Virus record (IMG/VR): IMGVR_UViG_3300025704_002224
Coordinates: 1 to 52,581 of that record
Direction: 5' to 3' (one strand)
Source of the DNA: a virus
Taxonomy: Duplodnaviria; Caudoviricetes
Length of the DNA stretch: 52,581 bases
Of the stretch, positions 1-52,581 are shown in pieces. The notes beneath the pieces are model-generated. The model was not told where the DNA came from. It made no database searches and worked only from the letters and a program-made list of their open reading frames with translations. The position numbers were made by a program, and so were the translations under genes. Numbering within the stretch: position 1 is the first letter of the stretch; each line of letters opens with the position of its first letter.

Positions 1-207
1 GAGAACATAGGACCAGCACCGACCAGTGCCTGTAGCAGGCCAGCAAAGGATCTACCTGCGTCATGGATATCGTCATGCAAGTCACAGGGCAAGCGAAAAC
101 GTACCGGTAATAGAAGTGAGAAGATCGGCGGCAAGACAATGAAAGTCAGTGGCAAGCGGATCAAAGGCCGTAAGTACGGTGGGCCAACACCAGACTATTC
201 AAAATAA
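1..207 (+). CDS. 3' end of a basic phage hypothetical protein (partial, starts before window)
   Basis: Frame 1 open to TAA at 205-207: ...SCKSQGKRKRTG...KRIKGRKYGGPTPDYSK; resembles a C-terminal motif I recall from large uncultured phages. Confidence 0.6.
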   Translation, partial: ENIGPAPTSACSRPAKDLPASWISSCKSQGKRKRTGNRSEKIGGKTMKVSGKRIKGRKYGGPTPDYSK

Positions 208-283
208 TCTCTGAAATCAAAGACCTAATAGCGAGCCAATAGCGAGCCATTGTAGAATAGTTGGTATATTAAATACTTACATA

Positions 284-1471
284 ATGGAAAAATCACAAAT
301 CAAATTCACATTCATAGACAACAAGGATTTCCACACCAAACTGGAAAACGTGTCACAGGCTGTGTTGCATCACCTGACAATGACCTGCAACATGGAGATA
401 ATCCCCAAGACGGATGCCACTATCTCCGTTTTTAGGACACTGCCCAAGCAGGAAGGTGGCAAATGCTATTACCCTTTCTTTTTGAGAGAACCATTCAGTT
501 TAGAAAACATAGACTTCTGTGAATTCATTGAACCGCAACATCTCAAAATGATGCAGGAAAAAAAAGTCGTCCCATTGGTTGTGATGACCTCAGAGCTCTG
601 GGTACTATTCAACCTTGAACCTAACAGGATATTTCGCAACAGTCCATATTTCCACGTGATAAAAAAATTGGAGAAGCACGGGATCAAGGAGCAGGATGTG
701 GTATGGCTGACCTGCGACAGGTATATACCAAAGGATCCGAGGATCAAGGCCCGATTTCTGCATTTCGATTATTTCCTAGAGCAACAAAAAGTCTTACAAA
801 ATGAATTCAACACACTCGAAAAGATAGAGCACAGGTTCATCAGCATGGCACAAGGAATACACAGACACCACAGGTACGCGATGTCCTACAACCTTTACAA
901 AGAGAACTTATTACAACATGGGCTCAGCTCTTGTCCAGAATATGAAAATTTCAGTTACGTAAATGCAAAAAGATTTGAACTTACCAACGATTACATGAGT
1001 AAATTGTCAACGTTTGACAGCCAAGTGTTTGAAAGATGGAAGAACACATTACCAACCAAGATAGACGGAAAGGAGAACATGCATCAGAGAAGATGGGATG
1101 AAGGACATTTATTCGAAAAAGTGTTTCTCATGATTTCTAATGAGACACATCATCCAGATGACACTGTCTTTATTACTGAGAAAACTTACCGGTGCATTAA
1201 TTACTGCCGACCTTTCTTGATAAACGGTGACAGGGGATCACTTGGCTACCTTAAGGAAATGGGTTTCCAGACCTTTGGAAGTTTTTGGGACGAGTCCTAC
1301 GATGATGAAAAAACCGATCAAGCAAGGATCTCAAAAATCACAGCGATCCTGAAAAAAATTTCTGGAACGAGCAACGCTGAATTACTGGCCCAATATAAGG
1401 AAATGAAGCCAGTGCTTGAGCATAATTACAATTTGTTGAAGAACTACAAACAATGGAATCAATTGAATTAA
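284..1471 (+). CDS. Phage glycosyltransferase-like protein (ETxxFxTEK family)
   Basis: NETHH..VFITEKTYR..RPFLI.G..G.L.YLK.MGFQTF..FWDESYD motif; paralog of 11962..13083; adjacent to nucleotide-sugar dehydrogenase. Confidence 0.55.
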   Translation: MEKSQIKFTFIDNKDFHTKLENVSQAVLHHLTMTCNMEIIPKTDATISVFRTLPKQEGGKCYYPFFLREPFSLENIDFCEFIEPQHLKMMQEKKVVPLVVMTSELWVLFNLEPNRIFRNSPYFHVIKKLEKHGIKEQDVVWLTCDRYIPKDPRIKARFLHFDYFLEQQKVLQNEFNTLEKIEHRFISMAQGIHRHHRYAMSYNLYKENLLQHGLSSCPEYENFSYVNAKRFELTNDYMSKLSTFDSQVFERWKNTLPTKIDGKENMHQRRWDEGHLFEKVFLMISNETHHPDDTVFITEKTYRCINYCRPFLINGDRGSLGYLKEMGFQTFGSFWDESYDDEKTDQARISKITAILKKISGTSNAELLAQYKEMKPVLEHNYNLLKNYKQWNQLN

Positions 1472-1472
1472 T

Positions 1473-2627
1473 ATGAACATCATCTACGGAATCAAGATCG
1501 GATTTATAGGACTGGGCAAACTTGGAATGCCATGTGCAGAAGCAATACGTAAAAAAGGATTCGATGTTGCAGGATATGACATCGCACACAAATCAAGTGA
1601 TCTTGTTGAGATCAGAGACTCCATAGAAGATGTGTGTCGAGACAGGGACATTGTGTTTGTGGCAACACCGACCCCACACGAGGAAGGCTACGACGGGAGG
1701 GAGCCCACCAGTCACTTACCTGTAAAGGATTTCAACTATGACGCTGTCAAGAAAGTGTTGACCAAGTGCAACAAGCATATGGGAGTGACACAGAGCCTCG
1801 TGCTGATATCAACTGTGTTGCCTGGAACAATCCGGAGAGAGTTGGCACCTTTGGTGACCAATGTGAAACTACTATACAATCCTTATTTGATAGCAATGGG
1901 TACAGTGGCGGAGGATATGATCAATCCTGAGATGATCATGATAGGCACTAAGAAGGGCGTGTACAAAACTGCCTATAAGGCACAGCAACTCGAGGCATTT
2001 TACAATCAGTTCTGTGACAACTTCCCTCGTGTAGAGTTTGGCACATGGGAAGAAATTGAAGCAATGAAGATATTCTATAACACGTTCATCAGCAACAAGA
2101 TCGCACTGGTCAATATGATACAGGATGTTGCACAAAAACTTGGCAACATGGATGTGGACAAGGTCACGCAGGCACTTGCCAAAAGCACAAAGAGGATAGT
2201 GAGTCCGGCCTACATGAAAGCAGGCATGGGAGATGGTGGTGCGTGTCATCCAAGGGATAATATTGCACTGCGATGGCTTGCAAAAGATTTGGATCTAGGG
2301 TATGACATGTTCGAAAGTATAATGACAGCACGTGAACAGCAGGCAGAGTCGATGGCAAAAGCCATACTAGAACACGGAAACAGTGTGTGGTTCTCATCAG
2401 ATTCATACAAACCAGGAACTCAATTGGTGGACGGATCATATTCATTGTTGTTGCAACACTATGTTAGGAAGCACGGTGGAACGTTGGCCAATGGCATAGA
2501 CACACCCGTTGAAGTGATTGTCAGGGTGCATGAGTCAGACCATTTCACATGTGATGAAAACACAATAATATTTGATCCATGGAGATCATATCCAAAGGCG
2601 GAGAATGTCATTTATTATGGAAAATGA
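1473..2627 (+). CDS. ugd: UDP-glucose/GDP-mannose dehydrogenase family protein
   Basis: GxGxxG Rossmann motif (IGLGKLG), STVLPGT, YNP, catalytic GGACHPRD. Confidence 0.9.
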   Translation: MNIIYGIKIGFIGLGKLGMPCAEAIRKKGFDVAGYDIAHKSSDLVEIRDSIEDVCRDRDIVFVATPTPHEEGYDGREPTSHLPVKDFNYDAVKKVLTKCNKHMGVTQSLVLISTVLPGTIRRELAPLVTNVKLLYNPYLIAMGTVAEDMINPEMIMIGTKKGVYKTAYKAQQLEAFYNQFCDNFPRVEFGTWEEIEAMKIFYNTFISNKIALVNMIQDVAQKLGNMDVDKVTQALAKSTKRIVSPAYMKAGMGDGGACHPRDNIALRWLAKDLDLGYDMFESIMTAREQQAESMAKAILEHGNSVWFSSDSYKPGTQLVDGSYSLLLQHYVRKHGGTLANGIDTPVEVIVRVHESDHFTCDENTIIFDPWRSYPKAENVIYYGK

Positions 2628-3372
2628 TGTGTGGGGTGTCAGTTGGAATCCAGGTAACATGGGACACATGCTTAGGTGTGCAATTGCCATACAGTTGTAC
2701 AACGTAGAAATTGATCTCAACGATAAAAGTGATTCTCACCTTGAAGACAAAAAACCTTCGGTACAAGAAATTAAATCGTTTCATCCACACGATGACAATA
2801 TTATTCCAGAAGGAATGAAAGTAGTTAGACCATACTTTGCTTCAAAACAACTTTCATATTTTCCAAAATATCTACATTACTGTAAATTTTTTGGCTTTTT
2901 TCCTGACGGCGATACCATGCACGAGTATTACAATATCACCGAAGGAGAAAACTTTTATAAGGGACTTCTTACTAACATATATTGGCATGTTCCTGACAAC
3001 AGTGAGTCGCAAAAATGTTTTGACATTAAAATGGATAATTTTTTTGATAACTTCGAACTCTTTGTTAAAAACTTTGAAGAATTTGTTGGTCAGAAAATAA
3101 AGCAAAAGACTTTTGATTTCCTGGAAAACAAACGCCTAAACAATCTGTCCCACCTTGATGATTTCAAAAACAAAGTAGTAGCCAGTGTTGATTGTATTGC
3201 AAGGCAGGAGGCCAAAGACATAGGGTCACTGCACGATTATGAAAAACTCCTAATAGTATCAACCTATGTGCAAGGTAACTGGGATCTAACCTCTCGATTT
3301 TTACGAAACTACAATAACGAAGAATTGAAGAATACCATGCAGATACACAATTTTATACATGCAGACGGTTAA
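2617..3372 (+). CDS. Hypothetical protein (AT-rich)
   Basis: ORF; start moved to ATG 2617, overlapping the ugd end. Confidence 0.7.
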   Translation: MENDVWGVSWNPGNMGHMLRCAIAIQLYNVEIDLNDKSDSHLEDKKPSVQEIKSFHPHDDNIIPEGMKVVRPYFASKQLSYFPKYLHYCKFFGFFPDGDTMHEYYNITEGENFYKGLLTNIYWHVPDNSESQKCFDIKMDNFFDNFELFVKNFEEFVGQKIKQKTFDFLENKRLNNLSHLDDFKNKVVASVDCIARQEAKDIGSLHDYEKLLIVSTYVQGNWDLTSRFLRNYNNEELKNTMQIHNFIHADG

Positions 3373-3829
3373 AATATTTTATCTTGTGGATCTGAACACC
3401 TTCAAAGGCACTTATAACAAAGAAAGCACGGGTGGCAGATACTGTTTTGTGAATTCTAAAAATGAAAAGATTGTCACTAAGTCTCTAGACCAGTTCTTGC
3501 GTGAAGATCAATCGTCATTCCTTGGTTTTCTTAAGGGTAGTGACTGTGATCTGAGACAGGCTTTTGATTTTAAAACTTTTTTACACTTAGATGATGCTGT
3601 CGAGCAATTTGCGATAAAGTGGCATGAACACGTCAAACCATTCATCTCCAAAACAACATACGAACTAGTGGACAACAACAAAGGTTTAAAGATCAGACTG
3701 GATTTTGTTAATAACGAGGATTTAGAGCAATTCAATAGAATATGTGAAAACGAGTCAATCGGTCATGGTTTTGAACGTTGTAAATTAGGTGCTTTTTATG
3801 ATATGGAACAACACTATTATGGTAAGTAA
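3359..3829 (+). CDS. Hypothetical protein
   Basis: 156-aa ORF overlapping the previous stop. Confidence 0.65.
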   Translation: MQTVKIFYLVDLNTFKGTYNKESTGGRYCFVNSKNEKIVTKSLDQFLREDQSSFLGFLKGSDCDLRQAFDFKTFLHLDDAVEQFAIKWHEHVKPFISKTTYELVDNNKGLKIRLDFVNNEDLEQFNRICENESIGHGFERCKLGAFYDMEQHYYGK

Positions 3830-3850
3830 GTACAAACGAGGATATAAAAA

Positions 3851-4198
3851 ATGGCTGAAAGAGAACTAAAATACACTTTCTATTCTAAGGATAGAGAAAC
3901 AGATAATGTAGTCACATACTCCAGTGTTGACAATGCCAAGGCCTGCATAGGGTTTAGCAGTGATTGGGATTTCACAAAAGGTAGCCCATCTTGGAGCCTT
4001 GCCGAAAGCAACACTAGATTGGTTTTGACTTGGGTTTTCACAGATTCTCAAGCAGATGATCAATTGGCTGTCCATAACGCCGTCAAAGGAGACACATGGA
4101 AGTTGACATACGCTAGTGATTCACATCTTTTTGAGTCTTACAGAGAAGATGACAAATCCCATTACAAAGCCTGGGGCGATATAAGATCTAAGGACTAA
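3851..4198 (+). CDS. Hypothetical protein
   Basis: 115-aa ORF with GAGGA SD. Confidence 0.75.
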   Translation: MAERELKYTFYSKDRETDNVVTYSSVDNAKACIGFSSDWDFTKGSPSWSLAESNTRLVLTWVFTDSQADDQLAVHNAVKGDTWKLTYASDSHLFESYREDDKSHYKAWGDIRSKD

Positions 4199-4202
4199 CC
4201 AC

Positions 4203-4235
4203 AAAAAAAGGGCGATACAGTTAAGCACCGCCCCT
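4203..4235 (-). terminator. Rho-independent terminator between convergent genes
   Basis: Minus strand GGGCGGTGC-loop-GTATCGCCC followed by T7. Confidence 0.85.
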
Positions 4236-4249
4236 TAGAATTAGTTTAA

Positions 4250-4621
4250 TTACGCAGAGTAATTAATTACTTTTCTTCCTGATTTCTTTAATAAAGAAAT
4301 GATGTTTGACTTCATAGTCAAAGCAGAGTTCTTAGGTGCAACACCTAAAACTTCTACAGTAAAGTCCAAACCTTTTGATAACAACTTGTTAGTCGCTGTT
4401 TTTCTTGCAGTGTTTTTTACTGCTAGGTTTTTGAACTTGATTTTACCACCGTGTACTTCACCATTCACTTTGTAAGTTGAAGCCGGTTCCGCAAATACAC
4501 CAATTTGCTTCGCTCTTGATTTGAAGTTTCTTGTGTATACAACGTATTGTGTTGAGTTTGCCATGGTTTTTGTTTCCTTCTTAGTAGATGGAAAAAGTGT
4601 ATTAAACATACCTTTTAGCAT
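4250..4621 (-). CDS. Small basic protein, likely early and highly expressed; second in-frame start at 4564
   Basis: Own consensus promoter, AAGGA SD, terminator; Lys-rich. Confidence 0.8.
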   Translation of the reverse strand: MLKGMFNTLFPSTKKETKTMANSTQYVVYTRNFKSRAKQIGVFAEPASTYKVNGEVHGGKIKFKNLAVKNTARKTATNKLLSKGLDFTVEVLGVAPKNSALTMKSNIISLLKKSGRKVINYSA

Positions 4622-4704
4622 ATTGTTTCCTTTTCCTTTATTGTTATTATATGGTTACGTAACTCTGGAGTTTCAATCTCTGTTATCCTACGTTCCATAA
4701 TACA

Positions 4705-4733
4705 ATTATATACTAGAAAGTGTATTGTGTCAA
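4705..4733 (-). promoter_or_regulatory. sigma70-type promoter
   Basis: TTGACA-N17-TATAAT, perfect consensus on minus strand. Confidence 0.85.
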
Positions 4734-4762
4734 CCTTGGCATAAAGATCAACTTTTATGCGA

Positions 4763-5179
4763 CTATTTTTCCTTGTAGTCCGGTACCGCGAACAGGTCTA
4801 TGCCCTCATCCAACAACTTGTTGGTCTCTTCCTTAGTTGGCTTACCATAGAACTTCTGGTCACGTTTGCCCTTGTGTGCCTTCCTGGCCTCACGGGCGAA
4901 GTTCTTGCCAACGTCCTGGTAATCTTTCTTGATTTTCTTATTCAACTTCTGTAGTATCTGTTCCGCAGTCTCGCCCATGACGAAGTAGTCATCCGGAATA
5001 GTTTTCTTCTTCTTGGGCAGTTTCACCGAAATGGTGGCTAGTGCTTTGTCTACTGCCGTGCTGTCGCACATGGGACAGTTGATAAGTCCCTTGTTCTTCT
5101 GTCTCTTGTATTCATTGAGGTCTGGGAACCAACCCTCGAACTCGTGTTCGCATCTGCATCTCATTTGATATTTTATCAT
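4763..5179 (-). CDS. DUF1178-family protein
   Basis: MIKY...C...HEFEGWF...GLINCPMCDS..V.KAL and VGKNFAREARK.H...YG....E...L.DEGI motifs; start at ATG 5179, 5 nt after TAAATA. Confidence 0.85.
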   Translation of the reverse strand: MIKYQMRCRCEHEFEGWFPDLNEYKRQKNKGLINCPMCDSTAVDKALATISVKLPKKKKTIPDDYFVMGETAEQILQKLNKKIKKDYQDVGKNFAREARKAHKGKRDQKFYGKPTKEETNKLLDEGIDLFAVPDYKEK

Positions 5180-5235
5180 AATATTATTTACATTATATAC
5201 TTGACTTGAAGAAGTGTCTACTATAATATATGAGT

Positions 5236-5376
5236 ATGGCAATAAATGTTTCAGGATACACAAAAGGCAAACCCAAGAAGACTTCCCAAGGCAAGAACAA
5301 GAGTAGAATCAAGATGAGCTCTATGAACAAAGCCAAGAAGAGAAGTTACAAGGCGTATGCAGGACAAGGCAAGTAA
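5236..5376 (+). CDS. Small basic phage peptide (KKTSQG...SSMNK.KKRSYK.Y.GQGK)
   Basis: 46-aa ORF not in the ORF track; motif recalled from marine phages. Confidence 0.65.
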   Translation: MAINVSGYTKGKPKKTSQGKNKSRIKMSSMNKAKKRSYKAYAGQGK

Positions 5377-5536
5377 GGACGAAGTCAGATTACTGATGGC
5401 TCAGATAGGCAACCTAGAAGTGCAGGTTGCGGACTACCAGCAGATCGTAAAAGAACTCTCCGACAAGCTCAGCGTCTACGAAAAGAAATACGGCACAGTG
5501 TTTGTGTCTTCTAGAAATACCTCAGACCAAAAATAA
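5357..5536 (+). CDS. Small coiled-coil hypothetical protein
   Basis: 59-aa ORF MQDKASKDEVRLLMAQIGNLEVQVADYQQIVKELSDKL..., heptad pattern. Confidence 0.55.
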   Translation: MQDKASKDEVRLLMAQIGNLEVQVADYQQIVKELSDKLSVYEKKYGTVFVSSRNTSDQK

Positions 5537-5948
5537 CAGCATCCTTCTTCCTACGGAACTTGATGTGTTCGTAGTCGACGATGTACACGTTCAACCTACC
5601 ACCGTGTTCATCCATTATCCTTTCCGTGTCTAATGGTCGGATTGTGATCCTGTCCTCGTCAGGCAACTTCGCTTCGTAACCCCAGAACATGGGCCACCAG
5701 TGTAAGGGATTCAGTGAGTCGTAGTGTTCCTTCATTATCAGCAGGAATATGACGGGTGTTATAGTGAACGGCTCCACCCACCATGGGATGGCGTCTATGG
5801 TAAGATAATCTATGAGATGTATGAATCCTGTCCACGCACCCAGTATGGCCAGTAGTATGCCTATTATGGGCCAGAACTCGTCCTCAAAGTCTAAGTCGTT
5901 ATCGTGATGAGAATACATCCGGATCTTTTGTTGTTGACTCAGTTTCAT
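5511..5948 (-). CDS. Membrane hypothetical protein
   Basis: 145 aa with two hydrophobic segments. Confidence 0.7.
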   Translation of the reverse strand: MKLSQQQKIRMYSHHDNDLDFEDEFWPIIGILLAILGAWTGFIHLIDYLTIDAIPWWVEPFTITPVIFLLIMKEHYDSLNPLHWWPMFWGYEAKLPDEDRITIRPLDTERIMDEHGGRLNVYIVDYEHIKFRRKKDAVIFGLRYF

Positions 5949-6040
5949 ATAAAGTATATAGTATAGGATATAATTACAAACACATAACTTGTTGTAACGC
6001 TCTCATGGAAGTTCACAACATCAACCCCTAAAATCGATAT

Positions 6041-7477
6041 ATGGAACTTGCTATATTAATGGCGGGTATTGTTTACGGCTTAATCATTGGCCTAATACCA
6101 GCCGCGGGAGCAACAACAGGTCTTATCACACTATTTGGAGTCATGCCCTACTTTGTAGGAGACCCTTACCTGGGTGTGATATTCTGCGTGGCAGTTGTGG
6201 CATCCTCAACAACCGGTGATTCATTTGCAGGTGTGCTGTTAGGCATACCTGGAGCCAACTCTGCGGCGGCCACCATGGTGGATGGTTTTCCCATGGCCAA
6301 GAATGGAGAGGCCACTAGGGCATTGAGTGCCGCGATCACTTCGTCTACTTGCAATGGTCTATTCTGGGGATCACTTACATTTTTATTTTTGCCATGGTAC
6401 ACCAAAGTTGTGATGTACATGGGCATACCCGAACTGTGGGCATTGGTGCTATTGGCATTTGTAACTGTGGGATTCGTATCCACTAGGCGATATGTCAGGA
6501 GTGTGCTCGCAATCGTGTTAGGTGTGACCGTAGGTCTGATTGGAGTGGATGTCAACAACGTACCAAGATTTACAATGGGTTGGAGATACCTCGAAGATGG
6601 TGTACAGATATTACCTTACATGGCAGGACTTTTTGCGATACCAGAACTCTGGGACGGATGGTTCAACAGGAAGAAGACCACAACGATAAAAGCAGAACAC
6701 GGCAGTTGGCAAGATCTCAAACAAGGAGTAAAAGATACCATACGATGTTGGAAGGACAGTGCCAGGGGAGGAGCCATAGGTTCTTTCATAGGACTGCTAC
6801 CTGGACTGGGTGGTGCAATGGCAGACTGGTTGGCATACGGTGCCACAGTTGCCGCTAATCCAAAAGAAAAGTTTGGCGTTGGCAATGTAAAGGGAGTCGT
6901 AGGCGCCGAGGGGGCCAACAACGCACAGAAGGCCTCGTCATTCATTCCAACAGTCTTGTTTGGTATACCTGGTGCAAGTTTCGCCGCGATACTGATGGGA
7001 CTATTTTTGTACCTGGGCATTGACCTGGGATCACCTGATACATTCTACGACGACAAATTATTTGACAGCATGACCTATGCGTTCCTACTTGGAACAATTA
7101 TCACTGCTGTCTTGTGTTATGGACTGGCATATTTCGCGGGGTGGATGACACGTATTCCATACGTGTACTACTTTCCTTGCATACTTGCTGTGATTGTTTG
7201 GGCAACCTTGCAGTACACGGGAGGGTGGGAAGACCTAGCGGTACTATTAGTATTCTCAGTATTTGGAGTGCTATGTAAAAAATTCCAAGTCAGCAGGCCA
7301 GCACTGCTGATTGGGTTCATATTAAGTGACAGGATATACAACCTCACTTATCAACTAACATCCTTACATACGGTAAATGATTTAATCACAAGGCCTATCT
7401 TTATTTTCTTGATGGCATGTGTTATCCTGCTAATGTATTGGGGAATAACAAAGAGGAGTCGATTAGACTATGCTTAA
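6041..7477 (+). CDS. tctA: Tripartite tricarboxylate transporter large permease (TctA family)
   Basis: LLGIPG..SAAATMVDGFPMAKNGEA.RAL, GLLPGLGG, EGANNA....SFIPTVLFGIPG; many TM segments. Confidence 0.9.
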   Translation: MELAILMAGIVYGLIIGLIPAAGATTGLITLFGVMPYFVGDPYLGVIFCVAVVASSTTGDSFAGVLLGIPGANSAAATMVDGFPMAKNGEATRALSAAITSSTCNGLFWGSLTFLFLPWYTKVVMYMGIPELWALVLLAFVTVGFVSTRRYVRSVLAIVLGVTVGLIGVDVNNVPRFTMGWRYLEDGVQILPYMAGLFAIPELWDGWFNRKKTTTIKAEHGSWQDLKQGVKDTIRCWKDSARGGAIGSFIGLLPGLGGAMADWLAYGATVAANPKEKFGVGNVKGVVGAEGANNAQKASSFIPTVLFGIPGASFAAILMGLFLYLGIDLGSPDTFYDDKLFDSMTYAFLLGTIITAVLCYGLAYFAGWMTRIPYVYYFPCILAVIVWATLQYTGGWEDLAVLLVFSVFGVLCKKFQVSRPALLIGFILSDRIYNLTYQLTSLHTVNDLITRPIFIFLMACVILLMYWGITKRSRLDYA

Positions 7478-8516
7478 GAAAACAATAATGGCGTTGGTGT
7501 TGATGACAACAACGGCGCTGGCAGATTACAACTTGATCGTGCCACAAAAACCATCTGGTGGAACTTCTGTGTGGGCACAGATAGTTGTAGCGGAATGGGA
7601 GAAACACCTGGGTGAGAAGATCAATCTTATCTACAAGCCAGGTGCAAGAGACCAACTGGGACCAAACGAGTTCCAAAATCAATTAAGGTTTGATGACAAG
7701 ACTATATTAGTATCACATGGTGGTAACGGTATATCATATCTCGTGGAACCTGTAGAATACAATTACTTTGATTGGGAATCAGTTGGACATATGAACCTAA
7801 ACATCATTGTGGGTGCTAGGAACAAGGCAGACACAAAGAACGGACCTATACAGTTTCCGTCAGGATCTGGAATGACTCCAGAGATCATGGCAATCGTCAT
7901 GTTGCTTACAGGACCCAACGGTGATCCAGTAAAAACATTTGAGAACAAGATTGTATGGGTAAAAGGAATGAAAGGTTCTGAGAGAAGACTTGCATTCATC
8001 AGAGGTGATTTGAACGCGACAAGGGAAAATCCTGCCGCATACAAGAAACACGTGATGCCAGTGATAGGAAAAGGTGATGCATACACTTGGTTCCATCATG
8101 GACTACTAAATGTGAAAACGGGCGAGCACGACAAGGATCCAAACTTCACAGAACCAACATTTGAGGCACTGTACGAATCAACATACGGAGTGGCACCGAG
8201 TGGTGACTTCTATGATGCGTACAAACTTGTCAAGAGTTGGAGAGATGCTTTACAGAAAGCATTCTGGGTGAACAAGGGCAATCCAAACAAGGCCAAACTT
8301 GTTGCCGCATTGGACAAGATGATCAATGATCCAGAGTCAGTGGCCGCTATCGAAAAGAAAGTGGGCAAGTACGAATGGAGAACAGGTGCAGAGGGTGACG
8401 CCGCAGTAAGAACACTGAAGTCATTCATCACACCGGGTGCGTTGAAAACACTATCTGATTTTGGAAAGAATCAATTGGGTTACAATGCTATCTACAAGGA
8501 AGAGTTGACCAAATAG
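7470..8516 (+). CDS. tctC: TctC/Bug-like periplasmic substrate-binding protein
   Basis: Signal peptide, LIVPQKPSGGT, YKPGA, AFIRGDLN; adjacent to tctA. Confidence 0.75.
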   Translation: MLKKTIMALVLMTTTALADYNLIVPQKPSGGTSVWAQIVVAEWEKHLGEKINLIYKPGARDQLGPNEFQNQLRFDDKTILVSHGGNGISYLVEPVEYNYFDWESVGHMNLNIIVGARNKADTKNGPIQFPSGSGMTPEIMAIVMLLTGPNGDPVKTFENKIVWVKGMKGSERRLAFIRGDLNATRENPAAYKKHVMPVIGKGDAYTWFHHGLLNVKTGEHDKDPNFTEPTFEALYESTYGVAPSGDFYDAYKLVKSWRDALQKAFWVNKGNPNKAKLVAALDKMINDPESVAAIEKKVGKYEWRTGAEGDAAVRTLKSFITPGALKTLSDFGKNQLGYNAIYKEELTK

Positions 8517-9107
8517 ATGTATATTTTGTTTACAGGGGCACCGGGATCAAAGTGGAGTAGTGTTGTCAAGAATATCTACTGGAGTGATGATATAGATCAC
8601 ACAGACTATACAGAAGAGAGAACCTACTACCACGATGCCGATACCCCTGGACGCAAACATCTCATGCACACGGGTGCCTATTTTGATCCGGGCATGGAGT
8701 TCAGCACAACAAGAGATAATTGGGATCTGCCCTTCTCCGGCAAAGGCAAAAGGATTATAAAGTCTCACACGTTCGCACATGAACTTGTACATCTGAAAGA
8801 CTTTCACCATCCCATTGTTATGGTGTACAGGAATGATTTTGAATGTTTGGAGTGGTGGAAACTGTGTGGCGAGTTCAACATAACATATCCAAACTACCAG
8901 CATTTTGTTAATCTCGATTTGATGTGGGAACACATTCAAGCAGAAAATAAAGATATAATGCAGTTCATCAAAGATAACAAAGATAAAATTCACAAACCCA
9001 GAGACAATGTAGACCTTTGCAGGTTGCTAGAAATAAGTTTCCCAAATACGAAGGGAAGGATACATAATTACGCAGACAAAGGAATACAAGTTTATGTCTA
9101 CAAGTAA
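8517..9107 (+). CDS. P-loop/sulfotransferase-like hypothetical protein
   Basis: N-terminal ILFTGAPGSKWS, IIKSH and IVMVYRN motifs resemble the sulfotransferase fold. Confidence 0.45.
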   Translation: MYILFTGAPGSKWSSVVKNIYWSDDIDHTDYTEERTYYHDADTPGRKHLMHTGAYFDPGMEFSTTRDNWDLPFSGKGKRIIKSHTFAHELVHLKDFHHPIVMVYRNDFECLEWWKLCGEFNITYPNYQHFVNLDLMWEHIQAENKDIMQFIKDNKDKIHKPRDNVDLCRLLEISFPNTKGRIHNYADKGIQVYVYK

Positions 9108-9750
9108 TTGGGAAGACGCAAAAGCAAGAAGCAACTATCACTTTAATAAGTGGCACAAGGACACGGACTGTGTGCAACACCTGGGCAAGTTCACGGGCGG
9201 GTGGCAGACGGAATTACAATCTGTGATAGAGGATGCCAAGCCACTTAACTGGGGTAACCGTAGGGAAGGCACGGGCAGAGAAAATGTCAATGTTGATGTC
9301 GAGGCAGAAGAGAATGACCTAAAGACAGCAGGTGCTGATCCCAAGATGACAATTTACAGAGGACTCAAGGACTTCACAAAGTGCCCAACACTACAAAAGA
9401 TAACAGACTTCTTTGAATTGTCATCTACCAAATCAAAACTACACGTGCAGTTCACAGGTGAGGTTCTAAACATGCACGTAGACAAATTGTATGACCTCGA
9501 CGCAAATCCCAACAACGTGATAAGGATCATGATCATGCTACAGGATTGGGAGCCCGGCCAATTCATAATGTATGGTAACCAACAGTTTGACCGATGGCGA
9601 GCAGGAGACATTCACAAATTTGACTGGCCCAATATTCCACACGCAACAGCAAACGCAAGTAACAAACCAAGACCCATGTTGGTAATCACAGGTGTAATGA
9701 CAGAGAAGACCAGAGAGATACTAGCAAAGCCGATCAATAAAAAGGTTTGA
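9094..9750 (+). CDS. 2OG-Fe(II)/cupin-type oxygenase-like protein
   Basis: HxD (MHVD) ... distal H (PHATANA...R..LVITG). Confidence 0.65.
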   Translation: MSTSNWEDAKARSNYHFNKWHKDTDCVQHLGKFTGGWQTELQSVIEDAKPLNWGNRREGTGRENVNVDVEAEENDLKTAGADPKMTIYRGLKDFTKCPTLQKITDFFELSSTKSKLHVQFTGEVLNMHVDKLYDLDANPNNVIRIMIMLQDWEPGQFIMYGNQQFDRWRAGDIHKFDWPNIPHATANASNKPRPMLVITGVMTEKTREILAKPINKKV

Positions 9751-9774
9751 CAGCATAAGCATTTAATATATACT
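9747..9774 (+). promoter_or_regulatory. sigma70-type promoter
   Basis: TTGACA-N16-TATACT; ATG at 9783. Confidence 0.6.
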
Positions 9775-9782
9775 GTCATTAC

Positions 9783-10442
9783 ATGAACAAAAAGATATTT
9801 GCGAAACTTCTCGCACACAGTCAAAACAATCTGGACAAGATCACACAACCTTATATTCAGGAAACATTTGGTGTCCAAGTGCAGAGATGTGACACCATCG
9901 AACAGTACGTGGAGGCAATAGACGATGCCTGCTTGAACAAGTATTTCTCAAAATATTGGCAAAACGACATGAAAAAGTGGAAGTATTCTGGTCTTGCTTT
10001 GATAGACGAGGTAAATTCTTTAAAACCAAGGGCGGTGCTAGATGTCGGGTGTGGTTACAACGAATTCAAAGGCAAAATACATAATCTTATCGGTATAGAT
10101 CCATACAATAACCTTGCTGATCACGAAGTGGGCACATTAGAATATAGAACAGACCAGAAATTTGATGTAATTCTATGTCTAGGATCAGTGAACTTCGGTA
10201 ACAAGGATAAGATAATAGCAGAAGTTTCTAGATGTGTGAGTTTACTGGCAGACGGTGGCACAATGTTCTTTCGGGTAAATCCTGGAGTGCAACACGACAA
10301 GCCAGAGGCAGATTGGATAGAATTCTATGCTTGGAACGTGCCTTTTATTATAGAACTGGCTGAGATGTTTCAATTGAAGATTTTAGACATCAGAGATGAC
10401 ACAAATCAACGAAAATACTTCATTTACCGTAAAACCAAGTAG
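9783..10442 (+). CDS. Class I SAM-dependent methyltransferase
   Basis: VLDVGCG, GIDP, FDVILCLGS. Confidence 0.85.
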   Translation: MNKKIFAKLLAHSQNNLDKITQPYIQETFGVQVQRCDTIEQYVEAIDDACLNKYFSKYWQNDMKKWKYSGLALIDEVNSLKPRAVLDVGCGYNEFKGKIHNLIGIDPYNNLADHEVGTLEYRTDQKFDVILCLGSVNFGNKDKIIAEVSRCVSLLADGGTMFFRVNPGVQHDKPEADWIEFYAWNVPFIIELAEMFQLKILDIRDDTNQRKYFIYRKTK

Positions 10443-10485
10443 ACTTATGCTAGAATTGTGCTACAATAAGAAGTAAATACCTACA

Positions 10486-10785
10486 ATGCAAAAACATACT
10501 AGAAGTTTATTAGAAGAATTGAGCTCAATGCCTTTAAAAAGGGACAAGGAAGAGGTTGTAGAGAGTAGAGCCTCACACATCCTTGAAAGTGCCATCAGAC
10601 TTATGACATATATCAGGGAGAACTTCGATCAAGACACAGCATTCAAACTAGAAAAGAAATTCAACTCCGCACTTAAGAACATGGACGCTTCCAAGTTCAG
10701 CAAAGGAGTCGCACGGATTAAAGAGAATCGAGACGTAAAAGAGAACGTGCTTAAAATCAAAGACGGCGAATACCGAGAGGACTAA
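10486..10785 (+). CDS. Conserved phage hypothetical protein
   Basis: 99-aa ORF 6 nt after TAAATA. Confidence 0.75.
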   Translation: MQKHTRSLLEELSSMPLKRDKEEVVESRASHILESAIRLMTYIRENFDQDTAFKLEKKFNSALKNMDASKFSKGVARIKENRDVKENVLKIKDGEYRED

Positions 10786-10788
10786 TCA

Positions 10789-12003
10789 ATGTTGATAGAA
10801 GATGTCCTAACAGAGTTCAAGAGGACACACCTTGAACACATCGAGGACATAGTGATCACCGACGGCTACGAGGGTGGCAAGGCAGTCTTGGAATACTTCA
10901 GAGGATTATTATTAACATTGAAAGGATCAAGTTCTGAGGCCATGAGTGTGTCTGTGAAGTGGGACGGTGCACCCGCTGTGGTGTGTGGAACCAATCCAGA
11001 CAATGGTAAATTCTTTGTGGGCACAAAGTCAGTGTTTGCAAAAGCGGCCAAAGTAAATTACACAAAAAAAGACATAGCAAACAATCACGGTACAGACGAC
11101 CTAGGACAGAAGTTATTAAAATGCCTGGTACATCTAAAGAAACTTAACATACAGGGAGTGGTGCAAGGTGACCTGTTGTTCACTGATGAGGACATCACAC
11201 GTAAGAATATAGATGGCAAGCCTAACCTCACGTTCACACCTAACACAATCACATATGCAGTACCAGAAGCAAGTGAATTGGGCAAACAGATAGACCGTGC
11301 TAAAGTAGGAATCATATTCCATACCACATATGTGGGTGATTCTTTAGCAGACATGAACGCACAAGGTGGAGCAGATGTTAGTTCATTTGCTAAAAGCAAT
11401 GATGTGTTCTTTGACAATGCCACTTACAAAGACGTTTCTGGCAGTGCTAAATTTACTGATGATGAAACAAAACAATTCTACAACGGTATAGAGAAATTAG
11501 AAACACTGTTGAACAGTGTTCCACGTAACCTTGCAAGTGTACTAGGACAGAACGCAGACTTTATACCTATGTTCCAGATGTACATCAACGCAATGGTCAA
11601 GCAAGGACAGTTACCAAGCGATGTCAATAAATTCCTACTAGGATTCAAGAAGTTCTATTCAGATAGAATGCAACAACAGATGTCAGGACTCAAAGCACAA
11701 AAGGCATTGCAGTTAAGACAGGACAAGATGAAGCAGATGCCAGTGTTCCTTAACAGGGCCAAGAAACCATTACAGGCCATGCTCATGTTCTACAAAGCAG
11801 TGCAGACCATGAAAGGATTTGTGCTTAAGAAGATGAACCAAGCACAGGCCATAGGTTCGTTCCAACAGACGGATGGCGGCCTAGAGGTGACTGAACCAGA
11901 GGGTTTTGTTGCTGTTGACAAGTCAGGTAATGCTGTTAAGTTGGTAGATAGGTTGGGATTCTCAAGAAGGAATTTGACGGCTATCAGCAAATTCAAGAAA
12001 TAG
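10789..12003 (+). CDS. DUF6267-like phage protein
   Basis: HLEHIED, SVKWDGAPAVVCG, QGDLLFT, FTPNTITY, PEGFVA, VKLVDRLGFSR.N motifs (nucleotidyltransferase/ligase-like pattern). Confidence 0.75.
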   Translation: MLIEDVLTEFKRTHLEHIEDIVITDGYEGGKAVLEYFRGLLLTLKGSSSEAMSVSVKWDGAPAVVCGTNPDNGKFFVGTKSVFAKAAKVNYTKKDIANNHGTDDLGQKLLKCLVHLKKLNIQGVVQGDLLFTDEDITRKNIDGKPNLTFTPNTITYAVPEASELGKQIDRAKVGIIFHTTYVGDSLADMNAQGGADVSSFAKSNDVFFDNATYKDVSGSAKFTDDETKQFYNGIEKLETLLNSVPRNLASVLGQNADFIPMFQMYINAMVKQGQLPSDVNKFLLGFKKFYSDRMQQQMSGLKAQKALQLRQDKMKQMPVFLNRAKKPLQAMLMFYKAVQTMKGFVLKKMNQAQAIGSFQQTDGGLEVTEPEGFVAVDKSGNAVKLVDRLGFSRRNLTAISKFKK

Positions 12004-13083
12004 TTCTAATGTCTTGTTGATCTGGACACTCAATTTTTTCTCATCAAAGAAGGTATCATAGTTGTGTTTCCTCAGTGCTTGTGTCTGCAGGTATATGTCT
12101 TGCCATTTCTTGTTGCCGCTTTCCACCACACTCCCTTCGCTACACTTTGCCTTAAGATCTTGCAAGAGAGAAACTAACTTGTCTCTTCGTTTTCTAGGAT
12201 CCCGTTCGAGATCATAACTCTCATTAAAATAATTTCCAAATGTCTTGAACCCTATCTCTCTTAATTTCTGTAGATACAAGTAGTTGCCATGCACTACAAA
12301 AACATGTTGTGCAATTATTGGTTTCCATATCTTCTCAGTCATGAACACGTCGTAATCATTATCGTTGGTTTCTGATACCAAACTACACACTGTATCGATG
12401 TAAGGTAATTCATAGATATCTTGATCTAATCCAAAACGTGGATACTTGTCTGCATCGACATTGGGTAATTCGTACCCGTCAGGCATAACACTTTTTTTTG
12501 ATTTATGCAAATGGAATGTGTGTATACTGTTAGTAAGCAAACCTTTTGCTAACAAATGATCATAAAGTTCTACTCTGTGGGGCCTGGCCGCTTTATTTAG
12601 ATAGAGAAAGTCATGTTTCTTGTGCCAATAACTGCCATTGTGATTATGGGTGAAATTAAATGTGTTGCCCTTGTGTTTTTTATACATGTAATACCAAAAC
12701 CAACTGGTACCTCCAGTCCATTTGACGTGCTCTGTTGTAAATTTGGGCCAGACTTTTTCCTCTTGATCTGTGCTTTGAATATTTTCTATTGACTCCCAAG
12801 GGCTGGCCGCTATGAAAACAAATCCTTGACTCTTTAGTAAGTCTAATCTACGCTGTAATTCTTCATTAAATTCTTTGTTGTCCGCTACTCTGGCGTTGCC
12901 ATGATTGACATCGATGATGGCGAATTTCCTATCATAGGCGTCTAAATCATACCATTGCAAAGTGTAATATTCACAAGTCATGTCAAACGTTTGATTAGGT
13001 AAACTATGCATGGAGATAAAATCTGCATAGTGCTGATTTTGTCCAGTCTTCATTACATCTGTGAGAATAAAGTTTCGTTGCAT
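11962..13083 (-). CDS. Phage glycosyltransferase-like protein (ETxxFxTEK family)
   Basis: FLYLNK..RPHR, LVSETN...VFMTEKIWKPI, GFKTF..YFNESYD; paralog of 284..1471; start moved to ATG 13083. Confidence 0.6.
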   Translation of the reverse strand: MQRNFILTDVMKTGQNQHYADFISMHSLPNQTFDMTCEYYTLQWYDLDAYDRKFAIIDVNHGNARVADNKEFNEELQRRLDLLKSQGFVFIAASPWESIENIQSTDQEEKVWPKFTTEHVKWTGGTSWFWYYMYKKHKGNTFNFTHNHNGSYWHKKHDFLYLNKAARPHRVELYDHLLAKGLLTNSIHTFHLHKSKKSVMPDGYELPNVDADKYPRFGLDQDIYELPYIDTVCSLVSETNDNDYDVFMTEKIWKPIIAQHVFVVHGNYLYLQKLREIGFKTFGNYFNESYDLERDPRKRRDKLVSLLQDLKAKCSEGSVVESGNKKWQDIYLQTQALRKHNYDTFFDEKKLSVQINKTLELFLEFADSRQIPS

Positions 13084-13089
13084 ATGCCC

Positions 13090-13097
13090 TATAAATA
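13090..13097 (+). promoter_or_regulatory. T4-type late promoter TATAAATA
   Basis: Exact TATAAATA, 5 nt before ATG 13103. Confidence 0.7.
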
Positions 13098-13102
13098 CCC
13101 GT

Positions 13103-13663
13103 ATGTTAACACCATTTTTAAAGTATGTATCCGAAGGCAAAGTAATAAGAAGACATAGTGACTTGCAGAGATTCACTTTCCCAGAGGTCACGGAGAGGAT
13201 ATATGTCAGTTTCCTGGCCCTGGCATTAATGAGCCAGAACAAGGACACCATGCCGTTCGTGAAAGCATACGCGGATCACACAATGGCAAAAGGCACCTTT
13301 GACCAGGTGAGGATGATCAACAACGATCTCTCAAACATGCTGGCTATCGTGTCAGGAGATCCCGAGATCACAAAGAAACTGAAGAACAAGGATCAAGCAC
13401 AGGCAATGAGGCAGAGACAGCCGGTGCCGGTCATGGCACTGAGAAGGTACCTGAGGAGTTGGGAGGATCATTACAAGAATCTCACACACCTGGAACGATC
13501 ACTCAACATACAAGATGCCAACCTCAAGAACATCAGGCGAGCAGTGGCCGACTACAACAATTTGAATTCAAAAATGAAGATGCAGACCCTACACAGACTG
13601 CAACAGCAATTACAATCCAAACTACCCAACACCGACATACTGAAAAAATTCAAGGAACTATGA
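13103..13663 (+). CDS. Phage hypothetical protein
   Basis: ORF following late-promoter motif. Confidence 0.75.
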   Translation: MLTPFLKYVSEGKVIRRHSDLQRFTFPEVTERIYVSFLALALMSQNKDTMPFVKAYADHTMAKGTFDQVRMINNDLSNMLAIVSGDPEITKKLKNKDQAQAMRQRQPVPVMALRRYLRSWEDHYKNLTHLERSLNIQDANLKNIRRAVADYNNLNSKMKMQTLHRLQQQLQSKLPNTDILKKFKEL

Positions 13664-13782
13664 TGACGATCAAATACATTTGCGAGAAGTGTGAGTGCGA
13701 ACAGCACTGCCGGAGATCCTGTACAGAGTGCAGGGACTGTCCAGACTGTGCATGTAAAGAGTGCGATGCCGGGAGCAAATAG
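13660..13782 (+). CDS. Cys-rich metallothionein-like miniprotein
   Basis: 40 aa with 10 Cys + 1 His; ATGA overlap with upstream stop and AAGGA SD. Confidence 0.6.
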   Translation: MMTIKYICEKCECEQHCRRSCTECRDCPDCACKECDAGSK

Positions 13783-14365
13783 TTTCTGGGTACTTTACGG
13801 ACAGCACACCAAACCCACTTACCTAGAAGATGCAGGCAATGGACAGCAGGCACAAAGAGATGCCGCTCTGCAATACATCAAGCAGTGGCGTGTGTGCCTG
13901 GACATAGGTAGCAACATAGGACAGTGGACGAGACCACTCTCTAAGAAGTTTGAAAGTGTGGTGTGCTTCGAACCAAATCCCAACTTCAGAGAATGCTTCG
14001 AGAAGAACATACAAGAGAAAAATGTATTGCTATGGCCTTACGGATTATCAGACAAAGAACACAAGGCAAAGCAAGACTTCAACTCAACTGTGTTACATGA
14101 AGAGGATGGAGACATAGACTGTAGGACACTTGACAGTTTCGGATTGACCAATGTAGACTTCGTTAAGATAGATGTTGACGGCTTTGAGATACCATTACTG
14201 AACGGAGCGAGGGAAACATTGAGCAAGAACGATCCCGTGATCAACATAGAGATGAAGAGGGACAAGAGGACGGATATTGTTGTGAAATGTGAGTCTATAC
14301 TGAAAGATCTCGGCTACAAGTTCCAAAAACGCACAAAGAGTGACGAAGTGTGGCTTAAATCTTAA
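13766..14365 (+). CDS. FkbM-family methyltransferase
   Basis: CLDIGSNIG, CFEP, VDFVKIDVDGFE..LLNGA. Confidence 0.9.
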   Translation: MPGANSFWVLYGQHTKPTYLEDAGNGQQAQRDAALQYIKQWRVCLDIGSNIGQWTRPLSKKFESVVCFEPNPNFRECFEKNIQEKNVLLWPYGLSDKEHKAKQDFNSTVLHEEDGDIDCRTLDSFGLTNVDFVKIDVDGFEIPLLNGARETLSKNDPVINIEMKRDKRTDIVVKCESILKDLGYKFQKRTKSDEVWLKS

Positions 14366-14463
14366 TATTACAGCATAATTTACCAATCTTACCAATAAAT
14401 ACTTGCAACTTGATTCCTGAGCGGGATCATAGTCATTTAAATCAGAAAAAAGGAGGATTAAAA

Positions 14464-14865
14464 ATGGCAACGGAAAACAACACGACATTCGTGGCGGGAA
14501 CACAATCTTTTCTAGGAAAAGAACTTGAGTTCATCACGATTGATGCAGGTGAGGAATTAGCGAATCACCTGTTGAAAAACGAGACAGCAAACGCGATCGA
14601 GAACACAGTCAGACAATACGGTAACATCGTAGGTTCAGGCCCGTTATTCGATACGAATGCTTCTAGAACATACATAGTTGAAGGTACAGACATGTTCGTT
14701 GGTGCACCAGCATCAGCAGGCGGTTCTTTCACATTAACTGAATCAGGCTCAGACGGTTCGTCAGTAGGTACTCTTACTGCGGCACTGAAAGCACTTGGAA
14801 CAGTTGATTCAATTGATCTAAACGACTCTGGCACAACTGCCAAGATCGAAGACTTAACGATATAA
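14464..14865 (+). CDS. Putative virion structural (decoration-like) protein, paralog 1
   Basis: TAAATA at 14396, strong GGAGG SD, Ala/Thr/Gly-rich. Confidence 0.6.
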   Translation: MATENNTTFVAGTQSFLGKELEFITIDAGEELANHLLKNETANAIENTVRQYGNIVGSGPLFDTNASRTYIVEGTDMFVGAPASAGGSFTLTESGSDGSSVGTLTAALKALGTVDSIDLNDSGTTAKIEDLTI

Positions 14866-14885
14866 TAGGATAGGAGAATAAAATT

Positions 14886-15290
14886 ATGCCAATATCAAGA
14901 AATAACTTTACAGCTCTACCTGTTGAGGCAGAGCAAGAAGGAGTTGATGTATCATTCTTTACAGTAGACTTCATCAATGCAATGAACTCAGAGACTGGTG
15001 ATCCACAAGCGGATTCAACAGCGGCTGGTTTAGCACTAGTACAAGCGGCTATCATGAACCTAGGAATCAACATCCTAGCAACTGGTCCGTTAGGAAACTC
15101 AAACACAGAACTTACATACATGGTGAGAGCTGACAGTTTGGACGTTGCTAACCACATCACTGCGAACGGTATCAGAGATGCGATCAGAGCTGTTGACACA
15201 AACGGAAGAGCGGCAAGTGCCACTCCAAGAAACACTGCCAACATCTCAGCGGCGACAGTAACGGCTAAAGACGTTTACATTGCTGTTTAA
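14886..15290 (+). CDS. Putative virion structural protein, paralog 2
   Basis: AGGAG SD; shares FTVDF, GPL..N..TY.V and SAATV with its neighbours. Confidence 0.6.
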   Translation: MPISRNNFTALPVEAEQEGVDVSFFTVDFINAMNSETGDPQADSTAAGLALVQAAIMNLGINILATGPLGNSNTELTYMVRADSLDVANHITANGIRDAIRAVDTNGRAASATPRNTANISAATVTAKDVYIAV

Positions 15291-15315
15291 TAGTCTAGCA
15301 TAGGAGATACAGACA

Positions 15316-15711
15316 ATGACAACTAAAGTAAACCCAACTAAAGCAAACACAACTGATCACCTTTCAGGTAAGACGATCACGGCTGTGACTGTAGACTTTG
15401 CAGTTAACGGTACAGACTTCTCTGACACTGAAATGGGACCATTGGGTGCGGTACAATTAGCGATAGCAAACCTTTCGCAAATTGGAACACCACTTATCAT
15501 CACTAAATTAAGAAGTGATGGTTCCAACGATGGTCAAGTTTTTGACATCATCTGGGAAGGTGAGTTCGGAACTGACACGTACGATGGTTCAAACAGCGAG
15601 ACGTTAGCGGCGTACCTACAAACTGAGTTAAGACTGTTAACTTCAGTTGGTGCAGGTCCAGTTAACTTGAACTCGGCGACTGTTGTGGCGGCTACAGCGG
15701 CATCATTCTAA
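15316..15711 (+). CDS. Putative virion structural protein, paralog 3
   Basis: AGGAG SD; GKTITAVTVDF, NLNSATV. Confidence 0.6.
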   Translation: MTTKVNPTKANTTDHLSGKTITAVTVDFAVNGTDFSDTEMGPLGAVQLAIANLSQIGTPLIITKLRSDGSNDGQVFDIIWEGEFGTDTYDGSNSETLAAYLQTELRLLTSVGAGPVNLNSATVVAATAASF

Positions 15712-15737
15712 TCCAATTAGACTGATACACAATTACC

Positions 15738-15773
15738 AAAGGGCGGATCTATTTTTAGGTTCGCCCTTTTTTT
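15738..15773 (+). terminator. Rho-independent terminator
   Basis: AAAGGGCGGATCT-loop-AGGTTCGCCC followed by T7. Confidence 0.9.
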
Positions 15774-15789
15774 ACGAGTAAATAATCAC

Positions 15790-16473
15790 ATGCCAACACA
15801 TTTACAAGAAGCGATAAAGATAATATTGAGTGCAGATTCCAAACTGCGAGACAAGACCCCAAGGATCTACGCCATGCCCAAGGATGAACACATGCCCAAG
15901 GCATTCACAAACCTCAAACGTATGCGATATTTGTCCCATGACCTCTGTGCGGGCAGGAACATCAAGAGATGGTTATGGAGGGATTACAACCCGGAGATAA
16001 TATTACAGCAACCACCCTTCGACCGGTACGAGGACCAGAGTGAGATCTTCACGTTGATAAGGAAACCAGATGACCGTTGGTGGTCAGGCATCAAGGACAT
16101 GTTCTATTTCATGCCATGGTACGGCTGGTGGGTCAACGACAAGATAATGCAACAGTGGCCACACTTCGGAAGAGGCACACTGAGGTATCATGACATCATG
16201 CAAGATATCAAACCCCAACACCTTATCAAGTGTGACGCGGGACTCAATGACAGGATGATCAACTTTGCCAAGACACATGGACTACTTTGCTATGGCAACA
16301 TACCACACGAGAAGGCACTGAGACACTCTAAACCAGACATCAAGAAGTTAGAGGACAATGGTGTGAAAGAACTTAAGGCATGGCTCAGGAAAAATCCAGA
16401 CAGGCAGAAACAACTAGACGACTACCTGGCACCAGACTGGCAGTACTGGGAGAAGGTAGAGTACCAAGACTGA
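15790..16473 (+). CDS. Sulfotransferase-like protein
   Basis: FTLIRKPDDRWWSGI resembles the Sulfotransfer_2 3'-PB motif; C-terminal Y..D..Y. Confidence 0.5.
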   Translation: MPTHLQEAIKIILSADSKLRDKTPRIYAMPKDEHMPKAFTNLKRMRYLSHDLCAGRNIKRWLWRDYNPEIILQQPPFDRYEDQSEIFTLIRKPDDRWWSGIKDMFYFMPWYGWWVNDKIMQQWPHFGRGTLRYHDIMQDIKPQHLIKCDAGLNDRMINFAKTHGLLCYGNIPHEKALRHSKPDIKKLEDNGVKELKAWLRKNPDRQKQLDDYLAPDWQYWEKVEYQD

Positions 16474-16988
16474 TGCACGAGTACAGGCTACACACACTGG
16501 TGGACATAACCGAAAACGGCAATCTAAAACAGCAGTTCCCATTCAAGACCCCATCAGGCGACGAGATACATGACAAGCACAGTCTGGCCGTCGCTAGGAA
16601 TCAGAACAGCAATTTCTCAACTATGTTGCAACTGCTACAGATGAGGGGTAACATCACGTGGGAACAGCCACCGCACAGAGTTGAACTTCCGAGCCTGGGC
16701 AACCATGTGTTCGGATCCTACTATGAGGGCAAACATTCAACATGGCACTTCCAGTTCTTCACAGAACAGTCAGGGGTATATGGTGAAGTGGCCGATCCAA
16801 CAGAAAATCTAGTAGACGATTTTAACCTGGTACCCATAATAACAGAATGCAAAAACACTGCATATTTTCCTGTACAAACATTCGTCACAAGAGAACTGCA
16901 GGGGTCGGACGAACAAAAAGTTATCGGAGCACTGGCAGGTGGGATCATAAACACGTACTTTTCATATGCCGGCACCATCGATAAATAA
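16473..16988 (+). CDS. Conserved phage hypothetical protein
   Basis: TGATG coupled start; TLVDIT..G and RNQ..NF.T..Q motifs. Confidence 0.7.
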   Translation: MHEYRLHTLVDITENGNLKQQFPFKTPSGDEIHDKHSLAVARNQNSNFSTMLQLLQMRGNITWEQPPHRVELPSLGNHVFGSYYEGKHSTWHFQFFTEQSGVYGEVADPTENLVDDFNLVPIITECKNTAYFPVQTFVTRELQGSDEQKVIGALAGGIINTYFSYAGTIDK

Positions 16989-17105
16989 CAGTACATTAAG
17001 GCACAAACTTTCTAATATTAAAGGCACACACAGGCGATGCAACAGGCTCATTTACAGGCTCTATTAACGGAGGTGCAAATCCTCAAAAGAGATTTACAAA
17101 GATAT

Positions 17106-17342
17106 ATGAGTACAACAGAACTAGAAAAACAGAACCTTGAAGCACACGTGGACCTTTGTTCAGAGAGATACAAAGGATTACACGACAGATTGAGTGCGAT
17201 CGAACTCCGTCTACAAAAGATGAATGAAGATCAACAGTTGAGTCACAAGAGCAGTCAGAAGACAATCATAGCAACAGCAGGCACGGTTGTCGCAGGCCTA
17301 CTATCAACGGTGGTAGTGATCCTGATGAAGATGCCAGGCTAA
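17106..17342 (+). CDS. Coiled-coil protein with C-terminal TM helix
   Basis: EKQNLEAHVDLCSERY..L..RL, hydrophobic C-terminus; start uncertain (17037 or 17106). Confidence 0.7.
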   Translation: MSTTELEKQNLEAHVDLCSERYKGLHDRLSAIELRLQKMNEDQQLSHKSSQKTIIATAGTVVAGLLSTVVVILMKMPG

Positions 17343-17354
17343 AATTATCAATAC

Positions 17355-17588
17355 ATGTTCATACAGATAGCACCTAAGGCCAGAGTCTACGTCACAGACA
17401 CGGATGTTGAATTCATACGAGAACACGCACTGGAATCATTCAGGAGCGACCAACTATCACTAGAGGATGCCGACAGGGCCAAACGGTTGGCAGACAAGGC
17501 AGTGTTCGTACGTAAGAAACTTGACACCCACATGCAATATGCTTTAAATAGAAAGATAAAGTTCGTTGCAAATGACAGGAAAAAATAA
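17355..17588 (+). CDS. Hypothetical protein
   Basis: 77-aa ORF within operon. Confidence 0.7.
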   Translation: MFIQIAPKARVYVTDTDVEFIREHALESFRSDQLSLEDADRAKRLADKAVFVRKKLDTHMQYALNRKIKFVANDRKK

Positions 17589-18075
17589 ATCAGAACTGGT
17601 AAAACAGATAGAGGCCTACGGGCTGAAAGGCAAACTTGCGGACCTGGCACACAGAGAGCAGGCACGCAGACCATTCCAACACCTGCCCAAGCAGTTCTCC
17701 AAGGGCATCCTGATAGGCAACATAGCCATCGTGCCCAAGAAACACACGGGCACCAGATACGTGTACGTGATAGCGGACATGCTGGAGGCCCAGGTACTGC
17801 ACGATGACATCAACCTCAAACAGACCGCGATCCTGGTTGCACACTACCTAGCGGATGGCAAGAACATACCGGATAACATAGTGGAGATGGACATGAAACA
17901 TTCATCACAACTGTTCGACATACAGAGTGCCAAACGAATGATACGTGAGGCACAGAAGGGCAAGGACGAACAGATGGAGGACGTTTACTGGGACAGGCTG
18001 GATGTCGCTAACCGCCTAGCGGACGAATACAAAGACAAGATACAGCAAATCTTTAGTGACACGTTCGGCACATAG
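17572..18075 (+). CDS. Hypothetical protein
   Basis: ORF within operon; ATG 17572. Confidence 0.75.
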   Translation: MTGKNKSELVKQIEAYGLKGKLADLAHREQARRPFQHLPKQFSKGILIGNIAIVPKKHTGTRYVYVIADMLEAQVLHDDINLKQTAILVAHYLADGKNIPDNIVEMDMKHSSQLFDIQSAKRMIREAQKGKDEQMEDVYWDRLDVANRLADEYKDKIQQIFSDTFGT

Positions 18076-18093
18076 ATAATAAATAAACACAGT

Positions 18094-18993
18094 ATGAAGA
18101 GCTTAGACCTTACAAAACCAATTACAACCGAATCGTTACTTAAAGAATTTGAATCCAGATTCAACATGACCATGGATCTATCACAGTTCAACGAAGAGGA
18201 ACTGCAGGACTACGCAAACCATGTGAGAACAAAGATACACGAGATCACACAGAACACACACTTCGGACAAGAATTAAAAGATGATTCATATCAGAAGAAC
18301 CAGATGATGTTGGACATCATTAATCAAGCGATCACAGAGAGAAAACTTGCTGAGTATGGTGGGATGAACACAGATCCAGAAACAGGAAAAATGGTAGACA
18401 AAATTAAGAAAGCAGGTGGCATGAGTGATATTGAAAAAAAACAAGTGATAGGATCACTAGTCACAAAAGAAATGAGCAAGATGCCAAAAGGCACAGGCAC
18501 CATGCAGGGTGTGAAAGAAGGTGTTGAAGAGCAATCAGAATTAATTTTAGCGGCCAAGGACATGATGGACAAGGTTACATCATTCTTGGAAGATCTAGCA
18601 TCAATGAAGACAGAAGGCATGTTAGAACTAGCAGACAGAATCAGAGACGAGATGGGTGCTGAGAAATCAGACGCATTCCTACAAAAAATCCAACCAGCGA
18701 TTGAACAGGCGGAAGCCACTTTAACGACAACTAGACAAGAGCTAGACAACGGTGTAAGAATTTTGACCGGAGAAGAAGTAGCATCAGACCCTATGGGCGC
18801 CGATGACACGATGGACATGGACACAACAGACGCAGACTTAGATGACCTAGAGACCGACGACCTAGAGTCAGATGAGTTTGGCGCCTCTGATGCCGAAGCG
18901 GGTGGAACAGAACCAGAAGGCAGAGAACAAAGAGAATCCAAAGAAGTGTTTGAAGCATCAAACAGATTGTTCAGTAAACTAGCAGGGAAGTAG
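18094..18993 (+). CDS. Putative head scaffold/core-like protein (acidic, coiled-coil)
   Basis: Late motif upstream; helical with Asp/Glu-rich tail; function is inference. Confidence 0.5.
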   Translation: MKSLDLTKPITTESLLKEFESRFNMTMDLSQFNEEELQDYANHVRTKIHEITQNTHFGQELKDDSYQKNQMMLDIINQAITERKLAEYGGMNTDPETGKMVDKIKKAGGMSDIEKKQVIGSLVTKEMSKMPKGTGTMQGVKEGVEEQSELILAAKDMMDKVTSFLEDLASMKTEGMLELADRIRDEMGAEKSDAFLQKIQPAIEQAEATLTTTRQELDNGVRILTGEEVASDPMGADDTMDMDTTDADLDDLETDDLESDEFGASDAEAGGTEPEGREQRESKEVFEASNRLFSKLAGK

Positions 18994-18997
18994 TCCT

Positions 18998-19354
18998 GTG
19001 AGATTTTTCGAATTCAACAAAAGCGACACAGACCTAGAGTCAGCCTTGATCAACATCCTGTTGAACATGAAGGGCGACGCCGACGAGCAAGACAAAGCAA
19101 GTGACATCAGCATGGACGCAGTCAAACAGATCATGAGCAACACAGGATACCCAGCATTCAACTATGACGTGTTCAAAAGGATCTATGATGCGGACGGTGA
19201 TCTCAAGAATGTGGTGGCAGACTTTGACAATGAAAAGATCGTGATCAAGACAGATCAAGAAGCAGAGGACAATCCTGAAATGGATTTTGATGGACAAGGT
19301 AGCACTGACAAGGTCAAGCAGATGGCCAGGTCCGCGATGAAGCGTAGACAATAA
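18998..19354 (+). CDS. Conserved phage hypothetical protein
   Basis: 118-aa ORF with GTG start; ends V.QMA.SAMKRR. Confidence 0.7.
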   Translation: MRFFEFNKSDTDLESALINILLNMKGDADEQDKASDISMDAVKQIMSNTGYPAFNYDVFKRIYDADGDLKNVVADFDNEKIVIKTDQEAEDNPEMDFDGQGSTDKVKQMARSAMKRRQ

Positions 19355-19368
19355 AACTAATTACTAAA

Positions 19369-21027
19369 ATGCAGTATGATAGCAAGATTTACCAGTTAAA
19401 CTCTTTGCGGCTGGGCTTGATACACGAAGACAACATACAAAACAAACCTAGTATTTTTGTTGCAGTTGGATCTCAGGCCGTAGAAACCAAGAGCAGGATT
19501 AGAAAATACATAGACCTCCACCGGGCAGGCACACACAACGTCATAATCATACCCCACGACTTCGATGGCACTGAGCCAGGAGACAATCATGAAATATATA
19601 CCTACTACGAAACGCAATTGAGTGTTGAATTCTATCTCACTGAAAAAATTCCCAGGGGTCATACTTTCTTCAAGGACTTCGGCAAGCCCATGGAGAACTT
19701 CACTGAATATCATTTTGACGAAAATACAAAATTTATAAAACGTGTATGTGAAACAGGATTTGGCAAGAGCAAGGTCTTCTGTGACAAGCCCTTTGCACAC
19801 AACTACATCCATCCCGACGGCAGAATTAGATTGTGTTGCACCACTAAACAGAACCTACCTACCAACAACAACTACAATTTATTCAACGCTGGCACACACA
19901 GCATTGACGACTACTGGAACAGTGACAGGATGAAAGAAGTACGCAGGAAGATGATCGCAGGTGAGAAGATCAAGGACTGCGAACGATGTTATCAACAAGA
20001 GAGCCAGGGTGTGCAAAGTCTGAGAACCACACAAAACATGGAAGAGTACATCAGAGACACTCTGCCCGATGGCACGTACCTCAAATCAGCAACTGAAATG
20101 CAGATTCAGATGGGGAATATCTGCAATCTTAAGTGCAAGATGTGTAGCCAGATGTACAGCCACATGCACGGACTTGAGACGCTAGCCATAGGTGAACAAG
20201 ATCCAGAATGGTTTCATTGGGTCAAGGAGCAAGGTGCTAATGTAAACAACTGGACCAATGATCTAGGACGCAAGGAGGAATGGTATAAAAATCCGGACAC
20301 AAAGCAAAAGATGTTTGATCACATCAGTAAAAACATAGCGTCACTGATTGTGATCGGAGGTGAGCCCACCCTGATCCCAGAGTTCTATGAAATGTTCGAA
20401 CACTGTGAAAAAAATGGGACACTGGGTGATAAAAGCATCACACTGGTCACTAATTTGACAAACACCAATCCAAAGATGACCGAATGGTTGCCTAAGTTAC
20501 AGGCGTGGACGATATGGGCCAGCGTGGACGGCATAAAAGAGAGGACCGAATACATCCGTTATCCTAGCAGGTGGGATAAGGTGTTAGAGAGTTTAGATTT
20601 TTACAAAAAGAATATTGGCAATAATGGAAAAATAGTCCTAAGTCCTGCCGTACAGTTGCTGAACATAGACCAATTGGACGACATCATCAAGTGGTGGAAA
20701 GACTGGTGCGGGGGCGAACTAAACGAACAGTTTGGATGGACATGGTTGGCCACTGTTTGGTATCCTTTGATCTGCAACCCAAGTATAGCACCTCGTGAAT
20801 GGAGATTGAAAGTGGCAGACAAACTGTCTAAATACCAGTTCGACGAATATTATGAAAACATCATAAAGTCGCTACGCGAAGACAAACACACCGAAGAGCA
20901 GTACAGAGAACTACAGAAGTCATTCATCAAGTACAATGATCGGCAGGACCAATTCCGTAATGTGCCACACACGTGGCGACAACTGTTGCCAGAACTAGAT
21001 CAGTCTTTGACAAACTCACTAAAGTAA
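19369..21027 (+). CDS. Radical SAM protein with SPASM/twitch-like Cys module
   Basis: CxxPF...DG.IRLCC, CERC, CNLKCKMC (CxxxCxxC), GGEP, SVDG....EYIR. Confidence 0.9.
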   Translation: MQYDSKIYQLNSLRLGLIHEDNIQNKPSIFVAVGSQAVETKSRIRKYIDLHRAGTHNVIIIPHDFDGTEPGDNHEIYTYYETQLSVEFYLTEKIPRGHTFFKDFGKPMENFTEYHFDENTKFIKRVCETGFGKSKVFCDKPFAHNYIHPDGRIRLCCTTKQNLPTNNNYNLFNAGTHSIDDYWNSDRMKEVRRKMIAGEKIKDCERCYQQESQGVQSLRTTQNMEEYIRDTLPDGTYLKSATEMQIQMGNICNLKCKMCSQMYSHMHGLETLAIGEQDPEWFHWVKEQGANVNNWTNDLGRKEEWYKNPDTKQKMFDHISKNIASLIVIGGEPTLIPEFYEMFEHCEKNGTLGDKSITLVTNLTNTNPKMTEWLPKLQAWTIWASVDGIKERTEYIRYPSRWDKVLESLDFYKKNIGNNGKIVLSPAVQLLNIDQLDDIIKWWKDWCGGELNEQFGWTWLATVWYPLICNPSIAPREWRLKVADKLSKYQFDEYYENIIKSLREDKHTEEQYRELQKSFIKYNDRQDQFRNVPHTWRQLLPELDQSLTNSLK

Positions 21028-21035
21028 TGTACAAT
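21007..21035 (+). promoter_or_regulatory. sigma70-type promoter
   Basis: TTGACA-N17-TACAAT; ATG at 21042. Confidence 0.7.
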
Positions 21036-21041
21036 ATATCT

Positions 21042-21746
21042 ATGAAAATACCAAAAGATGTTTTTGACGACAAGGGTATAACCTACAATCCAAAGTATTC
21101 ATATGGTGAACTGGCAAGGGTGACCAAGAATCACAAACGTCACTATGAGACACCGGACGGCAGGCAAGTGCCCAGTGTCACAACAGTGCTGAGTGCAACC
21201 AAGGACATGACACATCTACACGCATGGCGTAAGAGGATCGGTGCGGAAAAGGCACAACAGATAACCACAGAGAGCGCCAACATAGGAACCGTGATGCACC
21301 GTAGCCTGGAGAAGCATGTAAAGGGCGAGGACAGGACACCAGGATCGAATCTAATACAGCAGAAAGCACACACGATGGCCAACGTCATAATAGACAATGG
21401 TCTTAACAATGTCAGTGAAGTATGGGGATCAGAGGTATCACTTTATTATCCTGAACTTTATGCAGGCACTACTGATCTAGTTGGTGTGTACAAAGGTGCT
21501 CCTGCAATCATGGACTTCAAACAGGCAAGACGTCTTAAAAAGAAGGAATGGGTGGAGGACTACTATCTCCAATTAGTAGCATACGCAGAAGCACACAACA
21601 AACAGTACGACACACAGATAAAAACGGGTCGTATCTTTATTTGCACACAGGCCAACGAATATCAAACGTTTGACATTGACAACTACGATCACTGGGTAGG
21701 CAAGTGGTATGCAAAATTGGAACAATACTACAAGCAAATACTTTAA
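21042..21746 (+). CDS. PD-(D/E)XK exonuclease (Cas4/MGME1-like phage exonuclease)
   Basis: PSVTTVLS, GT.MH, E..LY..YAGTTD, IMDFK, QL.AY. Confidence 0.85.
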   Translation: MKIPKDVFDDKGITYNPKYSYGELARVTKNHKRHYETPDGRQVPSVTTVLSATKDMTHLHAWRKRIGAEKAQQITTESANIGTVMHRSLEKHVKGEDRTPGSNLIQQKAHTMANVIIDNGLNNVSEVWGSEVSLYYPELYAGTTDLVGVYKGAPAIMDFKQARRLKKKEWVEDYYLQLVAYAEAHNKQYDTQIKTGRIFICTQANEYQTFDIDNYDHWVGKWYAKLEQYYKQIL

Positions 21747-21759
21747 TAAATAACAGTAT

Positions 21760-23358
21760 ATGCCGATAGTACAGATATCAAGAATACAGCACAGACGTGG
21801 AAAAAGAACGGATCTACCGCAATTGGCCGCGGGAGAACTGGGTTGGGTAGTAGACGAACAGAAACTGTTCATTGGAAACGGCACCGTGGCGGATGGTGCA
21901 CCAGCGGTGGGAAACACTGAAATTGTAACGTCTGGCAGTTCAGCATTCACAACAGCTCTAGCCCACACCTACAAAGGTTACCTAGGCGACAGCACACCAG
22001 TGGGAACCAGCCAACAGAGGACCCTGCAACAGAGATTAGATGACTATGTGTCTGTGAAAGACTTCGGCGCAAAGGGTGATGACAGCACAGCAGACGTGAC
22101 AGCAATACAAAATGCGATAGATGAAATTTACAAAGACACAGACAAGGACGACACAAGATCTAGGAGAGTACTTTTCTTTCCAGCAGGCATTTACAGAATC
22201 AATGCCGCACTTAAGATACCACCATACGCACACTTGGTGGGCGAAGGACCGGACAAGACCATAATCCGGAATTCAGGTAACAACGCTGTGATGGTGACCC
22301 AGGACGACGATGGTAACGTTGGAGCCGACATAGGAAACTCTGGCGCCACAACACCAACGCAAATACAAATCTCAAACATGACTTTGAGAAACACGGTTGC
22401 TTATGGAGGCGTGTCTCTAGACAGAGTAACAAAAGCATTCTTCAATAATGTTAAGTTCCAAGGATCATATGCATCAGGAGGGGCAGATGCCTCAACATCA
22501 AAAGGTGTAACAGTGAATCATTCCAATGCAACATATTCTACATCCAACGTCACTTTCAACCAATGCCAGTTTACAAAGTTTGCCAGATTGGTAGACATCA
22601 GTTACAACGCAACCAATGTTAGGTTCCATGCCTGTGATTTCTCTACTGCATACTATGGAGCACTTATCGGTGCAGAGATGGACGGTAGCACAGCAGGCCT
22701 CAACAACGGCCCAAGGGACATGCAGTTCACCAGTTCTAGTTGGAGCACCATAGGACAACAGGCCATATTGGTTTCACCGGCAACAGGTGCCACAGGCGGC
22801 GCTGGCCCAAGACACATAGTTTCACACGCAAACTTTTATGACAGCACTGTAGCAAACAACTTCGAAGGTGTTGGCTCGATCAGAGAAGTGCCTATTATTC
22901 AATTCGACAACGATGAATGTACATCATCACAAGACTTCTTTGAAAGAACAGAACTAAGAAGAGCCGACGGCAGTACGGCATTGAACGTCGCACCAGAAGT
23001 CCAAGGAATAGGTGTAACATCTAAGTTGATCAAAACACAAACTTTATTCAACAACAAATCGGCGGCCACTCCGATAAACGAATATCCATCACTCACAAGT
23101 AAAGGGATATCAGTAAAATATAAAATCACAAGAGGTACTCTCGACAGAACAGGTGAATTTATAATAAGTGCATCGACAACGGCCGTGAGTTTCGATGACA
23201 CGTTCACAGAAAGTGGTGCTACAGTTGGTGTTACACTCTCAGCAATCCTTCGCAACTATGATTCCACTGCGGGAAACGACACTGTTGAATTAGCATACAC
23301 TACTACCAACTCGGGTACCGACGCTACAATAGATTACCAGACAACAATCATAGCATAA
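21760..23358 (+). CDS. Tail fibre/spike-like structural protein (Mtd_N-like head plus pectate-lyase-like beta-helix)
   Basis: IQHRRG...LPQLAAGELG..D..KLFIGNG; VSVKDFGAKGD...D..AIQ.AID; LFFPAG.Y. Confidence 0.75.
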   Translation: MPIVQISRIQHRRGKRTDLPQLAAGELGWVVDEQKLFIGNGTVADGAPAVGNTEIVTSGSSAFTTALAHTYKGYLGDSTPVGTSQQRTLQQRLDDYVSVKDFGAKGDDSTADVTAIQNAIDEIYKDTDKDDTRSRRVLFFPAGIYRINAALKIPPYAHLVGEGPDKTIIRNSGNNAVMVTQDDDGNVGADIGNSGATTPTQIQISNMTLRNTVAYGGVSLDRVTKAFFNNVKFQGSYASGGADASTSKGVTVNHSNATYSTSNVTFNQCQFTKFARLVDISYNATNVRFHACDFSTAYYGALIGAEMDGSTAGLNNGPRDMQFTSSSWSTIGQQAILVSPATGATGGAGPRHIVSHANFYDSTVANNFEGVGSIREVPIIQFDNDECTSSQDFFERTELRRADGSTALNVAPEVQGIGVTSKLIKTQTLFNNKSAATPINEYPSLTSKGISVKYKITRGTLDRTGEFIISASTTAVSFDDTFTESGATVGVTLSAILRNYDSTAGNDTVELAYTTTNSGTDATIDYQTTIIA

Positions 23359-23499
23359 TCATCACAAACAGATAGACAGAAAACTTTTTTTGTCGTAATA
23401 TTAGTACATTATAAAATTACATAACGACGCTGTGATTTTATTCGTACGAAGGGTAAGCAAGAAAGTAAAAAAAAGTTAAACACACGGATTTAGATAAAT

Positions 23500-25905
23500 A
23501 TGGATACAATAAAAACAAAAATGAAAAACAAAAATTACAAATATTTAATGCCAAGCACCAACTCTAGTACGATCAAAGTCCAGAAAAGAGATGGCAAGTT
23601 GGAGAACCTTGACATAAACAAAATTCATTTCGTCGTTGAGGAGGCCTGCGAAGGACTCACTGGAGTATCATCATCACAGATAGAGATGAACGCCAACATT
23701 CAGTTCTATGATGGTATGACCACAAAAGACATCCAGAATGTTTTAGTGCGTTCAGCGAATGACCTGATAAGTCTTGAAGCACCCAACTATCAATATGCGG
23801 CGGCGAGGCTACTATCCTATGACGTTAGGAAAGAAGCACACGGACAATACGAATACATTCCATTGCTGAAGTTGATTTTGAGAAACATTAGATCAGGAGT
23901 GTATGACAAAGGCATACTGGACAAGTACTCCAAGACAGAGATCAAGAAGTTCAACACATGGATCAAGAGAGACAGGGATCTCAAATTCACATACGCAGGA
24001 CTTAGACAGATATGTGACAAGTACCTTGTGCAGGATAGAAGCACAGGACAACTGTATGAGACACCGCAGGACATGTACATGATGATCGCGGCAACACTGT
24101 TTGCAGAATATCCAACTAAGACAAGAATGAGTTATGTCAAAAAATATTACGATGCGATATCACTACACAAGATAAACATTCCAACGCCAGTCATGGCAGG
24201 TGTTAGAACACCCATAAGACAATTTGCTTCTTGCGTACTAGTAGACAGTGATGACACGTTGCCTTCAATCTTCTCAAGTGATATGGCGATTGGATTATAT
24301 GTTGCCAGACGTGCAGGGATAGGGATCAACGCAGGACGGATCAGAGGTATCAATTCTAAAATCAGGGGAGGGGAGGTTCAACACACAGGAGTCATTCCGT
24401 TCCTAAAGAAATTCGAATCAACTGTGAGATGTTGTACACAGAATGGTGTGCGTGGTGGAAACGCAACTGTACACTTCCCAATATGGCATCCGGAGATCGA
24501 AGACATCCTTGTGCTGAAGAACAACAAAGGCACAGAAGACAACAGAGTAAGACGTATGGATTACTCAATACAAATTTCTAAATTGTTCTATGAAAGATTT
24601 ATGAACGAGGAAGACATCACACTTATCTCTCCACACCAGGCACCTGGACTTTACGATGCGTTTGGCACAGAAGAGTTCGACGACTTGTACTTGAAATATG
24701 AAGCAGATAAGACCATTCCAAAAAAAACAGTACCAGCACAAGACTTGTTTTTTGATTTATTAAAAGAAAGAGCAGAGACAGGTAGGATATACATTATGAA
24801 CTTGGATCACTGTAACTCACACAGCAGTTTCAAAGATAAAATTTCTATGAGTAATCTTTGTCAAGAGATTACACTTCCAACAACACCTATACAAGACATA
24901 CACGATGAACAGGGAGAGATTGCACTTTGTATTCTTTCAGCAGTAAACGTGGGTGGACTAAACGATTTAAGTGAACTTGAAAACATCTGTGACCTTAGTG
25001 TGAGAGCACTTGAACAGATAATAGACTACCAAGACTATCCAGTGAAAGCCGCAGAAGTTAGCACAAAGAAAAGAAGGAGTTTGGGAATTGGCTACATTGG
25101 ACTGGCACACTACCTGGCCAAGAATGGTGTCAAATATTCTGATCCAAAGGCGTGGGATCTAGTAGACAGACTCACAGAGGCATTCCAATACAACCTTCTG
25201 AGGGCAAGTTGCAACATAGCAATGGAGAAAGGCAAGTGTGAGGGGTTTGAAAGAACAAAATACGCAGACGGCCTACTACCGATAGATCACTACAAGAAAG
25301 ACGTAGACAAGATCGTGCCACACAAACAGAGAATGGCATGGGAGAGTCTGAGGAAAGACATAGCCAAGTATGGCCTGAGACACAGCACACTGTCAGCACA
25401 GATGCCAAGTGAGAGCAGTTCAGTGGTTTCAAACGAGACGAATGGCATAGAGCCACCGAGAGCATTGATGGCCATCAAGAAAAGCAAGAAAGGTCCTCTG
25501 AAGCAGATAGCACCAGGATTCCCCAAACTTAAAAATGATTACACTTTACTATGGGAAACACCAAGTAATGAGGGTTACATCAATGTTGTGGCAATGATGC
25601 AGAAGTATTTTGATCAAGCCATATCAGGCAACTGGAGTTACAACCCATTACAATTCGAAAATAACGAAGTACCTCTGTCGGTCATGGCCAATGACATGCT
25701 GACAGCATACAAACTTGGTTGGAAAACAAGTTACTATCAGAACACTTACGATTTCAAAGGGGAGGAAGAAGAAGATGTACAACCAGCGGGTATTGCCGCA
25801 CAACTGGAGGACGACGGAGAGGATGTTATCCTCGAACCTGAAAATCCAGTTGAACAGATAAGTACATCCGCAGACGACGGTGAGTGCGACGCCTGTACAA
25901 TCTAA
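23500..25905 (+). CDS. nrdA: Ribonucleoside-diphosphate reductase class Ia alpha subunit
   Basis: ATP cone (VQKRDG), PTPVMAGVRT, SCVL, QNGVRGG, SNLCQEI, KTSYY, C-terminal CDAC; true start may be 23548. Confidence 0.97.
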   Translation: MDTIKTKMKNKNYKYLMPSTNSSTIKVQKRDGKLENLDINKIHFVVEEACEGLTGVSSSQIEMNANIQFYDGMTTKDIQNVLVRSANDLISLEAPNYQYAAARLLSYDVRKEAHGQYEYIPLLKLILRNIRSGVYDKGILDKYSKTEIKKFNTWIKRDRDLKFTYAGLRQICDKYLVQDRSTGQLYETPQDMYMMIAATLFAEYPTKTRMSYVKKYYDAISLHKINIPTPVMAGVRTPIRQFASCVLVDSDDTLPSIFSSDMAIGLYVARRAGIGINAGRIRGINSKIRGGEVQHTGVIPFLKKFESTVRCCTQNGVRGGNATVHFPIWHPEIEDILVLKNNKGTEDNRVRRMDYSIQISKLFYERFMNEEDITLISPHQAPGLYDAFGTEEFDDLYLKYEADKTIPKKTVPAQDLFFDLLKERAETGRIYIMNLDHCNSHSSFKDKISMSNLCQEITLPTTPIQDIHDEQGEIALCILSAVNVGGLNDLSELENICDLSVRALEQIIDYQDYPVKAAEVSTKKRRSLGIGYIGLAHYLAKNGVKYSDPKAWDLVDRLTEAFQYNLLRASCNIAMEKGKCEGFERTKYADGLLPIDHYKKDVDKIVPHKQRMAWESLRKDIAKYGLRHSTLSAQMPSESSSVVSNETNGIEPPRALMAIKKSKKGPLKQIAPGFPKLKNDYTLLWETPSNEGYINVVAMMQKYFDQAISGNWSYNPLQFENNEVPLSVMANDMLTAYKLGWKTSYYQNTYDFKGEEEEDVQPAGIAAQLEDDGEDVILEPENPVEQISTSADDGECDACTI

Positions 25906-25917
25906 CATTTAAGAATC

Positions 25918-27018
25918 ATGACAAAAACAGTTTTTAACCAAGCCAAAGTTGACTTCACTAAACAGCCCATGTTTTTCGGCGAGGACGGTGGCATACAGAG
26001 ATACGACGATTTCAGATACCCACAGTTTGACAAGTTGAATCAAACAATGCTGGGTTACTTCTGGAGACCTGAAGAAGTTAGTCTGCAGAAAGACAGGGCA
26101 GACTTCATGAACTTCAGACCAGAACAGAAACACATATTCACATCAAACTTGAAATACCAAACACTGCTAGACAGTGTGCAGGGCAGAGGCCCGAGTCTGA
26201 TGTTCTTGCCATACGTTTCAAATCCAGAATTGGAAGGTTGCATAGTCACATGGGACTTCTTTGAAACCATCCACTCGAGATCATACACACACATCATGAA
26301 GAACGTTTATTCAGATCCTGCAGAAGTGTTTGACACCATACTGGATGACAAAGAGATATTGAAGAGAGCAAAAAGTGTCACAGCAGAATATGACAAGTTC
26401 GGCAAGATGGCATTGGATCATGCAGTAGGCAAGAAAGTGGACATGCTTGAACTGAAAAAGCAGTTATACCTAGCAATGAACACCGTGAACTTACTAGAAG
26501 GATTGAGATTCTACATATCATTCGCTTGTACATTCGCATTCGGTGAACTGAAACTGATGGAAGGTTCTGCAAAGATTCTCTCATTGATTGCAAGAGACGA
26601 AGCAACACACTTGAACCTGTCAACACACGTGATCAAAGCATGGCAAAAAGGCGATGATGCTGAAATGACCAAGGCCATGAAAGGCACAGAGAAGACAGTG
26701 ATACAGATGTTCAAGGACTGCGTTGAAGAAGAGAAGGCATGGGCCAAGTATCTGTTCAAGGACGGATCCATCATAGGACTGAACGAGAAACTGTTGGGCA
26801 ACTACGTTGAGTGGATAGCCAACAAGAGACTGAAAGCACTGGGATATGATCCAATATACGACATATCAGCATCAGCCAACCCACTACCATGGACACAACA
26901 TTGGTTGAGTTCAAAAGGTATGCAGGTGGCACCCCAGGAGACGGAAGTGGAAAGTTACATCTCGGGTGGTATCAAGCAAGACGTTAAAAAAGGTCAATTC
27001 AGTAAGTTTAAGTTATAA
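25918..27018 (+). CDS. nrdB: Ribonucleoside-diphosphate reductase class Ia beta subunit
   Basis: FWRPEEV, LLDSVQGR, ETIHSRSY, LEGLRFY, RDEATH, VAPQETE. Confidence 0.97.
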   Translation: MTKTVFNQAKVDFTKQPMFFGEDGGIQRYDDFRYPQFDKLNQTMLGYFWRPEEVSLQKDRADFMNFRPEQKHIFTSNLKYQTLLDSVQGRGPSLMFLPYVSNPELEGCIVTWDFFETIHSRSYTHIMKNVYSDPAEVFDTILDDKEILKRAKSVTAEYDKFGKMALDHAVGKKVDMLELKKQLYLAMNTVNLLEGLRFYISFACTFAFGELKLMEGSAKILSLIARDEATHLNLSTHVIKAWQKGDDAEMTKAMKGTEKTVIQMFKDCVEEEKAWAKYLFKDGSIIGLNEKLLGNYVEWIANKRLKALGYDPIYDISASANPLPWTQHWLSSKGMQVAPQETEVESYISGGIKQDVKKGQFSKFKL

Positions 27019-27054
27019 TCCAAGCGGTTTTTAGTATCTATAAATACTAACACT

Positions 27055-27360
27055 ATGCCAGCAATATCAAGAGACATAAGAGACCTAGCCAAGACAGGAC
27101 ATGGCTGTACAAAGTTTATAGGATGTAAAGCGACACAACATTCTGTGTTGGCCAATGGATCTGCGGTGCTCAGGCCCGGTGACCCATTGCTACCTCACAC
27201 TATCCCAGCGTGTTGTCCACTCAGATGTATTGCACATCCTGCCGTGGTCAACACAGGTTCAACGACTGTGTTCGCAGAGGGTATTCCAGTGGCCAGATTG
27301 GGGGACTCGGCAGACTTTGGAGCATTGATAATGGGCTCACAAAACGTATTCGCAGGATAG
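27055..27360 (+). CDS. PAAR-domain spike-tip protein
   Basis: TGHGC, GD.L.PH, GS.TVF.EG.PVARLGD, GS.NVFAG; TATAAATA upstream. Confidence 0.85.
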   Translation: MPAISRDIRDLAKTGHGCTKFIGCKATQHSVLANGSAVLRPGDPLLPHTIPACCPLRCIAHPAVVNTGSTTVFAEGIPVARLGDSADFGALIMGSQNVFAG

Positions 27361-27363
27361 CAC

Positions 27364-28605
27364 ATGACAGTCAACAAAGGATTAGCATCACTGGCAGACA
27401 ATCAACCAAACTTCTCCAACCAGGCATTGGAGAACGCAGTCAACACGTTGAAAGTTGGATGGGTGACAAAAAGTTTTGAATTGGACTCTGTGATAGCAAG
27501 TAATGGAATACTCACAACATCACAGAAGAATGATTTGAAAGATGACATCAACAATGTCACACACTTAAACTTGGGTAGGGTGCTGGGCGATCTGATCAGG
27601 CACAGTGCAACCATCATCGACGGCTCAATTATCCCGGGCAATGCAGACATTACATCTGGCCCGAATGGCCAAGGTACATTTCTTGAAATTCTAGGATCCG
27701 TGCAAGGACTTCAAATCACGATCCCATCACTTAACGGTGTGCCCGCATCAGACAAAAAGAGGGCCGTGAACGATCACCTTGGCACTCTCAACAACATCTT
27801 CCTCGAGACAGAGGACAGTTCGGCGCCTGTGTTCACATCGTTGCTGGAATCTATCAACTTCATAGTGACGGCGGATCTAGCCACAGAGACGGCGCTGGAG
27901 ACAGCATACGACAACCTAAAAGCATTCATCAATAGCGTGGTGGGGGACTCAACAGACTTCCAACAAACGCTTGACACATTCGCCACAGCAGTTGCCACGG
28001 CACACACCAATCTGAACAACGCACTGGCGGCACAGCCTTTGCTTACACACAAGAACAACCTCATCGCACAGAGGGAGAAGATCAACGTGCAGGTGGCGTT
28101 GGAGAACAGCAACATCACCGGCCTGAGGACATATGTTGAGTCATTGTCCAACAACTTGGCATTCACATCCATGGCGTCTGATCCAACATTGAGAAGACTG
28201 ATGACCAAGGTTGCCCAGAACAAGCAATGGCAGACCTACTTCGAGAACTACGAGAACGAGCAGGACAACTTGAATCCCATATACACCACAGACACGGATT
28301 CAGACAAGGGCACTCTGGTAGATCAAATTTATGCTAACTCTGGCCTGCCTGATGTTTTGGAGTCATTTGATCTTGTTGATGTGGCCGAGAAGGCACAGAG
28401 GGATAGCAGGATTGACACAGCAGGGTTTGACTCCCTGACCGAATCACAGATCATAACCAAGGCCTGCGAGCAGGTGGGCATAGTAACTGCCAACCGAGAC
28501 ATATTTGGCCTGAGTGAATCCTTACTGAATAACATGAACCAACACGATCGTGATGAGATAGCAAGGCGATTAGACCTCAACGAATCAGCAAACACTTTAA
28601 GTTAA
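27364..28605 (+). CDS. Putative virion structural protein
   Basis: 413 aa, follows PAAR gene, acidic Asn/Thr/Ala-rich. Confidence 0.55.
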   Translation: MTVNKGLASLADNQPNFSNQALENAVNTLKVGWVTKSFELDSVIASNGILTTSQKNDLKDDINNVTHLNLGRVLGDLIRHSATIIDGSIIPGNADITSGPNGQGTFLEILGSVQGLQITIPSLNGVPASDKKRAVNDHLGTLNNIFLETEDSSAPVFTSLLESINFIVTADLATETALETAYDNLKAFINSVVGDSTDFQQTLDTFATAVATAHTNLNNALAAQPLLTHKNNLIAQREKINVQVALENSNITGLRTYVESLSNNLAFTSMASDPTLRRLMTKVAQNKQWQTYFENYENEQDNLNPIYTTDTDSDKGTLVDQIYANSGLPDVLESFDLVDVAEKAQRDSRIDTAGFDSLTESQIITKACEQVGIVTANRDIFGLSESLLNNMNQHDRDEIARRLDLNESANTLS

Positions 28606-29315
28606 TGTTCAAAGATGTAATAGGCGAGTGGCCCATGCATGAAAGATTCATACTGACCTCGTGTGATGACAACTACTTCGATCAGTACTTCCCTAGATTC
28701 TACAACACCTACAAGGAAAATTGGCATCTGCCTATACACGTACACATCATAGATCCATCTGACAACTCTATATCGAGACTGCAGGAATTGGATCTGTCAT
28801 ACACACACTGCACTACTGATCCTGCTGTGTTAAAATGGCCATACTCATACGTGACCTACTGCCAGGCGCAGAGGTTCATACTGCTGGGACACAACCTGCT
28901 AGAAGGTCAATCAGTGATCGTTGCAGACGTGGATTCGTATGCCCTAAGGGAGCCAACGGAAACCCAGAAGCATACGTTGGAATCGGACATGGCATTCACA
29001 GAATACAACGGAAGACTGATGGCGACGTTCTGCAACTTCCATCACAGTAAAAGAGCACAGGCCCTGGAGTCAGCGATCGAGATGCAACAACTGATCGAGA
29101 ACACAGACACTATAGGGGTGGATCAATTGGTCATAAAACAGACATTTGGATCATTGTCATACAATAATCTTACACATAACGAATGGATAAGGCACCTTGA
29201 TGTCAAGACAGCAGATGATCTTAACGAACACAATAAATGTTTAATATACCACGAGAAGGGTACCAGGGGTAAGGGAAAAGGAATTTCGATATCATGGAAT
29301 CACATCACAGAGTAG
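28605..29315 (+). CDS. Glycosyltransferase-like protein
   Basis: TSCD..YF, DxD (ADVD), GVDQ motifs. Confidence 0.55.
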   Translation: MFKDVIGEWPMHERFILTSCDDNYFDQYFPRFYNTYKENWHLPIHVHIIDPSDNSISRLQELDLSYTHCTTDPAVLKWPYSYVTYCQAQRFILLGHNLLEGQSVIVADVDSYALREPTETQKHTLESDMAFTEYNGRLMATFCNFHHSKRAQALESAIEMQQLIENTDTIGVDQLVIKQTFGSLSYNNLTHNEWIRHLDVKTADDLNEHNKCLIYHEKGTRGKGKGISISWNHITE

Positions 29316-29989
29316 AACAAAGGCAAGGTGAGGACGGAAACATGTGGGCATGGCCCACACTCGATAGACGTTGTTGGAAAGCGATGATCAAACATTGGTT
29401 CATGGCAGAGAAGGTAATGGAACTCACATCACAATATCACAAGGACATTGACAAGAACGTAATGATACAGGCGGGTGGCAACGTAGGTGTGTATGCATGG
29501 CAATACGCACAGATGTTTGATTCTGTGTACACATTTGAACCGGAAGACCTCAACTTCTATTGTTTGGAAAGGAACATCGCAGACCAGAAGAACATCAAAG
29601 CAACCAAGGCCTTCTTAGGAAAACAAAGTGGTACAGCAGGTATAAAAAATCATGCAAACGATAAAGCAGTTGCGAGGACAGACAAATACCCTGACGGCAG
29701 GCCAACAGAATACAACACTGGTGCATACGAGATTGACGGCATCGGCGAGATACCTGTGATTGACATAGATTCAATGAATCTACCACAATGTGATCTCATA
29801 CACCTGGACATAGAGGGAAGTGAACTTGATGCTCTAAAGGGTGCGGAGAACACAATCAAACATCATAAACCCATACTGTGCCTCGAATGGTTCTACAACA
29901 CAGACATCTTGAAGGATGTGCTAGACGATTGGGGATATGAGGAGATAGCGATGGCCGAGGGCAGTGATAAGATCTTTAAACTTAAATAG
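29294..29989 (+). CDS. FkbM-family methyltransferase
   Basis: IQAGGNVG, TFEP, DLIHLDIEGSE..ALKGA. Confidence 0.9.
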   Translation: MESHHRVEQRQGEDGNMWAWPTLDRRCWKAMIKHWFMAEKVMELTSQYHKDIDKNVMIQAGGNVGVYAWQYAQMFDSVYTFEPEDLNFYCLERNIADQKNIKATKAFLGKQSGTAGIKNHANDKAVARTDKYPDGRPTEYNTGAYEIDGIGEIPVIDIDSMNLPQCDLIHLDIEGSELDALKGAENTIKHHKPILCLEWFYNTDILKDVLDDWGYEEIAMAEGSDKIFKLK

Positions 29990-29996
29990 GAATGTA

Positions 29997-30569
29997 ATGG
30001 TAGACAGATACAGAGTTATAGAAAGATTCGCAAAAGAAAACAATTGGACTCAAGGATTGGAACTAGGTGTGTGGGTAGGAGTGACCACATTTTGGTTGAT
30101 GAAGAACACCGGTGTGAACATGACCTGTGTTGACGCTTGGGAGGCACAGGACGACAATCCAGAATACGACTGGCAATACAACAAGAAACCTATTTTTAAA
30201 GGAGGCAAGTTGGTTAGGTTAGAGGAGTTCAAGAACGAGGGCCAGGTTTGGAATCACAATGCCAATGAACAGAGATTCCGTGATGATGCTGAACACTGGG
30301 GAAGCAGGATTCGAATCATAAAAGGACGGTCACTTGCCGTCATAGATCAAATACCAGACAACAGCATGGACTTCATATTCCATGATTCAGATCATTCATA
30401 TCCCTTCGTCAAGAACGAGATACAAGCCTACCTGCCCAAGTTAAAAAGTGGTGGATATTCTATGGGTGATGACTACAACTGGACTCCTGTGAAGAGATCA
30501 GTGGAAGAAGCATTTGGGGATATGCATAAGGTAACCGGCAAGGATGTCTGGTACGCTGTAAAGAATTAG
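29997..30569 (+). CDS. Class I SAM methyltransferase (Methyltransf_24-like)
   Basis: GLELGVWVG, VDAW, DFIFHDSDHSY, LK.GG...GDDY. Confidence 0.85.
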   Translation: MVDRYRVIERFAKENNWTQGLELGVWVGVTTFWLMKNTGVNMTCVDAWEAQDDNPEYDWQYNKKPIFKGGKLVRLEEFKNEGQVWNHNANEQRFRDDAEHWGSRIRIIKGRSLAVIDQIPDNSMDFIFHDSDHSYPFVKNEIQAYLPKLKSGGYSMGDDYNWTPVKRSVEEAFGDMHKVTGKDVWYAVKN

Positions 30570-30775
30570 TCTTCTATTTCCACACAACCAATCACTATCT
30601 TCTCGTAGGGTTGCTGGTATGTTGCGAACACGTCAGTCATCGCATAGAAACGATATTCCGCCATCTCTTCACACTTGGCCAACTCTTGATAGATCACCTG
30701 ATCGCTGTCATTGTAGTTGGTACACTCAACAGCACCGTTGACTAGGAAACACATGGTTGCAAACAATTTGAACAT
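30566..30775 (-). CDS. Small Cys-containing hypothetical protein
   Basis: 69 aa; TAAATA 5 nt upstream; Cys spacing similar to 31925..32137. Confidence 0.7.
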   Translation of the reverse strand: MFKLFATMCFLVNGAVECTNYNDSDQVIYQELAKCEEMAEYRFYAMTDVFATYQQPYEKIVIGCVEIED

Positions 30776-30788
30776 AGCACTATTTAAG

Positions 30789-31087
30789 TGGCCCGTTCTG
30801 TTGCAAGGTGGGCCATACCCCTGGGATTATTGGTTATTACGCCGCTAATCTCAATTCAGACATACCAACTGTTAAGTCAGCAAATCCTAATGCTTTTTTG
30901 TTTGCATTTAAAAAACAGCCTGATTAGGTCAGTGCCATCACCGTAAACTCCCAAGACCTTTACACACCCGTCGAAGCCAAATACACCCCCGGAAGGGATT
31001 ACATAAGCCACCCGTAATAAATTGGTGGAGGTGGAGGGAGTCGAACCCTCGTCCGAAATGTTTATTTCGTCGTGATCAACATTTACA
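30789..31087 (-). ncRNA. ssrA: Two-piece (circularly permuted) tmRNA
   Basis: Minus strand order: T-arm GAGGG-TTCGACT-CCCTC and acceptor 3' CACCTCC-ACCA (ends 31023), 32-nt intervening segment, then 5' GGGGGTG...TTCGAC (starts 30990), giving G3:U70. Resume context TAAAT-GCA; tag ANKKALGFADLTVGMSELRLAA-stop-stop at 30905-30834; terminal hairpin TGGCCC...GGGCCA. Confidence 0.95.
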
Positions 31088-31093
31088 AATATA

Positions 31094-31136
31094 ATTATAC
31101 CTGAAGGTTGACGTATTGTCAACTTTGTGCTAAATT
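31094..31136. promoter_or_regulatory. Overlapping divergent promoters (tmRNA and ORF 31144)
   Basis: Minus TTGACA-N17-TATAAT; plus TTGACG-N17-TAAATT; the -35 boxes form palindrome GTTGAC-N5-GTCAAC. Confidence 0.75.
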
Positions 31137-31143
31137 AGTTTAT

Positions 31144-31347
31144 ATGCCAAAAAATAGAATATTTAAAATCACAGACGGAACAGAGACCAAGGAGGTCGAA
31201 GCGATGTCCTACAAGAAGGCCGTGAAATCATTTCAGGGCAATTCTAAGTCCAAGATGATAACTATCGAATGGATGACAAAGGGTGGAGAGCTCTTCGTCA
31301 AAGACCAGAAGTTACCACTAGGTAGAAAGAAAAAGATAGGACGTTAG
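31144..31347 (+). CDS. Small basic hypothetical protein
   Basis: ATG 31144; EA.SYKKAVKS...LPLGRKK. Confidence 0.7.
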   Translation: MPKNRIFKITDGTETKEVEAMSYKKAVKSFQGNSKSKMITIEWMTKGGELFVKDQKLPLGRKKKIGR

Positions 31348-31354
31348 AAGACAA

Positions 31355-31522
31355 GTGAAAGTGAGCCATAACCCATTAGTGAAAATTTTGGTCAAACTTA
31401 GGATGGCCTATGCAGATTTCAGGGGACATCATGGTAAGGTATGGGATTACGAGCCCGGTGAGTACTACATGGGCAGGCACCAAGGACACAAGAAACACGC
31501 GAAGAGACACAAGATCAAATGA
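31355..31522 (+). CDS. Small hypothetical protein (RM.YAD.RGHHGK.WDYEP)
   Basis: 55-aa ORF not in the track; fills the gap in an operon. Confidence 0.6.
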   Translation: MKVSHNPLVKILVKLRMAYADFRGHHGKVWDYEPGEYYMGRHQGHKKHAKRHKIK

Positions 31523-31593
31523 CTAAGACGATGTGGACTATATTGCTGGTTTACACATCAATTTTCTTATACGGGTGCATAACCCTAATATAA
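31519..31593 (+). CDS. Possible 24-aa single-TM peptide
   Basis: ATGA overlap; MTKTMWTILLVYTSIFLYGCITLI. Confidence 0.35.
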   Translation: MTKTMWTILLVYTSIFLYGCITLI

Positions 31594-31640
31594 CCTAAAA
31601 CTAGCACATTACTTTTCACAATAGGTCAGTAAATATTACT

Positions 31641-31916
31641 GTGCCAAAAGCAAAAACGAAGACCGCTTATTGGTCTCAGATCCGTAAGAAGGCTCCGAAA
31701 GTGCCTGACATCACTTGCCCTGCAATTGATTCAGTGCTGAACAAGTTGGAGAAACAGGTGGATCGAGCTCTAACTATGAGACAATTTAAAATGATAGAAC
31801 GTAAGTTGGAAAAACTACGTACAGCCAATGAGAAACTGCGAGAGTCTGGTATATACTGGCACGATGCCTGCAAGAACACAGTGAGAGATCTGCTTGGCAA
31901 GAAGAAAATGAGATAA
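31641..31916 (+). CDS. Hypothetical protein (KAPKVPDITCP.ID motif)
   Basis: GTG start 5 nt after TAAATA. Confidence 0.75.
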   Translation: MPKAKTKTAYWSQIRKKAPKVPDITCPAIDSVLNKLEKQVDRALTMRQFKMIERKLEKLRTANEKLRESGIYWHDACKNTVRDLLGKKKMR

Positions 31917-31924
31917 TTAAGTGT

Positions 31925-32137
31925 ATGTGGAAGGTACTCATCGTGATATGCACACTAGGGAATCCTTGTCTCATGTTCGATGAAGATCCTATAAAATGGT
32001 ACATGTCCGAAACAGAATGCATGAAGACGGCCGAAACAAAAGCGAGTGAAATGACAAATACATTCGTAACTTTTGGGTATTATGTGGAAAGTGAAGCACA
32101 TTCCTGCCTGTACGTGGCACAAGAAAACGAAGCCTAG
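31925..32137 (+). CDS. Small Cys-containing hypothetical protein
   Basis: 70 aa; hydrophobic N-terminus and 4 Cys. Confidence 0.7.
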   Translation: MWKVLIVICTLGNPCLMFDEDPIKWYMSETECMKTAETKASEMTNTFVTFGYYVESEAHSCLYVAQENEA

Positions 32138-32165
32138 TTGACAAAAATTTAAAGTCTGTTATAAT
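32138..32165 (+). promoter_or_regulatory. sigma70-type promoter
   Basis: TTGACA-N16-TATAAT. Confidence 0.75.
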
Positions 32166-32239
32166 AAAGAGGTAATTTAGGGTTTATCCTATTGTAGGAA
32201 TTATGCCCTCGGTTGCACTCATTAACTATAGGAGATAAT

Positions 32240-33319
32240 ATGAGCAAAGTAAAAATGCTTCTTGACGTTGTAAACGAAGTCAAGAAAGAAGCACCAGATG
32301 ATGTTCCAAATTGGAACAGTAAATTAGCAGAAGCAAAAGTAAATCTACAGAATCAAATAGCAAAAGGCAGATTATTGCCGAGAGGTGTTGAAGACCATCC
32401 ATTAGAACACTTCGCATTCAACTATTCCGTACAGAGAGACGTGAGAGCAGGACATGTCATGAACATCATGAAGAAGTTTGATCCAAGGGTTTGTTGTCCT
32501 GTGTCGGCGGTCAAACGTTCAGACGGAGAGACACTGTACATATTCGATGGGCAACACAGGGCGGTCGCCCTGGCATTACTGGGTTGGACCAAGATACCAG
32601 TGACCATAGTGGAGACAGATGAACCGGCCTTTGACGCAGAGGCGTTCGAGATAGTGAACGACTCAGGTATATTGAGGGCAGGCACGGAAGAGATACACAG
32701 ATGTCTACTGCACAGATACAAGATGGGAGAAACTGAAACAGAACGGGTAGCAACAGCACACGCAGTACAGAAAGTGTTCGACGAGTGTGAGATAGACCTA
32801 GAACCAAAACGTGTCAGGAAGAGTCCAGGCAAGTGTGGACCGAACAAGCACTACTTCTCACATTTTGATTACGCATACAAAGGCATCAAGATGTCAGGCG
32901 AGGAAGGATTGCGTAACGCACTCATGGCCATCAAAGAAGTCTATGGTGACGAAGAAGGCGGAGAGATCAACCAGGGACTGTTCATTGGTCTGATGAAGCA
33001 GTACCAAATGGGTGCAGAGGCCAAGAGGTTAAGCAGACTGCCTGAGGATTGGATGTTGAAGATACTGGCCACAACTAAAAAGGTTTGTCCGAGTGCCACA
33101 CTGATACACACAGCCACGAAGAAACAATGGCAACACGCGAACGGTGTTGGGTGGGACGCACCGGTGGCAATGGGCCATATGCTTAAAGAAGTGTATCAGA
33201 TAGAACAACCAGAAGGCTTCGAACCAAGTTATATGCCCAACGTGACACTGAAATTGGACGAGAGTGACATAGCACCAGATTCAGAGGCACAGACGGCGTT
33301 CAACAAGTATGTCAAATAA
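32240..33319 (+). CDS. ParB/Srx-fold DGQHR-motif protein
   Basis: VQR.V...HV..I..KFD, YIFDGQHR..AL...G...IPV; AGGAG SD before ATG 32240. Confidence 0.75.
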   Translation: MSKVKMLLDVVNEVKKEAPDDVPNWNSKLAEAKVNLQNQIAKGRLLPRGVEDHPLEHFAFNYSVQRDVRAGHVMNIMKKFDPRVCCPVSAVKRSDGETLYIFDGQHRAVALALLGWTKIPVTIVETDEPAFDAEAFEIVNDSGILRAGTEEIHRCLLHRYKMGETETERVATAHAVQKVFDECEIDLEPKRVRKSPGKCGPNKHYFSHFDYAYKGIKMSGEEGLRNALMAIKEVYGDEEGGEINQGLFIGLMKQYQMGAEAKRLSRLPEDWMLKILATTKKVCPSATLIHTATKKQWQHANGVGWDAPVAMGHMLKEVYQIEQPEGFEPSYMPNVTLKLDESDIAPDSEAQTAFNKYVK

Positions 33320-33524
33320 ATTTTGCTATTACATATGCACAGTGACCAAGTCAGTCCCAGACTCCATAAACTTCTTCGAGGAAGAGGAGGAGTACGGTTA
33401 CGGACTGCCATGGAAGGATGTACTTGCAGAAGTGGAGCAACACTACAAGGACGGAGCACTTGCAGTGGAACTAGAGATGATAACAGAGGAGCAGTTCAAT
33501 GATAGACTTCCAAAGCCTTATTAA
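33309..33524 (+). CDS. Small acidic protein
   Basis: 71 aa, EEEEE run, overlaps both neighbours. Confidence 0.65.
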   Translation: MSNKFCYYICTVTKSVPDSINFFEEEEEYGYGLPWKDVLAEVEQHYKDGALAVELEMITEEQFNDRLPKPY

Positions 33525-34029
33525 TTTACCCGAGATAAACTTTAAGAGCAAGGGAAGACCAGAACTTAAGGAACTTGCGGAATACATTGATCACATGAAA
33601 ACGGATTTGTTCAATGACCGTTGGAGCCAAGTGACCAAAAAACACATAAAAACATCCTTGGTGCTGTACATAAGATCCATGCAGAAGCAGTTGGCACCCA
33701 TGGGATACCATTACAAGGCACAGGACATGGAAGGCAAACAACACCTAGAACATGTGATACCACAGAACAAGATCATAACAGCATACCTACATGACAAGAT
33801 ATCATCAGAAGTTGTACTGCAGATGCCGTTGTGTCTGATTGACGATGCAGACAAGCATATATTAGAAGGCGACTGGCAACAGGCCGGCAACTGGGAGTAT
33901 CCATTTCGCAGATACAAGTTGGCAGGTTACACCAAAGTGATCAAAGATGTGCGTGGCAATGCTGTTGATCTAGACACATACACCATACAAGATCACTTCC
34001 GGATGTTGGGTGTGGTTGACTTATCCTAG
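33499..34029 (+). CDS. HNH-like (EHxxP) putative nuclease
   Basis: HLEHVIP ... LCLI; PF.RY. Confidence 0.5.
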   Translation: MIDFQSLINLPEINFKSKGRPELKELAEYIDHMKTDLFNDRWSQVTKKHIKTSLVLYIRSMQKQLAPMGYHYKAQDMEGKQHLEHVIPQNKIITAYLHDKISSEVVLQMPLCLIDDADKHILEGDWQQAGNWEYPFRRYKLAGYTKVIKDVRGNAVDLDTYTIQDHFRMLGVVDLS

Positions 34030-34043
34030 TATTTGTGTATAAT
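34016..34043 (+). promoter_or_regulatory. sigma70-type promoter
   Basis: TTGACT-N16-TATAAT directly before the structured element. Confidence 0.7.
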
Positions 34044-34050
34044 TAAAAAC

Positions 34051-34206
34051 AGCAAATCCACCAGAGCTGGTACGATACCAATTCTCATTTGCAATCTAAA
34101 AATTAGAGACACTTTATGTCGATGATGGATAGAATAGCCGGAGGCGGAGCAAAACAATCCTACGCCAAAGGCGAGGTTGGAGTCAATAACGGACTGGTGG
34201 AGAGCT
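34051..34206 (+). ncRNA. Candidate structured non-coding RNA or 5' leader, family unknown
   Basis: Closing stem TCCACCAG (34057-64)/CTGGTGGA (34194-201) encloses several hairpins; begins at the predicted TSS. Confidence 0.6.
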
Positions 34207-34213
34207 AAACATT

Positions 34214-34723
34214 ATGCCAAGCGAGAAAACAAAAAAATTACTGGAAGGACTGGGCAAGATCACAGACTCTGCACCCAGCAGGTTCGAACAACAGAAGTTC
34301 CATTCCTACACCAACAGATACTATCCCAACCTGTTAAACAAACTGCCGGCATCCTACGACAAAGCCAAGAGAAAGAAGGACGAAGACGGAGACGAGTACA
34401 TCATGATAGACAGGGTGTATGGATCACTGTATGAGAATGCACTGCACCAAAAAGACGGCACAATCTACACAGGCAAGCTCTACAGCAAACGTAGACTGGT
34501 TACCCAAAAGGATGCAATGACCAATGAGAAGAACAACTTCTACAGTGCCTGCGTGAGCACAGCGGATGGTAGATGGTTTGACAACTGTGGATTTCCAATA
34601 GAAGCACCCACCAAACTGGAACCAGAGAAACAGCCAGATCCGGAAGAATTGGAACTGGAGAGACAAAGGAAACTGGAAAACGCAAAGGCCAAAGAGGCAG
34701 AGATACTGGCCAACCTCAAATAA
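34214..34723 (+). CDS. Hypothetical protein
   Basis: 169 aa; no recognised motif; charged helical C-terminus. Confidence 0.75.
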   Translation: MPSEKTKKLLEGLGKITDSAPSRFEQQKFHSYTNRYYPNLLNKLPASYDKAKRKKDEDGDEYIMIDRVYGSLYENALHQKDGTIYTGKLYSKRRLVTQKDAMTNEKNNFYSACVSTADGRWFDNCGFPIEAPTKLEPEKQPDPEELELERQRKLENAKAKEAEILANLK

Positions 34724-34736
34724 CCAACAAAGACTA

Positions 34737-34765
34737 TAGACATTCAATCTCAAATATGATATAAT
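34737..34765 (+). promoter_or_regulatory. sigma70-type promoter
   Basis: TAGACA-N17-TATAAT. Confidence 0.65.
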
Positions 34766-34798
34766 TTGTTGTAAAACTCAAATAAAAGGAAAAATAAT

Positions 34799-35716
34799 AT
34801 GAAAAAGATATTGTCAGTTCTTCTGTCGGCTTTTCTTCTTTTCACGGCAGACGTTCTTGCTGGTGATAAAATAATTGTGTTGAATACAGCCAGTAACAAT
34901 GGAACAATGTTCTCGCAATCAACAGCATATGCAGAAGATTTTAAAAACATGGGATACGATGTTGAATTCGTGTCTCCGGGTAACGCTTGTAAGGCTTGGG
35001 CATACCTACAGAAAGTGCCATCCAACCAACCCGTGTTTATAAACATAGATGCTTACGGACAGGCCAAACCTGCATCTGGACTTTTACAAAACTGTGGTCC
35101 AATATTGGCCAGCAAGAAAGATCTTGTTGCCGCTTACTTAGATCATTTCCATGTGTGTACAATAAATGGATCGGCCGATGAATTATTTTCTAAGGGTGCG
35201 AGCACAAGGATAGGCACTAACAAGCCTGGTGGATTTTGGCAACCGGTGGTTGATAAAATCAATAAAGAAAATAAATCAAGTCATAAGAGGATACAGTACG
35301 GCGGCAGTGGAGACACGAGAAAAGCATTACTTTCAGGCGAAGTGGATTATGTGTTCTTATCAACACGCCACACATACAAACTAGAAAATGCGGGAGCAAC
35401 TTGTTTTGCCGAGTTCACTGATTCTAAAAAACTCAAATACGAACACACTGTTAACGACCTGTCAGCAGGTAAGGATAAATTTGATTCTAGTTTCGCGACT
35501 GGTTGGAGTTTGTTCAATGCTGACAAGAAAATGGTTAAGCAACTGAGAGTGCAGATTAGATCGTTATTTGAAAATGATAGTAACATCATCAAAGCATTAG
35601 GCGGTTCAACACCGATCAACTATTACGGTTGGGACAAATCTATTTCTGCTAGGGTGAAATGGGTAAACGGCTCTATAGATAGATGGGCACAGGCTATGAA
35701 GCAGGCCGCTCAATAA
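34799..35716 (+). CDS. tctC: Divergent TctC/Bug-like periplasmic binding protein
   Basis: Signal peptide; IQYGGSGDT..ALLSGEVDYVF matches the Bug/TctC Y.G.G....AL..GE.D motif. Confidence 0.6.
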   Translation: MKKILSVLLSAFLLFTADVLAGDKIIVLNTASNNGTMFSQSTAYAEDFKNMGYDVEFVSPGNACKAWAYLQKVPSNQPVFINIDAYGQAKPASGLLQNCGPILASKKDLVAAYLDHFHVCTINGSADELFSKGASTRIGTNKPGGFWQPVVDKINKENKSSHKRIQYGGSGDTRKALLSGEVDYVFLSTRHTYKLENAGATCFAEFTDSKKLKYEHTVNDLSAGKDKFDSSFATGWSLFNADKKMVKQLRVQIRSLFENDSNIIKALGGSTPINYYGWDKSISARVKWVNGSIDRWAQAMKQAAQ

Positions 35717-35721
35717 GGCCA

Positions 35722-37020
35722 GTGGACTTTCTACTTGCAATCATACTAGGTATATTTGCAGGAACATTTGCAGGTTTACTCCCAGGGGTGGGGGCAACCG
35801 TAAGTGTCTTAATTCTATTCCCAGTACTGCTTACATTTGATCCTATAAACATCATTGTTTGTTTCGTCAGTTTGTATTCCATGACGCAGTATGTTGGAAG
35901 TGTACCCGCATTATTGCTAGGTGTTCCTGGGGAAGCCAGTTCATTACCTGCAGTCATTGAAGGGCAAAAACTAAAACAACAGAACAAGATTAGTGATGCT
36001 ATTGCATACACGGCAATCGGATCCCTCGTGGGATCGGTAATCGTCGTGGCACTTACACTTATCAGCGGACCGCTTATTGAGAACCTTGCTAAAATTTATA
36101 GGACACCTCTTCAGACTGTTTTGATCTTTTTAGTGCTGACGATGATGTTTTTCTACAAGGAAAATAAGAAATTTACTAATCTTGTGTTAATGATCGCTGG
36201 TTACGTACTTGGCATGATAGGCATACACGGAGACCTTAATCGAGAATTTTTAACATTTGGTAACGTTAATCTCTACAGTGGTCTGCCTATGTTTCCAGTG
36301 CTACTTTCATTATTTGTATTTCCATTATTCTTAAAGACTGTAGACACTCCTACTAGAAATATTTCACCTTTCAAAATAAGGCTATCGTACTTTGTGACCT
36401 TTTTCAAACACAGTACAAGTAGCCTACGCGGAACACTACTAGGATTCATAGGAGGCTTTTGTCCTGGGATGACACACGCCTTCAGTAGTCAACTGGCATA
36501 CACAACAGAAAAAGCAATCAGTAAAGACAGTCTAAAAAGTGTTATAAGTTCTGAAACGGCCAACAATGCCGGAGCGTTCAGTGCCGTGTTGCCATTGATA
36601 ATCCTCGGCATTCCTATATCAAGCAGTGAGGCTCTACTGCTGGCTATCCTGGAAACAAAATCTTTTGCATTCAGCCTTAATGAGTTTATTCCTATCTTGC
36701 AGAAATCAGCGGTGGCATTATTAATTGTAAACGTCATAGGGATTATCATTGCATGGCCACTTGCTAAACATGTTTGCAAAATATTTCTTATAAATCAAAA
36801 AAAATTATACACATTTTTGTTTCTATCCTTGGTCATGCTGAATTACTATATTGGTGGCCTTTACTACAGCGAATATTACTACATGATAGTTTTATTATGT
36901 TTTATGCCGGTAGGCTATCTGTTACGCAAAGTAAACACAATGCCGTTGATATTTTGCTTTATAATAGCGAACTACAGTATCGAACTCATGTGGATTTTTT
37001 ACCAACTATACCTAATGTGA
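35722..37020 (+). CDS. tctA: Second TctA-family permease
   Basis: GLLPGVG, YVGSVPALLLGVPGEASSLPAVIEG, SETANNAGAF...LPL..LGIP; start GTG 35722 or 35683. Confidence 0.85.
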   Translation: MDFLLAIILGIFAGTFAGLLPGVGATVSVLILFPVLLTFDPINIIVCFVSLYSMTQYVGSVPALLLGVPGEASSLPAVIEGQKLKQQNKISDAIAYTAIGSLVGSVIVVALTLISGPLIENLAKIYRTPLQTVLIFLVLTMMFFYKENKKFTNLVLMIAGYVLGMIGIHGDLNREFLTFGNVNLYSGLPMFPVLLSLFVFPLFLKTVDTPTRNISPFKIRLSYFVTFFKHSTSSLRGTLLGFIGGFCPGMTHAFSSQLAYTTEKAISKDSLKSVISSETANNAGAFSAVLPLIILGIPISSSEALLLAILETKSFAFSLNEFIPILQKSAVALLIVNVIGIIIAWPLAKHVCKIFLINQKKLYTFLFLSLVMLNYYIGGLYYSEYYYMIVLLCFMPVGYLLRKVNTMPLIFCFIIANYSIELMWIFYQLYLM

Positions 37021-37112
37021 TAATAAACAGTCAGCCTGTTGAAAAACTTTAAGTATTATAACTATGTACACTATATATAACGGAGTCAAAAAAACAAAAC
37101 AAATCTAGCACA

Positions 37113-38189
37113 ATGAATTTCCATTACAAAGTAGGAAGTGAAATATTTTTCAACAAACTACAAGCGATTCAAAAAAACGTAGAAACAACAGACCCAATAT
37201 ACCTGGAAGATCCCTATGAAGATGCTGATTTTTCTGTAGTGCCAGAACAATCTCTGGATGATCTCATCGCCGCTCATCTTCGTCAGTTGAGAGAGAGCCA
37301 TGAAAAAATTAAGTTGTATTACTCAGGGGGATCTGATAGTCATCTATTATTGGACAGCATTGTCAAGAACAACATTCATGTGGACGAGATAATTTGCCTA
37401 AAGAGCGGTATTCCCCCTGCCGATTTTGAAATTGATAAATTTGCCATACCTGCTCTATCAAACTATGCAGGACAGTTGAAAGGGACAAAAATAACCATCA
37501 AAACTCCAACAATGCAGGATTATTTTGATTACTACAAAGATGGAATAACCAATGATAAGATCCAATCCGGAATGGCAGGAACACACAACTATTTTAGACT
37601 ACTTTGGTCCAAGGACATCTTTGTGCAAGAACGCCACACTGGCACCTTACATATACGAGGATTAGAGAAACCTAGAATTGTAAAGCATGGAACAGAATAT
37701 TATGCGTATATTCTTGACACAGAGATGGAACCCCACGAAAACAACTATCAATTTTACAGTGCCATGGCCACAATACAAATTAAACAGTGTCATATGTATC
37801 TGGAAAAAATACAACAACTTGGACAAAACACACACATACCAAATATTTGGGAAGAGACTGTTGGCAAATCTATGACAGACCATGCATTTCCTCCGAAAGA
37901 AATATACTTCGGCCAGGTGGATAATTTTATAACTTTCAAAGGATATAAATTTTACTACAGCAACAACAAAGATAGAATTGCCATAAATTGGTGTTGTGAA
38001 AATCATCCGAATCTATTGTTTTTATGGCATGAAAGTTTACAAGAACTCAAATCCCTGACTAAAAATCAATGGTGGAATGATGGTAGACCTGAAATGGGCA
38101 CAACCGGTGTGTTGAGTAAATTCAGGTGTCTAACCAAAAAAGCAATCAAAACAGTCGACGAACTCTATCCCAACGGCTTCAAACCATAA
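37113..38189 (+). CDS. PP-loop (adenine nucleotide alpha-hydrolase-like) protein
   Basis: LYYSGGSDS PP-loop; G.EKP. Confidence 0.65.
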   Translation: MNFHYKVGSEIFFNKLQAIQKNVETTDPIYLEDPYEDADFSVVPEQSLDDLIAAHLRQLRESHEKIKLYYSGGSDSHLLLDSIVKNNIHVDEIICLKSGIPPADFEIDKFAIPALSNYAGQLKGTKITIKTPTMQDYFDYYKDGITNDKIQSGMAGTHNYFRLLWSKDIFVQERHTGTLHIRGLEKPRIVKHGTEYYAYILDTEMEPHENNYQFYSAMATIQIKQCHMYLEKIQQLGQNTHIPNIWEETVGKSMTDHAFPPKEIYFGQVDNFITFKGYKFYYSNNKDRIAINWCCENHPNLLFLWHESLQELKSLTKNQWWNDGRPEMGTTGVLSKFRCLTKKAIKTVDELYPNGFKP

Positions 38190-38213
38190 TAAAATAGCCA
38201 TTTTTTCCAGCGG

Positions 38214-38242
38214 TTGACGGTTATACCATTACCATGTATAAT
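38214..38242 (+). promoter_or_regulatory. sigma70-type promoter
   Basis: TTGACG-N17-TATAAT. Confidence 0.75.
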
Positions 38243-38267
38243 AGTGGTAACAAAGGAGAGAAAGACA

Positions 38268-38621
38268 ATGTATAAATGTTCAGCAAAAGCAAGTTTGGTG
38301 GTAGATCAGATTAGATCTAGATGCCAAGAAGACACACAGACCAACAACAAATGGAGAGGCAGATCAGGAAACTACATGTACATCATGGGCAGAGAAAATG
38401 CCGATGGCAAGGCTACAGGTGTAGTTCACAAGATCGCAGATGACGGATCTCACAAGTTGTGTGGTTCTTTCAAGATCATGAGTGATGGTATCATAACAAG
38501 GTTCACAGGTCTAAGTAAAGCGGACTGGAACAATGCTATGAGAAATGCGGAAGCCGAGTACAAAGTGAAGTACGAAGCGGAAACAACAGAACCAGCAACA
38601 GAACAAAAAGTTGCAGTTTAA
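38268..38621 (+). CDS. Hypothetical early protein
   Basis: AGGAG SD before ATG 38268. Confidence 0.75.
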   Translation: MYKCSAKASLVVDQIRSRCQEDTQTNNKWRGRSGNYMYIMGRENADGKATGVVHKIADDGSHKLCGSFKIMSDGIITRFTGLSKADWNNAMRNAEAEYKVKYEAETTEPATEQKVAV

Positions 38622-38712
38622 AATTGATGATGCAGACGACGTGGGCTCGAGTTCCCCTAGTGCTAGAGATAAGCCAATTCAAAAAAATCTCGGCCCACAC
38701 GCATCTTAGATT

Positions 38713-39360
38713 ATGTTAAAAAAATATCTTAGAAGATTTGTTTATTTCTGCATAGCAGTAGTATTTGTGATCGCAGGTGCATGGGTGGCCGGGACGTTCA
38801 ATCCAAACGATTACACAGTGCAAAAGATTGAGGACGAGTTCCACAAGAAAGAAATGCGGATAATAGAAGAACTTGGTTTGAAAGAACCAGAATTTGAGTT
38901 CTCTGACAAGGTTTCTTTTATTAATGCCACATCCACATGTGTTTCATATCTTAACTGGACCACAGACAAAGACAAGAGGGTGCCAATCAGCATCATAATT
39001 GCCATGGCGGGCATAGAGAGTGCATGGGGTACCAGCAGATTTGCCACAGAAGGCAATGCATTATTTGGTGTGAGGACATGGAGTCTTGATACTGTACCAC
39101 ACATGAAAGCCCTGGGTAATCCAGATGCCAGTTGGGGTGTAAAGAAATACAAGACGAAATGTCAATCAATCAAGGACATGATAAGGATATTGAACACACA
39201 TCCTGCGTATGAAAAATTTAGATCTGCAAGAGAATTACAACTGGAAACAGGCACCTGGAACTATCGTGAACTGCTGTCGGGCATGACTGCTTGGAGCACC
39301 AACCCAGACTATGCGGAAATCATACTTCAAACCATAGTTGACAATAAATTACCTCAATAG
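38713..39360 (+). CDS. bax: Bax/glucosaminidase (GH73-like) peptidoglycan hydrolase with N-terminal TM anchor
   Basis: A..ESAWGTSRFA.EGNALFG, LNTHPAY..FR, WST.PDY. Confidence 0.85.
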   Translation: MLKKYLRRFVYFCIAVVFVIAGAWVAGTFNPNDYTVQKIEDEFHKKEMRIIEELGLKEPEFEFSDKVSFINATSTCVSYLNWTTDKDKRVPISIIIAMAGIESAWGTSRFATEGNALFGVRTWSLDTVPHMKALGNPDASWGVKKYKTKCQSIKDMIRILNTHPAYEKFRSARELQLETGTWNYRELLSGMTAWSTNPDYAEIILQTIVDNKLPQ

Positions 39361-39366
39361 TATAAT
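39338..39366 (+). promoter_or_regulatory. sigma70-type promoter (leaderless)
   Basis: TTGACA-N17-TATAAT; ATG 5 nt later. Confidence 0.8.
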
Positions 39367-39371
39367 AAACT

Positions 39372-39734
39372 ATGGGATTCATACAAATGAAACTGCCTAA
39401 AAGAATCAAGCACAAGATCGAGAACTCTCATAGGAACAGACAAGCACAGGCCAATCATGAGGAATGGTTAGCATCACAGGGACTAGACACATACACATTG
39501 AAGAAGAACACAAGAAAATTCACAGGCTACGAAATACCCAAGTACGAAGCAGATCCCAACCAACCCAAGTGCGGTGACAAGATACCCGTGAAAGGTGGAA
39601 ACAAAAGAGAAGAGATGAAGTACTCCGGTGAAAGGAGACTGCTAGGTATTGGTATGATGCACAAAAGCAATCTTGTTCCTGTATGGGACGAAGAAGGTGC
39701 AAAAGAGATCACTGCCATGAAAGGCAACAAGTAA
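39372..39734 (+). CDS. Conserved T4-like phage hypothetical protein (MHKSNLVPV)
   Basis: YSGER.LLGIGMMHKSNLVPV motif. Confidence 0.75.
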   Translation: MGFIQMKLPKRIKHKIENSHRNRQAQANHEEWLASQGLDTYTLKKNTRKFTGYEIPKYEADPNQPKCGDKIPVKGGNKREEMKYSGERRLLGIGMMHKSNLVPVWDEEGAKEITAMKGNK

Positions 39735-39979
39735 TGAAGATCAGATATTACCAAAAGATCGACGGATGGAGATGGCTAGGATTTATCCTGGCAATGGTCA
39801 GTGCATTCACACTGAGTGGTGGTAATCCTGACGTGCAATGGATTGGATGGGCGGTGGCACTCATATCATGTAGCATATGGATATGGATGGGCATAAAGGA
39901 CAAGGATACACCCAGGGCATTGATGGAACTGATGTACCTACTATTGGCCATCAGAGGCGTGTTCAATTGGCTATCATAA
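39734..39979 (+). CDS. Small 3-TM membrane protein (PnuC/SWEET half-like)
   Basis: TAATG coupling; three hydrophobic helices. Confidence 0.65.
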   Translation: MKIRYYQKIDGWRWLGFILAMVSAFTLSGGNPDVQWIGWAVALISCSIWIWMGIKDKDTPRALMELMYLLLAIRGVFNWLS

Positions 39980-40024
39980 CAAAAAACGTAACAAAGACAA
40001 CACTTCTAGCAAGATCAACTTGGG

Positions 40025-40052
40025 TTGACGTATTTGGAAAATATGCTATAAT
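40025..40052 (+). promoter_or_regulatory. sigma70-type promoter (leaderless)
   Basis: TTGACG-N16-TATAAT; ATG at 40059. Confidence 0.7.
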
Positions 40053-40058
40053 TGTTGT

Positions 40059-40202
40059 ATGATTAAACTAATAATACTATTTGCAATCTTCCTAGCGGTA
40101 TATCCGATGATAGGTGAAGGTTGGGCGGCATTCAGCAATGACTTCAATGTTGCTGGTGTGTCTGACTTCATATCAGAGCAGATTGCAAAATTTAAACAGT
40201 AA
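40059..40202 (+). CDS. Small membrane/secreted peptide
   Basis: 47-aa ORF not in the track: MIKLIILFAIFLAVYPMIGEGW... Confidence 0.6.
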   Translation: MIKLIILFAIFLAVYPMIGEGWAAFSNDFNVAGVSDFISEQIAKFKQ

Positions 40203-40210
40203 GGATAACA

Positions 40211-40762
40211 ATGAAGAACTTAACAAAAGTAATCTTGGTGTTGGTAGGAGGCCTGATGTTGGCACAATGTTCTACCTACAAGATCAAACCAGATATGAAC
40301 AAGAGTGGAGTTGTGAACAAAACACCTAAATGGTATGTTGATTACAAGCATGAAACTATGTTCAAGTACCAAGAGGCGGCAACGGCAGTGAGTCCAGACA
40401 TGGAACTGGCCGTAAAGAAAGCGACGCTGTTGGCAAAGGCAAAACTTGTGGACAGGATCAATGGTGAGATGAACAGCAGAACAACTATCACTAAGAACGA
40501 AGCCGGCACTAACGAAGATCTAAATGTTACCGCAGGATCTCAAGATGTGATTGTCAATGTGATCGAGGATACCCTTGCAAGAGGTTATGAAGTTACTAAA
40601 CAGGAGATGTACCTCACTAAAACTAAATCTTACAGAGCTTATATAATGATTGAAGTTAGCAAGAAAGAAGTTGAGGAGATCATCAATCAAGTGAACAAGA
40701 AAAAGTTGGCCTCTATTGACACAAGTGCTGTTACAAAACAAGCAGAAGCAATATTGAACTAG
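40211..40762 (+). CDS. Lipoprotein (LPP20-like)
   Basis: Lipobox LAQC; P.WY, A.SPD..LA..KA...AK..L. Confidence 0.7.
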   Translation: MKNLTKVILVLVGGLMLAQCSTYKIKPDMNKSGVVNKTPKWYVDYKHETMFKYQEAATAVSPDMELAVKKATLLAKAKLVDRINGEMNSRTTITKNEAGTNEDLNVTAGSQDVIVNVIEDTLARGYEVTKQEMYLTKTKSYRAYIMIEVSKKEVEEIINQVNKKKLASIDTSAVTKQAEAILN

Positions 40763-40766
40763 GGCT

Positions 40767-41123
40767 ATGAGAAATTTATATTATATTATTGCCCTGGCAT
40801 TCCTTACACTGGGATTGATAATATTTTCCACAACCGCAAATGCGGGTGGCCCATGGAACGATCAATATTGTGACGTAGAAATCACAAAGATAAAGGTTGT
40901 TAACGAAAAAGGTGAAACCATAAAAAATCTCACAGAAGAGAAAGTCACTTGCAATGACGGAGCCTCGGATTTCCTGTACGACTCGGGCATAGCAAAAAAA
41001 TGTGAGATGTACACATGGGATATGCCTATCGGCAATGTATTAGTTACTCAGAGGCAAGTTGCCTGCGAAAAAATAGATGGGAGTGGATATGAGATTGTTC
41101 AAGGTTATCACAGTATTGATTAG
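40767..41123 (+). CDS. Secreted hypothetical protein
   Basis: Signal peptide ending ANA; 4 Cys. Confidence 0.7.
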   Translation: MRNLYYIIALAFLTLGLIIFSTTANAGGPWNDQYCDVEITKIKVVNEKGETIKNLTEEKVTCNDGASDFLYDSGIAKKCEMYTWDMPIGNVLVTQRQVACEKIDGSGYEIVQGYHSID

Positions 41124-41520
41124 CCTGATGCTGTCAAGCACAGCACTAGGTGACACAAAAGGACAAATAGGAAACATGCCAACACCAGAGTATTGGGGAG
41201 AACAGCTCAAATACAGTGCACCTTCTTTCAGGTTCACACGAACACAGTTTATTGGATTTTGGCTCAAACGAGAAGAGAAGAAGATGCACCAATCAGCGGT
41301 GTATTTCGCACTCGAAAACGCAGAGAACGGCAAGATCGTCAGTTGGTACAGCAAGAAGCGTCTGGCGGCGGGCAAGGTGCGTGTGATACATTCATACCCA
41401 ATATCAGGCGGATATTGCCGTACGTACCAAGCATACATACAGGTCAAACGCAAATCACGGCACATGACCAACAACGCCTGCAAATATATTAACGACACAC
41501 CTTGGGTGTTTTATAAATAA
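41089..41520 (+). CDS. 17-kDa surface antigen (RT0821/Lpp0805-like) protein
   Basis: ALE....G..V.W......G.V......GGYCRTY ... AC.....W. Confidence 0.65.
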   Translation: MRLFKVITVLISLMLSSTALGDTKGQIGNMPTPEYWGEQLKYSAPSFRFTRTQFIGFWLKREEKKMHQSAVYFALENAENGKIVSWYSKKRLAAGKVRVIHSYPISGGYCRTYQAYIQVKRKSRHMTNNACKYINDTPWVFYK

Positions 41521-41556
41521 TCAGTATAAATAAGTTTATAACACAGGAATTTACAA

Positions 41557-42198
41557 ATGGCAACAGTTCAAGCAAGACATGAAAGAAATGACCCAAACGC
41601 AGGAATGCAGGGTGCATACTACACAGTAGACATAGCGATGGGTGCCTTCTTAGACACAGAAACAATCAACGGTGGAAGACTTTCTCCGTGTGCGGCGAAC
41701 GACTTTGCTACGAAGCCAACTACACTTGCACAGTCTTTATTAGTTTCAAGAGGACAATTAAGGTACAAGATGATGTTGAACAATCTTCAGATCAGATCAA
41801 ACTGCAGGATCATCAACATGGTTACGACTTATTCCAGTGATGCTGGCGATAACCCAATCACAGACATAAACTTTGGTATAGTTTTTGAAAACGACGACTT
41901 CGTACCAACAACAGGTACACAAGCGGATGACTCAACTACTACAACGACCAAAGTGTTGTACATCAAAGACAAGATCGCAGAAGCACTTTACGCCTCTCAC
42001 ACAGAGCTTATGACTGTGTTCAATCCAACTTCAGGTGCAGGCCTTATACAAAACACAGAAGTTTCTGTTGGCCCTGTTATGCTTGTGAGTCAAGATGAGA
42101 TTTTAGACGGTATCACAGTTGCAGAAGTGGCTGGATTCAGATCTAACGTTGACGCAGAAACACCTACAGACAACGCACTAACTTACTCAGCAGAGTAA
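41557..42198 (+). CDS. Putative virion structural protein
   Basis: TATAAATA upstream, AGGA SD, Thr/Ala/Asp-rich. Confidence 0.55.
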   Translation: MATVQARHERNDPNAGMQGAYYTVDIAMGAFLDTETINGGRLSPCAANDFATKPTTLAQSLLVSRGQLRYKMMLNNLQIRSNCRIINMVTTYSSDAGDNPITDINFGIVFENDDFVPTTGTQADDSTTTTTKVLYIKDKIAEALYASHTELMTVFNPTSGAGLIQNTEVSVGPVMLVSQDEILDGITVAEVAGFRSNVDAETPTDNALTYSAE

Positions 42199-42253
42199 TA
42201 ATCAATAATTTTTATTTTTAAAAAGTTAGTAAGAAAATTCTGACTTGAAACTA

Positions 42254-42538
42254 CTATTCGTCTGCGTAATCTAAGTTAATTGCAGTAGAGCCATCCACAG
42301 AAGTGAACGTGCCGTCGTATGCCGCTGGCAAACTATCGCCTGCCCTGTACTTGGTTTTCCAATCTAATACCCATGCGGCCCAGTCTGCCTTGAATGCCGC
42401 CCTCTCCGACTTCACGTCAACCCTTAGGCCGTCTGTGCCTGTGATATCCGCCTGTGAGTGTGCTATACCATTTGGACTACTCGGAGTCGTTGGTTTGTTC
42501 AAAGTTGATTGTGTTGAATGAAGTGTAAGGTCCGCCAT
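42254..42538 (-). CDS. Putative structural/late hypothetical protein
   Basis: ATG 42538, 5 nt after minus-strand TAAATA. Confidence 0.65.
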   Translation of the reverse strand: MADLTLHSTQSTLNKPTTPSSPNGIAHSQADITGTDGLRVDVKSERAAFKADWAAWVLDWKTKYRAGDSLPAAYDGTFTSVDGSTAINLDYADE

Positions 42539-42606
42539 ACGTATATTTACCAAACTATTCAGTAGCATAAATGCAGGCTTTAATTTATAGTAAATACACT
42601 TTATAA

Positions 42607-44601
42607 ATGTTTATCGCGATACTCACATTACTATCAGCACTGTCCATATCAGGAGTTGCAATATTCTACTCTGTGATTGGACTTGCGACCATATTCCCAG
42701 GTGCTTTCGTGCCTGTTGTGATCATGGGAGGTGTGTTGGAAGTGGGTAAACTTATAACGGCCTCATGGCTGTACAGGAACTGGAAGTTCACTCCGTTCAT
42801 GTTGAAGACCTATCTGACAACGGCCGTCATAATACTTTCGTTGATAACATCAATGGGTATCTTTGGTTTCCTATCAAAAGCACACCTGGAACAGAATCTG
42901 GCCTCGGACACACTGATACAACGTATACAGATACTAGAGGACAAGATTGACAGCGAGAAGAACTCCATAGTGAGGCAGAATGCAGTCATAGACAGGCTGG
43001 AGAAATCCATAAACAGAAGCACAGGAACTGCCGACGGAGACATAGAAGTGCAACAACAGATCATCGCAGATGCCAATGAAAAATTAAAAACACTACTTAC
43101 GGTCGAGACCAACACGGTGCGAGACCTAAACGACAGGCTGAAGGTGTTAGACAAGAACGTCAGTGACATACTGACTTCAAACAAATCATTCTTCAACGAA
43201 GAGAAAGCGGCCGCAGACCTAAAAGCAAGTCAGAAAGAGGAACGTGAACTGATAGCAGTAAACGTCAAAGAAGCACAGGACAGGATTTCAGAACTCAAAG
43301 CAGATCACAAGGCAGAGACCGCAGAAGCAAAAACTGTGATCGCCAACATGAGATCAGGATCACAGGACAACAAAAGCACGTTCACACAGGAGATAGAAAC
43401 AGCTGAACAGAAGATATTCGACTCACAGGGCAGGATAGACCTATTCATAGTAGACAAGCAACCACTTGAGAAAAAGATGCTGACACTGGAAGCAGAGATC
43501 GGGCCTGTGAAGTACATAGCCGCACTGGCAGTGGATTGGGGTATAACGGACCAGGTCGAGACTAGCAAGGCTGTAAGGTGGGTTATATTGCTGTTAATCG
43601 TGGTGTTTGATCCCTTAGCAGTATTACTATTGATCGCGGCCAACCAGAGTTTGATGAGAAGATTCCCACCAGAAGCACCAAAACCGCAGGAAGTTATAGA
43701 CCTAGAGAAACCAGATGAAGAGGATGTCACACTCAAATGGAACGCAATGATGGACAAGTCAAACGCGGCGGCCAGGATGGAAGAGGCCACAGAACAACTG
43801 CAAGAGTGGAAAGACAAACTGGAATCATTCAACACCAAGGTACCAACACCTGAGAGCAGACCTGTTGAAATCGTACAAGAGGACAACAGTACGATTCCAC
43901 ACATAGATCTCGTAGGCCAAAAAAAAACTGAAGACAAAGAAATAGTAGCAGATAACACATTAGATGGATTCGATCCGGACGAAGTCATGTTCGACATGGT
44001 TGAAGAACCAGAAGTAGACAAGGACAAACAACTAGAAGAATTCAAGAAACGTGAGCAAGAAGAACTTGCCGCACTCCAAGAGTATTCACGTAAGGCCATG
44101 GAAGAAAATGCAACAACAGTAACGGTCGAAGAGGCATTGAAAATGTCTGAAGCAGAAAGTGTTGAGACACCTATACAAGAAGAACGTATCAAACCTGACC
44201 TAACAGAAGTCATTGAACCAGAAGCCGAAATAGAAAAACCAAAGAATGTTGTCAAAAATTCAAAACCCAGAGTGATGAGGACAATACGACCAACCGAGGA
44301 CAGGCCCCCAAAGCCGATTCTGAGTAATTGGCAAAGAGCTGAATTACTCGACAACTTCCACAAAGAACACGGCAACTTCGAAGACGTCCAAGACTACGTG
44401 CAAAACGAAGAGCAGGGTGATACAACTACCTGGAAAAAGATAAAAAATAAAACCACAACAGAGGAAGACTATCATCTAAGAATGGAACAGAGGATAGAGG
44501 ACTTGATGGCAAAAGTTGAAGCAGGAGAAACAAAATTAGAAGACTTGACTGCAGAAGACAGACAAGTTATAATGGATATAAGAAATCAAAACGAGGTTTA
44601 A
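42607..44601 (+). CDS. Membrane-anchored coiled-coil protein with acidic tail
   Basis: 3 N-terminal TM (ALSIS.VA.FYSV.GL, LEVGKL, TSMGIFGFLSKAH), long coiled coil, GP.KYIA, VFDPLAVLLLIAAN. Confidence 0.8.
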   Translation: MFIAILTLLSALSISGVAIFYSVIGLATIFPGAFVPVVIMGGVLEVGKLITASWLYRNWKFTPFMLKTYLTTAVIILSLITSMGIFGFLSKAHLEQNLASDTLIQRIQILEDKIDSEKNSIVRQNAVIDRLEKSINRSTGTADGDIEVQQQIIADANEKLKTLLTVETNTVRDLNDRLKVLDKNVSDILTSNKSFFNEEKAAADLKASQKEERELIAVNVKEAQDRISELKADHKAETAEAKTVIANMRSGSQDNKSTFTQEIETAEQKIFDSQGRIDLFIVDKQPLEKKMLTLEAEIGPVKYIAALAVDWGITDQVETSKAVRWVILLLIVVFDPLAVLLLIAANQSLMRRFPPEAPKPQEVIDLEKPDEEDVTLKWNAMMDKSNAAARMEEATEQLQEWKDKLESFNTKVPTPESRPVEIVQEDNSTIPHIDLVGQKKTEDKEIVADNTLDGFDPDEVMFDMVEEPEVDKDKQLEEFKKREQEELAALQEYSRKAMEENATTVTVEEALKMSEAESVETPIQEERIKPDLTEVIEPEAEIEKPKNVVKNSKPRVMRTIRPTEDRPPKPILSNWQRAELLDNFHKEHGNFEDVQDYVQNEEQGDTTTWKKIKNKTTTEEDYHLRMEQRIEDLMAKVEAGETKLEDLTAEDRQVIMDIRNQNEV

Positions 44602-44605
44602 TTAC

Positions 44606-44977
44606 ATGGGACTGAACTTAAAAATGTTTGACACTCTAGGTATGTTGACTGTGGTGACACCACCGTCCATGATGAATCCGGAAAAGCTCAGTTTCACCAT
44701 CATAAATTTGAGGGAAAAGGAAAAGAACCACTTTGCAAAAGCATTGAACACATTGTTTCCAAATGATAATATCACAGTGTACATGTATGATCACCCCGGA
44801 TACCAGGAATGGCTGGAACAGGCCATCACGAAATCTAAATACATAATAATGGAAAAAACCAAAGCGCCGATATGGATCCAAGAAATGGCACCTGAGAAGA
44901 AAACTTATTATGTTTCTGAAGAACAAACAATAGAAAAAACATTTGAGATAATCAATAAAAAAGAAAGCGAGGCCTAA
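44606..44977 (+). CDS. Hypothetical protein
   Basis: 123-aa ORF coupled (TAATG) to clpX. Confidence 0.7.
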   Translation: MGLNLKMFDTLGMLTVVTPPSMMNPEKLSFTIINLREKEKNHFAKALNTLFPNDNITVYMYDHPGYQEWLEQAITKSKYIIMEKTKAPIWIQEMAPEKKTYYVSEEQTIEKTFEIINKKESEA

Positions 44978-46227
44978 TGTCAGAAGAAGCGTTGATATGC
45001 TCATTCTGTGGCAAGAGTCGTAAGGACGTCACGAAGATGATCGTGGGCGCCAAGAAGACATCTATCTGCAACGAGTGTGTAAAACTATGTGTAGAGATAC
45101 TGGACGAAGATGTGATCAAAGCACGGAAAGAAAAACTGTACGCAGGAGACAAGCACATCCTAAATCCCGTGGCCATTAAGGAACACTTAGACCAATATGT
45201 CATAGGACAAGATCAGGCCAAGACGGTGTTGAGTGTGGCCGTGGCAAACCACTACAAGAGGATAGTTCAACCACCCATTGACTTCGATCTCGATAAATCA
45301 AACGTCATGGTGCTAGGAGCCACAGGTGCTGGTAAGACACTGATGGCAAGAACAATAGCAAAGTACCTAGACGTACCATTCGCTATAGCGGACGCCACGA
45401 CTCTCACAGAGTCAGGATACGTGGGCGATGATGTAGAGAACGTGGTGCAGAAACTTTACGCCAACTCTGAGGGTGACATAGAGAAGACACAGAAAGGCAT
45501 AATATTCATAGACGAGATCGACAAGATATGCAGGAAAGGTGAGAACACATCACTGACCAGAGATGTATCCGGTGAGGGTGTGCAACAAGGCCTACTTAAA
45601 ATTGTTGAAGGAACCGAGTGCAGGGTACCGCCACATGGAGGTAGGAAACATCCAGACCAACAGACCATAACAATAGACACCAGTAACATCCTGTTCATAG
45701 TGGGTGGTGCATTCACGGAACTGGAGAAACAGATCAGAAGGAAGAAAGCATCAGGGGGTATAGGATTTGGAACCAAACTGCAGGAACAAGACGACAGGAA
45801 TTACCTGTCAGAAGTTCAACCTGAGGATCTTATCAAATACGGACTGATACCGGAGTTCGTGGGCAGGTTCTCCATGATCACCAACATAGATCCCTTGGAC
45901 GAGGCGCAGTTGATAAGGATACTGACAGAACCCCGTAATGCCATCCTTAAACAGACCAAGTACCTGTTTGGATTGGACAACATAGAAATTGAGTTTACCA
46001 AAGAGGCCAAGCAGAGCATTGCAGGTAAGGCCAAAGCACTAGGTACCAATGCAAGGGGACTGAAAAACGTAGTAGACACAGTGGTTCTACCCTATCAGTT
46101 TGACGCAGAGGAAATGAGGAACAGGGGAGTCAGCAAGATACAGATAACTAATGCGGTGGTTGACAAAGGAGCAGACCCTGTGTTAGTATTTAAAAAAACA
46201 AATGGAATATCAAAAAAACAAAGTTAG
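44977..46227 (+). CDS. clpX: ATP-dependent Clp protease ATP-binding subunit ClpX
   Basis: Zn finger CSFC/CNEC, Walker A GATGAGKT, GYVG pore loop, DEIDK, RDVSGEGVQQ, RKH loop, IGF loop. Confidence 0.97.
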   Translation: MSEEALICSFCGKSRKDVTKMIVGAKKTSICNECVKLCVEILDEDVIKARKEKLYAGDKHILNPVAIKEHLDQYVIGQDQAKTVLSVAVANHYKRIVQPPIDFDLDKSNVMVLGATGAGKTLMARTIAKYLDVPFAIADATTLTESGYVGDDVENVVQKLYANSEGDIEKTQKGIIFIDEIDKICRKGENTSLTRDVSGEGVQQGLLKIVEGTECRVPPHGGRKHPDQQTITIDTSNILFIVGGAFTELEKQIRRKKASGGIGFGTKLQEQDDRNYLSEVQPEDLIKYGLIPEFVGRFSMITNIDPLDEAQLIRILTEPRNAILKQTKYLFGLDNIEIEFTKEAKQSIAGKAKALGTNARGLKNVVDTVVLPYQFDAEEMRNRGVSKIQITNAVVDKGADPVLVFKKTNGISKKQS

Positions 46228-46495
46228 ACCCAAGTTCAAGAAAACAGAGAGACCTTTGGGTTTCCAGGGCTACTACGTGGAAGTGCGTGAGGGAGAAGAT
46301 GCCGTCAGGGCATACAGGAAGATCAAGAGATGGATCAAGGAAGACAAGTTCATTGACCAGATCAGGGCCAACAACACTTACCAAAAACCATCAGAGATCA
46401 AAGTAGAGAAAGCCAAGGAACGCAGGAAGGTGCTACGAAAACTGCGTAGGGAACGCGACAGTTTCATATCAATGCGTCCACAAAGAGGCAGATAA
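46202..46495 (+). CDS. rpsU: Ribosomal protein bS21-like
   Basis: V.VR.GE....A.RK.KR.......I.....YQKPSE pattern; basic. Confidence 0.75.
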   Translation: MEYQKNKVRPKFKKTERPLGFQGYYVEVREGEDAVRAYRKIKRWIKEDKFIDQIRANNTYQKPSEIKVEKAKERRKVLRKLRRERDSFISMRPQRGR

Positions 46496-46517
46496 TTTTA
46501 CCAACATAGGTCGTAAT

Positions 46518-46550
46518 TTGACATATAGCACATATATGTTATAATAAATA
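46518..46550 (+). promoter_or_regulatory. Overlapping early (TTGACA-N16-TATAAT) and late (TAAATA) promoters of hsp20
   Basis: Both motifs present directly upstream of the leader. Confidence 0.7.
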
Positions 46551-46554
46551 AAGT

Positions 46555-46612
46555 TGAAGATTGCTTTAGATAGGATCTTCACTATTAATAACTCGCTTAA
46601 ACTTAAAAGGAG
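46555..46612 (+). promoter_or_regulatory. ROSE-like RNA thermometer
   Basis: CTCGCTT (46592-98) pairs with SD AAGGAG (46607-12) with a bulged G; upstream hairpin TGAAGAT/ATCTTCA. Confidence 0.65.
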
Positions 46613-46620
46613 GAAAGCAC

Positions 46621-47073
46621 ATGAAAAACAATCTATCTATTTTTAACAACCTAAGACCACTAACCGTAGGGTTTGACAATGTATTCGATCAATTGGAATA
46701 CATGATGGAAGACCGTTTCTTTGAGAAGTCGGGCAACAATTTCCCACCATACAACATAGTGAAGACCGGTGAGAACACTTACGACGTTGAACTTGCACTT
46801 GCAGGTTTTGGGAAGGATGACATAGTAGTAGAGTACAAAGAAAATACACTTACTGTGAAATCAAAACCAAACAAAGACCCAGCAGACGAAGTTGAAAGTT
46901 ACGACGAGGGAGTGATACACAGAGGCATCTCAAAAAGGATGTTCACTAGATCATTCACTATTGCAAATGACGTGGAGGTCAAAGGTGCAGAACTGAAAGA
47001 TGGTTTACTTAAAGTGAGCCTGGAGAGAATAATTCCAGAACACAAAAAAGCAAAAACTATTGAAATCAAGTAA
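46621..47073 (+). CDS. ibpA: Small heat-shock protein Hsp20 (IbpA-like)
   Basis: FPPYNI, ELALAGF, HRGIS.R.F.RSF, GA.LKDGLL.V.LER.IPE. Confidence 0.95.
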   Translation: MKNNLSIFNNLRPLTVGFDNVFDQLEYMMEDRFFEKSGNNFPPYNIVKTGENTYDVELALAGFGKDDIVVEYKENTLTVKSKPNKDPADEVESYDEGVIHRGISKRMFTRSFTIANDVEVKGAELKDGLLKVSLERIIPEHKKAKTIEIK

Positions 47074-47085
47074 AGCAAAGTGGAT

Positions 47086-47105
47086 AGGGTGGTAATTACC
47101 ACCCT
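47086..47105. terminator. Perfect 20-bp palindrome after hsp20 (terminator or stabilising hairpin)
   Basis: AGGGTGGTAATTACCACCCT; no U-tract. Confidence 0.55.
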
Positions 47106-47112
47106 TCCATAA

Positions 47113-47140
47113 TTGACAACTTGTGTAGATATGCTATAAT
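47113..47140 (+). promoter_or_regulatory. sigma70-type promoter (leaderless clpS)
   Basis: TTGACA-N16-TATAAT; ATG at 47147. Confidence 0.75.
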
Positions 47141-47146
47141 AAAGGT

Positions 47147-47449
47147 ATGGAAATGACAGATATACAAACACTTACAAAAGAAAAAATTAAACTAGACGAG
47201 CCGGGACTATATGACGTTTTATTCCTCAACGACAACATCACGACCATGGAGTTCGTTGTCAAGGTTCTCAAACAGATCTATGGCAAGACACCAGAGCAGG
47301 CACAGAACATCACAACAAAGATACACCAGGACGGACAGGGCATTGTTGGATCTTACGTGCATGAGGTTGCCGAACAGAAAGGCATAGAGACCACACTGGC
47401 CGCGAGACAGGAAAACTTCCCACTACAGGTCAAAGTCAAGAAGCAGTAG
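47147..47449 (+). CDS. clpS: Clp protease adaptor ClpS
   Basis: P.LY.V.FLND..TTMEFVV.VL, IH..G.GIVG.Y..EVAEQK, FPL. Confidence 0.95.
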   Translation: MEMTDIQTLTKEKIKLDEPGLYDVLFLNDNITTMEFVVKVLKQIYGKTPEQAQNITTKIHQDGQGIVGSYVHEVAEQKGIETTLAARQENFPLQVKVKKQ

Positions 47450-47450
47450 G

Positions 47451-47795
47451 ATGGAACTAAAGGACTTCGTTCTAGAGAATCAAAAAATAATTGATTTGGT
47501 CAAGGATAGGACCGGAGGCAACACACAAGTGGACATGTACTATGGTACATTGGACTTTGCCACAGCAAGATTCCATTCCATACTGATTAGACTATCTCAA
47601 GACAGACTGAAGGAACAACAATATCGAGCAGAGGTAATAGAATGCTTCGAGACCATACAGGCGTTCTATAGGAATGTGCAGAGGTATAGATTTTGGCCAT
47701 GGATAGCGAAACCATTCATAGGCACAGTGCTACACGGCATGGGTACAAGGCGTATACCAAAGATAAAGTTTCTACTCGAAAAAATTAATAATTAA
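47451..47795 (+). CDS. Hypothetical protein
   Basis: 114-aa ORF within operon. Confidence 0.7.
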   Translation: MELKDFVLENQKIIDLVKDRTGGNTQVDMYYGTLDFATARFHSILIRLSQDRLKEQQYRAEVIECFETIQAFYRNVQRYRFWPWIAKPFIGTVLHGMGTRRIPKIKFLLEKINN

Positions 47796-47799
47796 CAGT

Positions 47800-48006
47800 A
47801 TGATTAGCAATTGGTTGTTTTGGGCAATACCACATCACTACATCAGAAGATACTTTTTTACATTCTGGCTTGTGATGTTTTTCATACCAGGATACTTCCT
47901 GGGATTGCAATTTACTAAATTAGGATTTATAATAAACTGGCTTTGGTTCGATCTCGTTTTTTACGGGTGGTACAGGGCAAAACAAATGATAGGAGACGAT
48001 GAATGA
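47800..48006 (+). CDS. Small membrane protein
   Basis: 68 aa, aromatic and hydrophobic. Confidence 0.6.
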   Translation: MISNWLFWAIPHHYIRRYFFTFWLVMFFIPGYFLGLQFTKLGFIINWLWFDLVFYGWYRAKQMIGDDE

Positions 48007-48227
48007 AAGCAGTAGTATGGAGCAAGCCGGCATGTCCTTATTGTGATAAGGCAAAGAATCTACTCAAAAACAAAGGAATAGAGTACGAAGAAAAGAACAT
48101 AGCGGAAGGACACAAGATACAGGACCTGTTAGAACTTGTACCCAATGCAAGGACCATGCCCCAGATATGGCTTGATGGAGAACACCTTGGCGGCTATCAC
48201 GAGTTGGAAAAGAAACTCCAGGACTGA
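48003..48227 (+). CDS. grx: Glutaredoxin
   Basis: CPYC, RTMPQI, GGY. Confidence 0.95.
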   Translation: MKAVVWSKPACPYCDKAKNLLKNKGIEYEEKNIAEGHKIQDLLELVPNARTMPQIWLDGEHLGGYHELEKKLQD

Positions 48228-48230
48228 TAA

Positions 48231-48352
48231 GTTTGCAAGGTAAATATTGGTGTAACGCCATTGTCCAAATGACGTCGGAAAAACTGGACGCCTGAGCAAC
48301 TGCTCTTTACTTGATAAAAGAACGCCCTTCCGTACGCAAAGATCTTGCCAAC
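48231..48352 (+). ncRNA. Candidate structured non-coding RNA with possible pseudoknot (strand uncertain)
   Basis: Closing GCAAG/CTTGC; hairpins TGGTG/CGCCA, GTCCA/TGGAC, TCTTT/AAAGA; loop CGGAA complementary to TTCCG. Confidence 0.5.
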
Positions 48353-48380
48353 ATTTACAAAAAAAGGTATAATAAGTAAG

Positions 48381-49514
48381 ATGAAAAATATTTGCATAAT
48401 GCCCTGGATCGCTGTTGACAGGAACAGGAATAATGTCGTGGGCAGAACCACACTCACACCTTGTTGTTTTTATGAACCCGAGGGTGAACATCGTGACATA
48501 GAATCTTATTGGAACAGTGACGAAACAATCAAACTTCGTAAAGACCTTCTTGCAGGCAAAAGGCCTAAAGGTTGCAGACTTTGTTGGAAAGCAGAGGACA
48601 ACGGCATTACTAGCACGAGGCAGAGGATCAACGAAGGCAGACTGGAAGAGTACAAAGAAAGACTCTCGCAAACCAAGATGGAACTCCCACCCACCCAGAT
48701 CAAATACACTGTTGGGCAAGAGTGTAACCTCGCTTGTAGGATGTGCCTTCCCACTTTCAGTACAAAGGTAAAAAAGGTTTGGGATATTCTTGGCAAAACA
48801 CAAGACATGGAGTTGGACACGTTAATGAACACTCCGGATTATATTCTCGAGAACAGGAAACATATAAGTTATGTGGATATAACGGGAGGCGAGCCGTTCT
48901 ACCACAAGAAAGCAAAGAACCTTTTAAGGGAGTTGATAAGGACCGGTGACAACGAACATATCACTTTACACATAACAACCAATGCCACGAGGATAGATTT
49001 AGACACAGTGGCATTGATCAAAAAATTCAAAGACGTAGTTTTGACTATCAGCGTAGACGGTGTGGGTGATGTGCAAGAATACATAAGACCTGGTTGCAAT
49101 TGGAACAAGTTGTCAGAGAACATAAGACTTCTGAAAACGAATGGGATATCGTTACAGGTAGCATCAACAATAAGTGTAATGACAATATTGCGATTGCCGG
49201 ACCTGGAGGATTGGTGTAATAAGAATGACATATTCTGGTCACACCCGGGATTGATTGATAAGCCGGGAGAACTGTCTCCTCACAATCTACCATATCAACT
49301 ACACTACCTCGTGCCTGAAAAATACAAAAAGTACGTGGAGCCAGAAGCCACACACGATCCAGTAAATTTCATTAAACAACTTGATCAATACTGGAAGACT
49401 GACATAACCAAAGTTATGCCCGAGTGGAAAAGAGTTTTTGACAAACTACACTGGAAACAAAGCGATCATTTAGATAATCTCAACAACGTTGCAGAAAAGT
49501 ACGTCAATGGATAA
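48381..49514 (+). CDS. Radical SAM protein with twitch-like Cys module
   Basis: C..PW...PCC, CRLC, CNLACRMC, GGEP, TTN.T, SVDG....EYIR; promoter TTGCCA-N17-TATAAT at 48345-48373. Confidence 0.9.
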   Translation: MKNICIMPWIAVDRNRNNVVGRTTLTPCCFYEPEGEHRDIESYWNSDETIKLRKDLLAGKRPKGCRLCWKAEDNGITSTRQRINEGRLEEYKERLSQTKMELPPTQIKYTVGQECNLACRMCLPTFSTKVKKVWDILGKTQDMELDTLMNTPDYILENRKHISYVDITGGEPFYHKKAKNLLRELIRTGDNEHITLHITTNATRIDLDTVALIKKFKDVVLTISVDGVGDVQEYIRPGCNWNKLSENIRLLKTNGISLQVASTISVMTILRLPDLEDWCNKNDIFWSHPGLIDKPGELSPHNLPYQLHYLVPEKYKKYVEPEATHDPVNFIKQLDQYWKTDITKVMPEWKRVFDKLHWKQSDHLDNLNNVAEKYVNG

Positions 49515-50502
49515 TTCAGTTAGCAAACACTACGAGCAGATGAAATGGATTATTGCCAAGGCAGAACTAGTAGACAATCACAAAAGAGGATCCTTGTCCT
49601 ACCAAAAGCCGAAGTCTTCATCAACGTTTGACATGCACGAAAGAGTAAGTGGACTACACCTTGGACTAAGATCCGCAAATTTACCCGATATAGTGAGCTG
49701 GCTAAAGTCTATCAAGGTAGACATGTATGAATTCAATCACTCAGAAGACAAGATACAAAGTTCATCACTGCCCGACATTGGTATGCATTGGGACGAATAC
49801 GAATGCGAACCAATGTCGGCCACAGTACACACGGTGCTTGAATTTATGCAACAGCACAGAGACAGAACACCCGTGGTGCTTAAAAATGAATATTGGTATC
49901 ATCAAAAACTTGCACAAAGGACAATAGAAAAACTAGATGATCTATCCAAGGATGATCTTTTAATATTAAGTGTGCCTTTCTACAGCAATTTCAAGAACCA
50001 TGGCTTTGTTAATAAAATTCTGTCAACTTGCACAGAAATAGGAGTACCTGTGCTACTAGACATCATATGGTTGCCCCTGACCAAGGAAGTTATAAAACTT
50101 ACTCACACCGATTGTGTCGAGGTAGTCACACACAGTATATCCAAAATGTTGCCCATGGCAGGAATGAAGGGTGGTTTTGCATACTGGAAGAAGCCTGTGA
50201 GCAAAGAGCAATCATTGTACCCATTGGGCAACAAACTGATCTATCACATATGCAAAAGATACTTGAATGAATTTGGTTATCACTACGTGAGGGATAGATT
50301 TGTTCCTTACCAAAATAAATGGTGTAAAATATTCGGAATCGACACACACGATCTTTGTTATGTGGGCAGTATTCCAAAAGGCCATTGGCTAGAGACAGAA
50401 AATTTACATGTACATGATTTCAATATTGATAATAAACTTTTCAATCTCGTACCTTACATGGAGAATGATATCGTTTTAACTAGGTTCCTGCAGGACAATT
50501 GA
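49507..50502 (+). CDS. PLP-dependent aminotransferase-like protein
   Basis: LSVPF, GVPVLLD, SISK...G.K.G (PLP-lysine-like motif). Confidence 0.55.
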   Translation: MDNSVSKHYEQMKWIIAKAELVDNHKRGSLSYQKPKSSSTFDMHERVSGLHLGLRSANLPDIVSWLKSIKVDMYEFNHSEDKIQSSSLPDIGMHWDEYECEPMSATVHTVLEFMQQHRDRTPVVLKNEYWYHQKLAQRTIEKLDDLSKDDLLILSVPFYSNFKNHGFVNKILSTCTEIGVPVLLDIIWLPLTKEVIKLTHTDCVEVVTHSISKMLPMAGMKGGFAYWKKPVSKEQSLYPLGNKLIYHICKRYLNEFGYHYVRDRFVPYQNKWCKIFGIDTHDLCYVGSIPKGHWLETENLHVHDFNIDNKLFNLVPYMENDIVLTRFLQDN

Positions 50503-50527
50503 CAAATACCAAAATATAAAGTATAAT
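50499..50527 (+). promoter_or_regulatory. sigma70-type promoter
   Basis: TTGACA-N17-TATAAT. Confidence 0.8.
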
Positions 50528-50575
50528 TAGAAACACAAGGAGACAAATGATAAAAGAAACACTGAACAAACTGTA

Positions 50576-50902
50576 ATGACATACACTGTCAATGACAAGT
50601 GTATAATGTGTAAACACACAGACTGTGTGGAGGTGTGTCCGGTGGACTGCTTCTACGAGGGAGAGAACATGCTGGTAATCAATCCAGACGAGTGCATAGA
50701 TTGTGGAGTTTGTGAGCCGGAGTGTCCAGAGGACGCCATAAGGCCAGACTCTGACGATGAAGGGAAAGCATGGGTGGACTTCAACACCAAGTGGTCGACC
50801 GCGGGTTGGCCAGTACTAGCAACTAAAAAAGATTCGCTCGATCCAGATGGCACACACAAGGACGAGCCAAACAAACTTGAGAAATATTTCAAGGACAAGT
50901 AA
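50576..50902 (+). CDS. fdxA: Ferredoxin (7Fe FdxA type)
   Basis: [38 protein letters not shown]. Confidence 0.95.
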
Positions 50903-50914
50903 TGAAAGAACAAT

Positions 50915-51103
50915 ATGAAAAGAGACAAGAAGAAATCAAAATGGCAGGCCAGACGAGAGAAGGAGGCCAGCGAGAATTCACAGTTCGATCCCAAGATACA
51001 TCAACTGGGTAGAGAGGGATACGGATTCCAAATGAAACGAGACATCGAGGCAACCGAAGAGGAACTGTCAGGCAAGAACCTGCCATTCAAAACAGAGAAA
51101 TGA
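50915..51103 (+). CDS. Small hypothetical protein
   Basis: 62-aa ORF within operon. Confidence 0.6.
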   Translation: MKRDKKKSKWQARREKEASENSQFDPKIHQLGREGYGFQMKRDIEATEEELSGKNLPFKTEK

Positions 51104-51501
51104 TCATAGACAAGATCACAGAGATGGGGGAGAACCTGAAACTGTTGGAAGGACACGACAGGCTACACTATCTCATAGACAAGGCCAAGGAGATAGAACC
51201 ACTTCCAGAGTCTGCTAAGAACGAAGAGAACAGGATACGTGGTTGTGCAAGTAAACTATGGCTGATAGGTGGTGTACGTGAGGACGGCACAATGATGTAC
51301 CAGGTGGACGGAGACGCACACCTCAGCAAAGGCACAGCAAAAGTTGTCACCGACATTGTTAACGGTGCCCACAGGAGTGAAGTAGCAAATCTCACAGTTG
51401 AAAGTTTCACACCGTTGGGCATAAAAGAATTACTCACAATGCAGAGACAAAACGGATTGGGAGAACTAATAGACAGAATAATAAGGATAGCACATGATTG
51501 A
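51100..51501 (+). CDS. sufE: SufE Fe-S sulfur acceptor
   Basis: DR..YLI, NRIRGCAS.LW, D.DA...KG, L...RQNG. Confidence 0.9.
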   Translation: MIIDKITEMGENLKLLEGHDRLHYLIDKAKEIEPLPESAKNEENRIRGCASKLWLIGGVREDGTMMYQVDGDAHLSKGTAKVVTDIVNGAHRSEVANLTVESFTPLGIKELLTMQRQNGLGELIDRIIRIAHD

Positions 51502-51892
51502 CATGCCACCAGGATGGGTACCCAACAATGACGCATCAGTTGACCCACATCTAGAATGTGATCTAAAAGAGATAAAAGAACATCCACCAACACAACAGGA
51601 GTACATGCCTCGTATAGTTGAGAAACTTAAGGAGTGTTATGATCCAGAGATCAGCGTGGACATATACAATCTGGGCCTGATATACGATGTTAAAGTCACA
51701 GAGGACGGTCACGTCCATGTGTTGATGAGCCTGACAAGTGCATTCTGTCCAGCGGCAGACATCATCCCACAAGATGTGAAAATGAAAGTAGAGAGTATAC
51801 CAAATCTTAAATGCAAGGTCAAGATAACAATGCAACCACAATGGGGGCGAGACATGATCAATCCAGAGATCCGTGAGCTGATGGGACTATGA
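51494..51892 (+). CDS. sufT: DUF59/SufT-like Fe-S assembly protein
   Basis: YDPEI.VDIYNLGLIYDV, MSLTS..CP.A, P.W. Confidence 0.85.
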   Translation: MIDMPPGWVPNNDASVDPHLECDLKEIKEHPPTQQEYMPRIVEKLKECYDPEISVDIYNLGLIYDVKVTEDGHVHVLMSLTSAFCPAADIIPQDVKMKVESIPNLKCKVKITMQPQWGRDMINPEIRELMGL

Positions 51893-52524
51893 TGAAAGTA
51901 GAACTAATAGATAAAATGGGCACAGACCTATCTGTTGTCAATGCGGCACGGGTAAGTTACTCCAAGACCAAAGAAGCATTTGACGTGGTCAAGGATGAGA
52001 AGTTAATAAAGTACCTAGCGGAACACGAACACTGGTCACCGTTCGCACATGCATCATTACAGTTCAGGATTAAAGCACCCATATTCGTTGCGAGGCAACT
52101 GGTCAAACACCAAGTGGGTCTTGTGTGGAACGAGGTATCAAGACGCTACGTGGACCATGCACCAGAACTGTACAAACCAGACTCATGGAGGGGCAGACCA
52201 CAGAATTCAAAACAGGGTTCGGATGGAGAAGTAGAACTGGACCAGACAATCAATCACAACATGGAGACCACGATGCAGAACTGCCTCGTGCTGTACAAGT
52301 CATTGTTGCAGAAGGGTGTGGCACCGGAACAGGCACGTATGGTTCTACCACAGAGCATGATGACCGAATGGTATTGGTCAGGCACACTGTACGCATTCGC
52401 TAGGGTGTGTAACCTGAGATGCAAACCAGACACACAACGAGAAACACAGGAGGTGGCCAACGACATCGATAGACTGACTAATGAGGCGTTTCCAAGAAGT
52501 TGGAAGCATTTAAGAAAAATTTAA
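51889..52524 (+). CDS. thyX: FAD-dependent thymidylate synthase
   Basis: VNAARVS, H.SPF.H, ARQLVKH, NEVSRRY, EQARMVLP. Confidence 0.97.
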   Translation: MMKVELIDKMGTDLSVVNAARVSYSKTKEAFDVVKDEKLIKYLAEHEHWSPFAHASLQFRIKAPIFVARQLVKHQVGLVWNEVSRRYVDHAPELYKPDSWRGRPQNSKQGSDGEVELDQTINHNMETTMQNCLVLYKSLLQKGVAPEQARMVLPQSMMTEWYWSGTLYAFARVCNLRCKPDTQRETQEVANDIDRLTNEAFPRSWKHLRKI

Positions 52525-52551
52525 CAAATCTGTAACATAACTTTAACATAA
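52519..52551 (+). promoter_or_regulatory. Pho-box-like 11-bp tandem repeats
   Basis: ATTTAACAAAT-CTGTAACATAA-CTTTAACATAA, followed by TAAATA at 52559. Confidence 0.55.
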
Positions 52552-52581
52552 CATATATTAAATAGGAACGAAGATGGAACA

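Follow-up and report, generated by a model that had tools for sequence, protein, structure and literature searches.

A conserved structured leader RNA ahead of the ORF 34214 gene in large uncultivated marine phages

The 52,581-nt stretch of caudoviricete DNA analysed here (the window) carries, directly ahead of the gene ORF 34214, a structured leader RNA that is conserved, folded and absent from the catalogued RNA families. Judging from its distribution in sequence data, the RNA family appears to be confined to one clade of large uncultivated marine phages, and so far it comes from phage contigs only. To our knowledge, few structured RNAs of phages have been described, and almost none from large uncultivated marine phages equipped with genes for translation-related functions such as tmRNA and IF-1. 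The present family is common in ocean data and offers a starting point for the study of ORF 34214, which encodes a widespread early phage protein without a known family or fold. As its consensus promoter should work in E. coli, the RNA is directly testable without culturing either the phage or its host.

On the + strand, positions 34050-34213 fold at -47.9 kcal/mol, as against -32.9 +/- 3.6 kcal/mol in 200 dinucleotide shuffles, none of which is as stable (z = -4.18); the corresponding minus strand reaches z = -3.17. The stability beyond shuffles that the sequence-only reading had anticipated is thus present. Comparison of the whole window with the 4227 models of Rfam 15 returned tmRNA families only; within 33900-34350 the best match up to E = 10 scored 19 bits against a 41-bit cut-off, and ten divergent homologous loci gave no match at the element up to E = 1. 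Hence, the element lacks an Rfam family both at the gathering threshold and up to E = 10, as had been supposed. ARAGORN found a single gene in the window, the tmRNA gene at 30746-31118 (-), and none at the element. The region 33900-34400 is free of the tandem repeats that would point to a ToxI-like type III toxin-antitoxin system, and the downstream ORF, with its 169 aa and no Pfam domain, does not supply the reverse-transcriptase gene of a retron msr-msd. A word-based search of main texts found no description of the RNA, which is weak evidence of absence. The original characterization as a novel ncRNA or regulatory leader is supported by this lack of an Rfam family and by the covarying structure, + strand fold, conserved promoter and linkage to ORF 34214 described below.

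The conserved fold

All 91 of the related viral and metagenome loci contain a homologue of the RNA, with one match each to the covariance model R2, and these homologues comprise 80 distinct sequences of about 122-164 nt. In these 80, 96.9% of the cells pair, versus 76.2% in shuffles and 29-45% in a control with slid partners, and 21 of the 25 pairs show compensatory changes on both sides, the strong covariation that had been proposed as a check (smaller sets gave 19/25 pairs on 22 sequences and 20/25 on 73). RNAalifold, run on the alignment of 80, again predicted P1, P3, H2 and H3, with compensatory changes in 19 of 22 pairs. G-U cells far outnumber A-C cells (97 vs 6, or 41 vs 6 once one conserved U-G pair is left out), which assigns the fold to the + strand. 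The element therefore combines an aptamer-like conserved structure with covariation, as a riboswitch would; structured RNAs with such covariation are almost always functional.

In the conserved fold (Table 1), pairing of the 5' end with the 3' end produces a long rod with interruptions, of 18-25 pairs among homologues, made up of P0, P1, a variable middle part and P3. The rod closes a junction bearing the hairpin H2, with the loop CUYUA, and the variable-length hairpin H3, which joins the 3' strand of P3 without a linker; the unpaired strands that run along the junction, TCAYTTGYAA and GATGATG/TATGCAT, are strongly conserved. The first is the family consensus at the ATTTGCAA strand with the last two P3 bases included, and the GATGATG within GATGATGGATAGAATA is nearly invariant in the main clade. 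Across the 80 distinct sequences, P0 is paired in 85% of cells with all 3 pairs changed on both sides, P1 in 99% with 7/7 pairs compensatory, and P3 in 97% with 5/8 pairs compensatory, its two innermost pairs (U-A and C-G) being invariant in 80/80. The loop-closing pair of H2 is A-U in 33, C-G in 31 and G-C in 16 sequences. Many homologues have a GNRA-type tetraloop in place of the variable insert of H3 (34140-34169); the short forms end in such tetraloops, and the long forms have the common loop motif GGTGACAG. The junction core (TCAYTTG..., the CUYUA loop and GCGA) is invariant even though the rods of homologues share no sequence; the family falls into discrete RNA classes, in which wholly different rods are set on one invariant core.

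Table 1. Positions of the leader RNA, its parts and the associated promoter and gene in the window
Feature	Position	Strand	Basis or detail
Sigma-70-type promoter: -35 TTGACT 34016-34021, 16-nt spacer, -10 TATAAT 34038-34043	34016-34043	+	11/12 positions
Whole structured RNA element	34050-34213	+	Covariance-model match: R1 155.8 bits, R2 144.8 bits
P0, 5' strand AGC	34051-34053	+	Partner GCT 34204-34206
P1, 5' strand CCACCAG	34058-34064	+	Partner CTGGTGG 34194-34200; RNAalifold agrees
P3, 5' strand CCAA(T)TCTC, T34082 bulged	34078-34086	+	Partner GAGGTTGG 34173-34180
Conserved junction strand ATTTGCAA	34087-34094	+	Alignments
Hairpin H2: GACA, loop CTTTA, TGTC	34108-34120	+	99% of cells paired
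Junction strand GATGATGGATAGAATA	34121-34136	+	Alignment
Hairpin H3	34137-34172	+	GCC 34137-34139 pairs GGC 34170-34172; 100% of cells paired
P3, 3' strand GAGGTTGG	34173-34180	+	Covariation; RNAalifold
3' strands of P1 and P0	34194-34206	+	CTGGTGG 34194-34200; GCT 34204-34206
ORF 34214, 169 aa, the gene the RNA travels with	34214-34723	+	Homologue loci

The sequence-only reading had pictured a multi-hairpin element, and it was right as to the presence of a real structure; the conserved fold differs from the one drawn, and two of the proposed arms are not kept. Comparison of homologues upholds the closing stem (P1 with P0) and the hairpin GACA-cttta-TGTC. The ATTCT/AGAAT arm is not conserved, and neither is the hairpin CAA.CCT.CGCC-aaa-GGCG.AGG.TTG, the 5' half of which lies in an insertion absent from most homologues. 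In place of the hairpin proposed for it, GAGGTTGG pairs with CCAA(T)TCTC to form P3, a pairing that covaries. For GCC-gga-GGC, the true partner of GCC is the GGC directly 5' of GAG rather than the nearby one; TGGTA-cga-TACCA is confined to one sequence class and overlaps P3, and TCTAA-aaa-TTAGA has an inconsistent register between homologues. Two further candidate pairings were discarded. A lower stem of H2, formed by AUUA and UGAU about a GA/GA loop, does not covary (81.0% of cells paired versus 78.5% in shuffles), and a pseudoknot between the H2 loop and a UAGG/UAGA junction motif fits, by eye, class 1 only.

Promoter, start region and linkage to ORF 34214

The RNA is preceded by a sigma-70-type promoter placing +1 near 34050, as originally proposed. 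Its -35 box lies within the 3' end of ORF 33499-34029, and the first helix begins 7-8 nt past the -10 box. A promoter-like site occurs at the equivalent place in 84 of the 88 loci with at least 50 nt of upstream sequence. In the four loci that lack it, the RNA is located between the phage infA (IF-1) gene and ORF 34214, a placement consistent with the element working for the gene that follows it. Neither a terminator-like site nor another 3'-end signal was found between the RNA and the ATG, which in the window copy lies 7 nt beyond P0. The start region is A/U-rich and without a Shine-Dalgarno sequence in most homologues, an exposed AGGAG between rod and start codon being seen in L181. Since only 20 of the 44 genes of the window have a Shine-Dalgarno-like motif even by a loose criterion, an ATG of this kind is not unusual here.

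The GATGATG strand of the junction is complementary to CATTAT at 34210-34215, overlapping the start codon, and might conceivably pair with it. In classes 1 and 2 the junction strand and the start region have 6-8 consecutive pairs, versus 4.4-5.7 in shuffled start regions; for all 57 distinct pairs the mean is 5.86 versus 5.26, a comparison in which the class-4 rows had the start codon mis-assigned and which is generous because the sequences are related. The pairing is not kept in L015, L009 and the divergent classes, and the analysis revealed no clear alternative fold. The rejected lower stem of H2 could presumably compete for the same strand.

Metatranscriptome contigs also contain the element. 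Four runs of one study contain 98-99% of the sampled words, and in several other runs the share is about that expected of the RNA by itself; four assembled runs, each from a different study, cover the element, with DNA carry-over possible. In X2, the run with the highest share, one contig spans 83 nt upstream of +1, the RNA and part of the ORF. Being contigs without ends, strand or level, these data allow no conclusion on expression.

Under model R2, the RNA lies immediately 5' of the start codon of the ORF 34214 homologue in 90 of the 91 loci, that is, in the 5' untranslated region of the presumptive controlled gene, as is expected of a riboswitch, and the gap from rod to start codon is 5-27 nt in all loci but one. 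With model R1, detection succeeds in 73 of 80 metagenome loci; the remaining 7 have at most 90 nt of upstream sequence. The linkage persists down to about 39% protein identity (L181, L174). Five contigs of 59-84 kb have a single RNA copy each, and in the contigs searched the RNA never occurs away from the ORF 34214 position. In L081, an intact RNA (157 bits) precedes a different ORF of 272 aa, and ORF 34214 comes next, with a second promoter and without the RNA. No significant RNA match was obtained in 30 of the 44 loci with distant relatives of ORF 34214; in six of the RNA-less loci inspected, coding sequence lies immediately upstream of the gene, and none of five whole contigs of distant relatives, one of them a complete 328-kb genome, has a match. 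Within class 1, the RNA is 90-98% identical while the adjoining ORF drops to 70-84% nucleotide identity, and the assortment of RNA classes does not follow that of the ORF alleles. This decoupling indicates that RNA and protein are not obviously co-evolving.

The positional evidence favors the earlier suggestion that the element may act with ORF 34214. A parallel suggestion, that it may act with the upstream DGQHR/HNH-like module, is not supported: 6 of the 18 contigs carrying the homologue of ORF 33499 have 0.55-2.1 kb of other genes in between, and the four infA-linked loci have the phage IF-1 gene upstream of the RNA instead. The RNA travels with the downstream gene and not with the upstream DGQHR/HNH-like genes.

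The protein encoded by this gene is rich in basic residues (KAKRKK, KRRL) and has 991 relatives in metagenomes; a scan of metagenome contigs confirmed at least 490 relatives. Searches of Pfam, PHROGs, NCBIfam and PADLOC found neither a family nor an RNA-binding domain for it. Its AlphaFold model (pLDDT 74) had no match at E <= 0.001 in Foldseek searches of the PDB and BFVD (best E 0.08-0.27), its best VIA-align score against 48,161 chains was Z 2.9, and the protein atlas yielded no usable match. Neither the region nor ORF 34214 has a DNA or protein match in the cultured-phage collection. A profile search recovered 128 proteins at E <= 0.001; the long matches are RTX-repeat proteins, aligned over residues ~45-82 only, and we read these as compositional false friends.

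Possible functions of the leader

The reading that we prefer, which in our estimate stands at about an even chance, is that the RNA is a cis-acting leader that controls ORF 34214 through a bound factor. The RNA is driven by its own early sigma-70-type promoter, or co-transcribed behind a phage IF-1 gene in a few relatives, and forms the 5' leader of the ORF 34214 mRNA, on which it would act in cis. The conserved junction would form the putative binding site, and the factor could be either the product of ORF 34214, in which case control would be autogenous, or a small ligand, as in a riboswitch. Occupancy of this site may alter the accessibility of the A/U-rich, mostly Shine-Dalgarno-less start region 5-27 nt past the rod. 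In the main clade, the start codon could be masked through pairing of the junction AUGAUG(G) with the (U/C)CAUUAU located there. Masking by the rod itself cannot be general, given the variable gap and the exposed AGGAG of L181. Moreover, the closing helices of riboswitches are typically short and switchable, and a rod of 18-25 pairs is far longer. A more specific proposal, which we advance tentatively and with somewhat less confidence, is that the junction core constitutes a new sensor RNA, confined to one clade of large ocean phages, that times an early phage gene, either as a riboswitch for a signal of the infected cell or as operator and partner to a new family of RNA-binding proteins represented by ORF 34214. 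If this were so, the RNA classes would represent exchangeable modules of specificity or stability.

The chief competitor, which we regard as rather unlikely, is a stable ncRNA processed from the leader, for example by a double-strand-specific RNase cutting at the rod, and acting in trans or in a ribonucleoprotein particle, of which the ORF 34214 protein may be a part; placement ahead of the gene would then serve co-expression and not regulation. Stable RNAs typically have their 5' and 3' ends paired in a rod, and here such an end-to-end rod begins a few nucleotides from the predicted +1, behind a promoter near consensus like that of the nearby tmRNA gene. The higher identity of the class 1 RNA relative to its ORF, together with the shuffling of classes against ORF alleles, suggests that the whole sequence is constrained as a module of its own. 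The intact RNA of L081, uncoupled from ORF 34214, also favors this reading, and both the GNRA-type tetraloops of the short H3 forms and the GGTGACAG motif of the long ones are typical of tertiary or protein contacts. Set against this are the lack of a terminator or recognizable 3'-end signal before the ATG, the fixed position directly 5' of the start codon of one gene, the absence of the RNA elsewhere in the searched contigs and the lack of a detected RNA-binding domain in ORF 34214. Nor does the 52.6-kb window contain a complementary target, its matches of 9-14 nt being at chance level (E >= 1.8).

We consider it distinctly improbable that the RNA is a constitutive mRNA module without a sensor, be it a 5' stabilizer, an RNase III processing site or a structure that enhances ribosome loading and translation at a start lacking a Shine-Dalgarno sequence. 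The early mRNAs of T7 and lambda carry RNase III sites, which the long irregular duplex in an early-gene leader may recall; the rod at the transcript 5' end, the character of the start region and the occurrence of the RNA ahead of a different ORF in L081 are compatible with such a role. However, a stabilizer or cleavage site would need no invariant junction core across rods unrelated in sequence, and neighboring early genes manage with leaders of ~27-40 nt. Nor can protection of the 5' end be a general role, since the infA-linked loci have the RNA in the interior of the transcript. Finally, we give almost no credence to a folded ssDNA (an origin, packaging signal or nuclease substrate, partly foreshadowed in the sequence-only reading) or to the coding of a small peptide. 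DNA of this sequence could likewise form hairpins, but the excess of G-U over A-C cells, the conserved promoter or co-transcription context, the lack of conservation of the cited triloops and a cumulative GC skew that climbs steadily through 34 kb with no turn all speak against a DNA role. As for a peptide, the window copy does have a 28-codon ORF that starts at ATGATG and stops with a TAA 5 nt short of the ATG; across homologues, the small ORF from the conserved ATG varies from 3 to 28 codons, shifts frame and specifies no conserved peptide. With element lengths falling in all residue classes modulo 3, this marks the element as non-coding.

Comparison with known regulatory RNAs

Autogenous translational operators are known from the leader RNAs of ribosomal proteins and from the leader of phage T4 gene 32. 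Like them, the leader described here is a structured element directly 5' of one conserved gene's start codon; the gene lies in an early region of the phage, and its product is rich in basic residues. It differs in the shuffling of RNA classes against protein alleles and in the distant protein relatives that lack the RNA. The phi29-type pRNA is produced from a strong early promoter, and its paired 5' and 3' ends close a three-way junction. The likeness to the present RNA lies in phage origin, similar size, a strong early promoter and an end-paired helix that closes a junction. In contrast to pRNA, the RNA considered here is an mRNA leader, in large marine phages, and its H2 loop CUYUA is not complementary to the H3 loops, whether GNRA or GGTGACAG; it also has no Rfam match, a search that covers the pRNA family if this is in the library.

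Parallels in architecture are provided by the leader motifs and orphan riboswitch candidates from comparative genomics, such as those of Weinberg et al. 2010 (PMC2864571), which likewise combine a multi-helix junction, invariant unpaired nucleotides, a variable-length peripheral hairpin, a single downstream gene family and strong covariation. The present RNA is distinguished from these by matching none of the 4227 Rfam 15 models and by a closing rod much longer than a typical switch helix, and its downstream gene, lacking an assigned function, gives no hint of a ligand. Among marine phages, the pelagiphage-like myophages (Melnitz) are reported to have a glutamine riboswitch upstream of the tmRNA gene (PMC9004378). 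The window differs from them in that it has no glnA-type Rfam match, the RNA precedes a gene that codes for a protein and lies 3 kb from the tmRNA gene, and ORF 34214 lacks a counterpart in the cultured-phage collection. What the two share is a structured regulatory RNA in a marine phage and a two-piece tmRNA gene of the alphaproteobacterial type situated behind an early promoter.

A conserved fold in the leader of ORF 34214

A conserved non-coding fold on the + strand belongs to the transcript of ORF 34214 (34214-34723, 169 aa). ORF 33499-34029 and ORF 34214 flank the interval 34016-34213, and the basic observation of the sequence-only reading, a promoter-driven, multi-hairpin non-coding element, stands: its promoter is near-consensus, and the RNA at 34050-34213 folds at -47.9 kcal/mol versus -32.9 +/- 3.6 for shuffles (z = -4.18; 0/200 as good). 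For the opposite strand z is -3.17.

Protein-guided searches, run with each flanking ORF as query, recovered 15 and 18 viral loci; a DNA motif scan yielded 15 stretches, 14 of them real and one (L038) matched by chance within GC-rich coding DNA. A metagenome scan confirmed at least 490 relatives, the best 80 of which were used as loci, and 56 loci, with protein identity down to ~32%, came from a profile-guided scan of viral sequences. A first covariance model (R1; 13 sequences, hand-set structure, 25 pairs) matches the element in 22/24 viral sources, the misses being L038 and L032, whose element was recognized by eye and later matched by a broader model (R2). R1 also matches in 73/80 metagenome loci, the seven misses having only 0-90 nt upstream of the ORF. 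R2 finds exactly one match per source, on the + strand, in 91/91. Because some contigs occur in two collections, the structure statistics use 80 distinct sequences.

Covariation in these homologs is strong. Standard pairs fill 96.9% of pair cells versus 76.2% for shuffled 3' partners, in alignments that are biased in favor of the structure by being fitted to the covariance model; sliding the 3' partners by 1-3 columns leaves 29-45% of cells paired. Both sides have changed in 21/25 pairs, and the covariation score is 0.502 versus 0.143, a value reached by 0/500 shuffles. Smaller sequence sets agree on structure and covariation, and RNAalifold, computing its own fold from the same alignment, again yields P1, P3, H2 and H3 (22 pairs, 19 compensatory). 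The arms ATTCT/AGAAT and CAA.CCT.CGCC/GGCG.AGG.TTG proposed from the sequence alone are specific to the window's variant and clash with covarying P3. G-U cells outnumber A-C cells by 97 to 6, or 41 to 6 after removal of one conserved U-G pair, so selection acts on the fold as read from the + strand, which is also the sense strand for both flanking genes. Element lengths (122-164 nt) represent every residue class modulo 3, and the small ORF from the conserved ATG varies in length (window, 28 codons; L006, 14; L002 and L003, 5 each; L028, 3). On these grounds the element is non-coding.

The ends pair into a rod (P0, P1, P3) that closes a junction bearing the hairpins H2 and H3. In class 1, which includes the window, two local hairpins are possible in the P1-P3 interval; in the other classes its strands pair mutually (e.g., GGCAG/CTGTC, GACGG/CTGTC, GGCAA/TTGTC, GCGA/TCGT), so that a single interrupted rod of about 18-25 pairs joins the ends. 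Rod sequences are wholly different between classes (P1: class 1, CCACCAG; L016 class, AAACATCGG; L021, CAATCCAG; L028, GCACCAGG). The junction hardly varies: in 80/80 sequences there is no change in the last two P3 pairs or the first H3 pair, and conservation extends to the strand TCAYTTGYAA, the CUYUA loop and an ATG-containing strand after H2. H3 ranges from a 4-nt GNRA-type loop (GTAA, GAAA, GTGA) to 34 nt. Long H3 forms of several otherwise divergent classes share a GGTGACAG loop motif (variants GTGACAA and TTGTGACAG), which the window's long H3 lacks.

Helices of the RNA and features discussed with it (window positions unless a homologous locus, L-number, is named)
Feature	Location	Strand	Detail
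P0	34051-53 / 34204-06
P1	34058-64 / 34194-200
P3	34078-86 / 34173-80		T34082 bulged
H2	34108-11 / 34117-20		loop CTTTA
H3	34137-39 / 34170-72		variable insert separates strands
GGTGACAG-type H3 loop motif	L008, L015, L087, L103, L118, L012, L033, L026, L138, L011, L034, L032
RNA promoter	34016-34043		TTGACT-16-TATAAT, 11/12 consensus positions
Promoter	32138-32165
Promoter of ORF 34799-35716	34737-34765		11/12 positions
tmRNA gene, permuted (two-piece), alphaproteobacterial-type	30746-31126	-	promoter 31122-31094, 12/12 sigma-70 positions
TctA tricarboxylate-transporter membrane subunit gene, full-length	35683-37020	+	Pfam E = 4.8e-69
Phage IF-1 gene directly upstream of RNA	L148 2151-2369; L013 2683-2901; also L146, L147		Pfam eIF-1a E = 7e-23 (L148)
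272-aa ORF	L081 366-1184		begins MPNILVLGDCAS..

Linkage to the downstream gene

In 90/91 loci the R2 match extends to the ORF 34214 homolog's start codon or stops a few nucleotides short of it. The gap between rod and start codon is A/U-rich and usually 7-10 nt (range 5-27 nt); a search of it for a terminator-like site found none. The upstream neighbor is variable: the RNA directly follows the ORF 33499 homolog in 12/18 contigs, and in 6/18 the two are 0.55-2.1 kb apart with other genes between. In the module that the sequence-only reading placed upstream, the "DGQHR" label of the 368-aa ORF 32213-33319 (+) is weak (TIGR03187, 15.8 bits versus a cut-off of 58.85); this ORF has a ParB-like PHROG match (E = 7e-5), and ORF 33499-34029, the putative "HNH-like" member, has no match whatever in family searches.

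A TTGNNN, 16-18 nt, TANNNT site lies just upstream of the RNA in 84/88 loci, with TATAAT in 80 of the 84 and a gap to the model match of most often 6-7 nt. In L013, L146, L147 and L148 the RNA is promoterless and starts inside a phage IF-1 gene, in the final codons, which supply part of the P1 5' strand. A conserved 77-79-aa ORF (MKKFT..GRFRNVETKIK..) lies 5' of the IF-1 gene and recurs in L026 and L174.

The linkage is kept down to ~39-43% protein identity (L181, L174). Among more distant ORF 34214 relatives a significant RNA match is absent in 30/44 loci, six of which, on inspection, have coding sequence immediately upstream, and in 0/5 of their whole contigs is the RNA matched. These RNA-less relatives include one in a 328-kb phage genome that is complete and has direct terminal repeats (G002, L165) and another in a 242-kb contig (G001, L153).

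The sole exception is L081, where the promoter and intact RNA stand before a 272-aa ORF; next comes ORF 34214, which has a second promoter and a short leader. The corresponding ORF sits 5' of the promoter in L004, L010 and L032, its position relative to promoter and RNA appearing to differ among contigs; the L081 and L032 products share a GDCAS N-terminal motif. The L081 ORF has the same first bases as the ORF 34214 start (ATTATGCCAA), its own 3' end contains a promoter, and searches of Pfam, NCBIfam and PADLOC gave no match. It resembles a cassette that short-homology recombination has relocated.

The linked protein itself has 991 metagenome relatives, every one unnamed or "hypothetical"; searches of Pfam, PHROGs, PADLOC and NCBIfam with it gave no match. 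Basic residues are abundant in it, and in its medium-confidence model a beta-rich core lies between an N-terminal helix and a long C-terminal helix; structure searches with this model returned no clear structural relative.

Phage and genome setting

The 52,581-bp window, an IMG/VR virus record estimated as ~21% complete, has an A-rich + strand that bears nearly all genes, among them those for a ribonucleotide reductase, a radical-SAM protein, an endolysin and a TctA transporter, together with an alphaproteobacterial-type tmRNA. Related contigs reach 242 and 328 kb, and the source clade is therefore one of large, uncultivated marine phages; neither the RNA region nor ORF 34214 has a match in cultured phages. 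Two records, G006 and G007 (containing L006 and L011), are labeled "provirus" in IMG/VR. ARAGORN gives the tmRNA tag peptide as ANKKALGFADLTVGMSELRLAA; related contigs L034 and L021 have the same gene close to the RNA, and the published marine myophage Melnitz likewise has a tmRNA gene of this type (PMC9004378). The TctA gene start overlaps the 3' end of the uncharacterized 305-aa ORF 34799-35716. A 3.7-kb stretch contains four sigma-70 promoters, matching at 11-12 of 12 positions and each preceding one single gene or RNA; the region therefore looks like early genes transcribed by the host polymerase.

Probable mode of action and relation to known RNAs

The near-absolute position before one start codon, with its own promoter or between two genes, leads us to infer that the RNA acts in cis on ORF 34214. 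The invariant junction resembles a binding pocket or protein site; the rod and H3 behave as replaceable scaffolding would. The junction strand AUGAUG(G) could pair with (U/C)CAUUAU overlapping the start codon: 6-8 pairs are possible in classes 1/2 versus 4.4-5.7 for shuffled start regions, in a count whose script mis-assigned class-4 start codons. We keep this as a lead only, because of that mis-assignment, because the pairing is missing in several members, and because the strand can alternatively pair internally, lengthening H2, a stem for which covariation was sought and none found. A classical riboswitch is disfavored by the very long closing rod, the variable start-codon spacing and a search that found no alternative fold.

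In the main rival to cis action, the leader would release a stable RNA or an RNA-protein partner, a reading that the paired ends and consensus promoter fit. The RNA occurs as discrete classes with unrelated rods that, across all loci, are shuffled relative to ORF 34214 alleles: identity to the window is 96% for the L006 RNA and 78% for its ORF, versus 57% and 82% in L082. This shuffling suggests recombination at the RNA/ORF boundary, and it favors a released RNA, as do the uncoupling in L081 and class 1, where the RNA remains 90-98% identical while the ORF drops to 70-84% nucleotide identity. An RNA-library contig covering promoter-proximal upstream sequence, RNA and ORF is, at contig level, compatible with leader and stable RNA alike.

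By Rfam, the element lies outside every catalogued family, with no Rfam 15 match at the gathering threshold or to E = 10, in keeping with the novelty initially proposed. Several RNA types that it resembles only on the surface have a defining trait that it lacks: ARAGORN reports neither tRNA nor tmRNA at the element; it is not a ToxI-type RNA, because tandem repeats are absent, nor a retron RNA, because no reverse transcriptase gene follows. Literature word searches found no description of it. In its probable way of working the RNA most resembles orphan cis-regulatory leader motifs, and we file it as a new family within them. The closest context that these searches brought up is the Melnitz paper on marine myophages, which have an alphaproteobacterial-type tmRNA gene and, upstream of it, a glutamine riboswitch (PMC9004378); that riboswitch is a different RNA from the present element.
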